Source of the DNA: a virus | Taxonomy: Duplodnaviria; Heunggongvirae; Uroviricota; Caudoviricetes | Strand: one strand, 5' to 3' | IMG/VR virus record: IMGVR_UViG_3300035208_002853 | Coordinates: 88,033-145,414 of that record | Length of the DNA: 57,382 nt | Position numbers and translations under genes: made by a program | Shown: positions 1 to 57,382 of the stretch, piece by piece | How positions within the stretch are numbered: position 1 is the stretch's first letter | Layout: the number at the start of each line of letters is the position of its first letter | The notes under the pieces: model-generated | Seen by the model: only the letters and a program-made list of their open reading frames with translations | Told to the model about the DNA's origin: nothing | Databases searched by the model: none

Positions 1-185
1 TGGGATTAATTTTCAAACTGGAAATCTAAGAAACTGGGATTAATTTTCAAACTGGAAATCTAAGAAACTGGGATTAATTTTCAAACTGAAAATCTAAGAA
101 ACTGGGATTAATTTTCAAACTGGAAATCTAAGAAACTGGGATTAATTTTCAAACTGAAAATCTAAGAAACTGGAATTAATTTTCA
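1..185. repeat. Tandem repeat, 34-bp unit (TGGGATTAATTTTCAAACTGRAAATCTAAGAAAC), 5 full copies plus a partial; may extend beyond the window
   Basis: Read directly; units abut with no spacers and differ only at one G/A position. Confidence 0.95.
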
Positions 186-244
186 GGCCCAAAACATAGC
201 TATATATAGACATACCACATACACAGTATATGGAGACAACTAAG

Positions 245-784
245 ATGAAATACTTCCTTGATACAGAATTCTCGGAGCGAGGCCCGAAACACCCAATTGA
301 GTTGATTAGTATAGCCATTATAACTGAAGACAACCGTGAATTTTATGCGATCAATAGCGCCTGGTACGGGTTCCTTGCCCACCGAAGGGCGAGCAAATGG
401 GTACGAGAAAACGTTCTGTCCCGTCTCCCTCGCGGAGAAGATATGAATGTATCGTCGGGTGGATCTCCGCGTATGGCATGGGAAGGCTCTAGAAGGATGC
501 CAATTTCTCAGATCAGAGAGGAGATTTTGGCGTTCATCGGCGACGATAAGCCCGAGTTCTGGGGCTACTACGCAGATTACGATTGGGTGGTCTTCTGCCA
601 ATTGTTTGGGGCGATGATCAACATTCCGAAAGGATGGCCTATGTTCTGTATGGACTTGAAACAACTATGCACGGAGAAAGGCAACCCAAAAATGCCGGAT
701 ATGCCAAATTCAATTGAGCATCATGCTTTGTATGACGCTAGGGAAACGAAATATAGATATGACTGGTTGATGAAGGCGGTTTGA
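245..784 (+). CDS. DEDD 3'-5' exoribonuclease, Rv2179c-like
   Basis: YFLDTEF motif, ELISIAI..EDNREFYA, FWGYYADYDWVVFCQLFG, HHALYDA. ORF track starts at 230, but GGAG lies upstream of ATG 245. Confidence 0.85.
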   Translation: MKYFLDTEFSERGPKHPIELISIAIITEDNREFYAINSAWYGFLAHRRASKWVRENVLSRLPRGEDMNVSSGGSPRMAWEGSRRMPISQIREEILAFIGDDKPEFWGYYADYDWVVFCQLFGAMINIPKGWPMFCMDLKQLCTEKGNPKMPDMPNSIEHHALYDARETKYRYDWLMKAV

Positions 785-963
785 ATTCCGCCTCCAAAAT
801 CCTGCGGGAATAAATTGGCTCCGTATAAGGGGTTATTTTACGATTTAAGTACGCCGGCGTTAATATCTGATTTAGATTATTTTAATGAGTTTATCACTAT
901 TAATTTTATTTCTAGATTGATATACATTTATTTTTAATCTTTTTTTTATTTTTCAATTTTCCA

Positions 964-984
964 CCGCCGGAAAATCCCCGGCGG
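964..984. terminator. GC hairpin CCGCCGG-N7-CCGGCGG between convergent transcription units
   Basis: Perfect 7-bp inverted repeat next to T runs. Confidence 0.45.
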
Positions 985-1746
985 ATATTTTTGACGCGTA
1001 TAAGGGCTTTATTTGAGATTTTGACACTTCTCGATTTTATCTGATTTACGGAATTTTAATGAATCTGTCGCGATTTGTCATCGATAACATGAATATTATA
1101 TTTATACTGTGATCTATAATGATTAATTGTGTAAATCTGGATTAATATATTTATACTGTAATGATATTACTTCGTGTTACTATTTTGCGAATTCGTGTTA
1201 CTAATTATATTTGAAATATATTTAGACTGTGGGTGATATGAATCTAGTCATTTATATTAATCTATTATTTATTTTAATTATTTTATGTATCCTCAGATTT
1301 CATTTTAAACATTCTAAATTTTTATATCCTTGATCCATTTTCCGAACTTTATTCATATTAGGTTTATATTAAATTCATATTAGATCTATCTATCACCTTC
1401 TCCTTAATCCACATATCCTTATAGGACTTCTAGCTATTTATATCTAGGTAATTAGTATAAATTATACTGATAACGATTTTATAAAACTTAAAAAGGATAG
1501 AATTGATTATAAAAGAAATAAAATAATATATTGATTTAGAATCGATTAAAAGAAGGATACTAAACTAACAAGATAATAGGTTAAACCGATTAAATTATAG
1601 GTCTTAATAAGGATTGAGACAAACCTTTTAAGCCATCTAAAATTAATAAGTAATAGAGTTATGTGATTAATAGGAGATAATGGTTTATTTAAAACGTGGA
1701 TATGGTTTAAAACGATTGTAGAGATATGGTTACAGGTATCGGTTTT

Positions 1747-1843
1747 AAGAAAATGTTACATAAGAAAATGTTACATAAGAAAATGTTACATAAGAAAATG
1801 TTACATAAGAAAATGTTACATAAGAAAATGTTACATAAGAAAA
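1747..1843. repeat. Tandem repeat, 15-bp unit AAGAAAATGTTACAT x6 plus a partial
   Basis: Read directly; perfect copies just downstream of the last minus-strand ORF. Confidence 0.95.
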
Positions 1844-1895
1844 ATAAAATAACCAATTTATTAAGTTTAGAAAGTCATAAAAATAAACAAAAAAA

Positions 1896-2153
1896 TTAGG
1901 TTCGGTCTCCTTTAATAATATTCCTAATCTGATATTTAAGTGATTTTGGAATTTTGTTTAATTTAATATTGTTCTTTTCTATTTCTTTTATATATCCAAA
2001 TCTATCTGCGAGAGCTAATAAATTACAATCGTAGCTACATACATGATTAGCTTTATCTGCATGAGGAGACATAAAATATACATCATAATTAATTATAACT
2101 GTATATCTGTCAAAGGTTTTTCCGTCATTATCATAAACTTTTATTTTAAACAT
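1896..2153 (-). CDS. Conserved phage-type hypothetical protein (YDNDGKTFDRYTV motif)
   Basis: ORF with GAGGTTGA SD; the motif is recalled from other viral early proteins. Confidence 0.7.
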   Translation of the reverse strand: MFKIKVYDNDGKTFDRYTVIINYDVYFMSPHADKANHVCSYDCNLLALADRFGYIKEIEKNNIKLNKIPKSLKYQIRNIIKGDRT

Positions 2154-2237
2154 TTAAATCAACCTCACTGCAAAACAAATAACCAAAAATAATACAAAAT
2201 ATTCTAAGATTAATAACCAATCCTACTTATAAATTTA

Positions 2238-2366
2238 TTAATATTTATCAACTCCTATATTTATCTTCTCATCCGGGCCGATTATTATAAAACCGGTTTT
2301 ATCGTTCGTTCTACTATTAAACCAATTTAATTCTTCTTGAGTAATATTTTTGTATCTGTAATCCAT
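2238..2366 (-). CDS. Hypothetical 42-aa protein (MDYRYKNITQEELNWF...), not in ORF track
   Basis: Manual translation; GGAGGATTGATTTAAATG start context; fills the operon gap. Confidence 0.55.
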   Translation of the reverse strand: MDYRYKNITQEELNWFNSRTNDKTGFIIIGPDEKINIGVDKY

Positions 2367-2371
2367 TTAAA

Positions 2372-2599
2372 TCAATCCTCCGATTTTTTAATAATGTTTT
2401 CTATTTTAGCTTCAATATAAATATTTAAATTATCCGTATATTTAGATGGAAGCTTATTATATTTTTTTCTATTAATTGTAATATTAATTATTCTATTACA
2501 TTCTTCTTTAGTTAATTTATTTTCTGGCATTGATTTAATTACTTTATTTACATCATCTTTTATACTATTAAAAATATTAAAAGCGTCATCTCTTCTCAT
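2372..2599 (-). CDS. Hypothetical early protein
   Basis: Tightly packed co-oriented ORF. Confidence 0.65.
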   Translation of the reverse strand: MRRDDAFNIFNSIKDDVNKVIKSMPENKLTKEECNRIINITINRKKYNKLPSKYTDNLNIYIEAKIENIIKKSED

Positions 2600-2605
2600 A
2601 TTTAT

Positions 2606-3373
2606 TCATCCCATTTCTATAAATTCTTTTGTATTTCCGTTTTCATCAACCACATAAATATCTATCACTAATTTTTCTAGCATATCTTCAAGAAGACTAA
2701 AGTCTTTTTCTGTAAGATATGTTTTATTTAATAGATATCTAGTAATTTGTTGATCTTCTAAAGAGTAGCCAACGTAAAGGTTGTCATTAATTTTCTCTAT
2801 GTCAATTGTACTAAAATTTTCTTCTAGCTCCTCACATTTAGGACAAATATAAATTCCGTCGTGCCAATAATTCATATCTTGCCGTTTAAATTCATGTTCG
2901 CAGATATAACATAAATCAAGGTTTTTTATATATGACTCATCGGCGCAAAATTCAGAACAAAATTTTTCCTCGTTAAATTGTGAGTCATCATTAGTATAAT
3001 ATTCGTTTTCGTCTATAAGTTCGTTGCAATAATCGCATTTTGGTAATTGTTCATATTCTTTTGAGATTTGTTGTCTTAATTCTTCTATATCTTCCGGTTC
3101 TCCTTCTCCCATATCAAAATGTCCATAACAGATCCCTATTTCTTTATTTGGTTCTTCGGTGCGCCACATTTCCATAATAGATATAGCGGATTCTAAAGCT
3201 TCAATGGGATCATTATAAGACTCTCCCTCTCCAGCATATTTTGGTACTAGCATATCCGAGCCGGAATAATCTATATTAGGATAAGCTATTTCTACTAAGC
3301 CTATATCGGGTTGATAATAGGGTAATTGCCGAGATACAAAATAAGTAGTTTTCATAGTTTTAACTCTCCTCAT
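2606..3373 (-). CDS. Hypothetical acidic protein with Cys-pair (Zn-finger-like) motifs
   Basis: CDYC, CSEFC, CYIC and CPKC pairs; the true start may be MKTTYF. Confidence 0.7.
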   Translation of the reverse strand: MRRVKTMKTTYFVSRQLPYYQPDIGLVEIAYPNIDYSGSDMLVPKYAGEGESYNDPIEALESAISIMEMWRTEEPNKEIGICYGHFDMGEGEPEDIEELRQQISKEYEQLPKCDYCNELIDENEYYTNDDSQFNEEKFCSEFCADESYIKNLDLCYICEHEFKRQDMNYWHDGIYICPKCEELEENFSTIDIEKINDNLYVGYSLEDQQITRYLLNKTYLTEKDFSLLEDMLEKLVIDIYVVDENGNTKEFIEMG

Positions 3374-3605
3374 CTAAATCTTTTCCATCCTCATCTAAAT
3401 TGAAAAACTCAGGATCTGAAGATTGATCCATCAAAAGCCTTGCCATTTCTTGAGAAGATACTTCTTTTTCTTCTTTTATTACTATTTCGCCGGAATAAGG
3501 GCCGTCGTTAATCAAATAGGTTAAATCTCCTAAAGAATTAAATTCGCACGGTCTATCTTCAGATAAAACCGTTATTTCAATGATTGATTTATAAAACTTT
3601 CTCAT
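3360..3605 (-). CDS. Conserved phage-type hypothetical protein (ITVLSED...SDPEFF)
   Basis: Packed ORF with SD; motif recalled from other viruses. Confidence 0.7.
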   Translation of the reverse strand: MRKFYKSIIEITVLSEDRPCEFNSLGDLTYLINDGPYSGEIVIKEEKEVSSQEMARLLMDQSSDPEFFNLDEDGKDLDEES

Positions 3606-3608
3606 ATT

Positions 3609-3866
3609 TTACTCTCCCCTATTTAATTCTAATTCTATTTCAGTAATATATTTATTGTCGGCCAATAATTCGACAATTTTTAATATTTCATTTATTTGTT
3701 GTTGATTAAAGAATCCTTTAGAATAATATTCTTTATATGAATCCACATAAAGGATATTTCCAAATTTTGATCTATTTAATTTTATTTCAAGATAAACATT
3801 TTTATTCTTTGAATCTTTTAATTGATATAGTTGATGTTTTATATATGGAATTAATTTAAATTTCAT
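3609..3866 (-). CDS. Hypothetical early protein
   Basis: Overlap-coupled ORF. Confidence 0.65.
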   Translation of the reverse strand: MKFKLIPYIKHQLYQLKDSKNKNVYLEIKLNRSKFGNILYVDSYKEYYSKGFFNQQQINEILKIVELLADNKYITEIELELNRGE

Positions 3867-4099
3867 CTTATCTCACCATGTAATATAAAATCTTCCTCTT
3901 TTCCTGTCGTTTCAATCTCTTTAATTATTTCAATTGGAATATTTCTTAATGATTTAAATTCGACAAAATATTTACCTTCTCGTGCTAAATCCTGAAAAGA
4001 CAAATAAAATACTTTAAATTTGTTTTCCTTTACGTCTATTTCATGCTTTTTAAGGATGTCCTTAATTATCCTTCTTATTTCTGTTATGTTTTGATCCAT
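3863..4099 (-). CDS. Hypothetical early protein
   Basis: GAGGT SD, coupled ORF. Confidence 0.65.
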   Translation of the reverse strand: MDQNITEIRRIIKDILKKHEIDVKENKFKVFYLSFQDLAREGKYFVEFKSLRNIPIEIIKEIETTGKEEDFILHGEIR

Positions 4100-4169
4100 A
4101 AATTAACCTCTTAACTTTTATAAATTCCATCTTAAAAAGATTTAACTTTAAAAAGTATGTTTATAAAAG

Positions 4170-4436
4170 TTAATAAATATTCCCTACTAGATAACCTATA
4201 ACCTCGCCGTTATAAATTATCTTTTGGCTATTTTCATCATAAGGATATACCTTATCTTCTATTTTTGCTTTTGGGAAATACAGATTAATAAGCCTTAAAG
4301 CTTCGGTAGTTGTGCCTATATGATTTAAATCTGTAGCCGATGGATTATTTATAAAATCAACCCCATTAATACCAAAAAATCTATATCTATCATCTAAATC
4401 GTTCATAAATTCAATTTTATAAGGGTAAAATACCAT
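4170..4436 (-). CDS. Hypothetical early protein
   Basis: AGGAG SD, packed ORF. Confidence 0.65.
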   Translation of the reverse strand: MVFYPYKIEFMNDLDDRYRFFGINGVDFINNPSATDLNHIGTTTEALRLINLYFPKAKIEDKVYPYDENSQKIIYNGEVIGYLVGNIY

Positions 4437-4440
4437 AAGT

Positions 4441-4782
4441 TTATCTCTCCTTAATTAATATAGCGTAGCCATCATAATCTAAAGTATTTCTATATTTATC
4501 ATTTAATATCCCTATAGGTAATCCGCGAGGATCATAATTTATCGTGATAGATATATTATACGATTTAGATATATCTTTAATCAATTCTTCAATTACTTTA
4601 ATATCTGATTTATCTTTTTGCGTTAATTCCTCATTACAGTATTTAGTATTTAATCTATGAAGATCTTTAGCTGTTAATATCAATAATTCCATATCGTAAT
4701 CCGTTATATTTGGAATTATTTCTTTTAATATTTGTTGGTTTGTTTTTCTCTTCTTATTTGGACTATCCATTAATATAGGCAT
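4441..4782 (-). CDS. Conserved phage-type hypothetical protein (LHRL..KYCN...YDPRG)
   Basis: Packed ORF; DPRG motif family recalled from phages. Confidence 0.7.
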   Translation of the reverse strand: MPILMDSPNKKRKTNQQILKEIIPNITDYDMELLILTAKDLHRLNTKYCNEELTQKDKSDIKVIEELIKDISKSYNISITINYDPRGLPIGILNDKYRNTLDYDGYAILIKER

Positions 4783-4786
4783 TTCT

Positions 4787-5029
4787 TTATTCCTCTTTAA
4801 TCGCTTGTCTTAATGCTATAATTATCTCTCTATCGGTACAATTTTCTATATTTTTGTGCTTAATCTCCCTATTATCATCTCTAAATGTTAATACCTCTCC
4901 TTCTTTTATTTTGGCGGTTGATCCTGTTGTTTGACATACAACGGTATATAAATATATGCCAGTTTGTAATTTTTCGCCGTTTAACCCTTCAAAAGTTATA
5001 CTTTCCTCAATTATACTTATTTCAAACAT
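4787..5029 (-). CDS. Hypothetical early protein
   Basis: GGAGG SD, packed ORF. Confidence 0.65.
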   Translation of the reverse strand: MFEISIIEESITFEGLNGEKLQTGIYLYTVVCQTTGSTAKIKEGEVLTFRDDNREIKHKNIENCTDREIIIALRQAIKEE

Positions 5030-5049
5030 TTTTATTCCTCCAATTTTAT

Positions 5050-5280
5050 TTAATCTATCGTTAAATAATCGTTATATCCTTCGGCGGCCAATGATTTAAT
5101 ACTATTTAATTTAGATCTAAGTATTCTTTTCTTTTCTTCGGACTGGATTTTATTAAAATCTTTACATCTATGAGTAACAATATTATATGAGAATAAATAT
5201 GTAAGTCCATAAATAGAACCTAAATAATCTTCCCATATTTTTATATTTCCGTTCTGGTTTGCTCCTATAATTATTCTCAT
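5050..5280 (-). CDS. Hypothetical early protein
   Basis: Start moved to MRIIIG behind a GGAGG SD (ORF track 5313). Confidence 0.6.
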   Translation of the reverse strand: MRIIIGANQNGNIKIWEDYLGSIYGLTYLFSYNIVTHRCKDFNKIQSEEKKRILRSKLNSIKSLAAEGYNDYLTID

Positions 5281-5284
5281 AAAT

Positions 5285-5704
5285 TTATTCCTCCAATTTA
5301 ATAATTTCCTCATATTCTATCGGATTTATTCCACCATAATTATATTTAAGTATCCATATTCCTTTATGGTTTATGGATATATCCAACGAAATATTAATAT
5401 CACATTTATTAAAATGCGCTCCGAGGTTATCAAGGTTAATATGTGGCTGAGGAAGAATTAAAGGGTTTATATCACTATAATAGTTTTGATTAATAACGGT
5501 TTGCGCTATTACAGCAAAGCCTACAAAATTTATACTATGAAGATCTAAAAGTTTAGAACTATGAAGATTTAAAAAACTGTTATGTGTCGCTATTTGTTTA
5601 ATTAGATCAATTAAATTATCTGAATCTGCACGTTGGAAAAACGCTATTAGGTCTTTTCCGTCGGTAATACATAATAAACCTTTCATCATAGCGCATAACT
5701 CCAT
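5285..5704 (-). CDS. Hypothetical early protein
   Basis: Packed ORF. Confidence 0.6.
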   Translation of the reverse strand: MELCAMMKGLLCITDGKDLIAFFQRADSDNLIDLIKQIATHNSFLNLHSSKLLDLHSINFVGFAVIAQTVINQNYYSDINPLILPQPHINLDNLGAHFNKCDINISLDISINHKGIWILKYNYGGINPIEYEEIIKLEE

Positions 5705-5982
5705 AAGCTTTTATTTATTACTTTTTTGTATTCTATTTGTTCGTATTTTCTTTTCTCTTCAAGTTCTATATTAATATTGTTTTCAATGGCTTGAATAAAG
5801 CCTAATTGATACTCTTTTGGCAGTCCTTCTAATACTTTTTTAACCGTTTTATATTTCTCTTTATCATATTCGTAAATAGTATCAATCCTTAGACCTATAT
5901 CTAAAGGATCTAAGTTTAAAGCCTTAGATAACCTCTCATTATCTTTTATGACTTTTTGCATTTCTTTATAAGAGAGTGACAT
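5686..5982 (-). CDS. Hypothetical early protein
   Basis: GAGGAG SD, packed ORF. Confidence 0.65.
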   Translation of the reverse strand: MSLSYKEMQKVIKDNERLSKALNLDPLDIGLRIDTIYEYDKEKYKTVKKVLEGLPKEYQLGFIQAIENNINIELEEKRKYEQIEYKKVINKSLWSYAL

Positions 5983-5984
5983 AT

Positions 5985-6344
5985 TTATTTCTCCTCATAA
6001 CTTAATACTTTTTCCTCATGCAATAACTGTATTAATTCCATTAGAGTTATATAGAAAGGTTCGTTTAATTTTATCTTATCCATCTCAATCTTTTGCTTTT
6101 CCATGAAAGTGAAAAGCTTTTCAACGTCTATTTTAATTTTATCCTGGGAATTATATATAAATTCCTCGGCAATATTCATAGGAGAGCCAAAAGTCTTTTT
6201 ATTTTCATAATTCCATACAATAAAATTTGTTGGAATATGATTTTTATTTAATAGGTTAAAATATTCTTGTGGTAGCGCAAAATCTATTTTATCAGTATTT
6301 AAACCGGCAATTTTAGCTAAATTAGATTTATTCATGTTTATCAT
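5985..6344 (-). CDS. Hypothetical early protein
   Basis: AGGAG SD, packed ORF. Confidence 0.65.
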   Translation of the reverse strand: MINMNKSNLAKIAGLNTDKIDFALPQEYFNLLNKNHIPTNFIVWNYENKKTFGSPMNIAEEFIYNSQDKIKIDVEKLFTFMEKQKIEMDKIKLNEPFYITLMELIQLLHEEKVLSYEEK

Positions 6345-6400
6345 ATCTCCTTTAATTAATTGCTCAAAAAGATAGATTTAACTATCTTAAATTGAGTTAA

Positions 6401-6628
6401 TTAAGGAAAATATTTCTCTTCAAGTATTCTAAACTGTCCAATTGCATAACCTTCTTTATCTAAGATTTTAATTCCATTGTATTTATTCATTAAGTAGCCA
6501 TCTTTTATTTTAATTCCTTTATCATTAAATGCTAATTCTCCTTCTTTTATTTGTTTTCTAATTTGGTATAAGACTTTATTAATGTCTTTTATTTCATTGA
6601 CATTAAATTTAATTGATAGTTCAAACAA
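6401..6628 (-). CDS. Hypothetical early protein
   Basis: TTG start with upstream AGGT; overlap-coupled. Confidence 0.55.
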   Translation of the reverse strand: MFELSIKFNVNEIKDINKVLYQIRKQIKEGELAFNDKGIKIKDGYLMNKYNGIKILDKEGYAIGQFRILEEKYFP

Positions 6629-6854
6629 GTTTATTCCACCTTACAAATATATAGTATTTTATAGCTTTTCCTGAAATATCAAAATTTTCGGTTATTCCAA
6701 GACCAATATTTTTTAAATACAAATATGTTTCTGTTTTTATTCTTGGAACAATAATAATATTATGGAATTTTTCTATTTCTATCTTTATCTCCTCATCTTT
6801 TAATCCATCTAAATTTATAAGCATTTCTTTTATTTCATAAAGAGGATTAAACAT
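6621..6854 (-). CDS. Hypothetical early protein
   Basis: AGGAG SD. Confidence 0.6.
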   Translation of the reverse strand: MFNPLYEIKEMLINLDGLKDEEIKIEIEKFHNIIIVPRIKTETYLYLKNIGLGITENFDISGKAIKYYIFVRWNKLV

Positions 6855-6865
6855 ATTAATATCTC

Positions 6866-7153
6866 CTATATTGGATAAATTTCTGCCTTACATCCCTCTT
6901 GCCTTATTACATCCCAACAATAATATAATAATGTTTCTCCTTTAGGATTAGAATAATTTGATGGATTTATAAACCAGGTTTTTCCACAATTAGGACAGAT
7001 AACCCCTATATTTTTATTTATTTCACTTCTTTTTATTTCCCAAATATCCTTATTTTCATCATATCTTTTATACATTGAATCAAATACTTTTTCTTTTCTC
7101 TTTTTAGAAGCTTCATACATCGGATTATATATTTCTTTAGAAATATTAATCAC
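6866..7153 (-). CDS. Hypothetical protein with Zn-ribbon-like CPNCG...C...C
   Basis: Cys motifs; GAGGTGA SD. Confidence 0.65.
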   Translation of the reverse strand: MINISKEIYNPMYEASKKRKEKVFDSMYKRYDENKDIWEIKRSEINKNIGVICPNCGKTWFINPSNYSNPKGETLLYYCWDVIRQEGCKAEIYPI

Positions 7154-7469
7154 CTCTTAAAAAGTCAAAATCTTTATCAGTTATTCCGCTATTATCACAA
7201 AAATCAATTATCTGATTTAAGAAATATTCCCTTAATATTCTATTCTTATCACATTCTTTTACATGAATAAAATCCTTTTTATTTTGGTCAAACCTCATTA
7301 AAGAAGGGCCGAAAAAGGGAATATTAGATAATTCTCTTATTTGGATTTTATTCATTTCTAGGTAATAAAATTTATTTTCTATGCGCTCAGTTTTTCTTAT
7401 GTCCGAGTCCATAAAAGTTTTATGATCGCGACACCATTTAATAAAACTCTTTAAATTGTTTTCATACAT
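7146..7469 (-). CDS. Hypothetical early protein
   Basis: GGTGA SD, coupled ORF. Confidence 0.65.
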   Translation of the reverse strand: MYENNLKSFIKWCRDHKTFMDSDIRKTERIENKFYYLEMNKIQIRELSNIPFFGPSLMRFDQNKKDFIHVKECDKNRILREYFLNQIIDFCDNSGITDKDFDFLRGD

Positions 7470-7475
7470 TTTAAA

Positions 7476-7709
7476 TCACCATGTTTTCAATCTGATATAG
7501 AGCCCTTTATCATTAAACCATTTATAGATAATATCCATCGATTGACTTTTACTTTTATCTCCCGATTCTTTAAAGTAATAATCACAAAATTCGTTTTCCG
7601 TTATACCAGTTATAAAACTTTGTGGCTCTCTAGAATTATAATGTTTTACGTTTAATGTGCCGTCGCTATTTCTTGGTTCTATGACATATTTTTTAAATCT
7701 GTCGGACAT
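7476..7709 (-). CDS. Hypothetical early protein
   Basis: Start moved to MSDRFKK behind an AGGAG SD (ORF track 7799). Confidence 0.55.
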   Translation of the reverse strand: MSDRFKKYVIEPRNSDGTLNVKHYNSREPQSFITGITENEFCDYYFKESGDKSKSQSMDIIYKWFNDKGLYIRLKTW

Positions 7710-7780
7710 ATTATTTAATCTCCTTCTTATAAACTTTCTATTATAAAGAAAAATATAAATATTTCTTTTCATATCTAGGT

Positions 7781-8077
7781 TTAATCGAAGCAACAACACA
7801 AAACAGATTTAGATGGTAAAGGCTCCAAATAGATATTAGCTAGTACTGATTTAGGTCCTAATTGCTTAACCTCTTTTACGGTTATATTTCTATTGTCGTA
7901 TGAATCGAATAATTCCAGGTCTAATTCTCCTATATTAATAAACAAATAAAGATAATTACTTGTTTCTATGCAGGTGGAATTATAAACCCATAAGATACTA
8001 TCTTCATATATTTGGTTCGCTGTTGCTGTTGCTGTTGCTCCTAAAAGGAGCATTAAAATTATTAGGTATTTATACAT
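7781..8077 (-). CDS. Hypothetical secreted protein (signal peptide MYKYLIILMLLLGATATATA)
   Basis: Basic-hydrophobic-AxA N-terminus. Confidence 0.6.
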   Translation of the reverse strand: MYKYLIILMLLLGATATATANQIYEDSILWVYNSTCIETSNYLYLFINIGELDLELFDSYDNRNITVKEVKQLGPKSVLANIYLEPLPSKSVLCCCFD

Positions 8078-8082
8078 TTAAA

Positions 8083-8727
8083 TCAATCCTCTTCAGTATT
8101 CATTTTCTTATACAGATTTATTAAATCACCAGTATTCAATTCTTTAATTAATTCATGTAATGATATATTACTATGAAGAATTGAAGTTATCACATAACTT
8201 TTTGAAGGTTGTCCATATTGAAAGCCAGCTTCATTAAATTTATCTGTATATAATATATCTGTTTCTATCTTTTTGGCTCCGATTGAATCCTTATCCTCAT
8301 ATTTATAACCTTTTCTAATATAAATAGTTGGTAGATCTAAATGTTTAGCTATTTCAATTTCGGCAGATTTATCTATTTCTATTAATTCCTTCTCTATTTC
8401 TTTTACGGTTTTCTCATTATCATAATCTGTAGTATATCCATCCGATATAAATATTTCATCATTATCTAAATCGGACTCTATTTGAGTTAAGTCTAAATAT
8501 GGCCAATTTTTATTTAACTCTGATCGATTAGGATAATAGTTCATAATTTGAACTTGAATTATAGATCTATAAGAATAATCGTCACTTATATAATTATAAG
8601 ATCTATAAAACAAACCGTCATCTTTGATTATATATCCATCTTTTAATAGTATCTTCTCAAATTTGTCTAATGTATTTTGAAGATTTAAATAAAATTCTTC
8701 TTGCAGCATTTCATCTTTTGATATCAT
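8083..8727 (-). CDS. Hypothetical acidic protein
   Basis: GAGGAGG SD; 214-aa ORF. Confidence 0.7.
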   Translation of the reverse strand: MISKDEMLQEEFYLNLQNTLDKFEKILLKDGYIIKDDGLFYRSYNYISDDYSYRSIIQVQIMNYYPNRSELNKNWPYLDLTQIESDLDNDEIFISDGYTTDYDNEKTVKEIEKELIEIDKSAEIEIAKHLDLPTIYIRKGYKYEDKDSIGAKKIETDILYTDKFNEAGFQYGQPSKSYVITSILHSNISLHELIKELNTGDLINLYKKMNTEED

Positions 8728-8909
8728 ATGTTTTCATTCCTCCTCATCAATTAATAGAATTCCATTTAATTCGGTCATATCAAATTGATCCATATCATCT
8801 AATAGAATTGATATTATATGTTTTCATTCCTCCTCATCAATTAATAGAATTCTATTTAATTCGGTCATATCAAATTGATCCATATCATCTAATAGAATTG
8901 ATATTATAT
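8726..8909. repeat. 90-bp tandem duplication of the 3' end of ORF 8824-9105 plus the next SD
   Basis: 8726-8815 and 8816-8905 are identical except for one base. Confidence 0.9.
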
Positions 8910-9105
8910 TATCAAGTTCTTCATTAGAAGCTAAAGAAAAATCTAATAATAAAGACTGATATATAGTATCAATTAAATTATTCATATCTAATGAATCGAA
9001 AATAATCGTATTTTTATATTGTTCTAAAAATTCCTCTTTTTCTCTTTTTTGTCTAAATCGCATTACATCGGCAATATTGTTTAGAATTCTTTTATTTATA
9101 GACAT
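8824..9105 (-). CDS. Hypothetical early protein
   Basis: AGGAG SD. Confidence 0.65.
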   Translation of the reverse strand: MSINKRILNNIADVMRFRQKREKEEFLEQYKNTIIFDSLDMNNLIDTIYQSLLLDFSLASNEELDNIISILLDDMDQFDMTELNRILLIDEEE

Positions 9106-9122
9106 ATTTCTATTACTCCTAA

Positions 9123-9401
9123 TTAATTTAAATCATGTTGAAAACTTTTGCACGTCCAAGGATCATAAATATGAATTTGTTCTAAATTATTGTAATCTGC
9201 CCAATAAAAATAACATAAGCATAAATCGTGATCTTCTATTTTAATGGACATTTCATTATAAAAAGTAAATATATTGTTATAAATACTTGAATGTCCTTTT
9301 TCTTTTAATTCCTCCATTTCTATATCTAGCTTCTCATAAAATTCTATTAATTTTGCGTCGTTGTCTAACATTTCAGTTTTAAACTTTTCAGATAGAACCA
9401 T
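9123..9401 (-). CDS. Hypothetical early protein
   Basis: Upstream GAAGTGA SD-like sequence. Confidence 0.6.
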   Translation of the reverse strand: MVLSEKFKTEMLDNDAKLIEFYEKLDIEMEELKEKGHSSIYNNIFTFYNEMSIKIEDHDLCLCYFYWADYNNLEQIHIYDPWTCKSFQHDLN

Positions 9402-9440
9402 TTTAATATCACTTCTTTTTATATTAAACTAATTATTATT

Positions 9441-9463
9441 CCATAAGATATTTTATCTTATGG
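9441..9463. promoter_or_regulatory. Perfect palindrome CCATAAGATA-TTT-TATCTTATGG (operator- or hairpin-like)
   Basis: 10-bp inverted repeat in an intergenic gap. Confidence 0.4.
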
Positions 9464-9555
9464 TTCAAAATAATTATAAGCAATATAATTATCTTAGCAA
9501 TAAATAATCATTATAATGCCAAAAATATAAGTTAAAATATAAATTAGATTGTTTT

Positions 9556-9750
9556 CTAAACTAAATATACTGGTTTTAATGTTATCACCTTTACATTATG
9601 GTTTATTTCTTTTTGTGGCACAAATATAGAGAAGATTCTTTTTATTTGCGTCGGTTTTTCATATACATTAAAATTCCCGTGTTTCTCTTCAACTGCTCTT
9701 TTAGCCGCGGCGACGCGACGGTTATATTTTCGTTGTTGGCCATGAGACAT
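9556..9750 (-). CDS. Basic hypothetical protein
   Basis: AGGATTGATTTAAAATG start context. Confidence 0.6.
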   Translation of the reverse strand: MSHGQQRKYNRRVAAAKRAVEEKHGNFNVYEKPTQIKRIFSIFVPQKEINHNVKVITLKPVYLV

Positions 9751-9751
9751 T

Positions 9752-9838
9752 TTAAATCAATCCTAATTTTACAAATTGAAAATATAAAATAATCACAAAA
9801 ATCATAACGATTACAGATTTAATAGTATTTTCGGACAT
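9752..9838 (-). CDS. 28-aa membrane micropeptide MSENTIKSVIVMIFVIILYFQFVKLGLI
   Basis: Manual translation; GGAGG SD; TAA-ATG coupling; one hydrophobic span. Confidence 0.6.
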   Translation of the reverse strand: MSENTIKSVIVMIFVIILYFQFVKLGLI

Positions 9839-9967
9839 TTATTCAATTCCTCCAAAAGTATATATTAAACAAATTGTAGGATATACAATTAATAGAGCTA
9901 TTCCGGCTATGCAATATACGAATTCAAGCATTGAAATGCTTTTATAGTATTTGATTAAATTTTGCAT
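9839..9967 (-). CDS. 42-aa membrane micropeptide MQNLIKYYKSISMLEFVYCIAGIALLIVYPTICLIYTFGGIE
   Basis: Manual translation; AAGGAGTGA SD. Confidence 0.65.
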   Translation of the reverse strand: MQNLIKYYKSISMLEFVYCIAGIALLIVYPTICLIYTFGGIE

Positions 9968-10045
9968 TTTTAAATCACTCCTTTAAATAAGAGACAAAAG
10001 AATTAATAAATTACAAATCTCCTATCTTCCATATTATCACTCCTT

Positions 10046-10144
10046 TTAATAATAAATGTCTCCTAATGCCAAATACACGAAATATGTAACAAGATATATA
10101 AAAATTGCTGTGATCTTTAACAAAACAATTATATCATCTTCCAT
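10046..10144 (-). CDS. 32-aa membrane micropeptide MEDDIIVLLKITAIFIYLVTYFVYLALGDIYY (paralogue of 10573-10689)
   Basis: Manual translation; AAGGAGGT SD in the junction repeat. Confidence 0.7.
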   Translation of the reverse strand: MEDDIIVLLKITAIFIYLVTYFVYLALGDIYY

Positions 10145-10161
10145 ATTAAGACCTCCTTCTA

Positions 10162-10305
10162 TCAAGAAAGCATAACATAAACCAGTACATCAAGCAATCC
10201 AATCGCCAATGTAATGTAGTCGATTTCGTTTTCGTTTTTAGTTGCTTCAGCCAACAAAATTATCCCCATCGCTAGGGTTGCCGCATTTAACAAAACTTCT
10301 TCCAT
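10162..10305 (-). CDS. 47-aa two-helix membrane micropeptide, copy 2 (MEEVLLNAATLAMGIILLAEATKNENEIDYITLAIGLLDVLVYVMLS)
   Basis: Manual translation; near-identical to 10421-10564. Confidence 0.75.
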   Translation of the reverse strand: MEEVLLNAATLAMGIILLAEATKNENEIDYITLAIGLLDVLVYVMLS

Positions 10306-10322
10306 ATTAAGACCTCCTTCTA

Positions 10323-10403
10323 TCAAGAAACCATTAAATATATTATATAAAGTTCCACTCCAATCACCGCAGACAAAATCAAATTTTTTATTAGATTATC
10401 CAT
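10323..10403 (-). CDS. 26-aa membrane micropeptide MDNLIKNLILSAVIGVELYIIYLMVS
   Basis: Manual translation; flanked by junction repeats. Confidence 0.7.
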   Translation of the reverse strand: MDNLIKNLILSAVIGVELYIIYLMVS

Positions 10404-10420
10404 ATTAAGACCTCCTTCTA

Positions 10421-10564
10421 TCAAGAAAGCATAACATAAACCAGTACATCAAGCAATCCAATCGCCAATATAATGTAGTCGATTTCGTTTTCGTTTTTAG
10501 TTGCTTCAGCCAACGAAATTATCCCCATCGCTAGGGTTGCCGCATTTAACAAAACTTCGAACAT
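10421..10564 (-). CDS. 47-aa two-helix membrane micropeptide, copy 1 (MFEVLLNAATLAMGIISLAEATKNENEIDYIILAIGLLDVLVYVMLS)
   Basis: Manual translation; AGGAGGT SD. Confidence 0.75.
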   Translation of the reverse strand: MFEVLLNAATLAMGIISLAEATKNENEIDYIILAIGLLDVLVYVMLS

Positions 10565-10572
10565 TATACCTC

Positions 10573-10689
10573 CTAATAATAAATGTCTCCTAATGCATAG
10601 TAGAGTAGGATAATAAAAATTGTAACATACGCTAAAATTCCGAGTATCTTTAACAAAACAATTATATCATCTATATCGAATTCGTCCAT
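10573..10689 (-). CDS. 38-aa membrane micropeptide MDEFDIDDIIVLLKILGILAYVTIFIILLYYALGDIYY
   Basis: Manual translation; AAGGAG SD; first gene of the early operon. Confidence 0.7.
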   Translation of the reverse strand: MDEFDIDDIIVLLKILGILAYVTIFIILLYYALGDIYY

Positions 10690-10844
10690 TTTGTATCGCT
10701 CCTTAATTTATTACTGCTATTATTGGGTTTTGTTTAAAGATATCATAATAATTTAGTACTTTTTATCTAAATCTCTTAATGGAATTCTTAACGATCTAAT
10801 TAAGGCCCGAGATTTAGAGAAAATAATTTTTGTTCTTGGTCGCA

Positions 10845-11158
10845 AGTCTATTCATAAGGGATAAGTAGTATTCCCGCACCTCGGATTAAAAAACTCCTCG
10901 GCTGTCAGTATAAAGAGCCGGAAATGTTAAGCCCTTTATCCTTAGCTCCCCACGGCGATTTAAAAAGGTTCGTGGCGGTTTGCTGTTTTTCGTTTCTCGC
11001 GACAATAGAGCAAAAACTTAACTCTTTACCGTCGCGTTTTTTAGTAATCCGAGGTTGGGTTTTCCCTTAATCTTTTTCTCTTATTTCAGTATAAGGGAAT
11101 TCGTGGCAACCTCGCCACAATTACCGGTTATTAGCCCTTCTCTGTAGGTTTGCTCTAT
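10845..11158 (-). ncRNA. Putative structured RNA or long 5' leader of the early operon
   Basis: GC-richer island with an 11-bp closing helix (10878-10888/11045-11055) and nested hairpins, downstream of a TATA box; family not recognised. Confidence 0.45.
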
Positions 11159-11178
11159 ACTCTACTATGCTTTAGTAG

Positions 11179-11193
11179 TATTTATACTTTTTT
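11179..11193 (-). promoter_or_regulatory. Archaeal BRE-TATA promoter (AAAAAAG-TATAAATA) facing the early operon
   Basis: Canonical motif about 25 nt upstream of the structured segment. Confidence 0.55.
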
Positions 11194-12929
11194 AGTTAAG
11201 ACTACACCTTATAAATACAAAATAAACTAATTTGCGAAATATAAATATCAGTAGAGCTATAAACAAAATAAGACTTATCCTTTTTGAGCTCTAAAAGTCA
11301 TATAACGCCGCGAAAGGTTTGATTTATCCTTTTTGAGATACAAAATCGATATGAGAAGACACGCCGCAAAACAAAACGTAGATCTAATGGATTATTGGTT
11401 TATCTCGCGCGAGCTCAGATATTACTTTGATCTTTTTAGTGAAAAATAGGTTTGAATATCGGATTCACAAGGCTCATTTCTGAGCCGAAGCGAGCCTAAA
11501 CAAAAAGAGAAGTTTATACGAACAAAATAGCATAATGCGCCGGAAATATATAAATTAAGCAACAAATAGAATTATGATTATTTAATTCGAATAGTATATT
11601 CCGAAGGAATGTATAAGATAAGGCTTTACTGATATTTATATAATATACGCAGTTTATGACCACGTAGAATCGATTTTAAGCCTACTTAAAAATATAGTGA
11701 TAAATTAGTAGCATTTAAAGGTAAAGTCTTAAATTTGGTCATTCTAGATAAGTATGGAAGATTATAGAAGGTTATCATATTGATTTTGTCTTTTGATCTA
11801 AATTGATCTTATTAAGGTTATAAGTTTAATATATAATTATCAGTAGGACTTTACATAAGTTTATATACTGCCTAGTAGGCAGATTAATAATAATGTATGA
11901 AACTAATTCGCTAGGTTTAAAATAAGACTTCGAGATAATAAAGAGATATGTGAGTGAGTCCAGGATTATTATAAATTAGATATGGCCATTGTGCGAAGGC
12001 TCTCTTGATACTGATTTTGTTTAGAATATGGGTTTGTATGTAAAACGTAGTACAAAACATTGATTTAGTAGCATAGTGTAAGACTTGAAGAGTAACCGAA
12101 AAGTTTATATACTTAATTCTTTTATAAGGATTCTTCTATATTAATATAAATATTGTAACGATATATATAAATACAGGTCGATAGAAGTGTTCCTTTATAA
12201 TAATATAATTATAAAACTTAAGGTATTAAAGAATGAAGGTTTATAATAATTATTAAGGATTTATATAAATATCAGTAAAAACCTTAAATATTGATGTTTT
12301 TATTGTAAGAAAAATCTACTGATAATTATATATAAATATTTGAGTGATTAGAATTGGTGGATTTAGATATAAATGGTTATATAGAAGTATAAAAATTAAT
12401 AAGGTCTATATGAAGATTACAATATAATAATATGTTTATAATTATGAGATTGGTAATGATTATGACTTTTACCGAAGGGTTTATATAGTAGAAAGCCGGC
12501 AGATGTTGCCTACCCATAAATAAAAATGGTTGAATAAAAATACCCGATTTTGGCGTATTTTTACAATTTGTTGGATAAATGAAGGTTAATAGGTAATTAA
12601 TGTATAAAATAAACGTTAGATTAAATAGTAGTTGTCCAAAACTCAAAATAATCGTGTTTTTTTAAGGCCTTTTTTCCCCTACTCTTATCTTTATATTCTC
12701 TATTATTATTCTACCTATATTTATATATATGTATTATTATACTATTACCCTATTTTTTACTTTAAGTATATATAAATAGTATAAGTAAAGTATATAATAA
12801 TTCTACTGATAACTAAAGTTATAATTATAAACTTTAAAGAATAGTGATACTCTAAACACTCTTTTTGTTTTTATGGCTAAAATCAGCGATGGAAGACATT
12901 TATAACGATTAAGTTTTTAATGAAGTATA

Positions 12930-13278
12930 CATCATCATAAGATGAATTTAATATAAATAACAGGAGCCTTCGAACTGTCTAAAATTTGCAGATTAAAAAA
13001 AAGACACAACAATAATAAAACTTTTAACGTGCCGCGACAGATCAAATGATGGAAAAATCTATCATGATTAATCATTATTAAAATTCTTTTTATTATTATA
13101 AACATAAATGAATAGTGATCAAAAAAAAAAGGAGTATTTGCGTATTTTTATAAATATAGCACTTTTTTAATCGCTCCGCAAAGTGTTAGGTAATTCTTTA
13201 ATAATTTTTACACTTTACACCATAGGTAAAAACATAAGGTTCTCCTGCTATTTATATTTAAATCATCTTATGATGATG
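12930..13278. repeat. Inverted repeat pair of about 37 bp (12930-12966 and 13242-13278), CATCATCATAAGATG...CAGGAG
   Basis: Reverse complement aligned by eye with few mismatches. Confidence 0.8.
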
Positions 13279-14420
13279 AACTTAATAAAATTCAACTGAA
13301 GTAAATACACGTCTACTGTATGTGTTTTTTCGTATTTTTGTTCATAAGATCATTTATATAAAAATACCTCATCACTATTCATTTGGGTTTATATTTATAC
13401 TTTTCGTGATGTAAGTCCGCTGATATCGACGCACTTTTTAAGACTGATTTCTGAGGAGATAATTTGATTAATATATTATTACATTTATTAATAATGTTTT
13501 ATACATAACTATTAATCATTATAAACATGGAGTTTTATGATCTTAAATCAATTAAACTTGCGTCGCGATGTACTAATATGTACATTGAGAATTTTTAATA
13601 ATTAATAATATAATTTAACTTTGAAATATTTATATATAAATCCTGGGATTGAACAGCTTAATAACGATTTATGATATTAAACGCTAATGTTTATAAAATA
13701 TATAAGATTTATATATGTGGTGATACATTTTATATATTAAAAATGTATTTATGAATGTGAAATGTATATAGACATTATAATATTGTAAATACTTTGCGTT
13801 TAAGTATATAAAGATATGATAGATAATAAGGATTGAAAAGTAATGAATTGATTGATAAGATAATATAGATGTATAAGTTTATAATATGGTTAATCATATT
13901 AAACCTAGTCAATTGGCTTGATATATCGATATGTAGCGAATAGCATACAGTAGAACCATAAGGCTTTTTGAAGTACTTTTCTATGCTGATAAGTAAGCAG
14001 ATCCGCGGAGCAAAAAGCATATTCTTATAGTGTAGGTATTTGCCGACTTAACATAATAACAAATCACTATGATTTATAAATGTATATATTTAATATTAAG
14101 GTATTTAATCCATATTATTGAAAAGAAATATTAAAATAGATATGGTTATAATACTTAATAATGTTTAATAGATTAATTATATTAATTAATTTAAAAGTAT
14201 ATGAAATATATAATAATTATTATATCTTATATAGAATAAATGTATTTAATAAGTCGAGTAATATAAAAGTAATTATATATTATTAATTTTATGGGAGGGG
14301 GTGGATAAAATTAAAATTCGCGCGGCTACTAACGGGCACAGCTATACAAAAATGACAATACCGTATCTTACCTACGCTTACCGTAATAACAATATTTACT
14401 TATATTTACTTATAACTACC

Positions 14421-14440
14421 AAAAACTTTATATAGTAATA
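14421..14440 (+). promoter_or_regulatory. BRE-TATA promoter (AAAAACTTTATATAGTAATA), leaderless transcript
   Basis: TATA 14427-14434, ATG at 14460. Confidence 0.7.
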
Positions 14441-14459
14441 GGTGTATTTCATATTTATT

Positions 14460-14603
14460 ATGTCGATAAATAAATTTAAGACAAGTGTTGCTCTATCTCG
14501 CGAAACACTGGAATGGGTTGAGGAACAAATCAAGTCGAAAAAGTTTAGTTCAGTGAGTCATGCGTTTGAGTATTTGGTTGAGCAGGAGAAAAACAGGAGT
14601 TAA
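14460..14603 (+). CDS. Ribbon-helix-helix DNA-binding protein, 47 aa (not in ORF track)
   Basis: KTSVALSRETLEWVEEQIKSKKFSSVSHAFEYLV fits the archaeal CopG/MetJ/Arc pattern. Confidence 0.8.
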   Translation: MSINKFKTSVALSRETLEWVEEQIKSKKFSSVSHAFEYLVEQEKNRS

Positions 14604-14608
14604 TTTTT

Positions 14609-15271
14609 ATGTTTGAAAAGAAAATTAAAATTAATAATGTTTTATATGACTTGAAGTATAATCCAAGTTCAAAATCTTGGATGTATCAAGAGTTAATATG
14701 TCAATGTGGTTGTGGAGGACATCTAATATATAACAAATGCCATAATCAAAATGGAATTCCTAAATATATTAAAAATCACTATTGCAAGGGTCCAATAGCA
14801 GAACAAAGGAAAGATGAATATAAACAATGGGAGAAGCAATTTGAGGGTGACTATTTGGAATATAAATATCAAATAGTAGAAGACTTTCAAAGGAGATCTT
14901 CGCGAGGAAGAGTTGGGGTCTATCATTCTTTAAAGACGAATACTTCATTATTTTATGCCTCTTCTTACGAAAAAAGAGCTATGGAAATTTTGGATACAGA
15001 TACAAACATCAAAACATATAGTAACTGTAAATTTTTTATAAATTACACAGATCCCGAAAAGAATAAAGTTCATAATTATTTTCCAGATATTTCTGCTGAA
15101 TATGAGACTGGCGAGAAAAAGATTATAGAAATAAAATCGGAATATCAAGTATTAGATCCAAAAAACCTCGCCAAGTTCGCAGCCGCCAGAGAATATTGCG
15201 GACAGAACAACCTTGAATTTGAAGTCTGGACTGAAAAAGATTTAGACCTTAAAAATAAGGGTTGTGGATGA
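14609..15271 (+). CDS. Free-standing TnsA-like PD-(D/E)xK endonuclease, putative homing endonuclease
   Basis: YFPDI...IIEIK...KFAAAREYC...FEVWTEKDL; N-terminal CQCGCG motif typical of viral homing endonucleases. Confidence 0.8.
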   Translation: MFEKKIKINNVLYDLKYNPSSKSWMYQELICQCGCGGHLIYNKCHNQNGIPKYIKNHYCKGPIAEQRKDEYKQWEKQFEGDYLEYKYQIVEDFQRRSSRGRVGVYHSLKTNTSLFYASSYEKRAMEILDTDTNIKTYSNCKFFINYTDPEKNKVHNYFPDISAEYETGEKKIIEIKSEYQVLDPKNLAKFAAAREYCGQNNLEFEVWTEKDLDLKNKGCG

Positions 15272-15364
15272 GCACTATTTTTTACTACAAAATTTAAACC
15301 CAATACGAGTAGATTAAATAGTAGCTTTGCGCTCACTCTATGGAGTTCGCGTAGCGCCATCTAA

Positions 15365-15667
15365 TATGGCGCATATACCTCTTCACAAGTTTATATTTTC
15401 TTCGTAAGTTATATTCCATTTATAAATTTTCATAAATTAACTATAACGGATGCCCACGATGAGAATCTAGTGAGGCCCAGTTATTCTCCTCCACCTAAAT
15501 GTTGCCACGAACTAAACCATTATTTAGCAATATTGTGGAACGGAGACATAACTACGTGCTGCGGAGACCTCGCCGGGGAGAATATTTGTGGGAACATTTT
15601 TAACAAAGGAATCGCGGGAGGAACGAGACGAGGCTCTCTTTGTGAGAAGTGTAATATTTATAGGTGA
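15365..15667 (+). pseudogene. Orphan SPASM/Twitch Fe-S domain, remnant of a second radical SAM gene
   Basis: C..L..YLAILWNGDITTCCGD...GNI...CEKC; no CxxxCxxC core; frame open back to a stop at 15362. Confidence 0.6.
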
Positions 15668-15720
15668 TAAAAATTTTTTATTTTTAAACTACAATACAGT
15701 TAGATTAAATAGTTGTTGAC

Positions 15721-15735
15721 GATAACTTTATATAC
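15721..15735 (+). promoter_or_regulatory. BRE-TATA (GATAACTTTATATAC) for the leaderless precursor operon
   Basis: TATA 15727-15734, about 24 nt before ATG 15758. Confidence 0.65.
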
Positions 15736-15757
15736 AATAAACACAATACATATTTCT

Positions 15758-16342
15758 ATGGCTTGCGGAGGGTATTCTGATCATTGTGATGTTTCCGGAT
15801 ATTATGTAGATTACCGCCCGCCGTTTTCGTATCAGAACACAACTTGTTATGTTTGGAGTAATACTAATGAGTGTGGGGAATCATATTTTGTTGACAATTC
15901 TGGATGTTATAAAAATATAAGTCATCACAACTATTCTAATTACGCAAATATACCTCATGACAATATAAATTTCAATAATGGTATATTTGGCAATGTTCCG
16001 TTTTCTAATTGGAGTAATTACACAAACTCTCCTCACGGAGATACCCCAAGTTGGAGTAATTATGTTTTTACTACAAACTGGTATAATCACTCCAACCACA
16101 GCAACAACTCGGGAAATTCTTACGTTCATATCAACTCAACGCCCCATACAGATTTGAGGCCTCATACAAACAATCCTCACGGAGACGATCCTTGGTATAA
16201 TTGGAGTAACTATCAAAATACTCCATTTAATAATGGTGTTTTCGGGAATACCCCATTTTATAATGACCCTTGGTATAATTGGAATAATTATGGGAACAGT
16301 CCATTTTCTGATTTTTGTAATCACACAGATACTTATATTTAG
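15758..16342 (+). CDS. Putative radical-SAM substrate: 194-aa protein of about 37 aromatic-X-Asn/Asp triplets (poly-triceptide precursor-like)
   Basis: Triplets such as WSN, WYN, FNN, FGN, YQN, HGD, HSN, HTD; directly upstream of an rSAM/SPASM gene; start at MACGG (ORF track 15713). Confidence 0.75.
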   Translation: MACGGYSDHCDVSGYYVDYRPPFSYQNTTCYVWSNTNECGESYFVDNSGCYKNISHHNYSNYANIPHDNINFNNGIFGNVPFSNWSNYTNSPHGDTPSWSNYVFTTNWYNHSNHSNNSGNSYVHINSTPHTDLRPHTNNPHGDDPWYNWSNYQNTPFNNGVFGNTPFYNDPWYNWNNYGNSPFSDFCNHTDTYI

Positions 16343-16357
16343 AGAGGATGTACATAT

Positions 16358-17599
16358 ATGTCTACAATTTTAATTTATCCAAAAACAACTTGCGAAGTTG
16401 GATGCGAATATTGTTTTTCTAAACCGAACGAAAAGCAAAATTATGATAAAGAAAAAATGATGGTAGTAATTAAAGAGGAAATCAGGAAAGATCGGATATC
16501 TAATAATGGCCACGATCCAACCGTTGTTTTGCACGGAGGAGAAATTTGTTTTCTTCCTTTAATTGATTTAGAATATTTTTTGAAAGAACTAGAAGATATC
16601 GGCATAATCTGTGGACTTCAAACATCATTAATGGGAATGACAAGGGATCACGTGAGACTTTTTAAAAAATATAAAGTGAGGATTGGAGTTTCGGTAGACG
16701 GCCCAAAAGAGTTGAATATTTTGAGGGGTCCAAGAAACGAAGGGCGGAATCGAGAATACCAAAACGAATTAATTGAAAACCTAAAAATACTAAAAGACGA
16801 AGGATTAAGATGGGGAACAATTTGTGTTCTTTCGAAAGCTAATGCGTCTAAAGAAAATCTTCCTGTTTTATTGAACTGGATAAGAGAAAATAAAATAGAA
16901 GCAAGATTTAATGCCATGTTTGTGCCTACTTTTGATTTACGTTTGTCAAAATGGATGTTATCTTGTGATGAATTAAAAAATGCTTGGATTGAAATATCTA
17001 GGGTCTCAATAGAAGAAAACCTTCCAAGTATTGATCCCACAAGAGATTATATTGAGTCTCTGCTTGGATACAGTACTGCATCTTGTTCTACGTCTTCTAA
17101 GTGTGACTACGCTACTACGGTATGTGTTACAGTTCTTGGAAACGGGGAAATTAGTAGATGTGATCGATGTTTACAAGATGGAGTTTATTTAAGATCTAAA
17201 GAAAAGAAAAGTACATCTAGAAGCGATATGTTAGAAAAAACCGAGTGTTCTGGGTGTAAATATTTTAATGTTTGTGGAGGAGGGTGTCCTTCTGAAGGTA
17301 TAGGTGGGGATTTTAGAAGAAAAACTTACTATTGTGAAGCTGTTTATGGAGTGTTTGAGTATTTAGAAAAACAGTTGCGGGGTATACTTCCAAATATAGT
17401 ACTCTCAATAGACGATCCAAATTATAAAAAAAATGAACCCTTTAATTGGTCAAGAAATATGCAACGTGGAACTCGTGGAAGTAGTCCACGCCCTCAAGAC
17501 TCCGACAAGCATCATCTTTGTGAACAGTCTGGGGAATGCCATGATAAAGGACACGCGAATTCTCCTCACGGGGACCATATGAATCATATTAATAGGTAG
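16358..17599 (+). CDS. Radical SAM/SPASM-domain peptide maturase with a His-X-Asn/Asp C-terminal tail
   Basis: CEVGCEYC (CxxxCxxC), LHGGE, SVDGP, SPASM C..C...CGGGC...C; ends HANSPHGDHMNHINR. Confidence 0.92.
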   Translation: MSTILIYPKTTCEVGCEYCFSKPNEKQNYDKEKMMVVIKEEIRKDRISNNGHDPTVVLHGGEICFLPLIDLEYFLKELEDIGIICGLQTSLMGMTRDHVRLFKKYKVRIGVSVDGPKELNILRGPRNEGRNREYQNELIENLKILKDEGLRWGTICVLSKANASKENLPVLLNWIRENKIEARFNAMFVPTFDLRLSKWMLSCDELKNAWIEISRVSIEENLPSIDPTRDYIESLLGYSTASCSTSSKCDYATTVCVTVLGNGEISRCDRCLQDGVYLRSKEKKSTSRSDMLEKTECSGCKYFNVCGGGCPSEGIGGDFRRKTYYCEAVYGVFEYLEKQLRGILPNIVLSIDDPNYKKNEPFNWSRNMQRGTRGSSPRPQDSDKHHLCEQSGECHDKGHANSPHGDHMNHINR

Positions 17600-17609
17600 G
17601 GAGAATAAT

Positions 17610-18407
17610 ATGTCAACTATTTTACCATCCAAATGGAATTCTTGGTTATACGAGTTTTCTAAAAAGGCTCAAATTCTTTTTTCAAGAACAGAATTTGAGA
17701 TGACTGCATCGGGGAAGAGAAAGGTTGGAACGCTTCATCTAGATCCGACCAACTTTGATACGCAACTGGAACAATTAACCAACAGGGGATTATGTTTTGT
17801 TCCAATTTTTAGATCTAAAAGAGTAGAAGGATTCAGTCATAATTTAGAAATTGAAGACAAAATATATAAAGATACAGTTGTTTATGGGGTGATTTCAACC
17901 AATTTAGAGTGCGCAAAAGAGTTTAGAGATTTATATAAAACCAAGGATTCCGTAATTAGTCCAGATCATAGAAAAATTGGAGATCTTTTGGGGTATCCTT
18001 CTTGTTGTTCGTCTTTTTTTGATGAGAATTTTAAAGATGACAAAGACCCTATTTTTAAGATGGCATCTAATTCGGACCCAGCATCAAAGAACTTTTGCTA
18101 TAAAATAAACAATCTTGTAAGAGAAAATGCTATCCATCTCAGATATTTTGGTTTTAGGGTTATACCTTGGGTTCCATGTTCATATTACTGCGGAGAAAGT
18201 TTGAAATATTCTAAACAGTGGATAGATTTAATGTATGAATTAGACCATGACGTTACCGAAAAATTACTGGAAATTCTATCAACTCCAGGCGAATTTAGTT
18301 TAGTAAACGGTCAAATGTTATGGAAATCTGATTTATTCATTGGAATGTGCGATGCGCTAGAGGATTATTATATTGAGCCCAGGAGAATAACAATTTCTGG
18401 TGAATAA
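17610..18407 (+). CDS. DUF483-like protein of unknown function
   Basis: IGDLLGYPSCC..FF and PWVPCSYYC motifs. Confidence 0.55.
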   Translation: MSTILPSKWNSWLYEFSKKAQILFSRTEFEMTASGKRKVGTLHLDPTNFDTQLEQLTNRGLCFVPIFRSKRVEGFSHNLEIEDKIYKDTVVYGVISTNLECAKEFRDLYKTKDSVISPDHRKIGDLLGYPSCCSSFFDENFKDDKDPIFKMASNSDPASKNFCYKINNLVRENAIHLRYFGFRVIPWVPCSYYCGESLKYSKQWIDLMYELDHDVTEKLLEILSTPGEFSLVNGQMLWKSDLFIGMCDALEDYYIEPRRITISGE

Positions 18408-19205
18408 ATGACCAAAACAAACATTGCCGGAATTTTTACAATAAGAAACGCGGTTGATGCTGGATATCCGTTCGTAGAGTCTATTTTATCCGCACTTTCT
18501 TTTTGTGATTCTATTCTTGTAAACGACGGAGGCTCAAATGATGGAACCCTTCAATACCTTTTTAAGTTGAAAGAATTATATCCACAAATTAAAATATATA
18601 AAATTCTAGACGTAGGGAAAGTTCGCTGGCAAGCTATAGATGATGTTTTGAATGTATTAATTAAAAAGGTTGATACTGATTGGATATTTGAACTCCAGGG
18701 CGACGAAATGTTTCACGAAAAAGATGTAAATTTAATAAAAAATATAATAAACAATACAAAATGTAATGGAATTCGTAGCTCTCGTGTAGATTTAACTTCG
18801 TGGGATACAGATGTAAATAAACCTACATATAAAATGGGAACCATGAGATTAGTAAGAAATATTGATGGTCTTACCTCTGACTGGGGAGGCGATCATTTTA
18901 CTATAAATCATAACCCTTTTCCAAGAAAAGGGTTTACTCTTCATAATGTTCCACCCGAATATGACGCCCTAAACTTAAACTTATATCATTTTTGTGATAT
19001 ATTCCCTGGAAATTCAAAAATTAAAGCGAAAAGACATGCCGAACATCTTGCGTGTACTGCTCCAGAAAGAATAAGCGCTTATGATTCAAGAAAAAATTCT
19101 CATATTCATAAAACACAATCAAAAAATATAAGTCAATTTCCTTTGTTAATGCAAGGATTATGCGGCTCGCAATATTACAATGTAAGGGAAGAATTGTTGA
19201 AATGA
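18408..19205 (+). CDS. Glycosyltransferase family 2 (GT-A fold)
   Basis: YPFVESILS...CDSILVNDGGSNDGT...DWIFELQGDE. Confidence 0.85.
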   Translation: MTKTNIAGIFTIRNAVDAGYPFVESILSALSFCDSILVNDGGSNDGTLQYLFKLKELYPQIKIYKILDVGKVRWQAIDDVLNVLIKKVDTDWIFELQGDEMFHEKDVNLIKNIINNTKCNGIRSSRVDLTSWDTDVNKPTYKMGTMRLVRNIDGLTSDWGGDHFTINHNPFPRKGFTLHNVPPEYDALNLNLYHFCDIFPGNSKIKAKRHAEHLACTAPERISAYDSRKNSHIHKTQSKNISQFPLLMQGLCGSQYYNVREELLK

Positions 19206-19807
19206 TAATTGAATTAGGGGATTATGAAGCGGAAATAAATTGCTTATATTGCGGTAGAACGGAGTATACTGAACAATTGGTATATCCACGCCAAGGACGC
19301 GACAGGAATGGGCAAATAAAAAGTAATTTGTTCGGAGTGTATGCCACTCAGTATAAAGAAGTTGCCGCGTCTCATGCCGTAACATTTAACGTTGACGGGT
19401 TTGTAGAGTTTAATAAATATGGATATCTTTATATATTAAACCCAGACGATTTTGTCCAGTTAGATTCCTGGCGATTCATAAGTTATGATCCAGTAAAGCC
19501 TATTACATTTGAAATTGTTAAACCAATAGAATATTTACATAATATATTAAACGGAGAATGGCAAGGAACAACCTCTTATGGAACTAAAAAATTGGTATTA
19601 AAATTTAATTCATCAAAAACTATAAAAACAGAGAAGGATGATTATATGATAAATGAGTTGAGCGATCCAAAAGTTGTTGCTAAAGAAATTTTACATAATG
19701 AAATTTTGGAAGTTATAGATAAATTTGAAGAAGGTAAAATAGAACCCAGTATTTTGTGCGATATGTTAAGAAAGCTTGATAAAAATTGGGAAGAGTTCAT
19801 TGAGTGA
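19202..19807 (+). CDS. Hypothetical protein
   Basis: ATGA-coupled to GT2; CLYCG motif (ORF track start 19160). Confidence 0.6.
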   Translation: MIIELGDYEAEINCLYCGRTEYTEQLVYPRQGRDRNGQIKSNLFGVYATQYKEVAASHAVTFNVDGFVEFNKYGYLYILNPDDFVQLDSWRFISYDPVKPITFEIVKPIEYLHNILNGEWQGTTSYGTKKLVLKFNSSKTIKTEKDDYMINELSDPKVVAKEILHNEILEVIDKFEEGKIEPSILCDMLRKLDKNWEEFIE

Positions 19808-20019
19808 CAAATACATTTAATGGGACCCAAGTAGTAGTAAAAACCGCCAGGTCTTTATCTTTGTTTTTTTCTAAAAATTCCTTTATTTTGTTAGGGCAAT
19901 CCGAGGCGAATATTACACTTTTAGGAAAGGTATTTTCTTTGTTACACACAAAGAACCTAAATTTACAAGATGTCATAGAAACATAGTTTAGTTTTTAAGA
20001 TATATAAATGTTATTACAA

Positions 20020-20043
20020 TTTATTTAATTCACTTTTTTAAAA
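20020..20043 (+). promoter_or_regulatory. Conserved late-module motif, copy 1 (TTTATTTAATTCACTTTTTTAAAA)
   Basis: One of 7 similar copies upstream of structural genes. Confidence 0.6.
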
Positions 20044-20077
20044 CAAAGAATATGTAATAAATTAAAAATCATTATTT

Positions 20078-20518
20078 ATGACAATTCCAATTAAAGGCGG
20101 CGTTAAAACTATAATTAGCTCTGCTGCGGTGACATCTTCTGGAGTATCTGAAGAATTTGCGCTTTTGGATCACGTAAAATCTCTTATTGTCCAACTAGAC
20201 GTGACCGCGGCAGCTACAGAGGTAGGAGATATTCTTGCCGTATGGCTCCAAGGAACCGTAGATGGCACGAACTTTTATGATATAGGAAGGTTCGCAGATA
20301 TTCTTGGGAATGGGAACTCTAAGAGATATGTCATGGTACTCAATAGAGAATATGCCGCCGAAAGTGAGTTAATAACTCCAACCGACGCGGCAATGAGCGC
20401 TTCCACCGTAGGCCAAGGGCCGTTCCCTGATACTCTTAGGGTCAAGTATACCGTAACTGACGCGGGGGCAGATAATGCGTCTTTTACTTTTGGTATAGTT
20501 ATTAATTCAATAAGATAG
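20078..20518 (+). CDS. Putative small beta-rich virion protein
   Basis: LDVTAAA...LQGTVDGTNFYD pattern seen in phage structural proteins; preceded by the late motif. Confidence 0.5.
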   Translation: MTIPIKGGVKTIISSAAVTSSGVSEEFALLDHVKSLIVQLDVTAAATEVGDILAVWLQGTVDGTNFYDIGRFADILGNGNSKRYVMVLNREYAAESELITPTDAAMSASTVGQGPFPDTLRVKYTVTDAGADNASFTFGIVINSIR

Positions 20519-20579
20519 ATACCGCAACCTTTATATCCAATCCCATCCAATTCTAAATTAATCTATTTTAAGAAGAAGG

Positions 20580-21194
20580 ATGGCGAAAAATATGGATACC
20601 ACCAAACTTGATTGGTCTCTCTTCACAAACCAAGAGAAAGAAATTTCTACGATTAATAATGAACTATACGCGCTCCGCAAACAGAAATATCCTGAATACC
20701 GGGATTCCTATTATCGATATTATAATGAATTTGGCATGAGGGGTATGATTGGAGATCTTTATAGAAAATTTGATAGATTGAAAATTATGTCGGAGAGTTA
20801 TTTTGACTCAGAAATAGTCAGTAAAGAAAAAGAAATTACCGACCAATTTTATGACATTATTTCCTACTGTCAACTTCAATTGTATTGGCTGAGGAAGGAG
20901 AAGTGGGGAGGAGAGGAAAAGCATAATACTGGCGACCTTTGGAGTAATACAACTTCAGGGGATTTAAAATTACACACAAGGAAAGATGGTATAAGCGTTG
21001 TGTATGTCCCCGCTCAATCGGTTGTCCCAAGCAATATTATTGGTCGTGGCGCAAAAATTCTCGACGAGATTGTTAAAACTATGCCCGATAAAGGATTGAC
21101 GATAACGCTTACTATGCGGATTCCAAATGATATAGACGAAAAGAAGCTGCGTAAATTAATCGCAGGTAAACTTCAAGAAAACTTGGGGAGATAG
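20580..21194 (+). CDS. DUF1599 / nucleotide-modification-associated domain protein
   Basis: K..Y.DSY...G..G.IGDLYRKFDRLK...E.ITD.FYDII.Y. Confidence 0.6.
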   Translation: MAKNMDTTKLDWSLFTNQEKEISTINNELYALRKQKYPEYRDSYYRYYNEFGMRGMIGDLYRKFDRLKIMSESYFDSEIVSKEKEITDQFYDIISYCQLQLYWLRKEKWGGEEKHNTGDLWSNTTSGDLKLHTRKDGISVVYVPAQSVVPSNIIGRGAKILDEIVKTMPDKGLTITLTMRIPNDIDEKKLRKLIAGKLQENLGR

Positions 21195-21198
21195 AAAT

Positions 21199-21846
21199 AT
21201 GTTTTCTGTTTCCGCCAGTAAAATTACAACGTATCACTCCTGCCCCCGAAAATTCTATTTACAATATATTTTAAAACTAAAAGAGCCTACAGAATCCCCG
21301 TGGCTTGAATTAGGAAGTAGGGTTCACTCTAAATTGGCAGACGGAATATTTGAGTCAGATGACCCAACCGAGAAGATATTACTTCAAAACGGAAAGAAAT
21401 TCTTGGACTCTATGCCGAAAAACCCGATACGTGAGACCTCATATTCTGATCCAGGAAATCCCGGACGCTTTTATGGAGAGGTCTGCGGGCAAAAGGCGGT
21501 AGGGATTTTCGATATCCATTGGGAGCCGGAAATATCAGAGGGCGGTGATTTCAAGACGGGTCAATTTTGGAAGTCTTATACCTCTCATTTTGATATGCAG
21601 GCGTGGATTCTTAATGAGTTGTTCAAGCAAAAATACGATCAACCTTTGAAGAGATTTTGTTTCGCATTCCTAAAAGATGGATCGGTATATGAACCAGAGT
21701 GTATAAAAGACGAAAAATCGAATAAAAAAGTTGAAAAGTCTATTAAAAAGATTCTTTTTAATATAGAAGAGGGGAATTATCCCAAAAAATGCGGCAATCT
21801 TTGTGATAAATGTGGTCTGAACATGTTTTGTAGCATGGATCTCTGA
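21199..21846 (+). CDS. PD-(D/E)xK RecB/Cas4-like exonuclease
   Basis: SASKITTYHSCPRKF, GSRVH, GIFD, DFKTG, Q, and C-terminal CxxxCxxC...C. Confidence 0.85.
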   Translation: MFSVSASKITTYHSCPRKFYLQYILKLKEPTESPWLELGSRVHSKLADGIFESDDPTEKILLQNGKKFLDSMPKNPIRETSYSDPGNPGRFYGEVCGQKAVGIFDIHWEPEISEGGDFKTGQFWKSYTSHFDMQAWILNELFKQKYDQPLKRFCFAFLKDGSVYEPECIKDEKSNKKVEKSIKKILFNIEEGNYPKKCGNLCDKCGLNMFCSMDL

Positions 21847-21857
21847 GGTTTTCCCCC

Positions 21858-22151
21858 ATGATTAAAGACCCTTTAATAGCTAAAGACGACCAAAACGTTT
21901 ATTGCCCGACCTGGACACAACTTTTAGGGAAGAAAACTACTTGTCTACAACACAATTGTACCAATTTTATACCAGATCAAGAGGTAGAAGGAGAAACTTT
22001 AGAGGGATTTTGTCGAAAAGAGGGTATACTCGATGCATTAAATAGCATCATTGTCTCTTTGGGAGTTCTCTCGGGCCAGATAGATTTGACTTATCCAGAA
22101 GATCCCAATGCAGAACCCCCAAAAGAGCCAGAAAGGGATCTATATAACTAA
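21858..22151 (+). CDS. Hypothetical Cys-containing protein
   Basis: GAGGT SD; CP..C...C...C. Confidence 0.6.
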   Translation: MIKDPLIAKDDQNVYCPTWTQLLGKKTTCLQHNCTNFIPDQEVEGETLEGFCRKEGILDALNSIIVSLGVLSGQIDLTYPEDPNAEPPKEPERDLYN

Positions 22152-22353
22152 ATTAAATGACTTTATTATCCAATTTTCAGTATTAATGGTCGGGTTAATC
22201 TCGATCGCGATTGGCCGTATCTTGGGCGCTTTACACTCCAATATTGATCAAATTTTGTCTAATTTCTTAATTTTTGGTGGATTATTAGTAATAATTTGCC
22301 TATTTGTAACAATTATTCTTACTTGGAGGCGAAAATCTGCGCAAAACCTGTAA
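22108..22353 (+). CDS. Small two-TM membrane protein (start uncertain)
   Basis: Two hydrophobic spans. Confidence 0.45.
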   Translation: MQNPQKSQKGIYITKLNDFIIQFSVLMVGLISIAIGRILGALHSNIDQILSNFLIFGGLLVIICLFVTIILTWRRKSAQNL

Positions 22354-22492
22354 AATATGTGGTTGTAGAGTCCAATCTAGGGAGGCGATTTTATGCTCAG
22401 CGTGTTCTGACGAGGTAATCGCCGCTAAAATAGTCGGAAAACGAACTAAAAAGAGGGATTATTGGGAGGAGATGATCGAAAACTTTATATAG
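22337..22492 (+). CDS. Possible 51-aa Zn-ribbon protein (CTG start; CKIC...CSAC)
   Basis: Manual translation; GGAGG 7 nt upstream; non-canonical start. Confidence 0.4.
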   Translation: MRKTCKICGCRVQSREAILCSACSDEVIAAKIVGKRTKKRDYWEEMIENFI

Positions 22493-22537
22493 TATTAGAT
22501 ATATTAACACATAATATATTTTTAGTTAGGTGTTAAT

Positions 22538-22699
22538 ATGGATAAAATTAGAACAAGTGTTACTTTACTTCCCGCCACCTTAGAATGGATATCGGGAAAG
22601 GTCCAGCGGTGTACTTTTAGTTCTACAAGTCATGCTATCGATTACCTAGTCGCTGAGGCGAAAAGAAAGGAGGATTTAAATGGCGAAGAGAATCCCTGA
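22538..22699 (+). CDS. Ribbon-helix-helix protein, 53 aa, paralogue of 14460-14603 (not in ORF track)
   Basis: RTSVTLLPATLEWISGKVQRCTFSSTSHAIDYLV; promoter AAAACTTTATATAGTATTAGA at 22479-22499. Confidence 0.8.
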   Translation: MDKIRTSVTLLPATLEWISGKVQRCTFSSTSHAIDYLVAEAKRKEDLNGEENP

Positions 22700-23570
22700 A
22701 GAGGGGAGGAATCTAATTTGTAAATTATATCTCCAAGGAGAGTCTTTGAAGTTCATAAAAGGAAAATTTAATACGTGCGACGGGACCATTTACAATATAT
22801 TAAAAGAAAACAACATTACCCAAAATCGCAGGGTAAAGGATCGTAGCTCTTGTTATAAAAAAGAATACAAGAAAAAGTATCGTGATGAGCATATTGAAGA
22901 GAGTAAAGAGTGGCACAAAAAGTATCGTGAGGATAACAAGGAAGTTATCAGGGAAAAGCAAAGAGAATATGACTCGAAACATAAAGAACAAAAGAAGGAA
23001 TATAACAAAACAAATAAGGATAAGCGCAGTAAGATTCAAAAAGAACATATGCAGGATTTAAAACATATAGCGCTAAATATGCTTGGTGGATGTAAGTGTT
23101 TTTTATGTGGAGATACCACCATAGAACATCTCACTATAGACCACATAGATAATACTGGACACATAGACAGAAAGATGGGGTTAAAGGCGAAAAGGTTATA
23201 TTTAACTATTGCTCAAGGAAGATACCCTGAAAATAAAATTTCAAATTTAAGAGTTTTGTGTTGGAATCATAATTGTGGACGAAGGAGGGAATATTTAGAT
23301 CTTCCATCGAAAGATCAAACCGTTGGACAAAGATATCGGACCAAGATTTGGAAAGAGGCTTTTGATTTCTTCGGTCCGTGCCGCTGTGGAATTTCTGACT
23401 TAAAGTTTTTGTCGATATCCCATATTAATAATGACGGTGCGGAACGGAGACGCAAAGGTGAGCCTTTGGGACCAAATCTATTATCTAAATTTCGTCAAGT
23501 GGGGTGGCCAGAATCTTTAAAGGAAGAATTTTGCTTAGAGTGCTTTAACCATAATTGTAAGAAGTTTTAA
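22680..23570 (+). CDS. Free-standing endonuclease with tandem HNH-like domains
   Basis: CFLCG..LTIDHI...VLCWNHNC, then a second C.CG..HINNDG...CFNHNC; Lys/Glu-rich linker. Confidence 0.85.
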   Translation: MAKRIPEEGRNLICKLYLQGESLKFIKGKFNTCDGTIYNILKENNITQNRRVKDRSSCYKKEYKKKYRDEHIEESKEWHKKYREDNKEVIREKQREYDSKHKEQKKEYNKTNKDKRSKIQKEHMQDLKHIALNMLGGCKCFLCGDTTIEHLTIDHIDNTGHIDRKMGLKAKRLYLTIAQGRYPENKISNLRVLCWNHNCGRRREYLDLPSKDQTVGQRYRTKIWKEAFDFFGPCRCGISDLKFLSISHINNDGAERRRKGEPLGPNLLSKFRQVGWPESLKEEFCLECFNHNCKKF

Positions 23571-23633
23571 GAGATTCTATCATATTTTTCCGAGAGAAAC
23601 CTATAAATAGTATTAAATATATTATAATAAAAC

Positions 23634-24146
23634 ATGCCGCATAAATCCCGAAAGCGCCGCAAAGAATATAAAAAAAACTGGGTCAAAAAGAACAAAAATA
23701 AACAAAAATCATACAACCAAAAATATCGTCAAAAAATTAAAGATTTTTACAAAGAAATTAAAGAAAACTCCTTTTGTGTTCTTTGTGACGAGGCAGATGT
23801 TATTGATTTTCACCACATTAAAGATAAAGAATTTTCAATTTATAGTGGGGTGAAAGCTGGGGTTTCGGTCTCTAAACTAAAAGAGGAACTTAAGAAAACT
23901 ATAAGTTGTTGCCCGAGTTGCCATCGTAAAATTCATCTAGGATTGTTGAATCGAAATGCGCGAGCAAAATATGAAAAGATTTTAATAGAATTTGGGGTGG
24001 ATTATAGATATCTACCGAAAGAAGAATTAGAAAACAACAAAGAAAACGGATTCTCGAATATTCACAACGATCCTCCCAAATTCTCACAAAAGAAGTCTCA
24101 AAAGAAAATTCTTCCACATATTAACGAGGATGGTACCATTCGATAA
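23634..24146 (+). CDS. HNH endonuclease
   Basis: CVLC..IDFHHI...CPSCHRKIH; own TATA (23602-23609), leaderless. Confidence 0.8.
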   Translation: MPHKSRKRRKEYKKNWVKKNKNKQKSYNQKYRQKIKDFYKEIKENSFCVLCDEADVIDFHHIKDKEFSIYSGVKAGVSVSKLKEELKKTISCCPSCHRKIHLGLLNRNARAKYEKILIEFGVDYRYLPKEELENNKENGFSNIHNDPPKFSQKKSQKKILPHINEDGTIR

Positions 24147-24177
24147 CTATTTATAGTATGAAATCTATTTTACTCGT

Positions 24178-24483
24178 ATGTTTAAAATGCTAGATACGAT
24201 TAACTGTGAGAGTTGTTGCTATGAACTTCGCTTGATTATTGACGATGAGAATTTTCTAACAATGCCTTCTGACGCTTTGGACGAACTTAATAATGTTGGT
24301 GCAGAATTTGACTTTGCAGAGAGTTTTCATGCTGATGATCCAGAAGAGGACAGCTATCTTATTATGGGGACTCTCCGCACCACCGATATTTTCGAAACCC
24401 TAATGGAACTTGAAGATTGTGATTGGGTCCTTCCAACCGTGGGCTGCGCGTGCTGCGGAAAGTCGTTAGATAAGACTGAGTAG
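24178..24483 (+). CDS. Hypothetical acidic protein
   Basis: ORF behind a TATA-like element. Confidence 0.55.
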   Translation: MFKMLDTINCESCCYELRLIIDDENFLTMPSDALDELNNVGAEFDFAESFHADDPEEDSYLIMGTLRTTDIFETLMELEDCDWVLPTVGCACCGKSLDKTE

Positions 24484-24499
24484 AAAACATTTTTTTTTA

Positions 24500-24964
24500 A
24501 TGGAGTCCGAAATGATTTCCCCAATTAATATTTTAAGTGTAACTCAGAAAGATGGTTATGAAATTAGGAATGAAGAATACTCTAATGCGGATTTTGGAGG
24601 CGAAGGAACAATAACTATGGAAATGGCCTATACTCCTTCTGGAGATTTTATTGGAGATCCTCGGATGGCCAAAGCGTTAGTTGAAAAATGGGGAATTGCT
24701 CCAGAAAAATCCGACCCATCTCATTCCATCTGCTCGATTGGTTGGGCAGAAGAATCTCAGAAATATTTCGGATGGTCTCACCGCGCGATTTATGGTTTTA
24801 AAATTGGAGATGTAGTTAAAGAGGGAGACTCAACTGCTGCGCCCGAAGGGGTCTCCCCGAGCGATAGTCCCGATGCTAAATATGGATTACCCATTGGATT
24901 TGTTGCCAAAACCAAAGAAGATTGTAGAAGGATGGCAATAGCTTTTGCTCAATCAGTGTCTTAA
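24500..24964 (+). CDS. Conserved viral hypothetical protein (GWSHRAIYGF motif)
   Basis: Q.Y.GWSHRA..GF.IGD...AKT.ED...MA..FA.SVS recalled from large phages. Confidence 0.7.
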   Translation: MESEMISPINILSVTQKDGYEIRNEEYSNADFGGEGTITMEMAYTPSGDFIGDPRMAKALVEKWGIAPEKSDPSHSICSIGWAEESQKYFGWSHRAIYGFKIGDVVKEGDSTAAPEGVSPSDSPDAKYGLPIGFVAKTKEDCRRMAIAFAQSVS

Positions 24965-25162
24965 AACATACATCAATGTTTTTATCTATACATCATTTAA
25001 AATTCGAATGCGCGGGGATTTCTTGGAATTAGGATATAGATATGTAACTTAGGCAAGATTTGATTTAATTCGCGAGATGAATAGAAAAGGCTAAATAGTA
25101 TTAGATAAATAGTCATAATTGTTAAAAACGATTGATCTCCGTAAGGGATCAAAAAAAGGTGA

Positions 25163-25429
25163 TTGGAAATGAAATACACGAACGCGCTCAAGGATATTCT
25201 TGAAGACTCGATGCATAAGCATCTAAAAATTGTAACGAAGGTTGGAACAATACACGACGGATTTCTCCAAAGTTATGGGGAATTCCAGATTATAATTTCA
25301 AACAACACAACCAGCCTAATAAATGTTAAAGACATTGCCGTAATTGAGATGCTCAATTGCAGTCTGTCTAGTTACGAAAGACATTGGGATAGAGAAACGT
25401 GGCCGGATGGAATTCCCGGAACGCCTTAG
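25163..25429 (+). CDS. Possible Sm/LSm-fold protein
   Basis: Helix followed by K.KIVTKVG..HDGFL.SY.EF.III...LIN..DI..IE pattern. Confidence 0.4.
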   Translation: MEMKYTNALKDILEDSMHKHLKIVTKVGTIHDGFLQSYGEFQIIISNNTTSLINVKDIAVIEMLNCSLSSYERHWDRETWPDGIPGTP

Positions 25430-25589
25430 ATAACCTTAAATAGTATTAGACCTATAAACAATGTGCTTGACGGGTATGAATTTTAAGTAATCTTTTCATG
25501 CGGATCACCGTCAAGTATTTCTCCTTTTCTAATATATTGTTTTAATGGAAAGATTTAAATATCATTAAAATAATATACTTCTGATCCAT

Positions 25590-26465
25590 ATGAAAAGTAA
25601 TCCCGTTTTAGATCCTGATATGACTTATAGAAATAAGGAATGGCTATATGAACAATATTGGGTTTTAAATAAACCGATTTCTAGTATAGCAGAAGAATGT
25701 GGAGTTTCTGAATCTTGTATTTATAAATATATTTTAAAAGTTTCTAAAACAATAAATATTCCACTTAAAAAGTCTATCGGCTTGGATACATTTAAAAATG
25801 AGGAATGGTTGCGAAATGAGTATTCTATAAAGTCCACGATTGTAATTGCAAAAGAATGTGGTGTAAGTCCAAGTACTATTTCGAGATGTATGAAAGAATT
25901 TAATATTAAAAGTAGAACGATTAGTGAGGCCAAGAAAGGAAAACCTATGCCGGAAGACACAAAAATCAAAATAAGTATAGCGAATAGAGGAAAACAGAAC
26001 AGTCTTGGATATAAACACACAAAAGAGTCTAAGCTAAAAATAGGGGCAGCGGCGAAAGGGAATAAGTGGAATGTAGGCAAGAAAAGTTCCAAAGAAACGA
26101 GAGAAAAACAAAGCAGATCCCTCCTAGCGCGGCTGGGAGGTGTTTCTTTTCTGCCATATTGTTCTAAGTTTAACAGAGCGAGAAGGGAAGAAATCAGAAT
26201 AAAATTTGGTAGGGTATGTTTTATCTGTGGGAAAACTGAGGATGAAAATGGACAAAGATTAGATGTCCACCATTGCGACTATAACAAAGGTCAAGGATGC
26301 GGAACAAAATGGAATTTAGTTGCCTTATGTTCATCTTGCCACGGGCATACGGGTGGTAATCGATGGTATTGGTTTAATTTGTTGTCTAATTACTGGTTAT
26401 GTAATCAATCTATTCATTTGAATGAGAATATATTTTATTACCCATTCTCACATAATTTTATTTAA
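25590..26465 (+). CDS. HNH homing endonuclease with HTH and NUMOD3 repeats
   Basis: NKEWL..IA.ECGVS x2; H..E.K.KI NUMOD3-type repeats; CFICG..LDVHHCDYNK..LCSSCH. Confidence 0.9.
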   Translation: MKSNPVLDPDMTYRNKEWLYEQYWVLNKPISSIAEECGVSESCIYKYILKVSKTINIPLKKSIGLDTFKNEEWLRNEYSIKSTIVIAKECGVSPSTISRCMKEFNIKSRTISEAKKGKPMPEDTKIKISIANRGKQNSLGYKHTKESKLKIGAAAKGNKWNVGKKSSKETREKQSRSLLARLGGVSFLPYCSKFNRARREEIRIKFGRVCFICGKTEDENGQRLDVHHCDYNKGQGCGTKWNLVALCSSCHGHTGGNRWYWFNLLSNYWLCNQSIHLNENIFYYPFSHNFI

Positions 26466-26481
26466 TTCGTTTTTTTAAAAT
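26456..26481 (+). promoter_or_regulatory. Conserved late-module motif, copy 2
   Basis: TTTTATTTAATTCGTTTTTTTAAAAT upstream of the head operon. Confidence 0.6.
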
Positions 26482-26513
26482 ATAACTTATCTATCGCTTG
26501 GACAACCTTAATA

Positions 26514-28100
26514 TTGATGTTGTTCAAAGCTGCCCTCGATAAATCTAGTATTTTAGTAGAAAATTCTACCGAAGGGCCATTAAATATTAAAATTTTAGCA
26601 ATTACCCCCGGAACGATGCTTCCTCTCAGGGATGAAGCGGGTAACGTAGCCGCGCAGTTCGAGGCGACTGAGGATTTAATTAAGGGTGCGATTTCTAGAA
26701 GCAGGGGTGGATTGTTGAATATCGATCACGCCGATCCGATAAATAGTCGTGTTGGAATTTTTTCAAAAGTTATCTATGATGGGGGATTTTTAGCCTTTGC
26801 CCAGATACTTTGCCCGAAATGGGCGAAAATCGTGGCCTCTGGTGAAGATTCCTATTCTGGTTTGTCAGTAGAGGGTTCGATTACTGGTCCCGATATGGAG
26901 CATCCCGAATCTATTGACATTTACTCTATTTCTCTTTTGTCGAATGAGAGAAGTCCCCAAGGTGGAGCATGCGATAGAGATCACTGTAAAGTAGAAATTC
27001 TTCAAGACGATGAGGACTTAGAATCTAATTCCATTAAAGCCGCTTGGTCTCCCAACTATGACGCTTTTTGGTCTTATATCGAGACTGATGGAAAAATTAA
27101 CCAGTCTAAAGCTAAAAAGATTTTCTTAAAAAAGACTGGCGACGGATCTAATCGAGGAGATTGGCATTATCCATTTGCCCACATGACGAGTGAAGGTGGC
27201 CCCGAACCAGATGTAGAAGGTTTGATGGCGGCATACAAAAGAGCCGCGCAGCAAGGTGAGACTGGACTGTTCTCTAAAATTAGATCTAAAATGAGAAGTA
27301 TTGATATGGAAATTCCAGAAGGATTAAAAGCTTCGAAAGAAAAACTTGAGGCATCTTTCGATAAAGATACTCAAACTTTCTCAGCGAAAATCGTCGATGA
27401 AGATAACGAGGTTTTATCTGAGAAAAAAATTATAATTATTGAAAATGATTCTATTAAAGGTGATTTAGAAATGCCTAAGAAAGAGCTGAAGGCTGAAATT
27501 GTTGCCGAAGAAAAGGTAGATGCTAAGATTGAGGCGGGTTCCGCCGAGATTAAGGCCGATATTCCCGAGGTAAAAGTTGAGGCCGAAGCCAAGATTAAAG
27601 CCGCGCCCCCGGATGTCCCAATATTGGAAGTTCCCGGAGTAAAGGCTGAAGTTCCCATAGCGGCTCCTATTATTGAGCCCACGCTTGATTGGGGGCTTGT
27701 AAAGAATACGCTTGGAATCTCAAGTGTGGATGAATTTAATCGGGTCAAGGAGTCTGCTGGCAGAGTCTCGTCTCTCGAAGAGAAGATTGATACGATTCTT
27801 AAGGAGAACGCAGATCTTCGTTCTTATAAGGACGATCAGACGAGAAAAATGCTGCTTGATGTGTATCCCCCTGCGATTACCAAAGATATTGCTGCGGCAT
27901 TTTCGGAATATACAAACGATCCGATCGCATTTACCCAAAAATATTCTTCTGATGCTGTGAAATTTGCAGCTTCAAAAAATGTCAAACTCCAGGGTTCCGC
28001 CGCGGAGTCCGAGGTCACAGAGGAAGCGAGAAAAATGCAGGCCCGAAAAGAAAAGCGCGACGGATTTCTCAAAGCAACCGGGGGACCGGTTATAAGATGA
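26514..28100 (+). CDS. Prohead protease/scaffold protein
   Basis: LNIDH and GLSVEG protease-like motifs, acidic coiled C-terminus, position before decoration and capsid genes. Confidence 0.7.
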   Translation: MMLFKAALDKSSILVENSTEGPLNIKILAITPGTMLPLRDEAGNVAAQFEATEDLIKGAISRSRGGLLNIDHADPINSRVGIFSKVIYDGGFLAFAQILCPKWAKIVASGEDSYSGLSVEGSITGPDMEHPESIDIYSISLLSNERSPQGGACDRDHCKVEILQDDEDLESNSIKAAWSPNYDAFWSYIETDGKINQSKAKKIFLKKTGDGSNRGDWHYPFAHMTSEGGPEPDVEGLMAAYKRAAQQGETGLFSKIRSKMRSIDMEIPEGLKASKEKLEASFDKDTQTFSAKIVDEDNEVLSEKKIIIIENDSIKGDLEMPKKELKAEIVAEEKVDAKIEAGSAEIKADIPEVKVEAEAKIKAAPPDVPILEVPGVKAEVPIAAPIIEPTLDWGLVKNTLGISSVDEFNRVKESAGRVSSLEEKIDTILKENADLRSYKDDQTRKMLLDVYPPAITKDIAAAFSEYTNDPIAFTQKYSSDAVKFAASKNVKLQGSAAESEVTEEARKMQARKEKRDGFLKATGGPVIR

Positions 28101-28123
28101 TTAAATTTCAAGGTGATTTATAA

Positions 28124-28768
28124 ATGGCTACCCTGTACGACTGTATGGCACTCAAAACCGTTACCAATCAGGCTCAAACTGCTGTCAATGGACCAATTAT
28201 TTTAGACTGTTGGTTTGAGGAGTCTGATATAACGGTTTCTTCCGCTAAAACTCACTCCATTGGCGGCGTAATGCTTGATAGACCTCTCTATACTTGGGCG
28301 TCTCAAGTGACTTATGCGGATAATCCGCAGGCTCCAGACTTTGTTTCTCCTGCTGCTCAGAACGCAGAGTATACTTATGCAAAGTTATATGGAAAGCCCA
28401 TTCTTGTGCTTTCCAGTTCTATAACTTCTGGAACGACCCCCATTGTCGGAGTTCTTGGAAACGATCTACTTGGACCTGTGTGTATTCCTCCGACTTCCGC
28501 AGCCGCCGATTCTGTAGCAGAAAGAGTTGCTGGCAGATATCTCAGACACGGACAGTGCACCCTCTTTGGAATGGCCTACTATCCTGTTCCGGTTGATGCT
28601 ACGACCAATATTGACGTTGGTACTCATCTTGTCTATGACAAGAGTTCTGCCCTATTCAAGTATCAGGCCGCAGGAACTTCCCCCGTAATCGCTATGCATT
28701 CTGCTGAAGATGCAAGTGGTCAGTATGTCGGCGCACTGTTCTACGGTTGCCCCGAGGCTGAAACTTAA
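28124..28768 (+). CDS. Head decoration/cement protein (putative)
   Basis: Lies between scaffold and capsid genes; beta-rich; AAGTS..IAMHSA pattern. Confidence 0.6.
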   Translation: MATLYDCMALKTVTNQAQTAVNGPIILDCWFEESDITVSSAKTHSIGGVMLDRPLYTWASQVTYADNPQAPDFVSPAAQNAEYTYAKLYGKPILVLSSSITSGTTPIVGVLGNDLLGPVCIPPTSAAADSVAERVAGRYLRHGQCTLFGMAYYPVPVDATTNIDVGTHLVYDKSSALFKYQAAGTSPVIAMHSAEDASGQYVGALFYGCPEAET

Positions 28769-28792
28769 AATTATATTTGAGGTGAATTAACA

Positions 28793-29755
28793 ATGGCAAG
28801 TAAACCAAATACCGATATTTATCAGAATCGTGAAACTATCAGCGATTTGATCCGCGAATTCATGGTTCCTAATATGCCTATGCTTTTCAAATATCCTTTT
28901 AAGGAGATAAGCACTCAGGCAATTATCGCAAAAAGAAAGAATTATACTGCGGATACAGATCCCAAGAAGATTGAACCCTCCCTTGGTGGAACTCGCGAGA
29001 CTGCGTGGAATAATGTTTCGATTAGTCTCGGTGAGCAGGTCCCCATCAATACCGATATCAGAAAGGCTGGTACTGCTTTTAAGAATGCAGATCTTAACAA
29101 TCCCACTTTCGAGTCTGACGTGAGAGATGTTTATTCTCAAATGGCTTGGGTAATTAGCGATCAGATAAATTCTGATATCTTCGCTCAACTTATTGCTGGT
29201 AATGGTGCAGATACCACCAACATAACCGCAAAAGCTGGTGGAGAATGGTCCGGCGCAGCCGATCCCCTCGGGGATATTAGAGCAATCGCTCAAGATATTC
29301 GTGCAAATCGCGGATTTAAACTTGATACAGTGGTTGTAAATGCGACCAACTACTACGAGCTATTCGACCACCTGGAAACGTCAGATGCCGATATGGACTA
29401 CGTTAGGGAGAAAGTAGCTTCTCAGCGACAGTTTTACGAGATGATAACCTATATCAAGAATATAGGATGTACCGTTATTGGTGTAGACGAAGGCGTTACC
29501 GAGTCTAACATCCTTGGAATAGGCACCTTCATGAACATGCCATGTTATGAGACCTTCTCTTATCACGATCCAGATTACAATGTCCAGCCCATTGCGGACA
29601 GCGCTAATCAAGGTCTCGGAGCCGCCAATATTCCCCTAAACGTGAATACCTTCGATTCCGTTGATGGATTCGAACACAATGTGTACTCTTGGGTCGACTC
29701 TGTAACTCACGTAGCTAGACCAAAGGGTATCCTTTACAAGACTGGTGTGATTTAA
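28793..29755 (+). CDS. Major capsid protein (HK97-fold, putative)
   Basis: 320 aa, synteny, DPLGDI...DTVVVN motif, ends GILYKTGVI; strong GAGGTGA SD. Confidence 0.8.
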   Translation: MASKPNTDIYQNRETISDLIREFMVPNMPMLFKYPFKEISTQAIIAKRKNYTADTDPKKIEPSLGGTRETAWNNVSISLGEQVPINTDIRKAGTAFKNADLNNPTFESDVRDVYSQMAWVISDQINSDIFAQLIAGNGADTTNITAKAGGEWSGAADPLGDIRAIAQDIRANRGFKLDTVVVNATNYYELFDHLETSDADMDYVREKVASQRQFYEMITYIKNIGCTVIGVDEGVTESNILGIGTFMNMPCYETFSYHDPDYNVQPIADSANQGLGAANIPLNVNTFDSVDGFEHNVYSWVDSVTHVARPKGILYKTGVI

Positions 29756-29800
29756 ACCACACCTAGTCTTCCTATGACTTTTTTGGAGGACACTATTTTT

Positions 29801-30229
29801 ATGTACGAAAAGAAAAAGAAAGATGAACCAGTTGTCGATTCTATCCCCGAGACCAAAACACCCCTCAAGCAAGACATCCAAGTATCCAAGGCCGACACTT
29901 CAACAGGAAACTACATCCTGCGTCTTGATGGACTCGTTACTCAGATTCAAAAGGAACTCGAAAAGATTCCTGCGGGTGACATCCCCGTAAAGGTGCTTCA
30001 CGAGGCCGCAGACCTTCATACTTTTGGAAGACAGACTTACTTGTTTTTCATGGAAAAGTCCAAGAATCTCGGCGAGAAGGTGCTTCTTATTGATGCTGTA
30101 GGCTTGGAAGAACTGAGTCGGAAAGTAAAAGATATTTACGGCAAATATCGGCTTATAGATGTGGTTTCTCAGCCTGTTAATAAGAGACCGCAGAGTAAGA
30201 AGATTTATTTAGCAATATTTGTTGGATAA
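29801..30229 (+). CDS. Hypothetical protein
   Basis: GGAGG SD before MYEKK (ORF track 29774). Confidence 0.6.
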   Translation: MYEKKKKDEPVVDSIPETKTPLKQDIQVSKADTSTGNYILRLDGLVTQIQKELEKIPAGDIPVKVLHEAADLHTFGRQTYLFFMEKSKNLGEKVLLIDAVGLEELSRKVKDIYGKYRLIDVVSQPVNKRPQSKKIYLAIFVG

Positions 30230-30363
30230 AACAAACCCGAATAGATTAGAAACATTGACTTTCATAGATAAAAATCGGAATTCGCTTCCAAAAAGAGGCT
30301 GTCCTTTCATGAAAGTTTAAATTCTTCTGATCTATTTTAATAATAAAATGGAGTAACAATAGA

Positions 30364-30456
30364 ATGTATGATAATCGCTATCACCGGACCGACTTAAATC
30401 CCATACTGGAAGATGATGACGTACTCGACCGCTGGGCGAGGATTCCCATTCCATGA
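30364..30456 (+). CDS. 30-aa hypothetical peptide MYDNRYHRTDLNPILEDDDVLDRWARIPIP
   Basis: Manual translation; GGAG SD; ATGA coupling to the next ORF. Confidence 0.45.
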   Translation: MYDNRYHRTDLNPILEDDDVLDRWARIPIP

Positions 30457-30626
30457 AGACCATTCTCTTCCTTTTGCTGATGCTGATTATGGGCGGATTG
30501 GCGGAAGACAGCGCCACTGTAACCATATCGGCATGGATTGAGGCAATAAATACCACAAAAAATATTTCATCGAATATCACATATAATAATACTACGGTGA
30601 ATATATGCCAGATTCAAAGCTATTAG
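30453..30626 (+). CDS. 57-aa secreted peptide with multiple N-glycosylation sequons
   Basis: MKTILFLLLMLIMGGLA signal; NTT, NIS, NIT, NNT/NTT; not in ORF track. Confidence 0.6.
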   Translation: MKTILFLLLMLIMGGLAEDSATVTISAWIEAINTTKNISSNITYNNTTVNICQIQSY

Positions 30627-31138
30627 GCAACGACGAGAAAACATACCTAGGTAGATATACCTGGGATGCCATCTACGCACAGAAACATGTTGCGGTGGCG
30701 TCAGGGACACTGGAATCAATCCGACTGAAGTGCCCGGATATCATCCCACAAAATCGGGTGGGTATCTACACCGACAACGCGGGAGAGTTGGGGGTACTAT
30801 TGGCATCATCGGGGCTGGTTGCCACTATCACCGGTTGGAATACTATCGACATTTCAAATATAAATATAATATCCGGCACAATCTACTGGCTCGCGGTGGA
30901 CAGCGCGTATGTCGCATCAGGCGGATCTGTATTCGGGAACGATCCGGGCGGGATCTCGCGCGCCAAGGCATGGCCTCACGCTAATGCTTTTCCGAATCCA
31001 GCGGGGACGGACTGGCTCGTTAGGACTCGGGAATTTGCAATCGCTGGATGGGGCACCGTTGGCGGTGCATCCGTGGGCCTGATTGGTGACGGTCTCGTGG
31101 GGAATAGCGTTTTAATCGGCGGGGGATTGGTAGGATGA
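30605..31138 (+). CDS. Putative virion accessory beta-sandwich protein
   Basis: RVGIYTDNAGELG.LLASS...SG.IYWLAV pattern of phage structural domains. Confidence 0.5.
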   Translation: MPDSKLLGNDEKTYLGRYTWDAIYAQKHVAVASGTLESIRLKCPDIIPQNRVGIYTDNAGELGVLLASSGLVATITGWNTIDISNINIISGTIYWLAVDSAYVASGGSVFGNDPGGISRAKAWPHANAFPNPAGTDWLVRTREFAIAGWGTVGGASVGLIGDGLVGNSVLIGGGLVG

Positions 31139-32181
31139 CAGGATACGCAGGAGACTTTTCGTTTGGCCATGTGCTCGTGCCGCTGCCGTTCCCGACACAC
31201 AAAGGCGACGGCACGCCCACGACGCTAGCAGGAACGCCCACAGTCACCGTTTACAAGGATAATACTACCACAAAATCCACATCAGGAGTCACATTAACAG
31301 TTGATTTAGACGGAGTGGCTGGCTCTCATGTGGTGAAGATCGATACTTCCGCAGATGCCGCTTTTTACGCATCGGGGCACGATTTCGTGGCCAAGCTCTC
31401 AGCCGGAACGGTGGATAGCATTTCCGTGGTGGGCTACATAGTCGGATCTTTCTCTATTGAGAATAGGTCAGCTCTGAGGCCAACCGTCCAAGGCAGAACG
31501 CTTGATGTGGCCAGCTCAGGCGAGGCGGGTCTTGATTTCACCAACCGCCTAGATACTACGGGCATCCTGCCAGCGGCCCAGGCGGGCGGATCTGGAGGCT
31601 TGGCGGTCGTTGGCTCTGCGATGGAGGTAGCCACCAAGACGGGCTTCTCGTTATCAGTGACGCCACCAACCGCTCAAAATATTTGGGAGTATGGCACAAG
31701 GGCCTTGACCGACAAGTCAAACTTCGCGTTGGCTCAGGCATTCCCAGCCAATTTTGCCAGCCTCATCATATCTGCATTGGGTAAGATCACGGTTGGTCAG
31801 AATGATGACAAATCCGGTTATGCTCTGACATCGGCCCTATCCGCTCAGAATGTTTGGGAATATGCGACAAGATCCCTCAGCACTTCGCCACCAACCGCGT
31901 TACAAATCGACACTCAATTATCAAGTACTCATGGATCAGGAACCTGGGGAACTGGAGTCGGATCTTCCTCTCTTGACATTACGGTTACTTCTTCGGGAGA
32001 ACCAATCGAGGGAATAATGGTTGAAGTTTACACATCTTCTGCAAAAACGGGATTTGTAAGAAAAACTACGACCGACGGAGCGGGTCTAGCGCATTTTGAT
32101 GTAAACGCGGGAACTTATTATATATGGGTCCTTCATAGTGATTATACTGGGACCAACCCAACTACGGTGACAGTAACATGA
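31135..32181 (+). CDS. Putative virion protein with internal repeats and a C-terminal Ig/carboxypeptidase-regulatory-like domain
   Basis: K.G..L..PPTAQ.IW.Y.TR.L repeats; GLAHFDVNAGTYYI. Confidence 0.55.
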   Translation: MTGYAGDFSFGHVLVPLPFPTHKGDGTPTTLAGTPTVTVYKDNTTTKSTSGVTLTVDLDGVAGSHVVKIDTSADAAFYASGHDFVAKLSAGTVDSISVVGYIVGSFSIENRSALRPTVQGRTLDVASSGEAGLDFTNRLDTTGILPAAQAGGSGGLAVVGSAMEVATKTGFSLSVTPPTAQNIWEYGTRALTDKSNFALAQAFPANFASLIISALGKITVGQNDDKSGYALTSALSAQNVWEYATRSLSTSPPTALQIDTQLSSTHGSGTWGTGVGSSSLDITVTSSGEPIEGIMVEVYTSSAKTGFVRKTTTDGAGLAHFDVNAGTYYIWVLHSDYTGTNPTTVTVT

Positions 32182-32717
32182 CTTCAATAACTATTCCAGT
32201 AACTCCAGTTGTTGTATCTTCAATCGATAGCTATATTTCGGCGTATTGGACAGGATTGAGGACTTCGCTGGATGCAATAAATCCTTCTCTATATACCGAT
32301 CTAGTCGCCAATGCCGCAGTTGTACTTGAAACGTTCGACCACGATTTCTTAACGCTAAGTCAAATAAACCAAGCTCAAGCCTTATTAGTGTGTATAAACG
32401 CCTCAGAATTTTTATCTATAGGCGGAAATAGTAATGATAAATACTATAGTTCGTGGAAAGTATACGATCGTTCGCTTAAGAAAGACATTGGTATGGACCC
32501 TTTTACTGGAGCCTTTTGTCGTCTTTTAAAAATAACTTTCAAGGAATATACCAGTAAAACCTCCGCCGCAAGAAGCGCAATATATATCAAAACAAAGTCT
32601 AATTCGGTATATCTCGCCCCGAGCATGGACCAGCGAGCTCAGGTGTTTAAGGATTATACGCTTGAGGACGTAGCGACTGAACGCAAATCTTATCCTTTAG
32701 ACAACCGTTTTCTTTAG
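32178..32717 (+). CDS. Head-tail adaptor (putative)
   Basis: Size, helical N-terminus and synteny after head genes. Confidence 0.45.
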   Translation: MTSITIPVTPVVVSSIDSYISAYWTGLRTSLDAINPSLYTDLVANAAVVLETFDHDFLTLSQINQAQALLVCINASEFLSIGGNSNDKYYSSWKVYDRSLKKDIGMDPFTGAFCRLLKITFKEYTSKTSAARSAIYIKTKSNSVYLAPSMDQRAQVFKDYTLEDVATERKSYPLDNRFL

Positions 32718-32806
32718 ACTTTCTCTTTTTTTTATTTAGTTTTCTAACCGACAACTTTATATACTTTTGAAGTATTACATTGAGAATATATTATGAGGAC
32801 TACTCT

Positions 32807-32962
32807 ATGAATACTAAATTACAGGAAGAATCTTTTACGTTTAGATTGTCGGGAATTATCAGAAACAAACTCGAAATTCTTGCGGGAAAAGAGGGAATGA
32901 GTACTGCGGCATATCTGAGACATTTCATAACTTCCGAGTATGACAAGAAAATAAATATTTAA
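32807..32962 (+). CDS. Ribbon-helix-helix protein, 51 aa
   Basis: SFTFRLS...NKLEILAGKEGMSTAAYLRHFI; TATA 32756-32763; GAGGA SD (ORF track 32780). Confidence 0.8.
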   Translation: MNTKLQEESFTFRLSGIIRNKLEILAGKEGMSTAAYLRHFITSEYDKKINI

Positions 32963-32981
32963 TTTTTTTGAGATGATTTAG

Positions 32982-34205
32982 TTGACGAAATTAAAAGGAA
33001 TTTATATCAAATGTTTACAGTGCCAAAAAGAATTTTATGTTATGTCATCCAAGAAAGATAGTAAAAAATTTTGCAGTTCAGGGTGTAGGTCGCGATATGA
33101 GGAAGAAAACCGAGAATTAATATATCTTGGGTGTTTACGGTGCGGGAAAGAATTTCGAATTAAGCCGTCCCAAAAGGGTGTTAGAAAATTTTGCAGCTTA
33201 GAGTGTCGAGGGAAATACACGCGAGAAACCCACGAACCGATACAACATACCAATAATTGTTCGTGTTTATTTTGTGGAAAAGAATTTTATAGAACTCCGG
33301 CGGCCATTAAAGACAGTAAAGAACATTTCTGTTCTAAAAAGTGTCTCGAAGACGCTCACAAAAAGGTTGAAGTAATTTGTAAAATGTGCGGGAAAGAGTT
33401 CTATGTAAGTCCATCACAATTGAAAAATGGGAAAAAATTTTGTTCTAATAATTGCGCGCACGGGTTCCGCCGAGGGAAGAAGATTCCGCACATCAAGAAT
33501 AATTGTAAGTGTTTGGTTTGTGAAAAAGAATTCTTTATGATTCCTTCCTTAAAACCTAAAAGAATCGAGTGCTGTTCGAAAGATTGTATAATATTATATA
33601 AAAAATCTAAAAAGATAGAAAAAATCTGTGAGCATTGTGGGGTAACGTTTTATATAGTGCCAGCGCGAGAAAAAGAAGTAAAAGTTAAATTTTGTTCTAA
33701 ACAATGCTATAAGGATGCTCACAAGAAAATAGAATTGATTTGTAAAACATGCGGAAAAACTTTTTATTTAAATCCCCACAAAGTAAACAAGGGCTTCGGT
33801 ATTTATTGTTCAAAACCATGCCGAGCGAAAGATCTTTTAGGCGAAGGCAACCCAAATTGGTGTGAAGGAAATTCGTTCGGACCTTATTGCCCGAAATTTA
33901 ATGAAGATTTGAAACGGAGAGTTCGAGCCTATTTTGGATATAAATGTCTCGTGTGCGGAAAGACAACCGAGGAAAACGGCAGGCAACTAGATGTTCATCA
34001 CATTGAATACAACAAAAAGGCGTGTTGTGACGGAAAACCATTTCAATTCGCCGCGTTATGTCAGTCTTGTCATTTTAGAACCACACCAAAGGTGAATAGA
34101 GAATATTGGGAAACTGTATTACACAGAATAATTGACGAGATGTATGGAGGTAGGAGTTACTTTACCAAAGAAGAATGGAAAGTTATTTGCAAGAAATCCA
34201 TCTAA
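32982..34205 (+). CDS. HNH homing endonuclease with multiple C..CGKEFY...FCS..C Zn-finger repeats
   Basis: About 7 Cys4 repeats; C-terminal CLVCG..LDVHHIEYNK..LCQSCH. Confidence 0.9.
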   Translation: MTKLKGIYIKCLQCQKEFYVMSSKKDSKKFCSSGCRSRYEEENRELIYLGCLRCGKEFRIKPSQKGVRKFCSLECRGKYTRETHEPIQHTNNCSCLFCGKEFYRTPAAIKDSKEHFCSKKCLEDAHKKVEVICKMCGKEFYVSPSQLKNGKKFCSNNCAHGFRRGKKIPHIKNNCKCLVCEKEFFMIPSLKPKRIECCSKDCIILYKKSKKIEKICEHCGVTFYIVPAREKEVKVKFCSKQCYKDAHKKIELICKTCGKTFYLNPHKVNKGFGIYCSKPCRAKDLLGEGNPNWCEGNSFGPYCPKFNEDLKRRVRAYFGYKCLVCGKTTEENGRQLDVHHIEYNKKACCDGKPFQFAALCQSCHFRTTPKVNREYWETVLHRIIDEMYGGRSYFTKEEWKVICKKSI

Positions 34206-34229
34206 ACGTAGATTTCGCGACCTAAACTT

Positions 34230-34253
34230 TTTATTTAATTCATTTTTTTAAAT
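34230..34253 (+). promoter_or_regulatory. Conserved late-module motif, copy 3
   Basis: TTTATTTAATTCATTTTTTTAAAT. Confidence 0.6.
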
Positions 34254-34288
34254 TTTGTATTTAATATTAACATTACAAATTAATTCGC

Positions 34289-35032
34289 ATGAAGAAAGCC
34301 CTCATTGTTGGTATTAATAATTATCCCCAATCCCCACTTCGCGGATGTGTTAACGACGCGAACGACTGGAATAGTACTTTACGGGATAAAGGTTTTACAA
34401 ATTCAGTTCTCCTCGATTCTGTGGCGACAAAATCTAATATCCTGTCTGGCTTGAATTGGCTTGTTTCAGGCGCAGTATCTGGAGATTCTTTAGTGTTTTG
34501 TTATTCCGGTCATGGTTCTAAAGTTCGCGATACCAACGGAGATGAGGCAGATTTATACGATGAAATTCTCTGTCCAGTAGATTTTTTTAGTGGACAATAC
34601 GTGTCTGATGATAATTTAAGGTCCATTTTCTCGGCTCTCCCCATTGGTGTCTCCTTAGATGTATTTATAGATTCCTGTTATTCCGGGACGGCTACTAGAA
34701 GTGCGAATTTGAAGCCAAATAAATTTACATTTCGTTGTATTCCAGGACCAATCACTAATGGCGCTTTATCTCAGAAGGTCGTTACTCTTGTCCTCAACTT
34801 GAATCATTGTCTATGGGCGGGATGTAAAGACAATCAAACTTCCGCCGAGGGAGTTGTTGGTGGAGTCTATAGAGGTTTGTTTACTTATTATGCTGCCCGA
34901 AAAATTCGCGCGGGCGGAATTCGTTCTGATTTGATTTCAAGTATACAATCTTCTGTAACAAGTAAAAATCCCTCTCAAACTCCTCAACTCGAATGTACTC
35001 AGGCCGAGAGTCTGCATCAACCCTTCTTGTGA
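34289..35032 (+). CDS. Caspase-family (peptidase C14) metacaspase-like protease
   Basis: KKALIVGINNY..LRGCVND; YSGHG (catalytic His); DSCYSG (catalytic Cys). Confidence 0.95.
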   Translation: MKKALIVGINNYPQSPLRGCVNDANDWNSTLRDKGFTNSVLLDSVATKSNILSGLNWLVSGAVSGDSLVFCYSGHGSKVRDTNGDEADLYDEILCPVDFFSGQYVSDDNLRSIFSALPIGVSLDVFIDSCYSGTATRSANLKPNKFTFRCIPGPITNGALSQKVVTLVLNLNHCLWAGCKDNQTSAEGVVGGVYRGLFTYYAARKIRAGGIRSDLISSIQSSVTSKNPSQTPQLECTQAESLHQPFL

Positions 35033-35039
35033 GGTTTTT

Positions 35040-35426
35040 ATGGATGACGCAGCTATTTATAAGGAATTGCAAATTATTTCAGTTAATCAAGGTCGAATAG
35101 AGTCCATAGTTACAGGTTTGAAAGAAAATATGGATAAGGTATGTGAGTGGAAAGACGACGTTCTCCCCACTCTTCAAACTTGTAAAAATTATATGGAAGC
35201 CAGAGCAGATCTTCCGGAAAAAATATCGAACCAAGAAAAAGAAATCGAAAGATTGAAAGAAGATTTAAAAACAGAAAAAGATGCAAATGCTGAATCACGG
35301 AAGAAAACCGACTTTTTAATGGTGTGGTTCTGGAAAATTTCTGGAGCCGTTCTATTAATTGGTATTATAAATGTTTTATTGGTTGCTCTGGGGCGGTTTA
35401 TAGATGTTGAATATGTTCTAAAGTAG
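35040..35426 (+). CDS. Coiled-coil protein with C-terminal TM (holin/XhlA-like architecture)
   Basis: Heptad region followed by a hydrophobic span. Confidence 0.5.
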   Translation: MDDAAIYKELQIISVNQGRIESIVTGLKENMDKVCEWKDDVLPTLQTCKNYMEARADLPEKISNQEKEIERLKEDLKTEKDANAESRKKTDFLMVWFWKISGAVLLIGIINVLLVALGRFIDVEYVLK

Positions 35427-35427
35427 G

Positions 35428-35790
35428 GTGATATATGTGGATCTATACCTAACGGTTACTTTTATTTTGTCGGCGCTTGCAATTTTGCTTGTTATTTGGG
35501 CTTTTTTTACGGGAAAAAAACTTTATTCCGTACATATAATGAAAATATTTATTGTCTTTATCCTTCTTTCAACTTGTACGGCGCAAGATGAACTTGAGGA
35601 TGATTTTGTTATTACTGATGACAAACCAATTGTACTTCCAGAAGGAATTATAGACGGGACAAAAATCCTAGAGGATAATGCCAAAAAGGTGATAGATTAC
35701 GCTTTTGAAGATAATGCATGGAGACAATCGGCATATTGGTTTTTATATGGGGACATAAATCTTACAAATGAGACGAATTTAACTGCGTGA
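35428..35790 (+). CDS. Membrane/secreted hypothetical protein
   Basis: N-terminal TM plus signal-like MKIFIVFILLSTCTA. Confidence 0.5.
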   Translation: MIYVDLYLTVTFILSALAILLVIWAFFTGKKLYSVHIMKIFIVFILLSTCTAQDELEDDFVITDDKPIVLPEGIIDGTKILEDNAKKVIDYAFEDNAWRQSAYWFLYGDINLTNETNLTA

Positions 35791-35792
35791 GA

Positions 35793-35817
35793 TTTATTTA
35801 ATTCATAATTTTAAAAT
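35793..35817 (+). promoter_or_regulatory. Conserved late-module motif, copy 4
   Basis: TTTATTTAATTCATAATTTTAAAAT. Confidence 0.6.
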
Positions 35818-35843
35818 GTCATTTCTTAATCCAACAAAGAGTC

Positions 35844-36416
35844 TTGACAATGATTGGCTCCGAAAGCTTCGTTGTTTCACGTCCAAATATTTACCTACTG
35901 TCTAGTGCTCCATGCGTAGATAAAGTTCCTACTGCCCAGCCGCCGACTGGCGGATGTTATATTCGAGCCGAAGGAACTGGTACTGTTGGGACCGCAGTAA
36001 TTACTGGTACAGTCGGAGGAGCAACTACAGTAGAAACGATTTCTAATTTTGATTCCGAGAAAGTAGGGTTCGGAACTCTCAAATTTACCACAATTACTAA
36101 AGTTACGATAACTGGATTTTCCAATTTGATTTTATATCCGGCATCGGAGTCGGGCGAGCGTATAAAGTTAAGTTCATACACTACATTCAATATCCTTGCT
36201 GATTGTTATGACCGCTTTTTGAGTGAACAATCTGGACAATATACAGAATTTGGTGGGTTTAGAAATAAGACCTTTAAGACCCTAATGTTTGATGGTCGTT
36301 TTACTTTACAAAAAGGAGATTTAATTACGATTCTCGGAGATGAACTTACGGTGGCAGATGTTAGTTCGCAGCATTCGCTTTGGTCGTGTCTCTTGGTGAG
36401 TACGCGAGGTAAATAA
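35844..36416 (+). CDS. Head closure/stopper protein (putative)
   Basis: C-terminal beta-barrel pattern LQKGDLITI...TVADV; synteny. Confidence 0.5.
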   Translation: MTMIGSESFVVSRPNIYLLSSAPCVDKVPTAQPPTGGCYIRAEGTGTVGTAVITGTVGGATTVETISNFDSEKVGFGTLKFTTITKVTITGFSNLILYPASESGERIKLSSYTTFNILADCYDRFLSEQSGQYTEFGGFRNKTFKTLMFDGRFTLQKGDLITILGDELTVADVSSQHSLWSCLLVSTRGK

Positions 36417-36417
36417 T

Positions 36418-36813
36418 ATGAGTGACGCATCTAGAGTTGCCGCCGAATTAGAAATGTTCGCACTCAAGAAATGGTCGCAGACAGAGCTATATGTAAGGCA
36501 ATTCTCGAACCAAGCCCAAGATCGTTCGAGGTCGCTTGCACCCGGTCCGGACACGGGGACTCTTGATCGGAGTATAAAATATACTGAAAAGTCTCTCGGA
36601 GTTTTTAACCTAGAGGTAACTTCGGAAATTGAGCCGAATGCAAATCCCGATACTGGAATTACTGCCGATATTTATGGACGGCACCAAAACGATGGGCACT
36701 ACTCGATTTTTCTTCGGAGATCTGTCCCCCCAATTTTATTCATGGAAACGGGCGGCGAAGAATGCTATGTTGATTTAATGGGCAAACTGTCTGGTATTTG
36801 GGGAGGAATTTAG
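36418..36813 (+). CDS. HK97 gp10-like neck protein (putative)
   Basis: RSLAP..DTGTLDRSI...YG.HQ.DG...FM pattern. Confidence 0.65.
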   Translation: MSDASRVAAELEMFALKKWSQTELYVRQFSNQAQDRSRSLAPGPDTGTLDRSIKYTEKSLGVFNLEVTSEIEPNANPDTGITADIYGRHQNDGHYSIFLRRSVPPILFMETGGEECYVDLMGKLSGIWGGI

Positions 36814-37236
36814 ATGGTATTTGTTGAACCCGTTCCTACGATGGTAAAAAAAGCAAGGCTTAATTCAACTTTACTCGCCCTGCTTCCTGCTTCTAAAATT
36901 CATGAAGGATTCATGCCTAATGAACCAACAATTCCAGGGGTTTATATTCACAGCGGTAGATCTCCTATGCGTCAAGTCGTGAGTTCTGCAAATCAAACTA
37001 ATCATGTAATGACAGGTGATGCAAGATGGCAAGTAGACACTTTGTCCTCAGAGAGTGCTAGTGCAGCCAATAAACTTGCTCGTGTTTGTTGTGAGGCATT
37101 AATGCCTTCGATCCCGACAGCGGGTTTATTTGTAATTAATTACGAGGAAAGAGATACCAATTGGGATACTGGATATCTTTGTTATCGTAGCACTTTTAGG
37201 ATAGAGTGTCCATATAGGGAATGGATAACGGGATAA
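36814..37236 (+). CDS. Tail terminator/completion protein (putative)
   Basis: L.ALLPAS.IH...P..P.VYI...RWQVD pattern; synteny. Confidence 0.6.
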   Translation: MVFVEPVPTMVKKARLNSTLLALLPASKIHEGFMPNEPTIPGVYIHSGRSPMRQVVSSANQTNHVMTGDARWQVDTLSSESASAANKLARVCCEALMPSIPTAGLFVINYEERDTNWDTGYLCYRSTFRIECPYREWITG

Positions 37237-37237
37237 T

Positions 37238-37263
37238 TTATATTTAATTCATATTTTTAAAAT
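37238..37263 (+). promoter_or_regulatory. Conserved late-module motif, copy 5
   Basis: TTATATTTAATTCATATTTTTAAAAT. Confidence 0.6.
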
Positions 37264-37304
37264 CTCTATTTAAACCTCTCTTCTTAACCTAGACACGATT
37301 TTCT

Positions 37305-40300
37305 ATGTCCGGATCAAACTACTATTCTCGATTCATATTCACCTCGACGGGTCTTCCGCAGGTACTTTCCCAATTTAAAGCAGCTGCGGCTCAAATAGAC
37401 GCTCAAGCCGCGACTATGGGGAAGATGAATTTTAGTGGTATGGCCGGAGCCATTCCCATCCTAAAGAATATTGACAATTCTTTAATGTTAATGGGTCAGC
37501 ATCTCAATCTTTTTTCCTCACAAAGTGCAAAACTCGGACAGGTATTCACACCTATGGCCTCTGGTGCTACCAAAGCCTCCACCGCTACTAAATCCGTAAC
37601 AACTTCCATGACCCAGTTGCAGGCTGTTTCTGGACGAGTCTCTTCATCTACAGCCAGAGTAACCAGTTCAATGTCTGCCATGGGCGCAGCAGGAAAATCG
37701 GCGTTAGGAGGAATCGTTGGTGCCGGAGAACGTGCCATAGCTACTATGAGTGCTCTCTCTGCCGCCACCACGTCCGTTGGGCGCTCTATGGCCCGTATGG
37801 GTACTCTAGCGGCCATTCCTATGGCCGGAATGAGGGGCCTAAGTGGAGCGATTACAGGCTCGTTATTAGCGTCCTCTGCGGGAATGCTACTAAACCCGTT
37901 CAATGCTGCCCCACTAGCGGCTGGCTACGGTGTTTATACCCAAGGAAATGTGAGTAAAGCAGCTTCAGAAGCAGCCGCTAAGTCTTGGCAACCCGGCATG
38001 TCTCAGCGAGATATAGATGCGATTAAGCAAGCAGTAATGAGCAATTCTCGCGCCGCCGCTGGACAGTCGATTTATAGTCCTACCGATATCGCAAAAATGT
38101 GGGCTGAGTATGCAGGAATGGGCGGAGACGTTTCTGCTGGGAAAATTACTGATAGTTTATCAAAAGTTTTTACTAATTATGCCCAAGCAATAAACGTTCC
38201 TGATATTGGAACCGCGCTCAACACCCTTGTATCTCAAAATATGGTTTGGAATGGCCAAGAGAAAGCGTTTAATGAAGCCGCCCTTCGAAATACCTCTGAT
38301 ATGATGGCAATGTTAGTTGCCCAGACTAAACTCAAGGGTACAGATCTTAACGATCTATTGAAAGATGTTTCCCCTGTAGCAAAAGCATATGGTTTGTCCC
38401 AAGAAGAGACTTACGCTATGACGGGCGGCATGGCCCAACTCGGTCTCAATCCTCAACAGGCAGGCATGGCCCTTCGTAGAATTCTGTTGCGTGGAACTCC
38501 TAACGTTTCTGCGCTGGAAAAACAAGAGGCTTATAACCAAGGTATCACAAATGAGAAAGGTAACATAATTGATGCCGAAACTGGAAAAGAAATTTCCTTA
38601 TCCTACGTCAACCAAGCTCTTGACCAACTCGACCTTACTTGGGCCGATATTAATCCAGAAAAAAACACAAACGGCATAGTGGGAGTTTTCCAAGATATTG
38701 CTTCAAAAATGAAAGAAGCGGGAATGTCCCCCGAGCAGCAACAGGCTTGGATGAAGACTGTTTATGGGTTGCAGGGCGTTACTCCTGCCCAGATGCTTAC
38801 CCAAAATCCAGAATATTTACTTGATTTGTATGAGAAAATCAAAAAATCTTCTGGCGCAGCCAACTCTATGTCCAATATTATGACCGATAACATGATTGAC
38901 CAACTTAAAATGTTGGGATCTGCGGTCAAAGGCACTGCTCAGGACATAGGTGCATATTTTGAACCTAGTGTAGTAAAACTTACCAAGTTTTTAAAAGATT
39001 CCGCCCTTCCCGGTCTGGAAAATCTCGGTTCCGCCATCGCCGCTGGAGATTGGGAAGGAGCCGCTGATATAGTAGGCTCCGCCGTTGATTTCCTTGGACA
39101 AAAGTTCGAAGATTCCGGACCTGTCCTAACAGATTGGATTAATAATGGAATAGACGGCCTAGACGAGTTTTCCCAGCGACTTGCAGATTTTACATCTGGA
39201 GGGGGAGTTTCTGATCTCTTTGGTGGACTTGGAGAATGGGCTCAAAACATTTGGGACGGGATAGACTGGTCCCAAGTAGATACCATTACAAGTAATTTAT
39301 CCACGGCATTTAATAATGCCTGGGACCAATCGATGACTTGGTTCCAGGGGAAACTCGATGCCATTAACTGGGATAATGTTGGTACCAGACTTGGGACGGC
39401 CCTAGAAACTGGCGGAGCATGGCTACTCAAAATTGCTGATAAAATTCCTTGGGCAAGCTTAACTACTGCGGCTACTAATGCTTTAACGGGAATAGTACTT
39501 AAAATTAACTGGACAGGAGCGTTTGCGGGTGCAAAAGCTACAGCGGAATCTATAGGTGGTGCGGTTTACACGGGAGTCGTAAATTCCGGACTTGCAACTT
39601 ATTTACAAACCGCTGCTACCAATTTTGCCAATACAATAATGATGGCCGTAGGGAGTGCCGCGGTATCTCTTGCAAATATTGCGATGAAGGCGGGGGTGAG
39701 TCCTACTACCGTTGCAGGTGTAACGGATGCTACTGTTAACGAGGGAAAAGGAATCTATAATACAGCTTTAAACGCTGGGAAAACATTGTTAGACCCAATA
39801 GGTCCTTATAATTTATTACATTCTACAAACGCACAAGGGGACTATACTGGATTCGGAGACTTTCTTTATAAAGATGAAAATGGCAATTATCAATTTAAAT
39901 ATCCTTGGAGTCCAGTAGAACTGGGGAGTTCATCGATATGGGATGGAAGTAAAAAAACGGATATCGGCGGCCAGTTTGGGAATACTCTTCCTAAAAGTTC
40001 TGGTTTTTCTGAAAATGCAGGAAATAAAGTTTTGGGCGAACCTGAACAGTTTTATAGGACATCGTATGATGAAAGCTCTGGGAATAGAATTACCAAAGTA
40101 GACACGTCGTATTTGACCAGTTCCAAACAGATAATTGAAGACAAAGAACCTCTTTTGTGGATGGACGCATTTATAAAACAAAGAAGCACACTTAAAGATG
40201 CGGCAGACTTAGCGACGAATAACTGTGCCCACCTAGCAACCGATTTTATACAAGACGCAAGAGCTTATGCAAAAGCTACTCCCTCCCCAAATGACGATGT

Positions 40301-43300
40301 TTGGGCAAATAATTTAAAGTTTTTGGGACTATACGGGACGAATTCCAATGGGGAGGTGCTTAACCATGCGGTGCCAGCATACTCACCATCTGGAAAATGG
40401 GACGCTGGATCTACATATGTAATTGAACCCAAAGGGGTTGATTTAAATAACGAAGGCAAGCTAACTGCGAGTAATTACGGTCCCTTGAGTACCGCTGGAT
40501 CGTTATTTGGGATTAGTGGGTTTAATATAGAACAGGCGAAGATATATGATAAATATTCCATGCAGGACCCATATACAGGCGTTAAAGGAATCGGACAGAA
40601 CCAAACCGATTTTTCTTTAGAAAATGGCCCTGTTCTTTGGCCCAATTCAGAAAAACCAGAAGAGGGGTGGAAATTATTTACTGGTGTCGGCGGCACAGAA
40701 GAAAAATCATATCCAGGTCTAGAAAGTAGTCCTCTCGTAGGAGATAGAGCAGTTCAAGCAACATACAAAGCGGCGAAATCTAGTGGTTATGAGGTTCCTC
40801 ACGATAGCGACGATTCGGGTTCCAGTTCAAAATCTAGTTCAAAATCCAACTCGAAAAATTCAGAATCTACTTCCAAAAATACAGAACAATCAGCGATGTC
40901 TTTAGACAGTATAGACTCCACACTAAAGTCGTTAGGAAATCAACCCGTAATGTTGTCGGGGACTAGGGCGGATAAGTCTACCTATCAAAAGGAATTCTAT
41001 GCTGACGATGCCAGGTCGATAATCAAAGAATTAGATGCCGCTGGTACTAAGATAACTTCAATAGCCAAACTACAAAAAGATTCTAGTGGGAACATTCTCC
41101 CTCCATCGGACTCAGACATAATTACAAACAAAAATCAATTACAACAAGAGAATAACGATATTATCGGAAAGAATAATATAGTCATTGGAGATATGGCGGA
41201 AGCGGTTCGGAATTTTCCGCCAGAACTTGCTTCACAATTTACAGATGTAAATGACATAAACTATGATGCAATAGCAAAGGCTATTGGGGATGTTTATTTC
41301 CAGGGAGATCAGAGCAAGATTTCTGGAGAAACTCTAAAATCTTGGGACGATACCATAAAAGGAACGAATGCAGATTTAATTGCGGACTTAAAACTTCTTC
41401 TGGCTGGATTAATTGAAAACAGAAAAGTTGAAGAAAAAATAGCAGAAAAAACCGACGAAACCTCCAAAAACACAAAGAAGATTGCGGGTTTTGACTATAA
41501 AGATCCTTTTAAAACTCTAACCCCATATGTTCCTTCCGTCTCAACCAGTGATTCTTCTAAATCTCCATCTACCCAACAAAATAAAGTTCCTTATGTGGAT
41601 CAAAATGAGGCTCAAGAAGAATATGACCCAAAGTTTTATAGGTCTTATATTGGCGCGACCGAAGGGTATATCCCCTGGTTAGAACAGGAGGAGGGAGCTC
41701 GCAGAATAAGTTCTTGGGGGCTAGGGGCGGCAGGGAAATTGAATGGGCTTGGTTTGACCTCTGGAAACGGAGATATTCCAACAGGTCCTTATACTACACA
41801 AGAAATGGTAAATCAAGCGATTATAAAAATTGCTCCTCAGCTAGATGAAGAAGAACTTATAAGACTTAAAGAAAAAATAGAGTCAGAAGGTTTTAATGCT
41901 GATTTATTGATAGATACTTCTAAAGCCGACGCATCCTTAACAGATATTAAATCTGATGCATCCAAATCGACTACTTCTATTCACAAAATAAATGTAGATA
42001 ATTATTCTGTTCTTTTAGCAAAAATGGAGAATTCCAAGTCTACTAGTAGTACGCACACCATATATACGATTCATAAAAATGGAGGAATTTCAGATTTTGG
42101 TTCGGGAACCACAACCTTACCGGATAATTCGGTTTTTGATTGGGGAGCGCCATTTAAAAGGGTAAGTGAGTCTCAAGCGTCTTTAATTTCTGATTTAAAA
42201 ACTTCTGAAGGTACACCAATAGATACGGCAGAGGCATTAAATAAGATTCCTTGGATGAATGATAATCAAAAAAATATTGTAAAAAAAATGTTAGAAATTG
42301 TCGAAAAAGACAAAACTGATCAGGGCGATTATCAGGGAGTGGTTAACGCACTTACTAATTTAAATAATGGAAATTTAAAATTTATCCCTGAGATAAATAA
42401 CTGTGTCAGTGGCGCGGAAAAACTTCAAGACGCTTTTATTGCAGCAGGTTTTGGTAAATATGCCGCTATAGGTGATTCTGGGTCTCATGCCTTCAACGTC
42501 ATTTCTCCAGATGAAACGTTTTCCCCGTCCACCTCGCTTATCATTGATAGCACTCCGGGACAGTCAGATGATACTTTTTATCCGAATTGGGCCGCAGCCG
42601 CCTCCTCCTCCAGAGCATCCTTTGCTTCTGATGTCGATCTCCGTCGCGATTTTCCCGATACATCTCAAACTATTGAATTAAAAAATGGAGTATACCAAGT
42701 ATCCCAAAATTTTGGGATGGACCCATTTAAGGTGTGGAAATATTTGCCCACAGACGTTGCTTCCATTGGTGGAGATGAATTTTCTCGTTCTTCTGACGCA
42801 ATTAAGTTGAATTGGGACACTTCCCAAGTTGATTTACTAAAATCTACTCTTTCCGAGGGAGGCCAATTTTCCATTTCTGCGGATACCTCTTCGGCTAATG
42901 CGTCCTTAGAGGAATTCAAGACCAAAGCTATCCAACCCACTAATTCAAAACACTCAATATTCGCAGATAATTCTGCTCCGCTTCAAGCGGTCTCTCTTAA
43001 TAAACAACCAACTTGGTCTCAACATACGATTTATGTAAAACAAGTAACTAATTTTTCTAAAGGGACATCAACCCTTTCCGATGGGAGCATATTTAGTTTT
43101 GACGCATTTAAATCCCCCAGTATTCCCGCCTTTGCCGAAGGAGGTTATACTGGATCTTACCAAGGAGAAGCGACGGTGCATCCACACGAAGTTATTCTTA
43201 ATGCGGCTCAACAAAGAGGGGTTTCGGATGCTATATCTGGCAATAACTCTGCGAGGCCAATATATATTAGTATAGATGCAAGGGGATCAATGGAGACTGA

Positions 43301-43358
43301 TTGGGATGGGGTTGTTGCGAAGATAAAGTCTGCACTCCAGGATGATTCATATAGGTAG
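37305..43358 (+). CDS. Tape measure protein (TP901-type core) with C-terminal Cys-His hydrolase-like domains
   Basis: 2017 aa, Ala/Gly-rich; VSPVAKAYGLS.EET.A..G.MAQ.GL...QAG.ALRRI; W-periodic region; C-terminal AFAEGG...VHPHE.IL. Confidence 0.9.
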   Translation: MSGSNYYSRFIFTSTGLPQVLSQFKAAAAQIDAQAATMGKMNFSGMAGAIPILKNIDNSLMLMGQHLNLFSSQSAKLGQVFTPMASGATKASTATKSVTTSMTQLQAVSGRVSSSTARVTSSMSAMGAAGKSALGGIVGAGERAIATMSALSAATTSVGRSMARMGTLAAIPMAGMRGLSGAITGSLLASSAGMLLNPFNAAPLAAGYGVYTQGNVSKAASEAAAKSWQPGMSQRDIDAIKQAVMSNSRAAAGQSIYSPTDIAKMWAEYAGMGGDVSAGKITDSLSKVFTNYAQAINVPDIGTALNTLVSQNMVWNGQEKAFNEAALRNTSDMMAMLVAQTKLKGTDLNDLLKDVSPVAKAYGLSQEETYAMTGGMAQLGLNPQQAGMALRRILLRGTPNVSALEKQEAYNQGITNEKGNIIDAETGKEISLSYVNQALDQLDLTWADINPEKNTNGIVGVFQDIASKMKEAGMSPEQQQAWMKTVYGLQGVTPAQMLTQNPEYLLDLYEKIKKSSGAANSMSNIMTDNMIDQLKMLGSAVKGTAQDIGAYFEPSVVKLTKFLKDSALPGLENLGSAIAAGDWEGAADIVGSAVDFLGQKFEDSGPVLTDWINNGIDGLDEFSQRLADFTSGGGVSDLFGGLGEWAQNIWDGIDWSQVDTITSNLSTAFNNAWDQSMTWFQGKLDAINWDNVGTRLGTALETGGAWLLKIADKIPWASLTTAATNALTGIVLKINWTGAFAGAKATAESIGGAVYTGVVNSGLATYLQTAATNFANTIMMAVGSAAVSLANIAMKAGVSPTTVAGVTDATVNEGKGIYNTALNAGKTLLDPIGPYNLLHSTNAQGDYTGFGDFLYKDENGNYQFKYPWSPVELGSSSIWDGSKKTDIGGQFGNTLPKSSGFSENAGNKVLGEPEQFYRTSYDESSGNRITKVDTSYLTSSKQIIEDKEPLLWMDAFIKQRSTLKDAADLATNNCAHLATDFIQDARAYAKATPSPNDDVWANNLKFLGLYGTNSNGEVLNHAVPAYSPSGKWDAGSTYVIEPKGVDLNNEGKLTASNYGPLSTAGSLFGISGFNIEQAKIYDKYSMQDPYTGVKGIGQNQTDFSLENGPVLWPNSEKPEEGWKLFTGVGGTEEKSYPGLESSPLVGDRAVQATYKAAKSSGYEVPHDSDDSGSSSKSSSKSNSKNSESTSKNTEQSAMSLDSIDSTLKSLGNQPVMLSGTRADKSTYQKEFYADDARSIIKELDAAGTKITSIAKLQKDSSGNILPPSDSDIITNKNQLQQENNDIIGKNNIVIGDMAEAVRNFPPELASQFTDVNDINYDAIAKAIGDVYFQGDQSKISGETLKSWDDTIKGTNADLIADLKLLLAGLIENRKVEEKIAEKTDETSKNTKKIAGFDYKDPFKTLTPYVPSVSTSDSSKSPSTQQNKVPYVDQNEAQEEYDPKFYRSYIGATEGYIPWLEQEEGARRISSWGLGAAGKLNGLGLTSGNGDIPTGPYTTQEMVNQAIIKIAPQLDEEELIRLKEKIESEGFNADLLIDTSKADASLTDIKSDASKSTTSIHKINVDNYSVLLAKMENSKSTSSTHTIYTIHKNGGISDFGSGTTTLPDNSVFDWGAPFKRVSESQASLISDLKTSEGTPIDTAEALNKIPWMNDNQKNIVKKMLEIVEKDKTDQGDYQGVVNALTNLNNGNLKFIPEINNCVSGAEKLQDAFIAAGFGKYAAIGDSGSHAFNVISPDETFSPSTSLIIDSTPGQSDDTFYPNWAAAASSSRASFASDVDLRRDFPDTSQTIELKNGVYQVSQNFGMDPFKVWKYLPTDVASIGGDEFSRSSDAIKLNWDTSQVDLLKSTLSEGGQFSISADTSSANASLEEFKTKAIQPTNSKHSIFADNSAPLQAVSLNKQPTWSQHTIYVKQVTNFSKGTSTLSDGSIFSFDAFKSPSIPAFAEGGYTGSYQGEATVHPHEVILNAAQQRGVSDAISGNNSARPIYISIDARGSMETDWDGVVAKIKSALQDDSYR

Positions 43359-43363
43359 GAATC

Positions 43364-46300
43364 ATGACTTCCACTTTTAATAATCAGAAATTTAATGTCT
43401 CGGTTTTTAATCGAGGAGAAGGGAATTACGCCACATCTTTCGATGTAATAACTTGGAATGATAAATCTTATTCCGATATACAGACAAATTTAGTTTACAA
43501 TAATATTAATTATGAAGAAATTTCTTCCGATTTACAGTGGAATGATCTTGCGATAACTTCAGAGTTTTTAGACAATTTCAAGTGGATAAATAGGGAGACG
43601 GTTGAATCATCTAGCATTATGGAGTGGGACGGAATTTCTTATGTCTCCTCTGATGATTCGTTCAAATGGGGAAATAGATCTTTCCGTCGTGATTTAAGAT
43701 TTAATCAGGAAAAATATAACAAGTCTTCGTTTAATCGTGGGACGGTTTTTATTTCTGCTGCCGACATTGCGAAATGGAATAATCGGATCTTTGCCGATAT
43801 TTCTACAAACAATCTTCAATGGAATAATAGAATTTATACAGATAGTTACGCCTATTCGATTAAATGGCTAAATCGGATGTATTTTAGCCAAGACTCAATC
43901 CTACAATGGAATAATAGGATTTTTCTTTCGGAGATTCCAAGTATTTTACAATGGAATTCTGTTTCATTTGATACATCGTCCAACATATTAAAATGGAAAG
44001 AACGAATGTTTTTAACCGTATCTTCCATATCTCAATGGAATGAAGTCCATTATACGCCTGATTCAGAAACCACTTTCTTGTGGTTGGGTGCGGCAGGTGT
44101 AGTTTGGCCTTTAAATGATTATTTGAGTGTAAAAACAATACAGGGACAATATATCTTCCCGGATATTGTAGGAGGCGGAATTTCATTTAAAGACGGGTCT
44201 ATAGGGGAAGCAACATTCGAATTAAATCAGTTTATTCCAGAAGATTCTCAGTGTGTGTTTTACCTTAAAGGCTCTGCTAGGATGTTTGATGGCATTTCTA
44301 GGCGCTGCGTAAAGGGAGACCAAGGGATATACAAAGTCACAATTCAAGAGTATGACGAAATTTTAAAACCAGAAAATGGGAAGGGAGGTCATTATCTTGT
44401 TAAAAACGAGTGGCACGACGTTAAATTATCTAATCTATTGTCGAGCGACAAACCATCTCTTAATGATGATGAAGTAGGACTTCTTTATATGGCGCGTTCC
44501 GCCATTCCAGATTATTTATTTGTAGAACATGACGTAACAAATAATATTTTCAAATTTGAATATGATGGAATTCCTTATTCGATAACTGAAGTTTTTGAGG
44601 ATCACACTCTATTAACTCAGAAATCAAGTGCCTCAGATCTTGTCGCAAATTCTGGGTGGTATCACGACGCAGCAAATAAAGTTCTTTACATAAAATGCAG
44701 CGATGGAGTTTTTCCGTATTATCATGTAATTTCTGTTCCATATATTTGGGATTATAGAATTCCTGTTAGAATTGGGAATATCAGTAGTCAGGCAGATACA
44801 GTTATAGCTTATTGGGAAACAGCAAATGGAGATATTCCGTTAGATACTATAGCCACTTTGTTGACCGCTCTTAACTTGGAATACGAGCCTGTTTATAGGA
44901 ACGGGTCTTTGTACATAGACATATCCTCGAAAATAGGTAGCGGAACAACAGCGTCTCCCGCTAATTATTATAGAGAAAAGGACAACATTATTACCGTTCA
45001 AGAAATTGACATGGCTGATGCCCGTCATATGATTAATGGTGTAGGATTTAGAGGATACGGTTCGGGAGCAGGAGGAGTGATTTCCGGGAAACATATAAAT
45101 ATGGGTCGTGGAGGCAGATTTATTCTCCTTGACGACTCGTCGGTTCATAGTCAGGCGATGGCCGATGGCTTTGTGGAGAAGTATTTAGATGATCATTATT
45201 TACCTGCTCGGAGTATAAAATTTTCTGCCCCGATCTTCATTGGGGATGCAGTAGATCAGCGAAGATTAGGAGATACCGCTCATATTTCTATTCCGTCTGA
45301 GTATCTTGAGCAAGATTTGAGAGTTAAAGAGGTTGCAATAAAACTGAAACCTTTGTCCCAGACCTTAACTTTTGGAGATAAATTAATTTCTTATGACGAT
45401 CAAATAAAGGCCATGAGAGCGGCCTCCGAAAAGTATAGAAAACATTTACAGGGCGAAATTGAAGAGTTTAATTTCAATTGGTCAGAAAATCTAGACAACG
45501 GAGCAAATAGGTCTGAAAAGTTTACGATTACCGAGGATACTCTAAAAATTCAGAAGTTAGAGCTATCTTGCAGTACCAGCCTGTTTAAAGTCGATGCGAT
45601 GGCTGGATGGAATGGAGGAGGCGGCGGCGGTGGGGATGGAGGGAGCGAAACGCCTGGAGAGAAACCGCGAACAGGTGTTGGAAGCGCCCATACACATACG
45701 TTGACATCTGGAGCGGTCGGGGCTCCAAGTGCAACACTTGAGGTCGCGGCGAAAAGCCATACACATACGTATTCTTCTACATCTGGTGAACCATCTGGAA
45801 CGACGGCGGTCGTGAGTGCGGTTTCACAGGCAGCATCGTCTACTGATTGTTGTACTGGGGTGAATTGTGGTAAAAGATTTATTACTGCGGTCGGAGCATT
45901 GACAATAACTTCCGGGACTAACGTAGCATCAAGTTCTCACACCCATTCCATATCGGGAACAACTTCCGTACCAGGTAGCTACAGTTTTGTTGCCGCACAT
46001 GACCATGTTCATACAATAACTGCCCTAGTGCTTTCCAACGAATCTACTCATACTCACGAAATATCTTCAGACGGATTAAATCCTACCGTGGCAACATCGC
46101 CCACTGCTGGAGTTGCCGTAGATCCACTTACAAATGAACCCGCCGCGGATTCCGACGATTGGTTGGCATGTCCCGGAACTCTTTATAACACATTTTTTAG
46201 CGCTCCAGGATCAGATCCGAGTATGTATCTGACCATTAAGCTTTCTGGTCCCGGAATAACGGGAACCCAAGAAATAAGTGGTTCGCCTTTCTCGGTACAC

Positions 46301-46471
46301 GTAAATGACAGCGTTGGACCCGTTTTGATAGACGACATTGTGAAATCCGCGGGAGAATTTACAGTAACCATTGGATTGAGCAACAAAGATACCCCCGCTA
46401 ATGATTGTCACATAAATTATTCTATGCAAATAAGCGGCCAAATATTTGTGGACACAATCGTAAAATCTTAA
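43364..46471 (+). CDS. Large tail/baseplate protein with N-terminal Trp repeats and a His-X-His segment
   Basis: Follows TMP; 14-15-aa (Q/K)WNNR repeats; central hub-like region (LGDTAHI...LRVKEV); HTH/HSI motifs. Confidence 0.7.
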   Translation: MTSTFNNQKFNVSVFNRGEGNYATSFDVITWNDKSYSDIQTNLVYNNINYEEISSDLQWNDLAITSEFLDNFKWINRETVESSSIMEWDGISYVSSDDSFKWGNRSFRRDLRFNQEKYNKSSFNRGTVFISAADIAKWNNRIFADISTNNLQWNNRIYTDSYAYSIKWLNRMYFSQDSILQWNNRIFLSEIPSILQWNSVSFDTSSNILKWKERMFLTVSSISQWNEVHYTPDSETTFLWLGAAGVVWPLNDYLSVKTIQGQYIFPDIVGGGISFKDGSIGEATFELNQFIPEDSQCVFYLKGSARMFDGISRRCVKGDQGIYKVTIQEYDEILKPENGKGGHYLVKNEWHDVKLSNLLSSDKPSLNDDEVGLLYMARSAIPDYLFVEHDVTNNIFKFEYDGIPYSITEVFEDHTLLTQKSSASDLVANSGWYHDAANKVLYIKCSDGVFPYYHVISVPYIWDYRIPVRIGNISSQADTVIAYWETANGDIPLDTIATLLTALNLEYEPVYRNGSLYIDISSKIGSGTTASPANYYREKDNIITVQEIDMADARHMINGVGFRGYGSGAGGVISGKHINMGRGGRFILLDDSSVHSQAMADGFVEKYLDDHYLPARSIKFSAPIFIGDAVDQRRLGDTAHISIPSEYLEQDLRVKEVAIKLKPLSQTLTFGDKLISYDDQIKAMRAASEKYRKHLQGEIEEFNFNWSENLDNGANRSEKFTITEDTLKIQKLELSCSTSLFKVDAMAGWNGGGGGGGDGGSETPGEKPRTGVGSAHTHTLTSGAVGAPSATLEVAAKSHTHTYSSTSGEPSGTTAVVSAVSQAASSTDCCTGVNCGKRFITAVGALTITSGTNVASSSHTHSISGTTSVPGSYSFVAAHDHVHTITALVLSNESTHTHEISSDGLNPTVATSPTAGVAVDPLTNEPAADSDDWLACPGTLYNTFFSAPGSDPSMYLTIKLSGPGITGTQEISGSPFSVHVNDSVGPVLIDDIVKSAGEFTVTIGLSNKDTPANDCHINYSMQISGQIFVDTIVKS

Positions 46472-46578
46472 GATAAAATTTTTACATTTTGATGAATATG
46501 TGGAGATATTTAATAATTGTGAATAGAAAGACTTAAATAGATGTAAAATAATACTTGTTAAAGGATTTGTGAGATTAA

Positions 46579-47445
46579 ATGGCCCGACAGAAAATGAGTG
46601 ACGAGGAGAGAAAAGAAAAGAAAAGGGAATCTAGCGCTAGATATAGATTAAAAAATAAAGAAAAAAGTAAAGAATATCAGCTGAAAAACAAAGATAGGTT
46701 AAAAGAACAAAAAGCAAAATATCAAAAAGAAAACAAAGCTAAAATTAAAGAATATGATGCTGAATATTATAAAAAAAATAAAATTAAAATTAACGAGCAA
46801 TCTATGATATATTATAAAGAAAACAAAGATAAAATTAAAGAACACAGTGCCAAATATTATACAAAAAATAAAGAAACATTTCTTACAAGAAATGAGTCGC
46901 ACCGTAAAGATTTAAAATATAATATGTTTAATATTTTAGGTAAGAGATGTATGATTTGCGGAGAGGATAGAGGAAAATATTTAACTTTTGACCATGTTCA
47001 TAATGACGGTGGGATTAAGCGCAAAAAATTCGGACATGATTTCGGGGAATTACGAGATTTTAAAAACAGAAATTGGCCCGCTGAAGAAATTAAATTAAAT
47101 TTTCAGGTTTTGTGTTGGAATCATAATCTCGGTAAATGTCGAGAGTATTTAAATGAAAATCCGTTAGATTTAGATGTACCGCGTCGTTACCGACAAAAAC
47201 TCTGGAGACAGGCTTTTGATTTCTTTGGCCCCTGCAAAGAATGCGGGGAAACAAATCTTCAGTTTTTAACAATTGATCACATTCATAACGACGGCGCAGA
47301 GCGGAGACGAAATGGTGAAAAAGATTCCTCCTCACTCTTAGCGCAGTTCCGCAAACAAGGTTGGCCCGAATCTCTGAAGGAAGATTATCAGATCCTCTGT
47401 TTTAATCATAACTGCGCCAAAAATTTAAAGGGAGAAGAATCATGA
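46579..47445 (+). CDS. Free-standing tandem-HNH-like endonuclease, paralogue of 22680-23570
   Basis: LTFDHVHNDG..VLCWNHN; AFDFFGPC...NDGAERRR.GE...GWPESLKE shared with the paralogue; own promoter 46526-46540. Confidence 0.85.
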   Translation: MARQKMSDEERKEKKRESSARYRLKNKEKSKEYQLKNKDRLKEQKAKYQKENKAKIKEYDAEYYKKNKIKINEQSMIYYKENKDKIKEHSAKYYTKNKETFLTRNESHRKDLKYNMFNILGKRCMICGEDRGKYLTFDHVHNDGGIKRKKFGHDFGELRDFKNRNWPAEEIKLNFQVLCWNHNLGKCREYLNENPLDLDVPRRYRQKLWRQAFDFFGPCKECGETNLQFLTIDHIHNDGAERRRNGEKDSSSLLAQFRKQGWPESLKEDYQILCFNHNCAKNLKGEES

Positions 47446-47798
47446 CTCAAGAAGAAGCACAAAAAGAAATTAAAGTTGTGACATTACAGGATGGGACCAC
47501 CATTAACCAATGGTGTATGTCTCAATTCGATAACCTTACGCTTAACCAAGAGGTCCTTTGGGACATCCTAAACGTGTTCACTAATCTTATTCATTTTAAT
47601 CTTACTAGAAATGGAGAGGGTCTTATTACGGATGTAATTCTGGTCCTTCCAAAAATAACAGAAGAAGTTACGAGTTTCGCATTGAAGAACTTTATGGAAC
47701 ATCAAAAATTAAGGGAGGATTCTATTTCGGAAGAAGCGGTTATGGAATTACGAAGATTAAAGCTACAAAAGCATATTAAAGAGATGATTAATCAATGA
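47442..47798 (+). CDS. Hypothetical protein
   Basis: ATGA-coupled ORF. Confidence 0.55.
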   Translation: MTQEEAQKEIKVVTLQDGTTINQWCMSQFDNLTLNQEVLWDILNVFTNLIHFNLTRNGEGLITDVILVLPKITEEVTSFALKNFMEHQKLREDSISEEAVMELRRLKLQKHIKEMINQ

Positions 47799-48925
47799 CC
47801 AACACTTTTTATTTAAATTCTCTAGAATTAAGTCCTGTTAATGATATATATATAACGGACGCAGTTCAATTCGACCCTTCTTCTAGTTTTGAGACGAATT
47901 CCTATTGGCACGGGACAAAGGTTACGGTTCTAGATATTCAACCGAAATCTACAAAAATAACATTGAAGGGTAATTGTACTACCGAAACAGCGTTAAGGTT
48001 GCTTGCTCATTATCATATCACTAATTATAATTGGAACGATGACACTGAAAGTGTTTATTTAATTAAAGATCTCTCGGTACGCTGGAAAATTAAATCTTTC
48101 GATTTTAGTTACGAACATTCTCACCCAGGAATGCCCTATCCTTTTCTTATAAATATTACTCTAAACGAGATTGGGGCTGAAGGATATGTTCAAACCGCTA
48201 AAACAGGGTCCACTAATTCTTCGCCAGTCGCAGTAACTTCAATTTTAAACACGGGAGATCAGATTACTCTTTATGATCTCATAAAAATAACTGGAGGTTA
48301 TTATTCCGGGTCAAATCTCATGGGTTCTAATGTCAGTCAATACACTATTGGGTATGATTTAAATGTTGCCGATGTACTTTTAGATACAGCGTATTTTGAG
48401 TTTTATAATGATTATACGGCCAAGCATACTTACATTGATTCTTTTGCTACGTCAGACGGATTTACGAGGAATAAGGAGAGTTCGACTAATGTCACTTTTA
48501 GTACAAATCACCTTGTTATCGCGAATAGTGGGTCTTTGAAATATAGATTCCGACTAACTCATCCACTCCTTCAAGACCCTGTTTTAACTTTAACAACTGC
48601 TACGGTTATCGGAAATCCTGTCTTGGAGGTTTCTTCGGACAATACCAATTGGTGGGAGTGTGAAAAATCCATAACCGCCGGAAGCCAGATTGATTATAAT
48701 CTTACAAAGCTTGCCGGATATAGTGATTTTTATTTTAGAATAACTGCGGGAGCATCAGATTCCCTTAATCTATATTATATGAAATTGATTTCTTGGCACA
48801 ACTATAGTGGGCAAAAACCCATTCCTTATTTGAGATCGGCAAGTACTGCGGAAAGATTAGATCTTTCGTTTACTGCTGGGTCGTTAACGTATGATATAAG
48901 ATATAGGGATAAATGGAGTGTTTAA
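47795..48925 (+). CDS. Distal tail/baseplate protein (putative)
   Basis: Beta-rich with S/T; ITLKG..., YDIRYRDKW end typical of Dit-like proteins; synteny. Confidence 0.55.
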   Translation: MTNTFYLNSLELSPVNDIYITDAVQFDPSSSFETNSYWHGTKVTVLDIQPKSTKITLKGNCTTETALRLLAHYHITNYNWNDDTESVYLIKDLSVRWKIKSFDFSYEHSHPGMPYPFLINITLNEIGAEGYVQTAKTGSTNSSPVAVTSILNTGDQITLYDLIKITGGYYSGSNLMGSNVSQYTIGYDLNVADVLLDTAYFEFYNDYTAKHTYIDSFATSDGFTRNKESSTNVTFSTNHLVIANSGSLKYRFRLTHPLLQDPVLTLTTATVIGNPVLEVSSDNTNWWECEKSITAGSQIDYNLTKLAGYSDFYFRITAGASDSLNLYYMKLISWHNYSGQKPIPYLRSASTAERLDLSFTAGSLTYDIRYRDKWSV

Positions 48926-48934
48926 AGAAAAATT

Positions 48935-48959
48935 TTTATATAATTCATATTTTTAAAAT
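48935..48959 (+). promoter_or_regulatory. Conserved late-module motif, copy 6
   Basis: TTTATATAATTCATATTTTTAAAAT. Confidence 0.6.
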
Positions 48960-49009
48960 ATGCCATAATCTTTTGAGAATCGACTAGTACGATTTGTTGG
49001 TGATCTTTT

Positions 49010-49747
49010 ATGCCTATTGCATCTACTGATATAAAACTTTATAAATCTAAATCTACGGCTGCTGCCGATGGAGAGTCGGGAGGGAATGGACTTGGAAAAT
49101 ATAGATCTTCCGATGAGATTGTTACCGATGTGGACGAAAACCTTTTTGACAATGTTTCTGCTGCGGAATCAGAAATAGGGGATACGGAATATCGAGCTTT
49201 TTTTGTCAAAAACACTCACGCAACATTATCTTTTACTGATGCAAAAGTCTATATTTCTCCCACGGGGACTTTACCGATGTCTTTATTGACAACCCAACTG
49301 GAGAATGGAGGATCTGAGACTACGGTTGACGTAGTAAGTGGTACAGACTTCCCAACGTCTGGAGCATTTTTTGTTGAGGATGAAGAAATAACATATACGG
49401 GAAAAACGGGGAATCAATTTACTGGATGTACTAGGGCGCAAAACGGGACTTCTGCTGTTCTTCATACAACTGCAAAAAGAGTTGAGCATAATCAAATAAG
49501 AATGTATGTTGCGGAGCCGACGAGTAAAACCACTGGCTATCTAGAAACAATTGCCGATGAAAGTACGGAGCCCGCGACACCAGGGACATGGGCTGCGCCT
49601 TATACTTTTGCGACTGGGTTATCGATTGGAACCCTTGCTCCTAGTGAATTTTATGGGGTTTGGGTTCGAAGAAAAATTCCCGTGGGATGTAAAGCAAAAA
49701 CAGGTATTTCATATGTTTTTGCTAGAAAAGGTGAGACTGCGGAGTAA
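49010..49747 (+). CDS. Tail-associated structural protein
   Basis: DIKLY...NLFDNVS..E..GDTEYRAFFVKN family with an inserted ITYTGKT.N.FTGCTR domain. Confidence 0.65.
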   Translation: MPIASTDIKLYKSKSTAAADGESGGNGLGKYRSSDEIVTDVDENLFDNVSAAESEIGDTEYRAFFVKNTHATLSFTDAKVYISPTGTLPMSLLTTQLENGGSETTVDVVSGTDFPTSGAFFVEDEEITYTGKTGNQFTGCTRAQNGTSAVLHTTAKRVEHNQIRMYVAEPTSKTTGYLETIADESTEPATPGTWAAPYTFATGLSIGTLAPSEFYGVWVRRKIPVGCKAKTGISYVFARKGETAE

Positions 49748-49749
49748 AT

Positions 49750-51036
49750 ATGACAAAAAATTGGTCTCGCTTTCCTCTTGCGGAACCGACGGGAGAGGAT
49801 CTAGCAAACTTCTCTGTTTATAGGTTATACGAGAAATCCGCCATTGCGGGATACGGTGTTTTGAGTGGATGTGAAGTTACCAGAACTAGTTCAACTGCGG
49901 TAACTGCGGCCAGCGGAACATTTACAATTAGTGGAGTTTCCGCGACGTTCGCAGGGGCGAGTTTAACTGGTATAGCTGCTGCGGCAGCTACAAAACATCG
50001 TTACGATCTGGTTTATATTGATGGAACAGACTCAACTTTAAAGATAGAGTCCGGCGTTGAAGAAGTCCCTGATAATGCTATCGATTTCCTAGAAAATTAT
50101 TCCCCCCGCCCCGCAGAACCTACCGATACAGACTGGATTGTGCTTGCGATAATTCGCGTAACCGAGGATGGAATCACAGAATCTGATTTTGGAACTATTG
50201 AATATGCTACGGATTGCGTTGCAGATATGCGCTTATCGCCAGCTTTTGCGGTAGATGACGTAACTCTTCAGGTTATTAATGGTGTCGCATCCGTAAAAGC
50301 GATGGCTGGACACGCTTCCAACCACGCATCAGCCGGAAGCGATCCGATTAAGTTGGATGATTTAGCTGCTCCCGAAAACAATACCGATCTTAATGTTTCC
50401 GCCTTGGCACACGGTCTTTGTCCGATGTATCCTAATAATACTACAACTTTCTTCCGAGGGGATGGAACTTATGCGGTTCCGGGGAGCGACAGCACAAAAA
50501 TCAATCACTCGTTAGCTACGGCTACATCTGATTTTTTAGTAGGTAATACCGGGGGAGGGACGTTTGTAAAAAAGACATTGGCCGAGACCAAAACTGTGCT
50601 CGGTTTAGGTTCCGCAGCTTATACCGCATCAGGAGATTATGCTACCGCGGCCAAAGGGGTTACTAACGGAGATTCTCACAATCATGTTGGGGGAGATGGA
50701 GCCGTCTTAAATGTTGCTGTCTGGGGTCCATATAGGATAACTCACGACGGCGGAGCGACTCAAGCGATTGTAACAACTCCTGCACTTTGCGAAATTGATG
50801 AAATTGTTGTAAAATGTCAGGAAGGGTCCACTACTGCAACGATACTTTTGGGGTGGGCTGGGGACACAGACGGCTTAATGACTAATGCAGAGGCTCCTAA
50901 AACGTTGAATTTATCCAAATTTATAAGATTTCCTACTTCTGAATTCACTTCGGCAACAGCGCTAATTGCTACAGTTGGCGGAGCGGATACTGTAGGAGAA
51001 TGGGATGTTTGGTTAAAAATTTCGAGGTATACATGA
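49750..51036 (+). CDS. Tail fibre/baseplate protein (putative)
   Basis: GVLSGCEV..., RYDLVYID, HASNHASAGSDPI and TTFFRGDGT fibre motifs. Confidence 0.65.
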   Translation: MTKNWSRFPLAEPTGEDLANFSVYRLYEKSAIAGYGVLSGCEVTRTSSTAVTAASGTFTISGVSATFAGASLTGIAAAAATKHRYDLVYIDGTDSTLKIESGVEEVPDNAIDFLENYSPRPAEPTDTDWIVLAIIRVTEDGITESDFGTIEYATDCVADMRLSPAFAVDDVTLQVINGVASVKAMAGHASNHASAGSDPIKLDDLAAPENNTDLNVSALAHGLCPMYPNNTTTFFRGDGTYAVPGSDSTKINHSLATATSDFLVGNTGGGTFVKKTLAETKTVLGLGSAAYTASGDYATAAKGVTNGDSHNHVGGDGAVLNVAVWGPYRITHDGGATQAIVTTPALCEIDEIVVKCQEGSTTATILLGWAGDTDGLMTNAEAPKTLNLSKFIRFPTSEFTSATALIATVGGADTVGEWDVWLKISRYT

Positions 51037-52763
51037 AACTTATTAATATTGTATTGATAGTGTCTATATTGATGTTTGTTGCGGGAGTTGGTCTTGCAGC
51101 AGATACTGGCGGGTTTACCGTGCGAAGCGGGCAGAATATCACTATGCAAGGCGGGAAGGTTCTTAACTCCCCCAATGGCACTGCTTCAACTGATCTCATG
51201 ACTGTTCGACAGGGATGGGATAAGTTAAACAAGACCGATCCTATTTTGGGTCGTGTCACCCCACAAGAGTTCGGTGCTACAGTAAATGATGGGATTGACG
51301 ATACTCAATATATTCAAAACGCATTGAATGCGTCGCGTTATGTATATTTTCCCGCAGGTGAATATACCCAAGACCCAAGTCTGAAATTCTGGGGCGAAAC
51401 AGTTGGCGGGTTAGTATTACAAGATGATTCAATTGTGGAATTTTCGCCTGATGCGATAATTAAAAACAAGGCCCACCATGAAACACATTACTACATGTTG
51501 CAGTCCATTAATAGGCACAACATCACCATAATCAATGCAAACCTGGATGGAAACCGCTCCGGAAATACCGAAACCACCGGCGAGTGGGGTTATGGAATCA
51601 TAATCGCCGCCAGTGAAAACGTCAACGTACAAGGCGGTTCGTTTAGAAATATGTGGGGTGACGGCATAAGCGTCACTGGATGGTCGCCGTATACAACTCA
51701 CAACCAAAACATCGTAGTAGAAAATGTGTTGTGTGACTTCAATCGCCGGGGGGGATTGTCCATTGAAGACGCTATTGGATTGTATGTATCGGGAAAATTC
51801 ATTAATGCCAATGGCACTTCGCCAGATTTTGGAATAGACATCGAGCCATACAATAATCTAGTACATGCTGAAGGAATTGTATTAGATAATGTCCAAACAT
51901 CAAATAATTCGCGCGGAATTATTGTTTGTCCTTATTATATGGGCACAAATCCTATCGATGTAAAAATTCTTAATTCATATGATGCGGATTCATATAAGTC
52001 CATTTCCACCGCCATAGCATCAGGACTGTTTTTTGGTCCGGCAAGTGCTACCAGCAATGGCAGAATCGTTGTGGAGAATCCGACTATTGTTGATTCCGAT
52101 GAAGCCGGAATTGTAATTAGTGGTTGGAGTTATTCAGGTCCAAATATTGATATTATTAATCCGAGTATTATCCGTCCTAATCGACTCAATGTGTCAACTT
52201 ATCAAGGATCTGCCGTGTTGTGGAACCAATTATGGGGAATCATGCCGGGCGCTAATGTGAATATTTATCGCCCATATATAGCGTCTAATGATAGCATACT
52301 TCCTTCATATTTATTCTATTACGCCGAATCGTATGGTGCGAGCCCAGTTATAGATACTCCCGTGAAGTTATGCGATACTAAAAATACGCCCAACAAAAAC
52401 TATATGATGCGTGGAACTATTATAGATCCATTGCATTTAGATTCTGCGATACTTCCCGCACATACAACGGTATTGACTGAGGCCAATTATCACCGATATT
52501 ACAACAACAGCGGCCTTGGTGATGGTGCTTGGATCGGTCTAAATGGTTTTTCAGCCGGTCAAACCATGACGTTTACAACAGTGAACAACGCCGAACTAAA
52601 ACTGTATCCAGAAGGCGACACATGCATACTCCCGCTATCGTCCAACATTTCATATGGCCTACGATCTTCCGGGGTCAGTGGAGAGAGCGTCACGCTCAGA
52701 AAAACAAATGATATTTCCTGGCAGATAACCGAGATTATAGGAACGTGGACATCAGAAGCTTAA
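51033..52763 (+). CDS. Pectate-lyase-like right-handed beta-helix protein (glycan depolymerase/adhesin) with a signal peptide
   Basis: PQEFGA..DG.DDT..IQNAL...VYFPAGEY; repeated beta-helix rungs; N-terminal MKLINIVLIVSILMFVAGVGLA (ORF track 51000). Confidence 0.8.
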   Translation: MKLINIVLIVSILMFVAGVGLAADTGGFTVRSGQNITMQGGKVLNSPNGTASTDLMTVRQGWDKLNKTDPILGRVTPQEFGATVNDGIDDTQYIQNALNASRYVYFPAGEYTQDPSLKFWGETVGGLVLQDDSIVEFSPDAIIKNKAHHETHYYMLQSINRHNITIINANLDGNRSGNTETTGEWGYGIIIAASENVNVQGGSFRNMWGDGISVTGWSPYTTHNQNIVVENVLCDFNRRGGLSIEDAIGLYVSGKFINANGTSPDFGIDIEPYNNLVHAEGIVLDNVQTSNNSRGIIVCPYYMGTNPIDVKILNSYDADSYKSISTAIASGLFFGPASATSNGRIVVENPTIVDSDEAGIVISGWSYSGPNIDIINPSIIRPNRLNVSTYQGSAVLWNQLWGIMPGANVNIYRPYIASNDSILPSYLFYYAESYGASPVIDTPVKLCDTKNTPNKNYMMRGTIIDPLHLDSAILPAHTTVLTEANYHRYYNNSGLGDGAWIGLNGFSAGQTMTFTTVNNAELKLYPEGDTCILPLSSNISYGLRSSGVSGESVTLRKTNDISWQITEIIGTWTSEA

Positions 52764-52872
52764 TTGTTGACCATGTATATCCTGCCTCTCCTCGCCTTCG
52801 CGTGAGACCAGCCGCCTCTTTTTTTTTTCGGACTGCTTATCACGCGCGTAGCTGTAGGCATCGCGGCATTAA

Positions 52873-53108
52873 TTTGTTTTGTCTCACCACTCATCTTCGT
52901 GGGGAGAAGCGGACACAATCGTCTCCTTCTGGACCTACGAAATGGGAGTAGATAACGGGATTGAACGAGCCAGATTCGGTAAAACCGGAATTAGGGTAGT
53001 TGGCATCCCTCACTATGACAACAATACAGCGGCTCATACCGGGGGCTGGTAGACGGCGATTTTTACCGTACTGGCGCAGATCCTGACGTATTGTGCGTGG
53101 TGCATTAA
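52873..53108 (+). pseudogene. Frameshifted relic of a fibre-type C-terminal domain
   Basis: ...ERARFGKTG..GIPHYDNNTAAHTGG / LVDGDFYRTGADPDVLCVVH; the two halves join if the G5 run at 53041-53045 were G6. Confidence 0.6.
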
Positions 53109-53118
53109 ACTTGGAGCA

Positions 53119-53160
53119 CCCGGCCCGCGCAAACCTCTTCGTGTGGCCGGGTTACTTTCG
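53119..53160 (+). terminator. GC hairpin (CCCGGCC...GGCCGGG) followed by T-rich sequence
   Basis: 7-bp inverted repeat after the relic ORF. Confidence 0.4.
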
Positions 53161-53244
53161 TGATGCTCTTTACCTTTTTAATATGAACGTAGTCCGAGTT
53201 ATCTTGATCGCGCTAGATTAAAACCCGTAAGTCGATTGAGATAT

Positions 53245-53269
53245 TTTATTTAATTCATTTTTTTAAAAT
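53245..53269 (+). promoter_or_regulatory. Conserved late-module motif, copy 7
   Basis: TTTATTTAATTCATTTTTTTAAAAT. Confidence 0.6.
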
Positions 53270-53328
53270 ACCCTTTAATTCTTTTCTTCTCAATTCGTTA
53301 TCAATATCCAATTAATTGGTGCATATTA

Positions 53329-54411
53329 ATGAGAAAATCCATAATTACTATTCTGGGCGTCATGTTAATGGCGCTATTTATTGGAACGGCTTTTGCAGAT
53401 CCGTGGGAAACGTATAGAAATACAGCATATTCTAGATCTGATGTAGTGATCGGTCCTACGTTTGATTTTACTACATCTGCTACAGGAACAACAACTTTTA
53501 CCAATGGAGCCACTATTCCGACGGGAGAGGTGCTTACCGGTGACGTTACTGGAACGGCTTCTAGAATCGCAGTCGGAACGTTTATTGATACGGCATACGG
53601 CTTAAAGAATTCTACCGCCAATAAGGCTCAGGTAAATCTATCTGCTAATATGGGCCTAAGATTGGGGACGGGGGCAACCGCTGGATCAATAGAGATTTAT
53701 CCCGGACACGGCATAGATGTTGGTGCTTCTGGAGTAGAGGTTGATCCAGATGATTTCAGAGATCCATTGTCTGGACTTGTCGAGACCACAAGCAACCACC
53801 TGGGAGTAAACCTTACTGCCAACAAAGGTCTTGAATTTGGAACTGGAGCTGCATCGGGATCTTTACAGATTAATCTTGATGGCACCAGTCTCGCGCTGGG
53901 CGTAGGCGGAATATCTGTAAATCCTGCACAGGAACTAACCTCTTTGCAAGTATCCGGACCAACATATCTGAATGGTACCACAATCGGGAGCGGTGACGCG
54001 CTCGATATCACATCTGTGGATAAGTTGAAAGTCGCGACTGTTATTGTCCCAGTTTACGAAACTATTACCTTCCCTATAACTAATCAGTCTGTTGATGAAT
54101 ATGCGTTTATCGCAGATGATGCTTGGTGGCTTGTGAAAGCTGAGGAGATTCATAGCGTGGCAGGGACTGCCGTGGCTCCAACCGCCGCTAACCTGACTGT
54201 CAGAATATGCGATGATAACGAGGCTCCGAGCGCTGGAATAAATTCCACAACTGCTGTAATACCGCTGAACGACGCCGTAAACAATATCAACACCGCGAGC
54301 TTGAATAACACAAACTGCCTGCTCGCTGATGGCGACATGATCGCGCTTGATTACGCAGGTGATCTAGCGGCAGTTCGCGGAAGTGTTACCTTAACTTTAC
54401 GGAGAATGTAA
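53329..54411 (+). CDS. Signal-peptide-bearing fibre-like protein
   Basis: MRKSIITILGVMLMALFIGTAFA signal; VNL.AN.GL..GTGA..GS..I shaft-like repeats; C-terminal beta-sandwich. Confidence 0.65.
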   Translation: MRKSIITILGVMLMALFIGTAFADPWETYRNTAYSRSDVVIGPTFDFTTSATGTTTFTNGATIPTGEVLTGDVTGTASRIAVGTFIDTAYGLKNSTANKAQVNLSANMGLRLGTGATAGSIEIYPGHGIDVGASGVEVDPDDFRDPLSGLVETTSNHLGVNLTANKGLEFGTGAASGSLQINLDGTSLALGVGGISVNPAQELTSLQVSGPTYLNGTTIGSGDALDITSVDKLKVATVIVPVYETITFPITNQSVDEYAFIADDAWWLVKAEEIHSVAGTAVAPTAANLTVRICDDNEAPSAGINSTTAVIPLNDAVNNINTASLNNTNCLLADGDMIALDYAGDLAAVRGSVTLTLRRM

Positions 54412-54440
54412 AGTCGTTATATTTTTTTTGAGGATTATCT

Positions 54441-54599
54441 ATGAAATTTAAATGGACTGGACCCGAAAATTGGTTCGTTGGAGACGCCGGAGGCGAGGGT
54501 ATTCGGATGAGTACTATCGCTAATGGTTATGAGTGTTCTGAGTTTGGTGGAAAAATTAAGAATTGGCTGGCGCGTGGTTGGATTGAGGTGGTGAAGTAA
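54441..54599 (+). CDS. 52-aa hypothetical protein (MKFKWTGPENWFVGD...)
   Basis: Manual translation; GAGGA SD; TAA-ATG coupling. Confidence 0.55.
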   Translation: MKFKWTGPENWFVGDAGGEGIRMSTIANGYECSEFGGKIKNWLARGWIEVVK

Positions 54600-54872
54600 A
54601 TGCCAGATCTTCCAGAGTGTCAAACGTGTGAGTTTAACAAAACTCTTGGACAAAGCCAGCGCGGTATGCTGTTGGTGATAGGTTCTGTTATATTATTTCT
54701 GATGTGGACTGTTCAGACTTGGTTGTCTGCTGCGTATGATATGGCAACCGACAACACGATTCCTTTGATATTTGGGGCGGCTGTTGCCGGTGGTTACGCA
54801 TTTTATTTCTATAGCAAGTCGCAGACAGATAAAGTTAATCTTAATGCCAAAATTGAGTCTGCGAAAGTATGA
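54600..54872 (+). CDS. Two-TM membrane protein (holin-like)
   Basis: Two hydrophobic spans and a charged C-terminus; GAGGTGG SD. Confidence 0.5.
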   Translation: MPDLPECQTCEFNKTLGQSQRGMLLVIGSVILFLMWTVQTWLSAAYDMATDNTIPLIFGAAVAGGYAFYFYSKSQTDKVNLNAKIESAKV

Positions 54873-54891
54873 TCGGATGGTGATTCTTTAA

Positions 54892-57036
54892 ATGACTACG
54901 TTCGAAAATCCGACTTCCATTGAGTCTCGCGTTGGTATAGCTGTCGAGACCACCGAAGGAACAGCTATGGCGGAGCCTACTATTGAGCTATTTATGAATG
55001 CAGGCTCCGCTCCAGAGTTAGATCTGGTAGTTGACAGTAAGATCAAGCAAAAGGCTTTCAACGAACCCTATAAGAGAAATGAGATTCGTGGATACTGGCA
55101 CACTGAAGGTAATCTTCCCGGACTTAAGTTCTCTCCGTCTAATGGTGTCCCTGAATTTTTGGGCGTAGGCTTCGGAAATCCTTGGTATTCTAAACAGGTA
55201 TATAAATATACTGTTGCTACGGGTGCAGGTACTTCTTTCGCAAAGGGGGATAAAATATTTGGTCGAACCTCTCTAGCAAGGGGCGAAGTTGCTCGCGTTG
55301 TAACCGACACTCTTTGGCTCATTGGTGTTCAAGGAACCTTTGCTAATAGTGAAGATTTATTAAAGGCCCCCGGCGGAATTGATTATACAAAGAACGCTGC
55401 TGCTTCAAGTGGTTTTGCTGCGGTTTCTGGTTATTACTGTCACAAGATGGACGCAGTAAGAAATTTTGTTAATACTGATACTCCTGCGATTCTTACTACC
55501 GTTAAAGCAGACAACAAGGATTTGACCTTTAAGGCTTTGGTGAATGGTACCGAAGGAGAAGTGATTTCTATAACCGCGGCTGAAGCGGCTGGAGATAACC
55601 CTCTTACTATAAGCGTTTCCGGAAACGACATCACTATTAATAATGCCACTTCGGGCGGAACAGCAACAAGTATAGCCTCTGACATTCTTACTGCTCTTAA
55701 TAATGATGCGTCCGCGAGTTTGTTAATTTATACCGCTCTTGCCGACGGGAGTTCTGGTGCAGGAGTGTTTGGAACCCTTACGCACACCCATCTAGTCCAC
55801 GCAAGGACTCCTGTAAGAGTCGGGTCCGTAGCGACCAAAGCTTGTCTTGGAGATCCGATGGTCGATTTCTCTGAATATGGAATTACCACTGGGAAGAAAA
55901 AAGTATTTGTAACCGTTAAGGATGCTACCACTACAACCCCAATTCCTATCTCCGGTTGGATGGGGATGCCCATAATGATGGTGACGTTTGATACTGGATC
56001 TGCGGCATTTACTGTTGGTCAAAAACTATCTGCTAAGACGGGCGGAACCACAGATGTTATAGGGACCATTGTTGACGTTGTAGTTACTGATAATGCAGGA
56101 TGGGGCGGGACTACAGGCGGATACATATTTGTTGAACAAGATGCTACCGCCAGAACCATTCTTGATAACGATACTTTAACATCCGCAGTTTCTGGTGCTG
56201 GGGCAGCTAATGTTCCGACAATCCCCGCCTATCTCAATAACGCCGTTAAGATCTACAACAATGCAGACTCTTCCGGCTCTGCTCAGACTTGGAATGGTGA
56301 CGTGACAACCTTTGATGAAACCGATACCCTTACTTATAACGCCATTCAGAGGACTTTCGATCAAAAGTCCTTGTCCGTGTTCGTTAAAGACGCTGGCGAC
56401 AATACAAAGGTAGGAAAAGGAACCAAAGTCAAGGAACTTAGTTTTGATATAACTGCCGATGCGTTCGCTTACAATGTTGGTCTCCTTGGTAGAAACGTCG
56501 AGTATCCAACAACCGAACCTGCGTACCCCGGTGGACTAACCGACTCTTCCCCGTTCGGAGCATCCGCGAGAACGTTTGAGATAGACGGTTCCAGTGCTGG
56601 ACAGGCCGCTCAGGTCAACAAAGCAAGAGCTAGTTTCACTTGGGATTTCGCACCTGGGAAGGGTGTTGTTATCTCAGAGAACTACCCCACTACGCTACAG
56701 CCTACCACCTACAATATCATCGGTACTCTGGATGTACAGTGGAAGAATAACGCGATGATGAAAGCGTTCTGGAATAATCCTTCCGGCTCCGCACCCGCGG
56801 CTGGAACTCTCATCTCTAAGAGATTGTCCTTCCTGTTGGATAGCGGAGACGTGGTTTCCACCGGATATAACAAAATGCTTTCCATCGAACTCCTTGGAAC
56901 TATTGATTCTGCAACGTTGAATAGAGACCAAGATGGGTACATCCAGCCTACTACCATTGAGGGCTTCATGTACGACAGCACTTATACTTGGGGACCCGCT
57001 CGTTTCTATGTATACGATGCAACTGCCACGCACTGA
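54892..57036 (+). CDS. Major tail tube protein with large inserted surface domains (putative)
   Basis: SRVGIAVETTEGT N-terminus and SLSVFV...GTKVKELSF C-terminal tube motifs flank F..G.....T..G.V and Ig-like insertions. Confidence 0.65.
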   Translation: MTTFENPTSIESRVGIAVETTEGTAMAEPTIELFMNAGSAPELDLVVDSKIKQKAFNEPYKRNEIRGYWHTEGNLPGLKFSPSNGVPEFLGVGFGNPWYSKQVYKYTVATGAGTSFAKGDKIFGRTSLARGEVARVVTDTLWLIGVQGTFANSEDLLKAPGGIDYTKNAAASSGFAAVSGYYCHKMDAVRNFVNTDTPAILTTVKADNKDLTFKALVNGTEGEVISITAAEAAGDNPLTISVSGNDITINNATSGGTATSIASDILTALNNDASASLLIYTALADGSSGAGVFGTLTHTHLVHARTPVRVGSVATKACLGDPMVDFSEYGITTGKKKVFVTVKDATTTTPIPISGWMGMPIMMVTFDTGSAAFTVGQKLSAKTGGTTDVIGTIVDVVVTDNAGWGGTTGGYIFVEQDATARTILDNDTLTSAVSGAGAANVPTIPAYLNNAVKIYNNADSSGSAQTWNGDVTTFDETDTLTYNAIQRTFDQKSLSVFVKDAGDNTKVGKGTKVKELSFDITADAFAYNVGLLGRNVEYPTTEPAYPGGLTDSSPFGASARTFEIDGSSAGQAAQVNKARASFTWDFAPGKGVVISENYPTTLQPTTYNIIGTLDVQWKNNAMMKAFWNNPSGSAPAAGTLISKRLSFLLDSGDVVSTGYNKMLSIELLGTIDSATLNRDQDGYIQPTTIEGFMYDSTYTWGPARFYVYDATATH

Positions 57037-57074
57037 GAGAATAAATTAAAATTTTTAAGATGGTGATTATTTAA

Positions 57075-57382
57075 ATGACTACGTTCGAAAATCCGACTTC
57101 CATTGAGTCTCGCGTTGGTATAGCTGTCGAGACCACCGAAGGAACAGCTATGGCGGAGCCTACCATTGAACTGTTTATGAATGCAGGCTCCGCTCCAGAG
57201 TTAGATCTGGTAGTTGACAGTAAGATTAAACAGAAGGCTTTCAACGAACCCTATAAGAGAAATGAGATTCGTGGATACTGGCACACTGAAGGTAATCTTC
57301 CCGGACTTAAGTTCTCTCCGTCTAATGGTGTCCCTGAATTTTTGGGCGTAGGCTTCGGAAATCCTTGGTATTCTAAACAGGT
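57075..57382 (+). CDS. Second tail-tube paralogue, 5' part (runs off the window)
   Basis: Matches 54892-55199 except for 6 synonymous substitutions; same GGTGATT SD. Confidence 0.85.
   Translation, partial: MTTFENPTSIESRVGIAVETTEGTAMAEPTIELFMNAGSAPELDLVVDSKIKQKAFNEPYKRNEIRGYWHTEGNLPGLKFSPSNGVPEFLGVGFGNPWYSKQ

Follow-up and report, generated by a model that had tools for sequence, protein, structure and literature searches.

This locus raises the question of what a tailed phage makes from a protein of 194 amino acids that is built largely of triplets in which an aromatic residue (Trp, Phe, Tyr or His) stands two positions before Asn or Asp, and whose gene is followed by one for a radical SAM (rSAM)/SPASM enzyme. 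The gene (positions 15758..16342, plus strand) lies in a stretch of 57,382 nucleotides, referred to here as the window, which corresponds to positions 88033-145414 of the 145,414-bp contig C137. The original prediction held that the protein is a substrate in which many such triplets are closed into rings by the enzyme, and it placed the phage among the viruses of archaea.

Register and conservation of the triplets

The open frame carries aromatic-x-Asn/Asp triplets over most of its length. A scripted count gave 37 [W/F/Y/H]-x-[N/D] triplets without overlap, exactly the number that had been counted by hand (38 when overlaps were allowed); together the 37 take up 111 of the 194 residues. When the same residues were shuffled (n=5000), 12.2 ± 2.4 triplets were obtained (z approximately 10), with a maximum of 23 for overlapping counts. 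Controls with spacings of i+1, i+3 and i+4, and with the order reversed, were at or below expectation and enrichment was found only at i/i+2, so that this register is specific and is not a product of composition. Asn or Asp stands at i+2 of 8/8 Trp, 11/12 His, 9/11 Phe and 10/19 Tyr residues; the acceptors are predominantly Asn (28 Asn to 9 Asp), and 27 of the 37 triplet rings belong to Trp, Phe or Tyr. The frame is the sole outlier for such triplets in the 145-kb phage genome, with a z of 10.4 compared to 3.5 for the next of 329 open reading frames of at least 70 amino acids.

The protein consists of a Cys-rich N-terminal part of approximately 70 amino acids, a variable middle made of triplets, and a conserved C-terminal F-C-N-H-T-D. 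Finer details of the original prediction were recovered as well: the first triplet begins at residue 6, five Cys lie towards the N-terminus (residues 3, 10, 30, 39 and 50), FGN occurs twice (residues 77 and 162), and triplets run back to back in FSN-WSN-YTN (82-90), WYN-HSN-HSN (108-116), WYN-WSN-YQN (146-154) and WYN-WNN-YGN (172-180). A further Cys at position 187 brings the total to six, and there are only two Arg residues. The list of open reading frames offers an alternative TTG start at 15713, upstream of the ATG at 15758, but as all homologues start with M-x-C-G-G-Y-S, the ATG is taken as the true start.

Six homologues of the protein, with 44-77% protein identity to it, were found in IMG/VR contigs and among metagenome proteins. 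Codon alignments with three homologues gave dN/dS values of 0.05-0.17 at dS values of 1.5-2.9, where synonymous sites are near saturation; values this low indicate that the gene is under purifying selection and that the frame is translated. In an alignment of the window protein and the six homologues, the aromatic class was kept at 97% and the Asn/Asp class at 95% of triplet positions, while the middle residue was identical at 53%. Interchange of His, Tyr, Trp and Phe, and of Asn and Asp, is tolerated at these positions. Conservation by class around a free middle residue is the pattern expected if selection acts on the ring and on the C-beta donor. In the Cys-rich type of the protein, Cys30, Cys39, Cys50, Cys187 and His189 are invariant, as is a C-terminal F-C-N/D-H-x-D.

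Searches of Pfam, NCBIfam and PHROGs gave no real match for the protein or its relatives, the ESM Atlas gave no usable match, and BLASTN of the locus against a phage collection gave no match. The 194-aa protein had a single NCBIfam row, MmoY, whose 15 bits (E 0.008) fall short of the cut-off of 700 and were dismissed as noise. AlphaFold2, run on a shallow alignment of 15 sequences, returned a model with a pLDDT of 29.7 and without secondary structure. The model gives no sign of a self-folding solenoid and would fit, tentatively, a polypeptide that is structured by modification.

The radical SAM enzyme and its module in other phages

The gene downstream (16358..17599, plus strand) encodes a protein of 413 amino acids which was recognised as an rSAM/SPASM enzyme by its motifs and its NCBIfam matches. 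Its ATG lies 15 nt past the stop codon of the triplet-rich gene and is preceded at 8-10 nt by a GAGG-type ribosome-binding site. The CxxxCxxC motif is complete (C12-x3-C16-x2-C19), and all seven Cys of the SPASM motif are present (C249-x13-G-x4-C268; C297-x2-C-x5-C-x3-C310; C326). In NCBIfam, DynA ranked first (4.5e-26), followed by anSME, AmcB, TIGR04083, YhhB, DarW, GrrM/OscB, FxsB and DarE. The DynA (NF041298) match is full-length, yet scores 91.7 bits against a cut-off of 450, and the second-best match, to anSME (TIGR03942), scores 76.6 bits against 349. The enzyme likewise falls below the cut-offs of the triceptide-synthase families (YhhB 67.5 against 445, GrrM 47 against 310, XyeB 24 against 450) and that of HxsB (TIGR03978; 27 bits against 370, with 25-40 bits among members of the enzyme's family); the QhpD model TIGR03906 appeared as a weak match among the results for the family.

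When five divergent members of the enzyme family were compared with NCBIfam, cyclophane maturases (DynA, AmcB, YhhB, XyeB, GrrM/OscB, FxsB) were again interleaved with anSME. The solved structure closest by sequence is that of the triceptide synthase ChlB (9gm3, 8.6e-8), followed by anSME (4k36 and 4k37, full-length). On these comparisons, the enzyme forms a separate, unnamed clade in the anSME-like SPASM group that holds cyclophane synthases. The clade comprises 114 representatives at E <= 1e-30; among those homologues for which a source name was listed, not one name is informative. As the enzyme lies far under the cyclophane cut-offs and is about as close to anSME, homology does not fix the type of reaction. 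Structure prediction for a complex of enzyme and 194-aa protein gave a score of 0.00, with a pLDDT of 31 for the partner, values that speak neither for nor against binding.

At its C-terminus the enzyme has a tail (residues 395-413; 17540..17596, plus strand) with His-x-Asn/Asp triplets resembling those of the neighbouring protein, and one motif of the tail, N-S-P-H-G-D, is also present in that protein. The pattern H-x-N-x-P-H-G-D ... H-x-x-H persists in homologues with as little as 30% enzyme identity, with H404 near-invariant and D406 invariant. We conjecture that the tail is a pseudo-substrate or a segment that is itself modified. Some rSAM homologues are unusually long, and fusion of substrate to enzyme was considered for these; the idea was dropped when the extra length proved to consist of inteins in the CxxxCxxC loop. 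In homologues P0023, P0056, P0068, P0094, P0120 and P0151 the intein sits immediately behind the second Cys of the motif; in all but one of the six it is long, at approximately 320-360 residues, the size expected with a homing-endonuclease domain.

Two further genes follow on the same strand. The one adjoining the enzyme (17610..18407) encodes a DUF483-like protein of 265 amino acids with four invariant Cys (L-G-Y-P-x-C-C; P-C-x3-C). Its confident model (pLDDT 80) matched, in the AlphaFold DB, both DUF483 proteins and the DUF483-like domains of rSAM/SPASM fusion proteins; against the PDB only weak matches were obtained (2guk, Z 5.6; NleE, Z 4.7 and E 0.018). The next (18408..19205) encodes a GT2-like glycosyltransferase, also of 265 amino acids, named from weak Pfam matches below the cut-offs. 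Upstream of the triplet-rich gene there is a remnant of a second, small rSAM gene (15425..15664, plus strand) from which the C-terminal 81 residues, the SPASM part, are left. It is intact (266 amino acids) at the same spot in loci L002-L005 (L002:4089-4889) and lies outside the conserved core; an open reading frame for a TnsA-like endonuclease (14609-15271, plus strand) is found where its missing 5' part would lie. A promoter scan at the locus gave no signal above chance. In the window, the module heads a long plus-strand operon ahead of the head and tail genes, and stands outside the tail module.

A search for syntenic loci pairing a repeat-rich frame with an rSAM gene had been proposed with the original prediction. 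Nineteen independent loci with a homologous enzyme (29-85% enzyme identity, locus GC 32-51%) were assembled from IMG/VR contigs, from ENA, JGI, Logan and NCBI assemblies, from three MAG contigs labelled Dehalococcoidia, Pirellulales and Firmicutes, and from the Thermus phage Cumys. A triplet-rich frame lies directly upstream of the enzyme in 17 of the 19 (z 7-22, 167-997 amino acids, up to 147 triplets), and the i/i+2 rule is kept in spite of different repeat units. A profile of the DUF483-like partner found its gene directly downstream of the enzyme in all 19. The GT2-like gene occurs in 11 of the 19, at varying positions within the module, and is absent from eight, Cumys included. The conserved module is thus made up of the triplet-rich protein, the rSAM enzyme and the DUF483-like protein, with or without the GT2-like one, and its marks (a P-H-G-D tail on the enzyme, a DUF483-like gene downstream and a triplet-rich frame upstream) are present in the window. 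The leader peptide, leader protease and exporter of a canonical RiPP system are missing, the triplets beginning as they do almost at the N-terminus. The absence of an obvious leader, signal peptide, dedicated protease or transporter had been pointed out in the original prediction, and across the loci none of these belongs to the module.

The largest triplet-rich protein found, in L025 (identical to that of L028; L025:1966-4959), has 997 amino acids, 147 triplets and repeated Cys-rich inserts. That of L035 (L035:439-2007) has 522 amino acids and 101 triplets, with 68 of its 72 His obeying the i/i+2 rule, and Cumys_13 (L016:2928-3959) has 343 amino acids and 61 triplets, with Asp at i+2 of every one of its 54 His. 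At L012 and L033 the flank that was available shows no triplet-rich frame beside the enzyme and the DUF483 partner; the L033 enzyme itself ends in approximately nine H-G-D repeats. In L032 a triplet-rich frame of 261 amino acids (L032:3035-3820) was missed in the source annotation, where two frames of the complementary strand are given in its place, and genes of such low complexity are likely to be under-annotated.

Two kinds of N-terminal domain were seen: the Cys-rich one of the 194-aa protein, and a threefold R-P-G-S-x-W-V-E-G repeat in Cumys and L035. The three copies in the latter two have the form R-P-G-S-x-W-V-E-G...Y-L-x-Y-x-D and matched no family; they may make up a pseudo-threefold domain for docking to a trimeric tail component. 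The triplet-rich proteins of the Thermus phages and of L034 and L035 have no Cys or only one. The module of Cumys follows the baseplate and tail-collar-fibre genes, and tail-like genes are found near the module in L010 and L013.

The phage genome and its probable host

Matches to a major head protein, a tape-measure protein and an HNH protein in the window bear out the viral origin given in the original prediction. The first and last 127 bases of C137 are identical, and by this overlap the contig is a circular assembly. Its GC content is 38.5%, compared to a mean of 64% for the assembly and approximately 70% for the main contigs, among them the one with a bacterial 16S gene; this contrast indicates that C137 is a complete, large phage genome that was wrongly binned with a bacterial MAG of high GC. 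The same bin has 20 low-GC contigs (1.08 Mb) that look foreign. Outside the window, contig C200 (340 kb, GC 40.5%, 65 clustered tRNA genes) probably represents another phage, of jumbo size, that was wrongly placed in this MAG. Self-comparison of the sequence also revealed tandem repeats of 34-35 bp at positions 1-185 of the window (C137:87654-88217).

Elsewhere on C137, UDG and a bacterial-type Pol III alpha are encoded as one fused protein, and further genes encode an ATP-dependent ligase, the anaerobic ribonucleotide reductase NrdD and a DnaG zinc ribbon. The fusion protein (C137:15490-19476, minus strand; 1328 amino acids) joins a uracil-DNA-glycosylase-family part to a full bacterial-type Pol III alpha with PHP, NTPase, finger and HhH parts. 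No archaeal markers were found; the bin has no mcrA and its 16S is bacterial. The assignment to an archaeal virus did not survive, given the bacterial-type Pol III alpha, the DnaG zinc ribbon and NrdD, and given that the only cultured relatives infect Thermus thermophilus. DNA of the phage is present in landfill and groundwater metagenomes, while no RNA run was found to contain the locus. This occurrence, the bacterial replication genes, NrdD and the Thermus hosts of the relatives point to a bacterial, probably anaerobic host.

A proposed multi-site cross-linked protein and its nearest counterparts

Triceptide synthases join a carbon of an aromatic residue to the C-beta of residue i+2 (PMC11002830, PMC11499958). 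The precedents cited in the original prediction hold, as Trp and Phe are joined to the C-beta of Asn or Asp by XncB and OscB; a Tyr-Asp ring is made by YxdB, and His motifs are used by HaaB, YhhB and HtkB (PMC11002830, PMC11499958). The proven rings are thus Trp-Asn, Trp-Asp, Phe-Asn and Tyr-Asp, together with His on other acceptors (HAA, HNR, HTK) (PMC11002830, PMC11499958). Cyclophanes of three and four residues fix the peptide in a beta-strand (10.1101/2024.12.16.628070).

We consider it rather probable that the 194-aa protein is a leaderless, protein-sized substrate which is cross-linked iteratively by the adjacent rSAM enzyme, and that the chemistry is of the triceptide type. The protein would be the dedicated substrate of the enzyme encoded 15 nt downstream, which would act together with the DUF483-like protein as an obligatory partner. 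The enzyme would abstract a C-beta hydrogen of the Asn or Asp at i+2, and this carbon would be joined to the ring of the Trp, Phe, Tyr or His at i, giving a three-residue cyclophane and a loss of 2 Da per site. Many of the 37 triplets would be modified, and a polypeptide without a predicted fold would become a rigid, protease-resistant, polycyclic protein. The idea of a substrate with many sites, put forward in the original prediction, is strongly backed by the conservation of the aromatic and Asn/Asp classes and by the recurrence of triplet-rich frame, rSAM gene and DUF483 gene in 17 of 19 loci. Since leader, protease and exporter are lacking, the product would be used as a whole protein and not as a released peptide. 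It is probably a component of the virion or one that contacts the host surface, as the module lies at the end of the baseplate and tail-fibre genes in relatives such as Cumys; this is the least certain step of the proposal. Counted against the cyclophane reading are the best cyclophane score of 92 bits against 450, the two loci (L012 and L033) without a triplet-rich neighbour, the position of the window's own module outside the tail module, and the fact that characterised triceptide precursors have one to five rings and a leader. We know of no triceptide precursor on the scale of the 194-aa protein.

The main rival leaves enzyme and substrate paired and changes the bond, which would be a C-O or C-N closure like those of darobactin and dynobactin, a hydroxylation or oxidation at C-beta, an epimerisation, or a thioether between Cys sulfur and a carbon of Asn or Asp. 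The enzyme is about equidistant from anSME (an oxidase), DynA/DarE (which form C-C, C-N and C-O bonds), PapB (a Cys-Asp thioether) and QhpD, ether and hydroxylation outcomes controlled by the substrate are described for DarE and XncB (PMC11851443), and the substrate family has four Cys that never vary. We nevertheless think another bond unlikely, because six Cys are few for 37 triplets, the Thermus, L034 and L035 substrates have at most one, and neither hydroxylation nor epimerisation explains an aromatic residue placed strictly two positions before Asn or Asp.

A repeat protein that is left unmodified, serving as a low-complexity structural protein or binding metal through His, Asp and Asn while rSAM and DUF483 proteins act elsewhere, for instance on phage DNA, seems to us improbable. 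It would account for the two loci without a triplet-rich neighbour, His-x-Asp arrays could chelate metals, and homologues of the rSAM and DUF483 genes lie near deazapurine DNA-modification genes in cyanobacteria (10.1101/2024.08.14.607894). The module, however, is without DNA-modification genes, the nearest enzyme families all modify peptides or proteins, and in the other 17 loci the triplet-rich frame has stayed directly upstream of the enzyme despite complete turnover of its repeat units; the substrate motif also recurs in the enzyme's own tail. Most of the rings in the 194-aa protein are moreover those of Trp, Phe and Tyr, which do not bind metal. What His shares with these residues is an aromatic ring and not metal binding, so that the Asn-dominant variant rich in Trp, Phe and Tyr argues for ring chemistry over chelation. 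Least credible of all, and very improbable in our estimation, is that the periodicity supplies N-x-S/T sequons, or Ser/Thr sites, to the GT2-like enzyme and that aromatic-x-Asn is a by-product. Runs such as W-S-N-Y-T-N do read as N-x-S/T and a GT2-like gene does belong to the module, but the excess in the 194-aa protein (11 sequons against 6.4 expected, z 2.2) is weak and is unconserved across homologues (z 0.7-3.2), Asn is freely swapped for Asp, and the GT2-like gene is absent from eight of the 19 loci, that of Cumys among them.

If the cross-links proposed for the triplets are real, triceptide chemistry would no longer be confined to small peptides destined for export but would reach entire proteins bearing tens of rings; the phage protein would be the first protein of any virus with enzymatic C-C cross-links, and DUF483 would acquire a role. 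The system can be tested directly, as the carriers Cumys and phiMa are in culture on T. thermophilus HB8 and co-expression in E. coli works for related enzymes, and a leaderless, highly iterative enzyme would be of interest to peptide and protein engineers. A bolder extension, which we regard as speculative and on balance doubtful, is that tailed phages make protein-sized poly-cyclophanes of dozens to more than 100 rings, a new class of viral material with enzymatic C-C cross-links that would be exposed on virions or set free upon infection, and in which rigid strands would serve as adhesin or penetration elements docking onto outer-membrane beta-barrels and the P-H-G-D tail of the enzyme would be a built-in pseudo-substrate. 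Docking of this kind is conceivable because a three-residue cyclophane holds its peptide in the form of a beta-strand; darobactin, dynobactin and xenorceptide, which bind BamA, are examples.

Several known systems share features with the module. The anSME enzymes have the same SPASM architecture and oxidise Cys or Ser in C/S-x-P/A-x-R, a target that is absent from the 194-aa protein, neither Arg being in such a context. QhpD, with QhpC, belongs to a system in which an rSAM/SPASM enzyme cross-links a whole protein subunit (the gamma subunit of quinohemoprotein amine dehydrogenase) at Asp and Glu carbons; it differs in forming Cys thioethers, at few sites, in the subunit of a cellular enzyme. 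In the His-Xaa-Ser system (HxsABCD), a repeat protein of His-x-(small polar) type is accompanied by rSAM/SPASM maturases. That system is cellular, has Ser as the acceptor, and uses two rSAM enzymes and HxsD without DUF483, and the phage module does not belong to it. Aromatic cyclophane rings made by an rSAM enzyme are also found in darobactin and in dynobactin, whose maturase DynA gave the phage enzyme its best NCBIfam match; unlike the phage protein, these products are exported peptides of 7-10 residues made from leader-bearing precursors.

The likeness to triceptide systems (XncB/XyeB, OscB/GrrM, MscB/FxsB, YxdB, HaaB, YhhB, HtkB, ChlB) is closer. Aromatic(1)-x(2)-x(3) motifs are present in the substrate, they are multiple, and an rSAM/SPASM gene lies beside it; Trp, Phe, Tyr and His are all proven ring donors, Asn and Asp are among the proven acceptors, and the phage protein uses both. 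Described examples of characterised triceptide substrates have one to five rings (PMC11851443), whereas the phage proteins have 37 motifs, and up to 147 in relatives, in 194-997 amino acids. The phage system differs further in being phage-encoded, in having no leader, protease or exporter, in its apparently obligatory DUF483-like partner, and in an enzyme that falls under every curated cut-off.

The nearest counterpart is the rSAM module of the Thermus phages Cumys and phiMa (10.1101/2024.08.14.607894), which has a homologous enzyme (29% identity), DUF483 and the same gene order. In that preprint (10.1101/2024.08.14.607894) the module was read as a possible DNA modification system, and Cumys_13 was listed as unknown and its repeat not noted. 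Our literature search found no description of triceptide-type phage substrates, nor of the Thermus module as linked to its repeat protein. The Cumys substrate is nearly pure His-x-Asp, begins with a fibre-like N-terminal domain of three repeats, and is encoded after baseplate and tail-collar-fibre genes, whereas the 194-aa protein is Asn-dominant, rich in Trp, Phe and Tyr, Cys-rich in its N-terminal domain, and encoded outside the tail module beside a GT2-like gene. What the present phage contributes is the Asn-dominant, Trp/Phe/Tyr-rich substrate variant, with its Cys-rich N-terminal domain and a GT2-like accessory gene.

Follow-up and report, generated by a model that had tools for sequence, protein, structure and literature searches.

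The window analysed here is the whole of a 57,382-nucleotide stretch from a virus of the Caudoviricetes (positions 88,033 to 145,414 of IMG/VR record IMGVR_UViG_3300035208_002853). Four genes follow one another on its + strand, and the second of them encodes a radical SAM/SPASM enzyme whose C-terminus resembles the product of the first. The features of the locus are:

15724..15734, + strand: promoter-like motif AACTTTATATA, 24 nt upstream of the ATG of the repeat-protein gene
15758..16342, + strand: substrate-like repeat protein, 194 amino acids from its ATG, rich in N, S, Y, T and H and containing NSPHGD
16358..17599, + strand: radical SAM/SPASM enzyme, 413 amino acids plus the stop codon
16391..16414, + strand: radical SAM cluster motif CxxxCxxC (C12, C16, C19)
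17084..17335, + strand: SPASM region, C243 to C326, including the invariant C268-D269-R270
17474..17557, + strand: polar, low-confidence linker of the enzyme, residues 373-400, with C388 and C394
17558..17596, + strand: substrate-like tail of the enzyme, NSPHGDHMNHINR, residues 401-413, predicted to lie in the catalytic barrel
17610..18407, + strand: DUF483-like partner, 265 amino acids, with invariant GYPxCC and PC...C cysteines
18408..19205, + strand: GT2-like glycosyltransferase

The 11-mer AACTTTATATA also precedes other + strand genes of the window and may act as a promoter. The GT2-like glycosyltransferase is found beside the module in close relatives as well as in the L002, L023, L024 and L029 lineages. 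A methanogen host was considered and is unlikely; McrA is absent from the genome.

The evidence supports the assignment of the open reading frame at 16358-17599 to the peptide-modifying class of radical SAM/SPASM enzymes, in line with the maturase identity that a first-pass annotation of this DNA had proposed. The 413-amino-acid product matches PF04055 with 49.8 bits (cut-off 29.5), and it has the SPASM pattern of eight cysteines (C243, C249, C268, C297, C300, C306, C310 and C326), all invariant among 36 relatives, and superposes on the anSME fold over 375-388 alignment columns; its score with the TIGR04085 HMM is slightly under the cut-off (25.0 vs 27). DynA, anSME, AmcB and YhhB are its top NCBIfam matches. 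The nearest folds are those of anSME and ChlB (TM 0.64-0.69 by query and 0.72-0.76 by target), and C268-D269 aligns to the 'PCD' motif of anSME. The enzyme has the anSME/ChlB fold and is without a separate RRE (peptide-recognition) domain. The same annotation had placed a polar linker straight after the last SPASM cysteine: a polar linker does exist at residues 373-400, albeit with two cysteines in it, but it does not begin there, as residues 327-372 are conserved and confidently folded.

The enzyme ends in ...GHANSPHGDHMNHINR, and the four H-x-[D/N] triplets that had been noticed there are indeed present (HAN at 399, HGD at 404, HMN at 407 and HIN at 410); they are confined to residues 399-412 and occur nowhere else in the enzyme. 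The hexapeptide NSPHGD, which had been reported as common to the enzyme and its upstream neighbour, occupies enzyme residues 401-406 (nt 17558-17575) and recurs in the upstream protein at nt 16025-16042. A core motif is found at the C-terminus of a modifying enzyme, as in the enzyme-core fusion RiPPs. It could be argued that this is a functionless resemblance, due to chance, to composition or to a recombination scar between neighbouring genes, since both sequences are of low complexity and rich in N, H and D and the stretch that they share is only six residues long. A hexapeptide common to both proteins arose, however, in only ~0.1% of 20,000 composition-preserving shuffles, whether the whole enzyme or only its 68-amino-acid tail was used (p ~0.001), and the two coding stretches are identical at 15 of 18 bases with all three differences synonymous. 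Moreover, relatives that share 27-33% identity still have the motif, as do cultured Thermus phages; this family-wide conservation largely refutes an origin by accident, which we regard as scarcely credible.

In the 194-amino-acid repeat protein the motif P-[HFYW]-x-[DN] occurs 11 times against an expectation of 0.97 from shuffles. Homologues of this protein are encoded directly upstream of the radical SAM gene at loci L003, L005-L012, L023, L024 and L025; at L024 and L025 the public gene calls had misframed the upstream gene and the homologues emerged from a reading of all frames. The repeat proteins of the relatives contain 18 to 92 H-x-D/N motifs. Across the loci the putative substrates measure 135-997 amino acids, several have folded N-terminal domains, several of their genes sit within phage tail or baseplate gene modules, and no conserved leader was seen among them. 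The order repeat protein, radical SAM enzyme, DUF483-like protein is common to more than 20 loci in unrelated phages, which backs the enzyme-substrate relationship that the first-pass annotation had drawn from the shared hexapeptide. Indeed, almost every locus encodes a separate aromatic-x-Asp/Asn repeat protein together with a DUF483-like partner. The residue that follows P/A and stands two before D/N in the substrates is H in 56% of cases, F in 19%, W in 7% and Y in 7%, making it aromatic in 89%, so that cross-linking of the ring fits better than does the binding of a metal.

Comparison of the sequences indicates that most members of a large family of phage enzymes have the tail, which is thus characteristic of the family. 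Our set comprised 156 unfused relatives with identities down to 27%, mostly in phage contexts and including those of Thermus phages Cumys and phiLo. At least one H-x-D lies beyond the SPASM domain in 106 of the 156, compared with 21 of 176 background open reading frames, and at least two in 85 of the 156, compared with 2 of 176. Close and distant relatives alike end in [P/E]HGD(H) motifs, and the median distance from the last H-x-D to the C-terminus is 5.5 residues. An unconserved tail and an enzyme grouping with radical SAM proteins that act on non-peptide substrates had been named beforehand as grounds for abandoning the idea, and neither was found. The H-x-D tail is absent from 50 of the 156 (about one third), and at L025 an enzyme that is without it still stands beside a substrate with H-T-D motifs; the tail is therefore dispensable for catalysis. 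A co-variation of the residues flanking the motif in tails with those flanking it in substrates was looked for and not found, the H-x-D core alone being common to both; for example, tails of the GIEH-x-DG..RHLDG type occur beside substrates of the HSDWS type.

Structure prediction places the tail inside the enzyme. The complex of the core (residues 1-374) and the tail (residues 375-413) was predicted with three 4Fe-4S clusters and SAM in three runs and three controls. The ipSAE between tail and core was 0.68, 0.07 and 0.81 (median 0.68) compared with 0.02 for the best of the three controls; of 80 solved complexes 58 attained this mark, as did 2 of 110 mismatched pairs, although, as solved complexes of radical SAM enzymes with peptides exist (anSME, ChlB, SuiB), resemblance to these may account for part of the result. 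The docking runs had at least 60% of their contacts in common, with a pLDDT of 36-49 for the tail. At the predicted interface, tail residues 401-413 face H59, Q88, G110, G153, R183, N185, C243, C268, D269 and R270, and the barrel residues contacted are invariant or nearly so in the family. In the AlphaFold2 model of the full-length enzyme the pLDDT of the tail stays under 50 everywhere but at residues 402-407 (SPHGDH), and beta-bridges are present at 404 and 407. Residues 401-413 are thus predicted to sit in the enzyme's own catalytic barrel. The proposal that the tail is substrate-like has in this way gained ground on two sides, conservation in the family and placement in the active site by a controlled model.

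The composition of the tails raises another possibility, namely that the C-terminus binds Fe, Zn or Ni and is not an active-site ligand at all; in variants of this idea it feeds or protects the three Fe-S clusters, or connects the enzyme with the repeat protein's His/Asp arrays through a metal ion that both coordinate. Residues that can bind metals (His, Asp and Cys) abound in the tails, 52 of the 106 tails have a Cys no more than 30 amino acids before their first HxD, and the alternative tails of sub-clades end in CGCGK or CSCGR. The middle residue of H-x-D is Gly in 46% of cases in tails compared with 15% in substrates, as might suit a flexible chelating loop. A metal does not explain why Phe, Trp and Tyr replace His in register in the substrates, whose motif the tail copies; in addition, the single HGD of the enzyme studied here would be a weak chelator and the controlled model puts the tail in the catalytic barrel. 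We consider a metal-binding tail unlikely.

The DUF483-like partner must be considered in the same light. Its gene is kept downstream of the radical SAM gene in L002-L016, the two genes are adjacent in nearly all loci, and they are fused in at least 11 relatives (P0027 and ten others). The H-x-D motif has been lost from 8 of these 11 fusions compared with 50 of the 156 unfused enzymes (Fisher p = 0.017), so the tail could serve the partner protein and not the active site. It would then be a docking peptide for the DUF483-like protein, itself a reader of H-x-D or a second modifying enzyme, or for the substrate in trans, and would hold the two enzymes together or recruit the enzyme onto the repeat array. 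Yet fusion P0027 retains Cys...HIDHYD within its linker, and the loss of the motif is equally explained if the tail needs a free, flexible C-terminus to reach the barrel. Nor does the DUF483-like fold offer an informative structural match: the AlphaFold2 model (pLDDT 83) found only weak resemblances in the PDB, to the NleE cysteine methyltransferase (Foldseek E 0.05, VIA Z 4.8, rmsd 3.0 A over 105 residues) and to 2guk (Z 5.7, rmsd 3.9 A over 109 residues), and in the AFDB it matched only other DUF483 proteins and radical SAM fusions. We judge a docking role for the tail to be quite unlikely. At one distant locus the DUF483 partner is fused to an aKG-HExxH peptide beta-hydroxylase domain (50.2 bits, cut-off 40), and this points to modification of protein and not of DNA.

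A few relatives bear long tail arrays: that of P0035 has 8 H-x-D/N triplets (nine xHG[D/N] units), that of P0050 has nine HGD and that of P0156 has 24 H-x-D within 318 amino acids. With the precedent of enzyme-core fusion in the borosins (PMC7878506), such arrays favour the view that the tail is a true fused core peptide, the product-forming substrate, cross-linked in cis and then released or used, with the upstream protein not the main substrate. The L002/L029 lineage adds to this, as all six reading frames of its 6.7 kb and 9.6 kb contigs lack a separate H-x-D protein. On the other hand, a much larger separate repeat protein lies beside the enzyme in the window and at almost all loci. The idea that long tails replace a separate substrate was rejected for P0152 and P0156, both of which have a repeat protein of their own. 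The tail is missing from one third of the family, and the module contains neither a protease nor an export gene. The first-pass annotation had offered a fused core peptide as one reading; as the main product this is unlikely in view of the separate protein directly upstream with its 11 P-aromatic-x-[D/N] motifs, and we give a true fused core a low probability, as something highly unlikely.

On balance we consider it probable, if only somewhat, that an enzyme resembling anSME and the triceptide synthases cross-links the repeat protein and carries a tethered, substrate-like tail as a pseudo-substrate or self-substrate. The enzyme would be the catalytic member of a conserved three-gene phage module that consists of an aromatic-x-Asp/Asn repeat protein, the radical SAM/SPASM enzyme and the DUF483-like partner. 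Most probably it would abstract a C-beta hydrogen from Asp/Asn, and this carbon would then be joined to the His, Phe, Trp or Tyr ring two residues upstream; this is the three-residue cyclophane chemistry of the triceptide synthases, and the repeat protein would undergo it at numerous P-aromatic-x-[D/N] positions. The last 13 residues of the enzyme, borne on a disordered linker of ~28 residues, would be a tethered copy of the core motif P-H-G-D that bends round to enter the barrel of the same enzyme, posed like a substrate. In that position the tail may act as a pseudo-substrate, which fills and shields the active site until it is displaced by the repeat protein, or it may be a self-substrate that is itself cross-linked. 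A stronger version of the second option, in which the enzyme cross-links its own C-terminal H-G-D and the auto-modified tail regulates or times the stapling of dozens of sites in a virion protein, is possible but in our opinion doubtful. Were it true, the enzyme would be the first of the radical SAM class to modify itself, its architecture being an enzyme-substrate fusion like that of the borosins, and P0035, P0050 and P0156, which bear ~9 to 24 H-x-D units, would count as complete fusions of enzyme and substrate.

As a rule, a leader peptide and a recognition domain guide radical SAM peptide maturases to their substrates. If an enzyme gates or primes its radical chemistry with a tethered copy of the substrate motif, predicted here to lie in the active site of that same enzyme, the mechanism would be new. 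In addition, the tail serves as an internal label tying the enzyme to the H-x-D and aromatic-x-Asp/Asn repeat proteins. In several phages the protein that is presumed to be modified is encoded among tail and baseplate genes. Our literature search, whose incomplete coverage makes it weak evidence of absence, found no paper on a radical SAM enzyme with a substrate-like tail; in the same incompletely covered literature, radical SAM modification or enzymatic ring-stapling of a phage tail or structural protein is unreported.

Among known systems, the triceptide synthases, a group of three-residue cyclophane-forming radical SAM/SPASM enzymes that includes HaaB, HtkB, YhhB, ChlB, XyeB, GrrM/OscB and FxsB, offer the closest parallel in proposed chemistry. 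Cyclophanes that involve a His ring (HAA, HNR, HTK) are known experimentally, with a bond between C2 of the ring and the C-beta of the third residue, and substitution of His by Phe or Trp is tolerated (PMC11499958). The enzyme in the window shares with this group the radical SAM/SPASM architecture and the anSME-like fold (ChlB 9gm3, TM 0.68/0.74), and a neighbouring precursor with repeated aromatic-X-X motifs is found both here (11 vs 0.97) and at more than 20 loci. It differs in falling far below the cut-offs of the maturase HMMs (AmcB 73 vs 425, YhhB 67.5 vs 445, GrrM 47 vs 310, FxsB 44 vs 370, XyeB 24 vs 450), in having Asp/Asn at position 3, in being phage-borne and in having an obligatory DUF483-like partner. 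Its substrates are protein-sized and have no recognisable leader, unlike short leader-core precursors, and it bears the motif at its own C-terminus, for which we found no counterpart among triceptide synthases in the literature searched.

The dynobactin maturase DynA links Trp to the C-beta of Asn and a His nitrogen to the C-beta of Tyr, and so uses both an Asn C-beta and a His ring. DynA (NF041298) is the best NCBIfam match of the enzyme, at full length and 91.7 bits, but the equivalog cut-off of 450 is not reached; moreover, the DynA substrate is a short leader-core peptide that becomes an antibiotic, and DynA has no C-terminal copy of the motif. The anaerobic sulfatase-maturating enzymes (anSME) are the nearest in structure: no fold matches better than that of anSMEcpe (PDB 4K36-4K39; TM 0.64-0.67 by query and 0.72-0.76 by target), and anSME is also the best PDB profile match (82 bits). 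They too are without an RRE domain and take the peptide straight into the barrel, and they share the conserved C-D pair that follows the third auxiliary-cluster cysteine (C268-D269 here). They differ in that anSME has no substrate-like tail; the enzyme scores 76.6 bits with TIGR03942 against a cut-off of 349, no sulfatase gene or C/S-x-P-x-R motif was found in the module of the window, and the sulfatase-fold gene present at the L002 and L029 loci is without that motif.

Borosins of the OphMA type, in which the modifying enzyme bears its own core peptide at the C-terminus and acts autocatalytically (PMC7878506), are the one established RiPP architecture with a core fused to the C-terminus of the enzyme. 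Their chemistry is SAM-dependent backbone N-methylation, their fold and host range are unrelated, and the locus described here, in contrast to theirs, has a separate substrate gene (15758-16342). A precedent for radical SAM enzymes that mature His-x-X repeat proteins instead of small peptides is found in the HXS antiphage system HxsA-D, where radical SAM enzymes mature a protein-sized effector with His-Xaa-Ser repeats (Nat Commun 2026, PMC13128918). That system belongs to bacterial defence, uses two radical SAM enzymes and HxsD, has H-x-S repeats and no described enzyme tail, and its HxsB HMM gives the present enzyme 27 bits against a cut-off of 370.

The radical SAM module of Thermus phages Cumys and phiMa was described as three linked genes whose function was left open, with DNA modification suggested (Viruses 2024;16:1410, PMC11437467); the H-x-D repeats and the tail are undescribed in that paper. 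The module at 15758-18407 of the window matches it gene for gene and in order. Cumys_13 has 54 H-x-D/N motifs, Cumys_11 is a DUF483 protein, and the radical SAM enzyme Cumys_12 is 29% identical to the enzyme in the window and has the tail EHGDYTDHGDAPHGDHWDG. The suggested role in DNA modification finds no support in the peptide-maturase fold, the linkage to repeat proteins or the fusion to a peptide hydroxylase domain of the aKG-HExxH type. The tail, by linking the enzyme to the repeat proteins, argues that this widespread phage module modifies protein and not DNA. As the cultured Thermus phages Cumys, phiMa and phiLo all carry it, the module is accessible to experiment.

The tail that closes the radical SAM (rSAM)/SPASM enzyme is real, and is more general than the first-pass annotation could know from the sequence alone. 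It belongs to the following group of genes, the first three of which form a linked module:

15758-16342, + strand: repeat protein, the putative substrate, most likely 194 aa from a true start at the ATG at 15758
16358-17599, + strand: rSAM/SPASM enzyme, 413 aa, C-terminus ...GHANSPHGDHMNHINR
17610-18407, + strand: DUF483-like partner
18408-19205, + strand: glycosyltransferase-like gene (GT2)

The enzyme has a CxxxCxxC radical SAM motif (C12/C16/C19) and the complete set of SPASM cysteines (C243, C249, C268, C297, C300, C306, C310, C326), and these cysteines are invariant across 36 relatives. It contains exactly four H-x-[D/N] triplets and, as first annotated, they belong to the C-terminal tail: every one lies within residues 399-412. 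The NSPHGD hexapeptide described as common to the tail and the upstream protein was found in both. It occupies enzyme residues 401-406, its coding DNA matches that in the repeat protein at 15 of 18 bases with synonymous differences only, and composition-preserving shuffles give a common hexapeptide in about 0.1% of trials. The triplet positions, the recurrence of NSPHGD, the synonymous DNA differences and the rarity in shuffles confirm the tail observation, and chance resemblance to the repeat protein is essentially excluded. The polar linker said to follow the last SPASM cysteine starts further on: residues 327-372 still belong to the conserved and confidently folded enzyme body, and the linker proper, with two extra cysteines, spans residues 373-400.

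A word-indexed search found 38 enzyme homologues at 32-100% identity, most of which end in [P/E]HGD(H) motifs (e.g. EHGDHYD...RPHGDHYDE); one, P0035, has eight consecutive H-x-D/N triplets (nine xHG[D/N] units). The motif persists at only 27% identity in IMG/VR loci (L018, VPHGDVPHGDVPHGDHTD; L017, EHGDAHGDHTD) and is shared by cultured Thermus phages (Cumys, EHGDYTDHGDAPHGDHWDG; phiLo, several HGD/HxD units). Below 1e-30, a profile matched 441 of the 1.84 billion cluster representatives searched. Among 156 unfused family members with a recognisable SPASM motif, at least one H-x-D follows that motif in 106 and at least two in 85; background ORFs taken from these loci (176) give 21 and 2. The median distance between the last H-x-D and the C-terminus is 5.5 residues. 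The motif is absent from about one third of relatives, so the tail is dispensable for catalysis. Variant tails carry GIEH-x-DG..RHLDG repeats in some relatives and end in CGCGK in others, often with a single H-x-D-S slightly upstream. One profile match, P0169 (745 aa), has an insertion of about 330 residues in the N-terminal cluster-binding region that other members lack; the usual CYQEP... sequence picks up again after ...SHN, and the insertion looks like an intein.

The first-pass annotation had suggested modelling the tail in the active site, and residues 401-413 are indeed predicted to lie in the barrel. Three complex predictions were run with the core (1-374), the tail (375-413), three 4Fe-4S clusters and SAM, and gave core-tail ipSAE values of 0.68, 0.07 and 0.81 (median 0.68), whereas the best of three controls reached 0.02. 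Of 80 solved complexes, 58 attain that ipSAE mark, as do 2 of 110 mismatched pairs; these counts are only approximate here, since we supplied our own alignment and riding ligands. The runs have at least 60% of contacts in common, with a partner pLDDT of 36-49, and their confident interface coincides exactly with residues 401-413. The enzyme residues facing it come from barrel strands and the auxiliary-cluster loop, and each of them is invariant or almost invariant: H59 (of the LHGGE SAM-binding motif), Q88, G110, G153, R183, N185, C243 and C268-D269-R270. D406 is predicted to contact D269/R270 and residues 88, 155 and 185, and H404 residues 3, 5, 55, 57, 243, 256 and 268. In an independent AF2 model of the full-length enzyme, the only tail residues whose pLDDT is not below 50 are 402-407 (SPHGDH), and residues 404 and 407 form beta-bridges. 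The docking pass may partly reflect likeness, since solved rSAM-peptide complexes exist; that likeness is the relevant point, namely that the tail is modelled like a substrate. In our reading, the tail is a tethered motif that resembles a substrate and would occupy the active site of its own enzyme, as pseudo-substrate or self-substrate.

An aromatic-x-Asp/Asn-rich protein adjoins the enzyme in nearly every locus. The window's repeat protein has 11 P-[HFYW]-x-[DN] motifs where 0.97 are expected; its relatives have 18 to 92 H-x-D/N motifs and reach 997 aa. The small ones share conserved ends (N-terminal ...HCD/HCN, C-terminal ...FCNHTD...) and so represent a real protein family, beyond low complexity. 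In 14 putative substrates, the residue after P/A and two before D/N is His in 56%, Phe in 19%, Trp in 7% and Tyr in 7%. Such interchange matches, in sequence terms, what a ring-cross-linking motif predicts; a metal-binding tail is the rival here, and a metal site does not predict Phe, Trp or Tyr swapping with His. The middle position of H-x-D is Gly in 46% of tails versus 15% in substrates, and a comparison of tail flanks with substrate flanks found no co-variation.

The tail might instead be a true fused core peptide, yet separate repeat proteins are retained even beside the long-tail enzymes P0152 and P0156. A single lineage (L002/L029) has no detected separate H-x-D repeat protein in any frame of its short contigs (6.7 kb and 9.6 kb), and its enzymes (P0035, P0050) bear about nine HG[D/N] units. 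This lineage also encodes GT2 and a short sulfatase/alkaline-phosphatase-fold protein, about 220 aa long, whose metal-site motif is F[S/A]DHGD (L002:2815-3492, L029:7089-7742).

Public gene calls misframe the gene upstream of the rSAM at L024:2700-3480 and L025:900-1712; the correct frames are repeat-protein homologues (MACG..HCN start, ...FCNH[ST]D end), and databases probably under-call such proteins. A motif of about 35 aa, GS[IVA]W[IV][DE]G..L.Y[IL]D..G..R, precedes the H-x-D array in two or three copies in these larger substrates:

L021:4928-5959 (Cumys_13, the repeat protein of Cumys)
L015:4306-4962
L017:3371-4171
L027:1699-2310

The copies may fold into a domain that anchors or trimerises a fibre-like protein; Pfam yields no match in Cumys_13. 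Cumys_13 comes after genes with baseplate and tail collar fibre annotations, and in L003 the module is located after the tape measure gene.

A tape measure and a major head protein mark the window as phage DNA; the contig that carries it is part of a 6.25-Mb assembly. A 65-aa ORF (15470-15667, +), just downstream of a TnsA-like endonuclease gene (14609-15271), is all that survives here of a second, smaller rSAM enzyme, namely its C-terminal end; close relatives L006-L009 have an intact 266-aa counterpart (3089-3889) with the same ending, ...CHELNHYL..LWNGDITTCCGDLAG..CNIYR. The 11-mer AACTTTATATA (15724, 14424, 22481 and 32753, +; 10344, -) repeatedly precedes + strand genes and lies 24 nt before the repeat-protein ATG, and the 13-mer TAGATTAAATAGT has three copies (12617, 15310, 15701, +), two of which flank the remnant; both look like promoter or regulatory motifs. 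A 215-aa ORF (19160-19807, +) with no family match overlaps the end of the GT2 gene, has counterparts directly after GT2 in L006-L010 (66-75% identity) and may be a fifth module gene in its lineage.

The DUF483-like protein comes after the rSAM in L002-L016, with invariant GYPxCC and PC...C cysteines, and is fused behind it through a linker in at least 11 relatives (among them P0027, P0086, P0127, P0148, P0149, P0153, P0157, P0158, P0170 and P0179). Of 11 fusions, 8 have lost H-x-D from the linker, and 50 of the 156 unfused enzymes lack it (Fisher p = 0.017; 0.004 if two or more H-x-D are required); P0027 is an exception that keeps Cys...HIDHYD. These losses are compatible with the tail being a handle for the partner, but fit equally a tail that needs a free, flexible C-terminus. 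Two loci join the partner to a further domain: in L028:8926-10722, a distant locus, this is an aKG-HExxH peptide beta-hydroxylase domain (TIGR04267, 50 bits, cut-off 40), and in L030:3883-5151 it is a C-terminal domain in which a SAM-methyltransferase-like glycine motif was recognised by eye, with no family match; L030:1656-2498 is a stand-alone HExxH protein with a weak, sub-cut-off TIGR04267 match.

The enzyme's PF04055 match is significant, and maturases of peptides or proteins account for all its top NCBIfam matches (DynA 92 bits, anSME 77, AmcB 73, TIGR04083 69, YhhB 67), each falling far short of the family cut-off. The best superpositions of its AF2 model (pLDDT 85.7) are with anSMEcpe and with ChlB, a triceptide synthase (TM 0.64-0.69 by query, 0.72-0.76 by target), and C268-D269 aligns with the PCD motif of anSME, whose Asp has reportedly been proposed as the catalytic base. 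Three-residue His cyclophanes (HAA, HNR, HTK), with a link from His-C2 to the residue-3 C-beta, are experimentally established, and HtkB tolerates replacement of His by Phe or Trp (PMC11499958). The only paper that we found on the module noted its three linked genes in Cumys and phiMa, left their function open and guessed at DNA modification (PMC11437467). The maturase-type matches, the anSME/ChlB fold, the cyclophane precedents and the beta-hydroxylase fusion point to protein modification; most likely, the enzyme staples a phage protein at its aromatic-x-Asp/Asn motifs. On sequence and model, it would work like triceptide synthases and anSME, although it falls below every curated family threshold and, unlike triceptide synthases, is read as acting on proteins instead of leader-core peptides.
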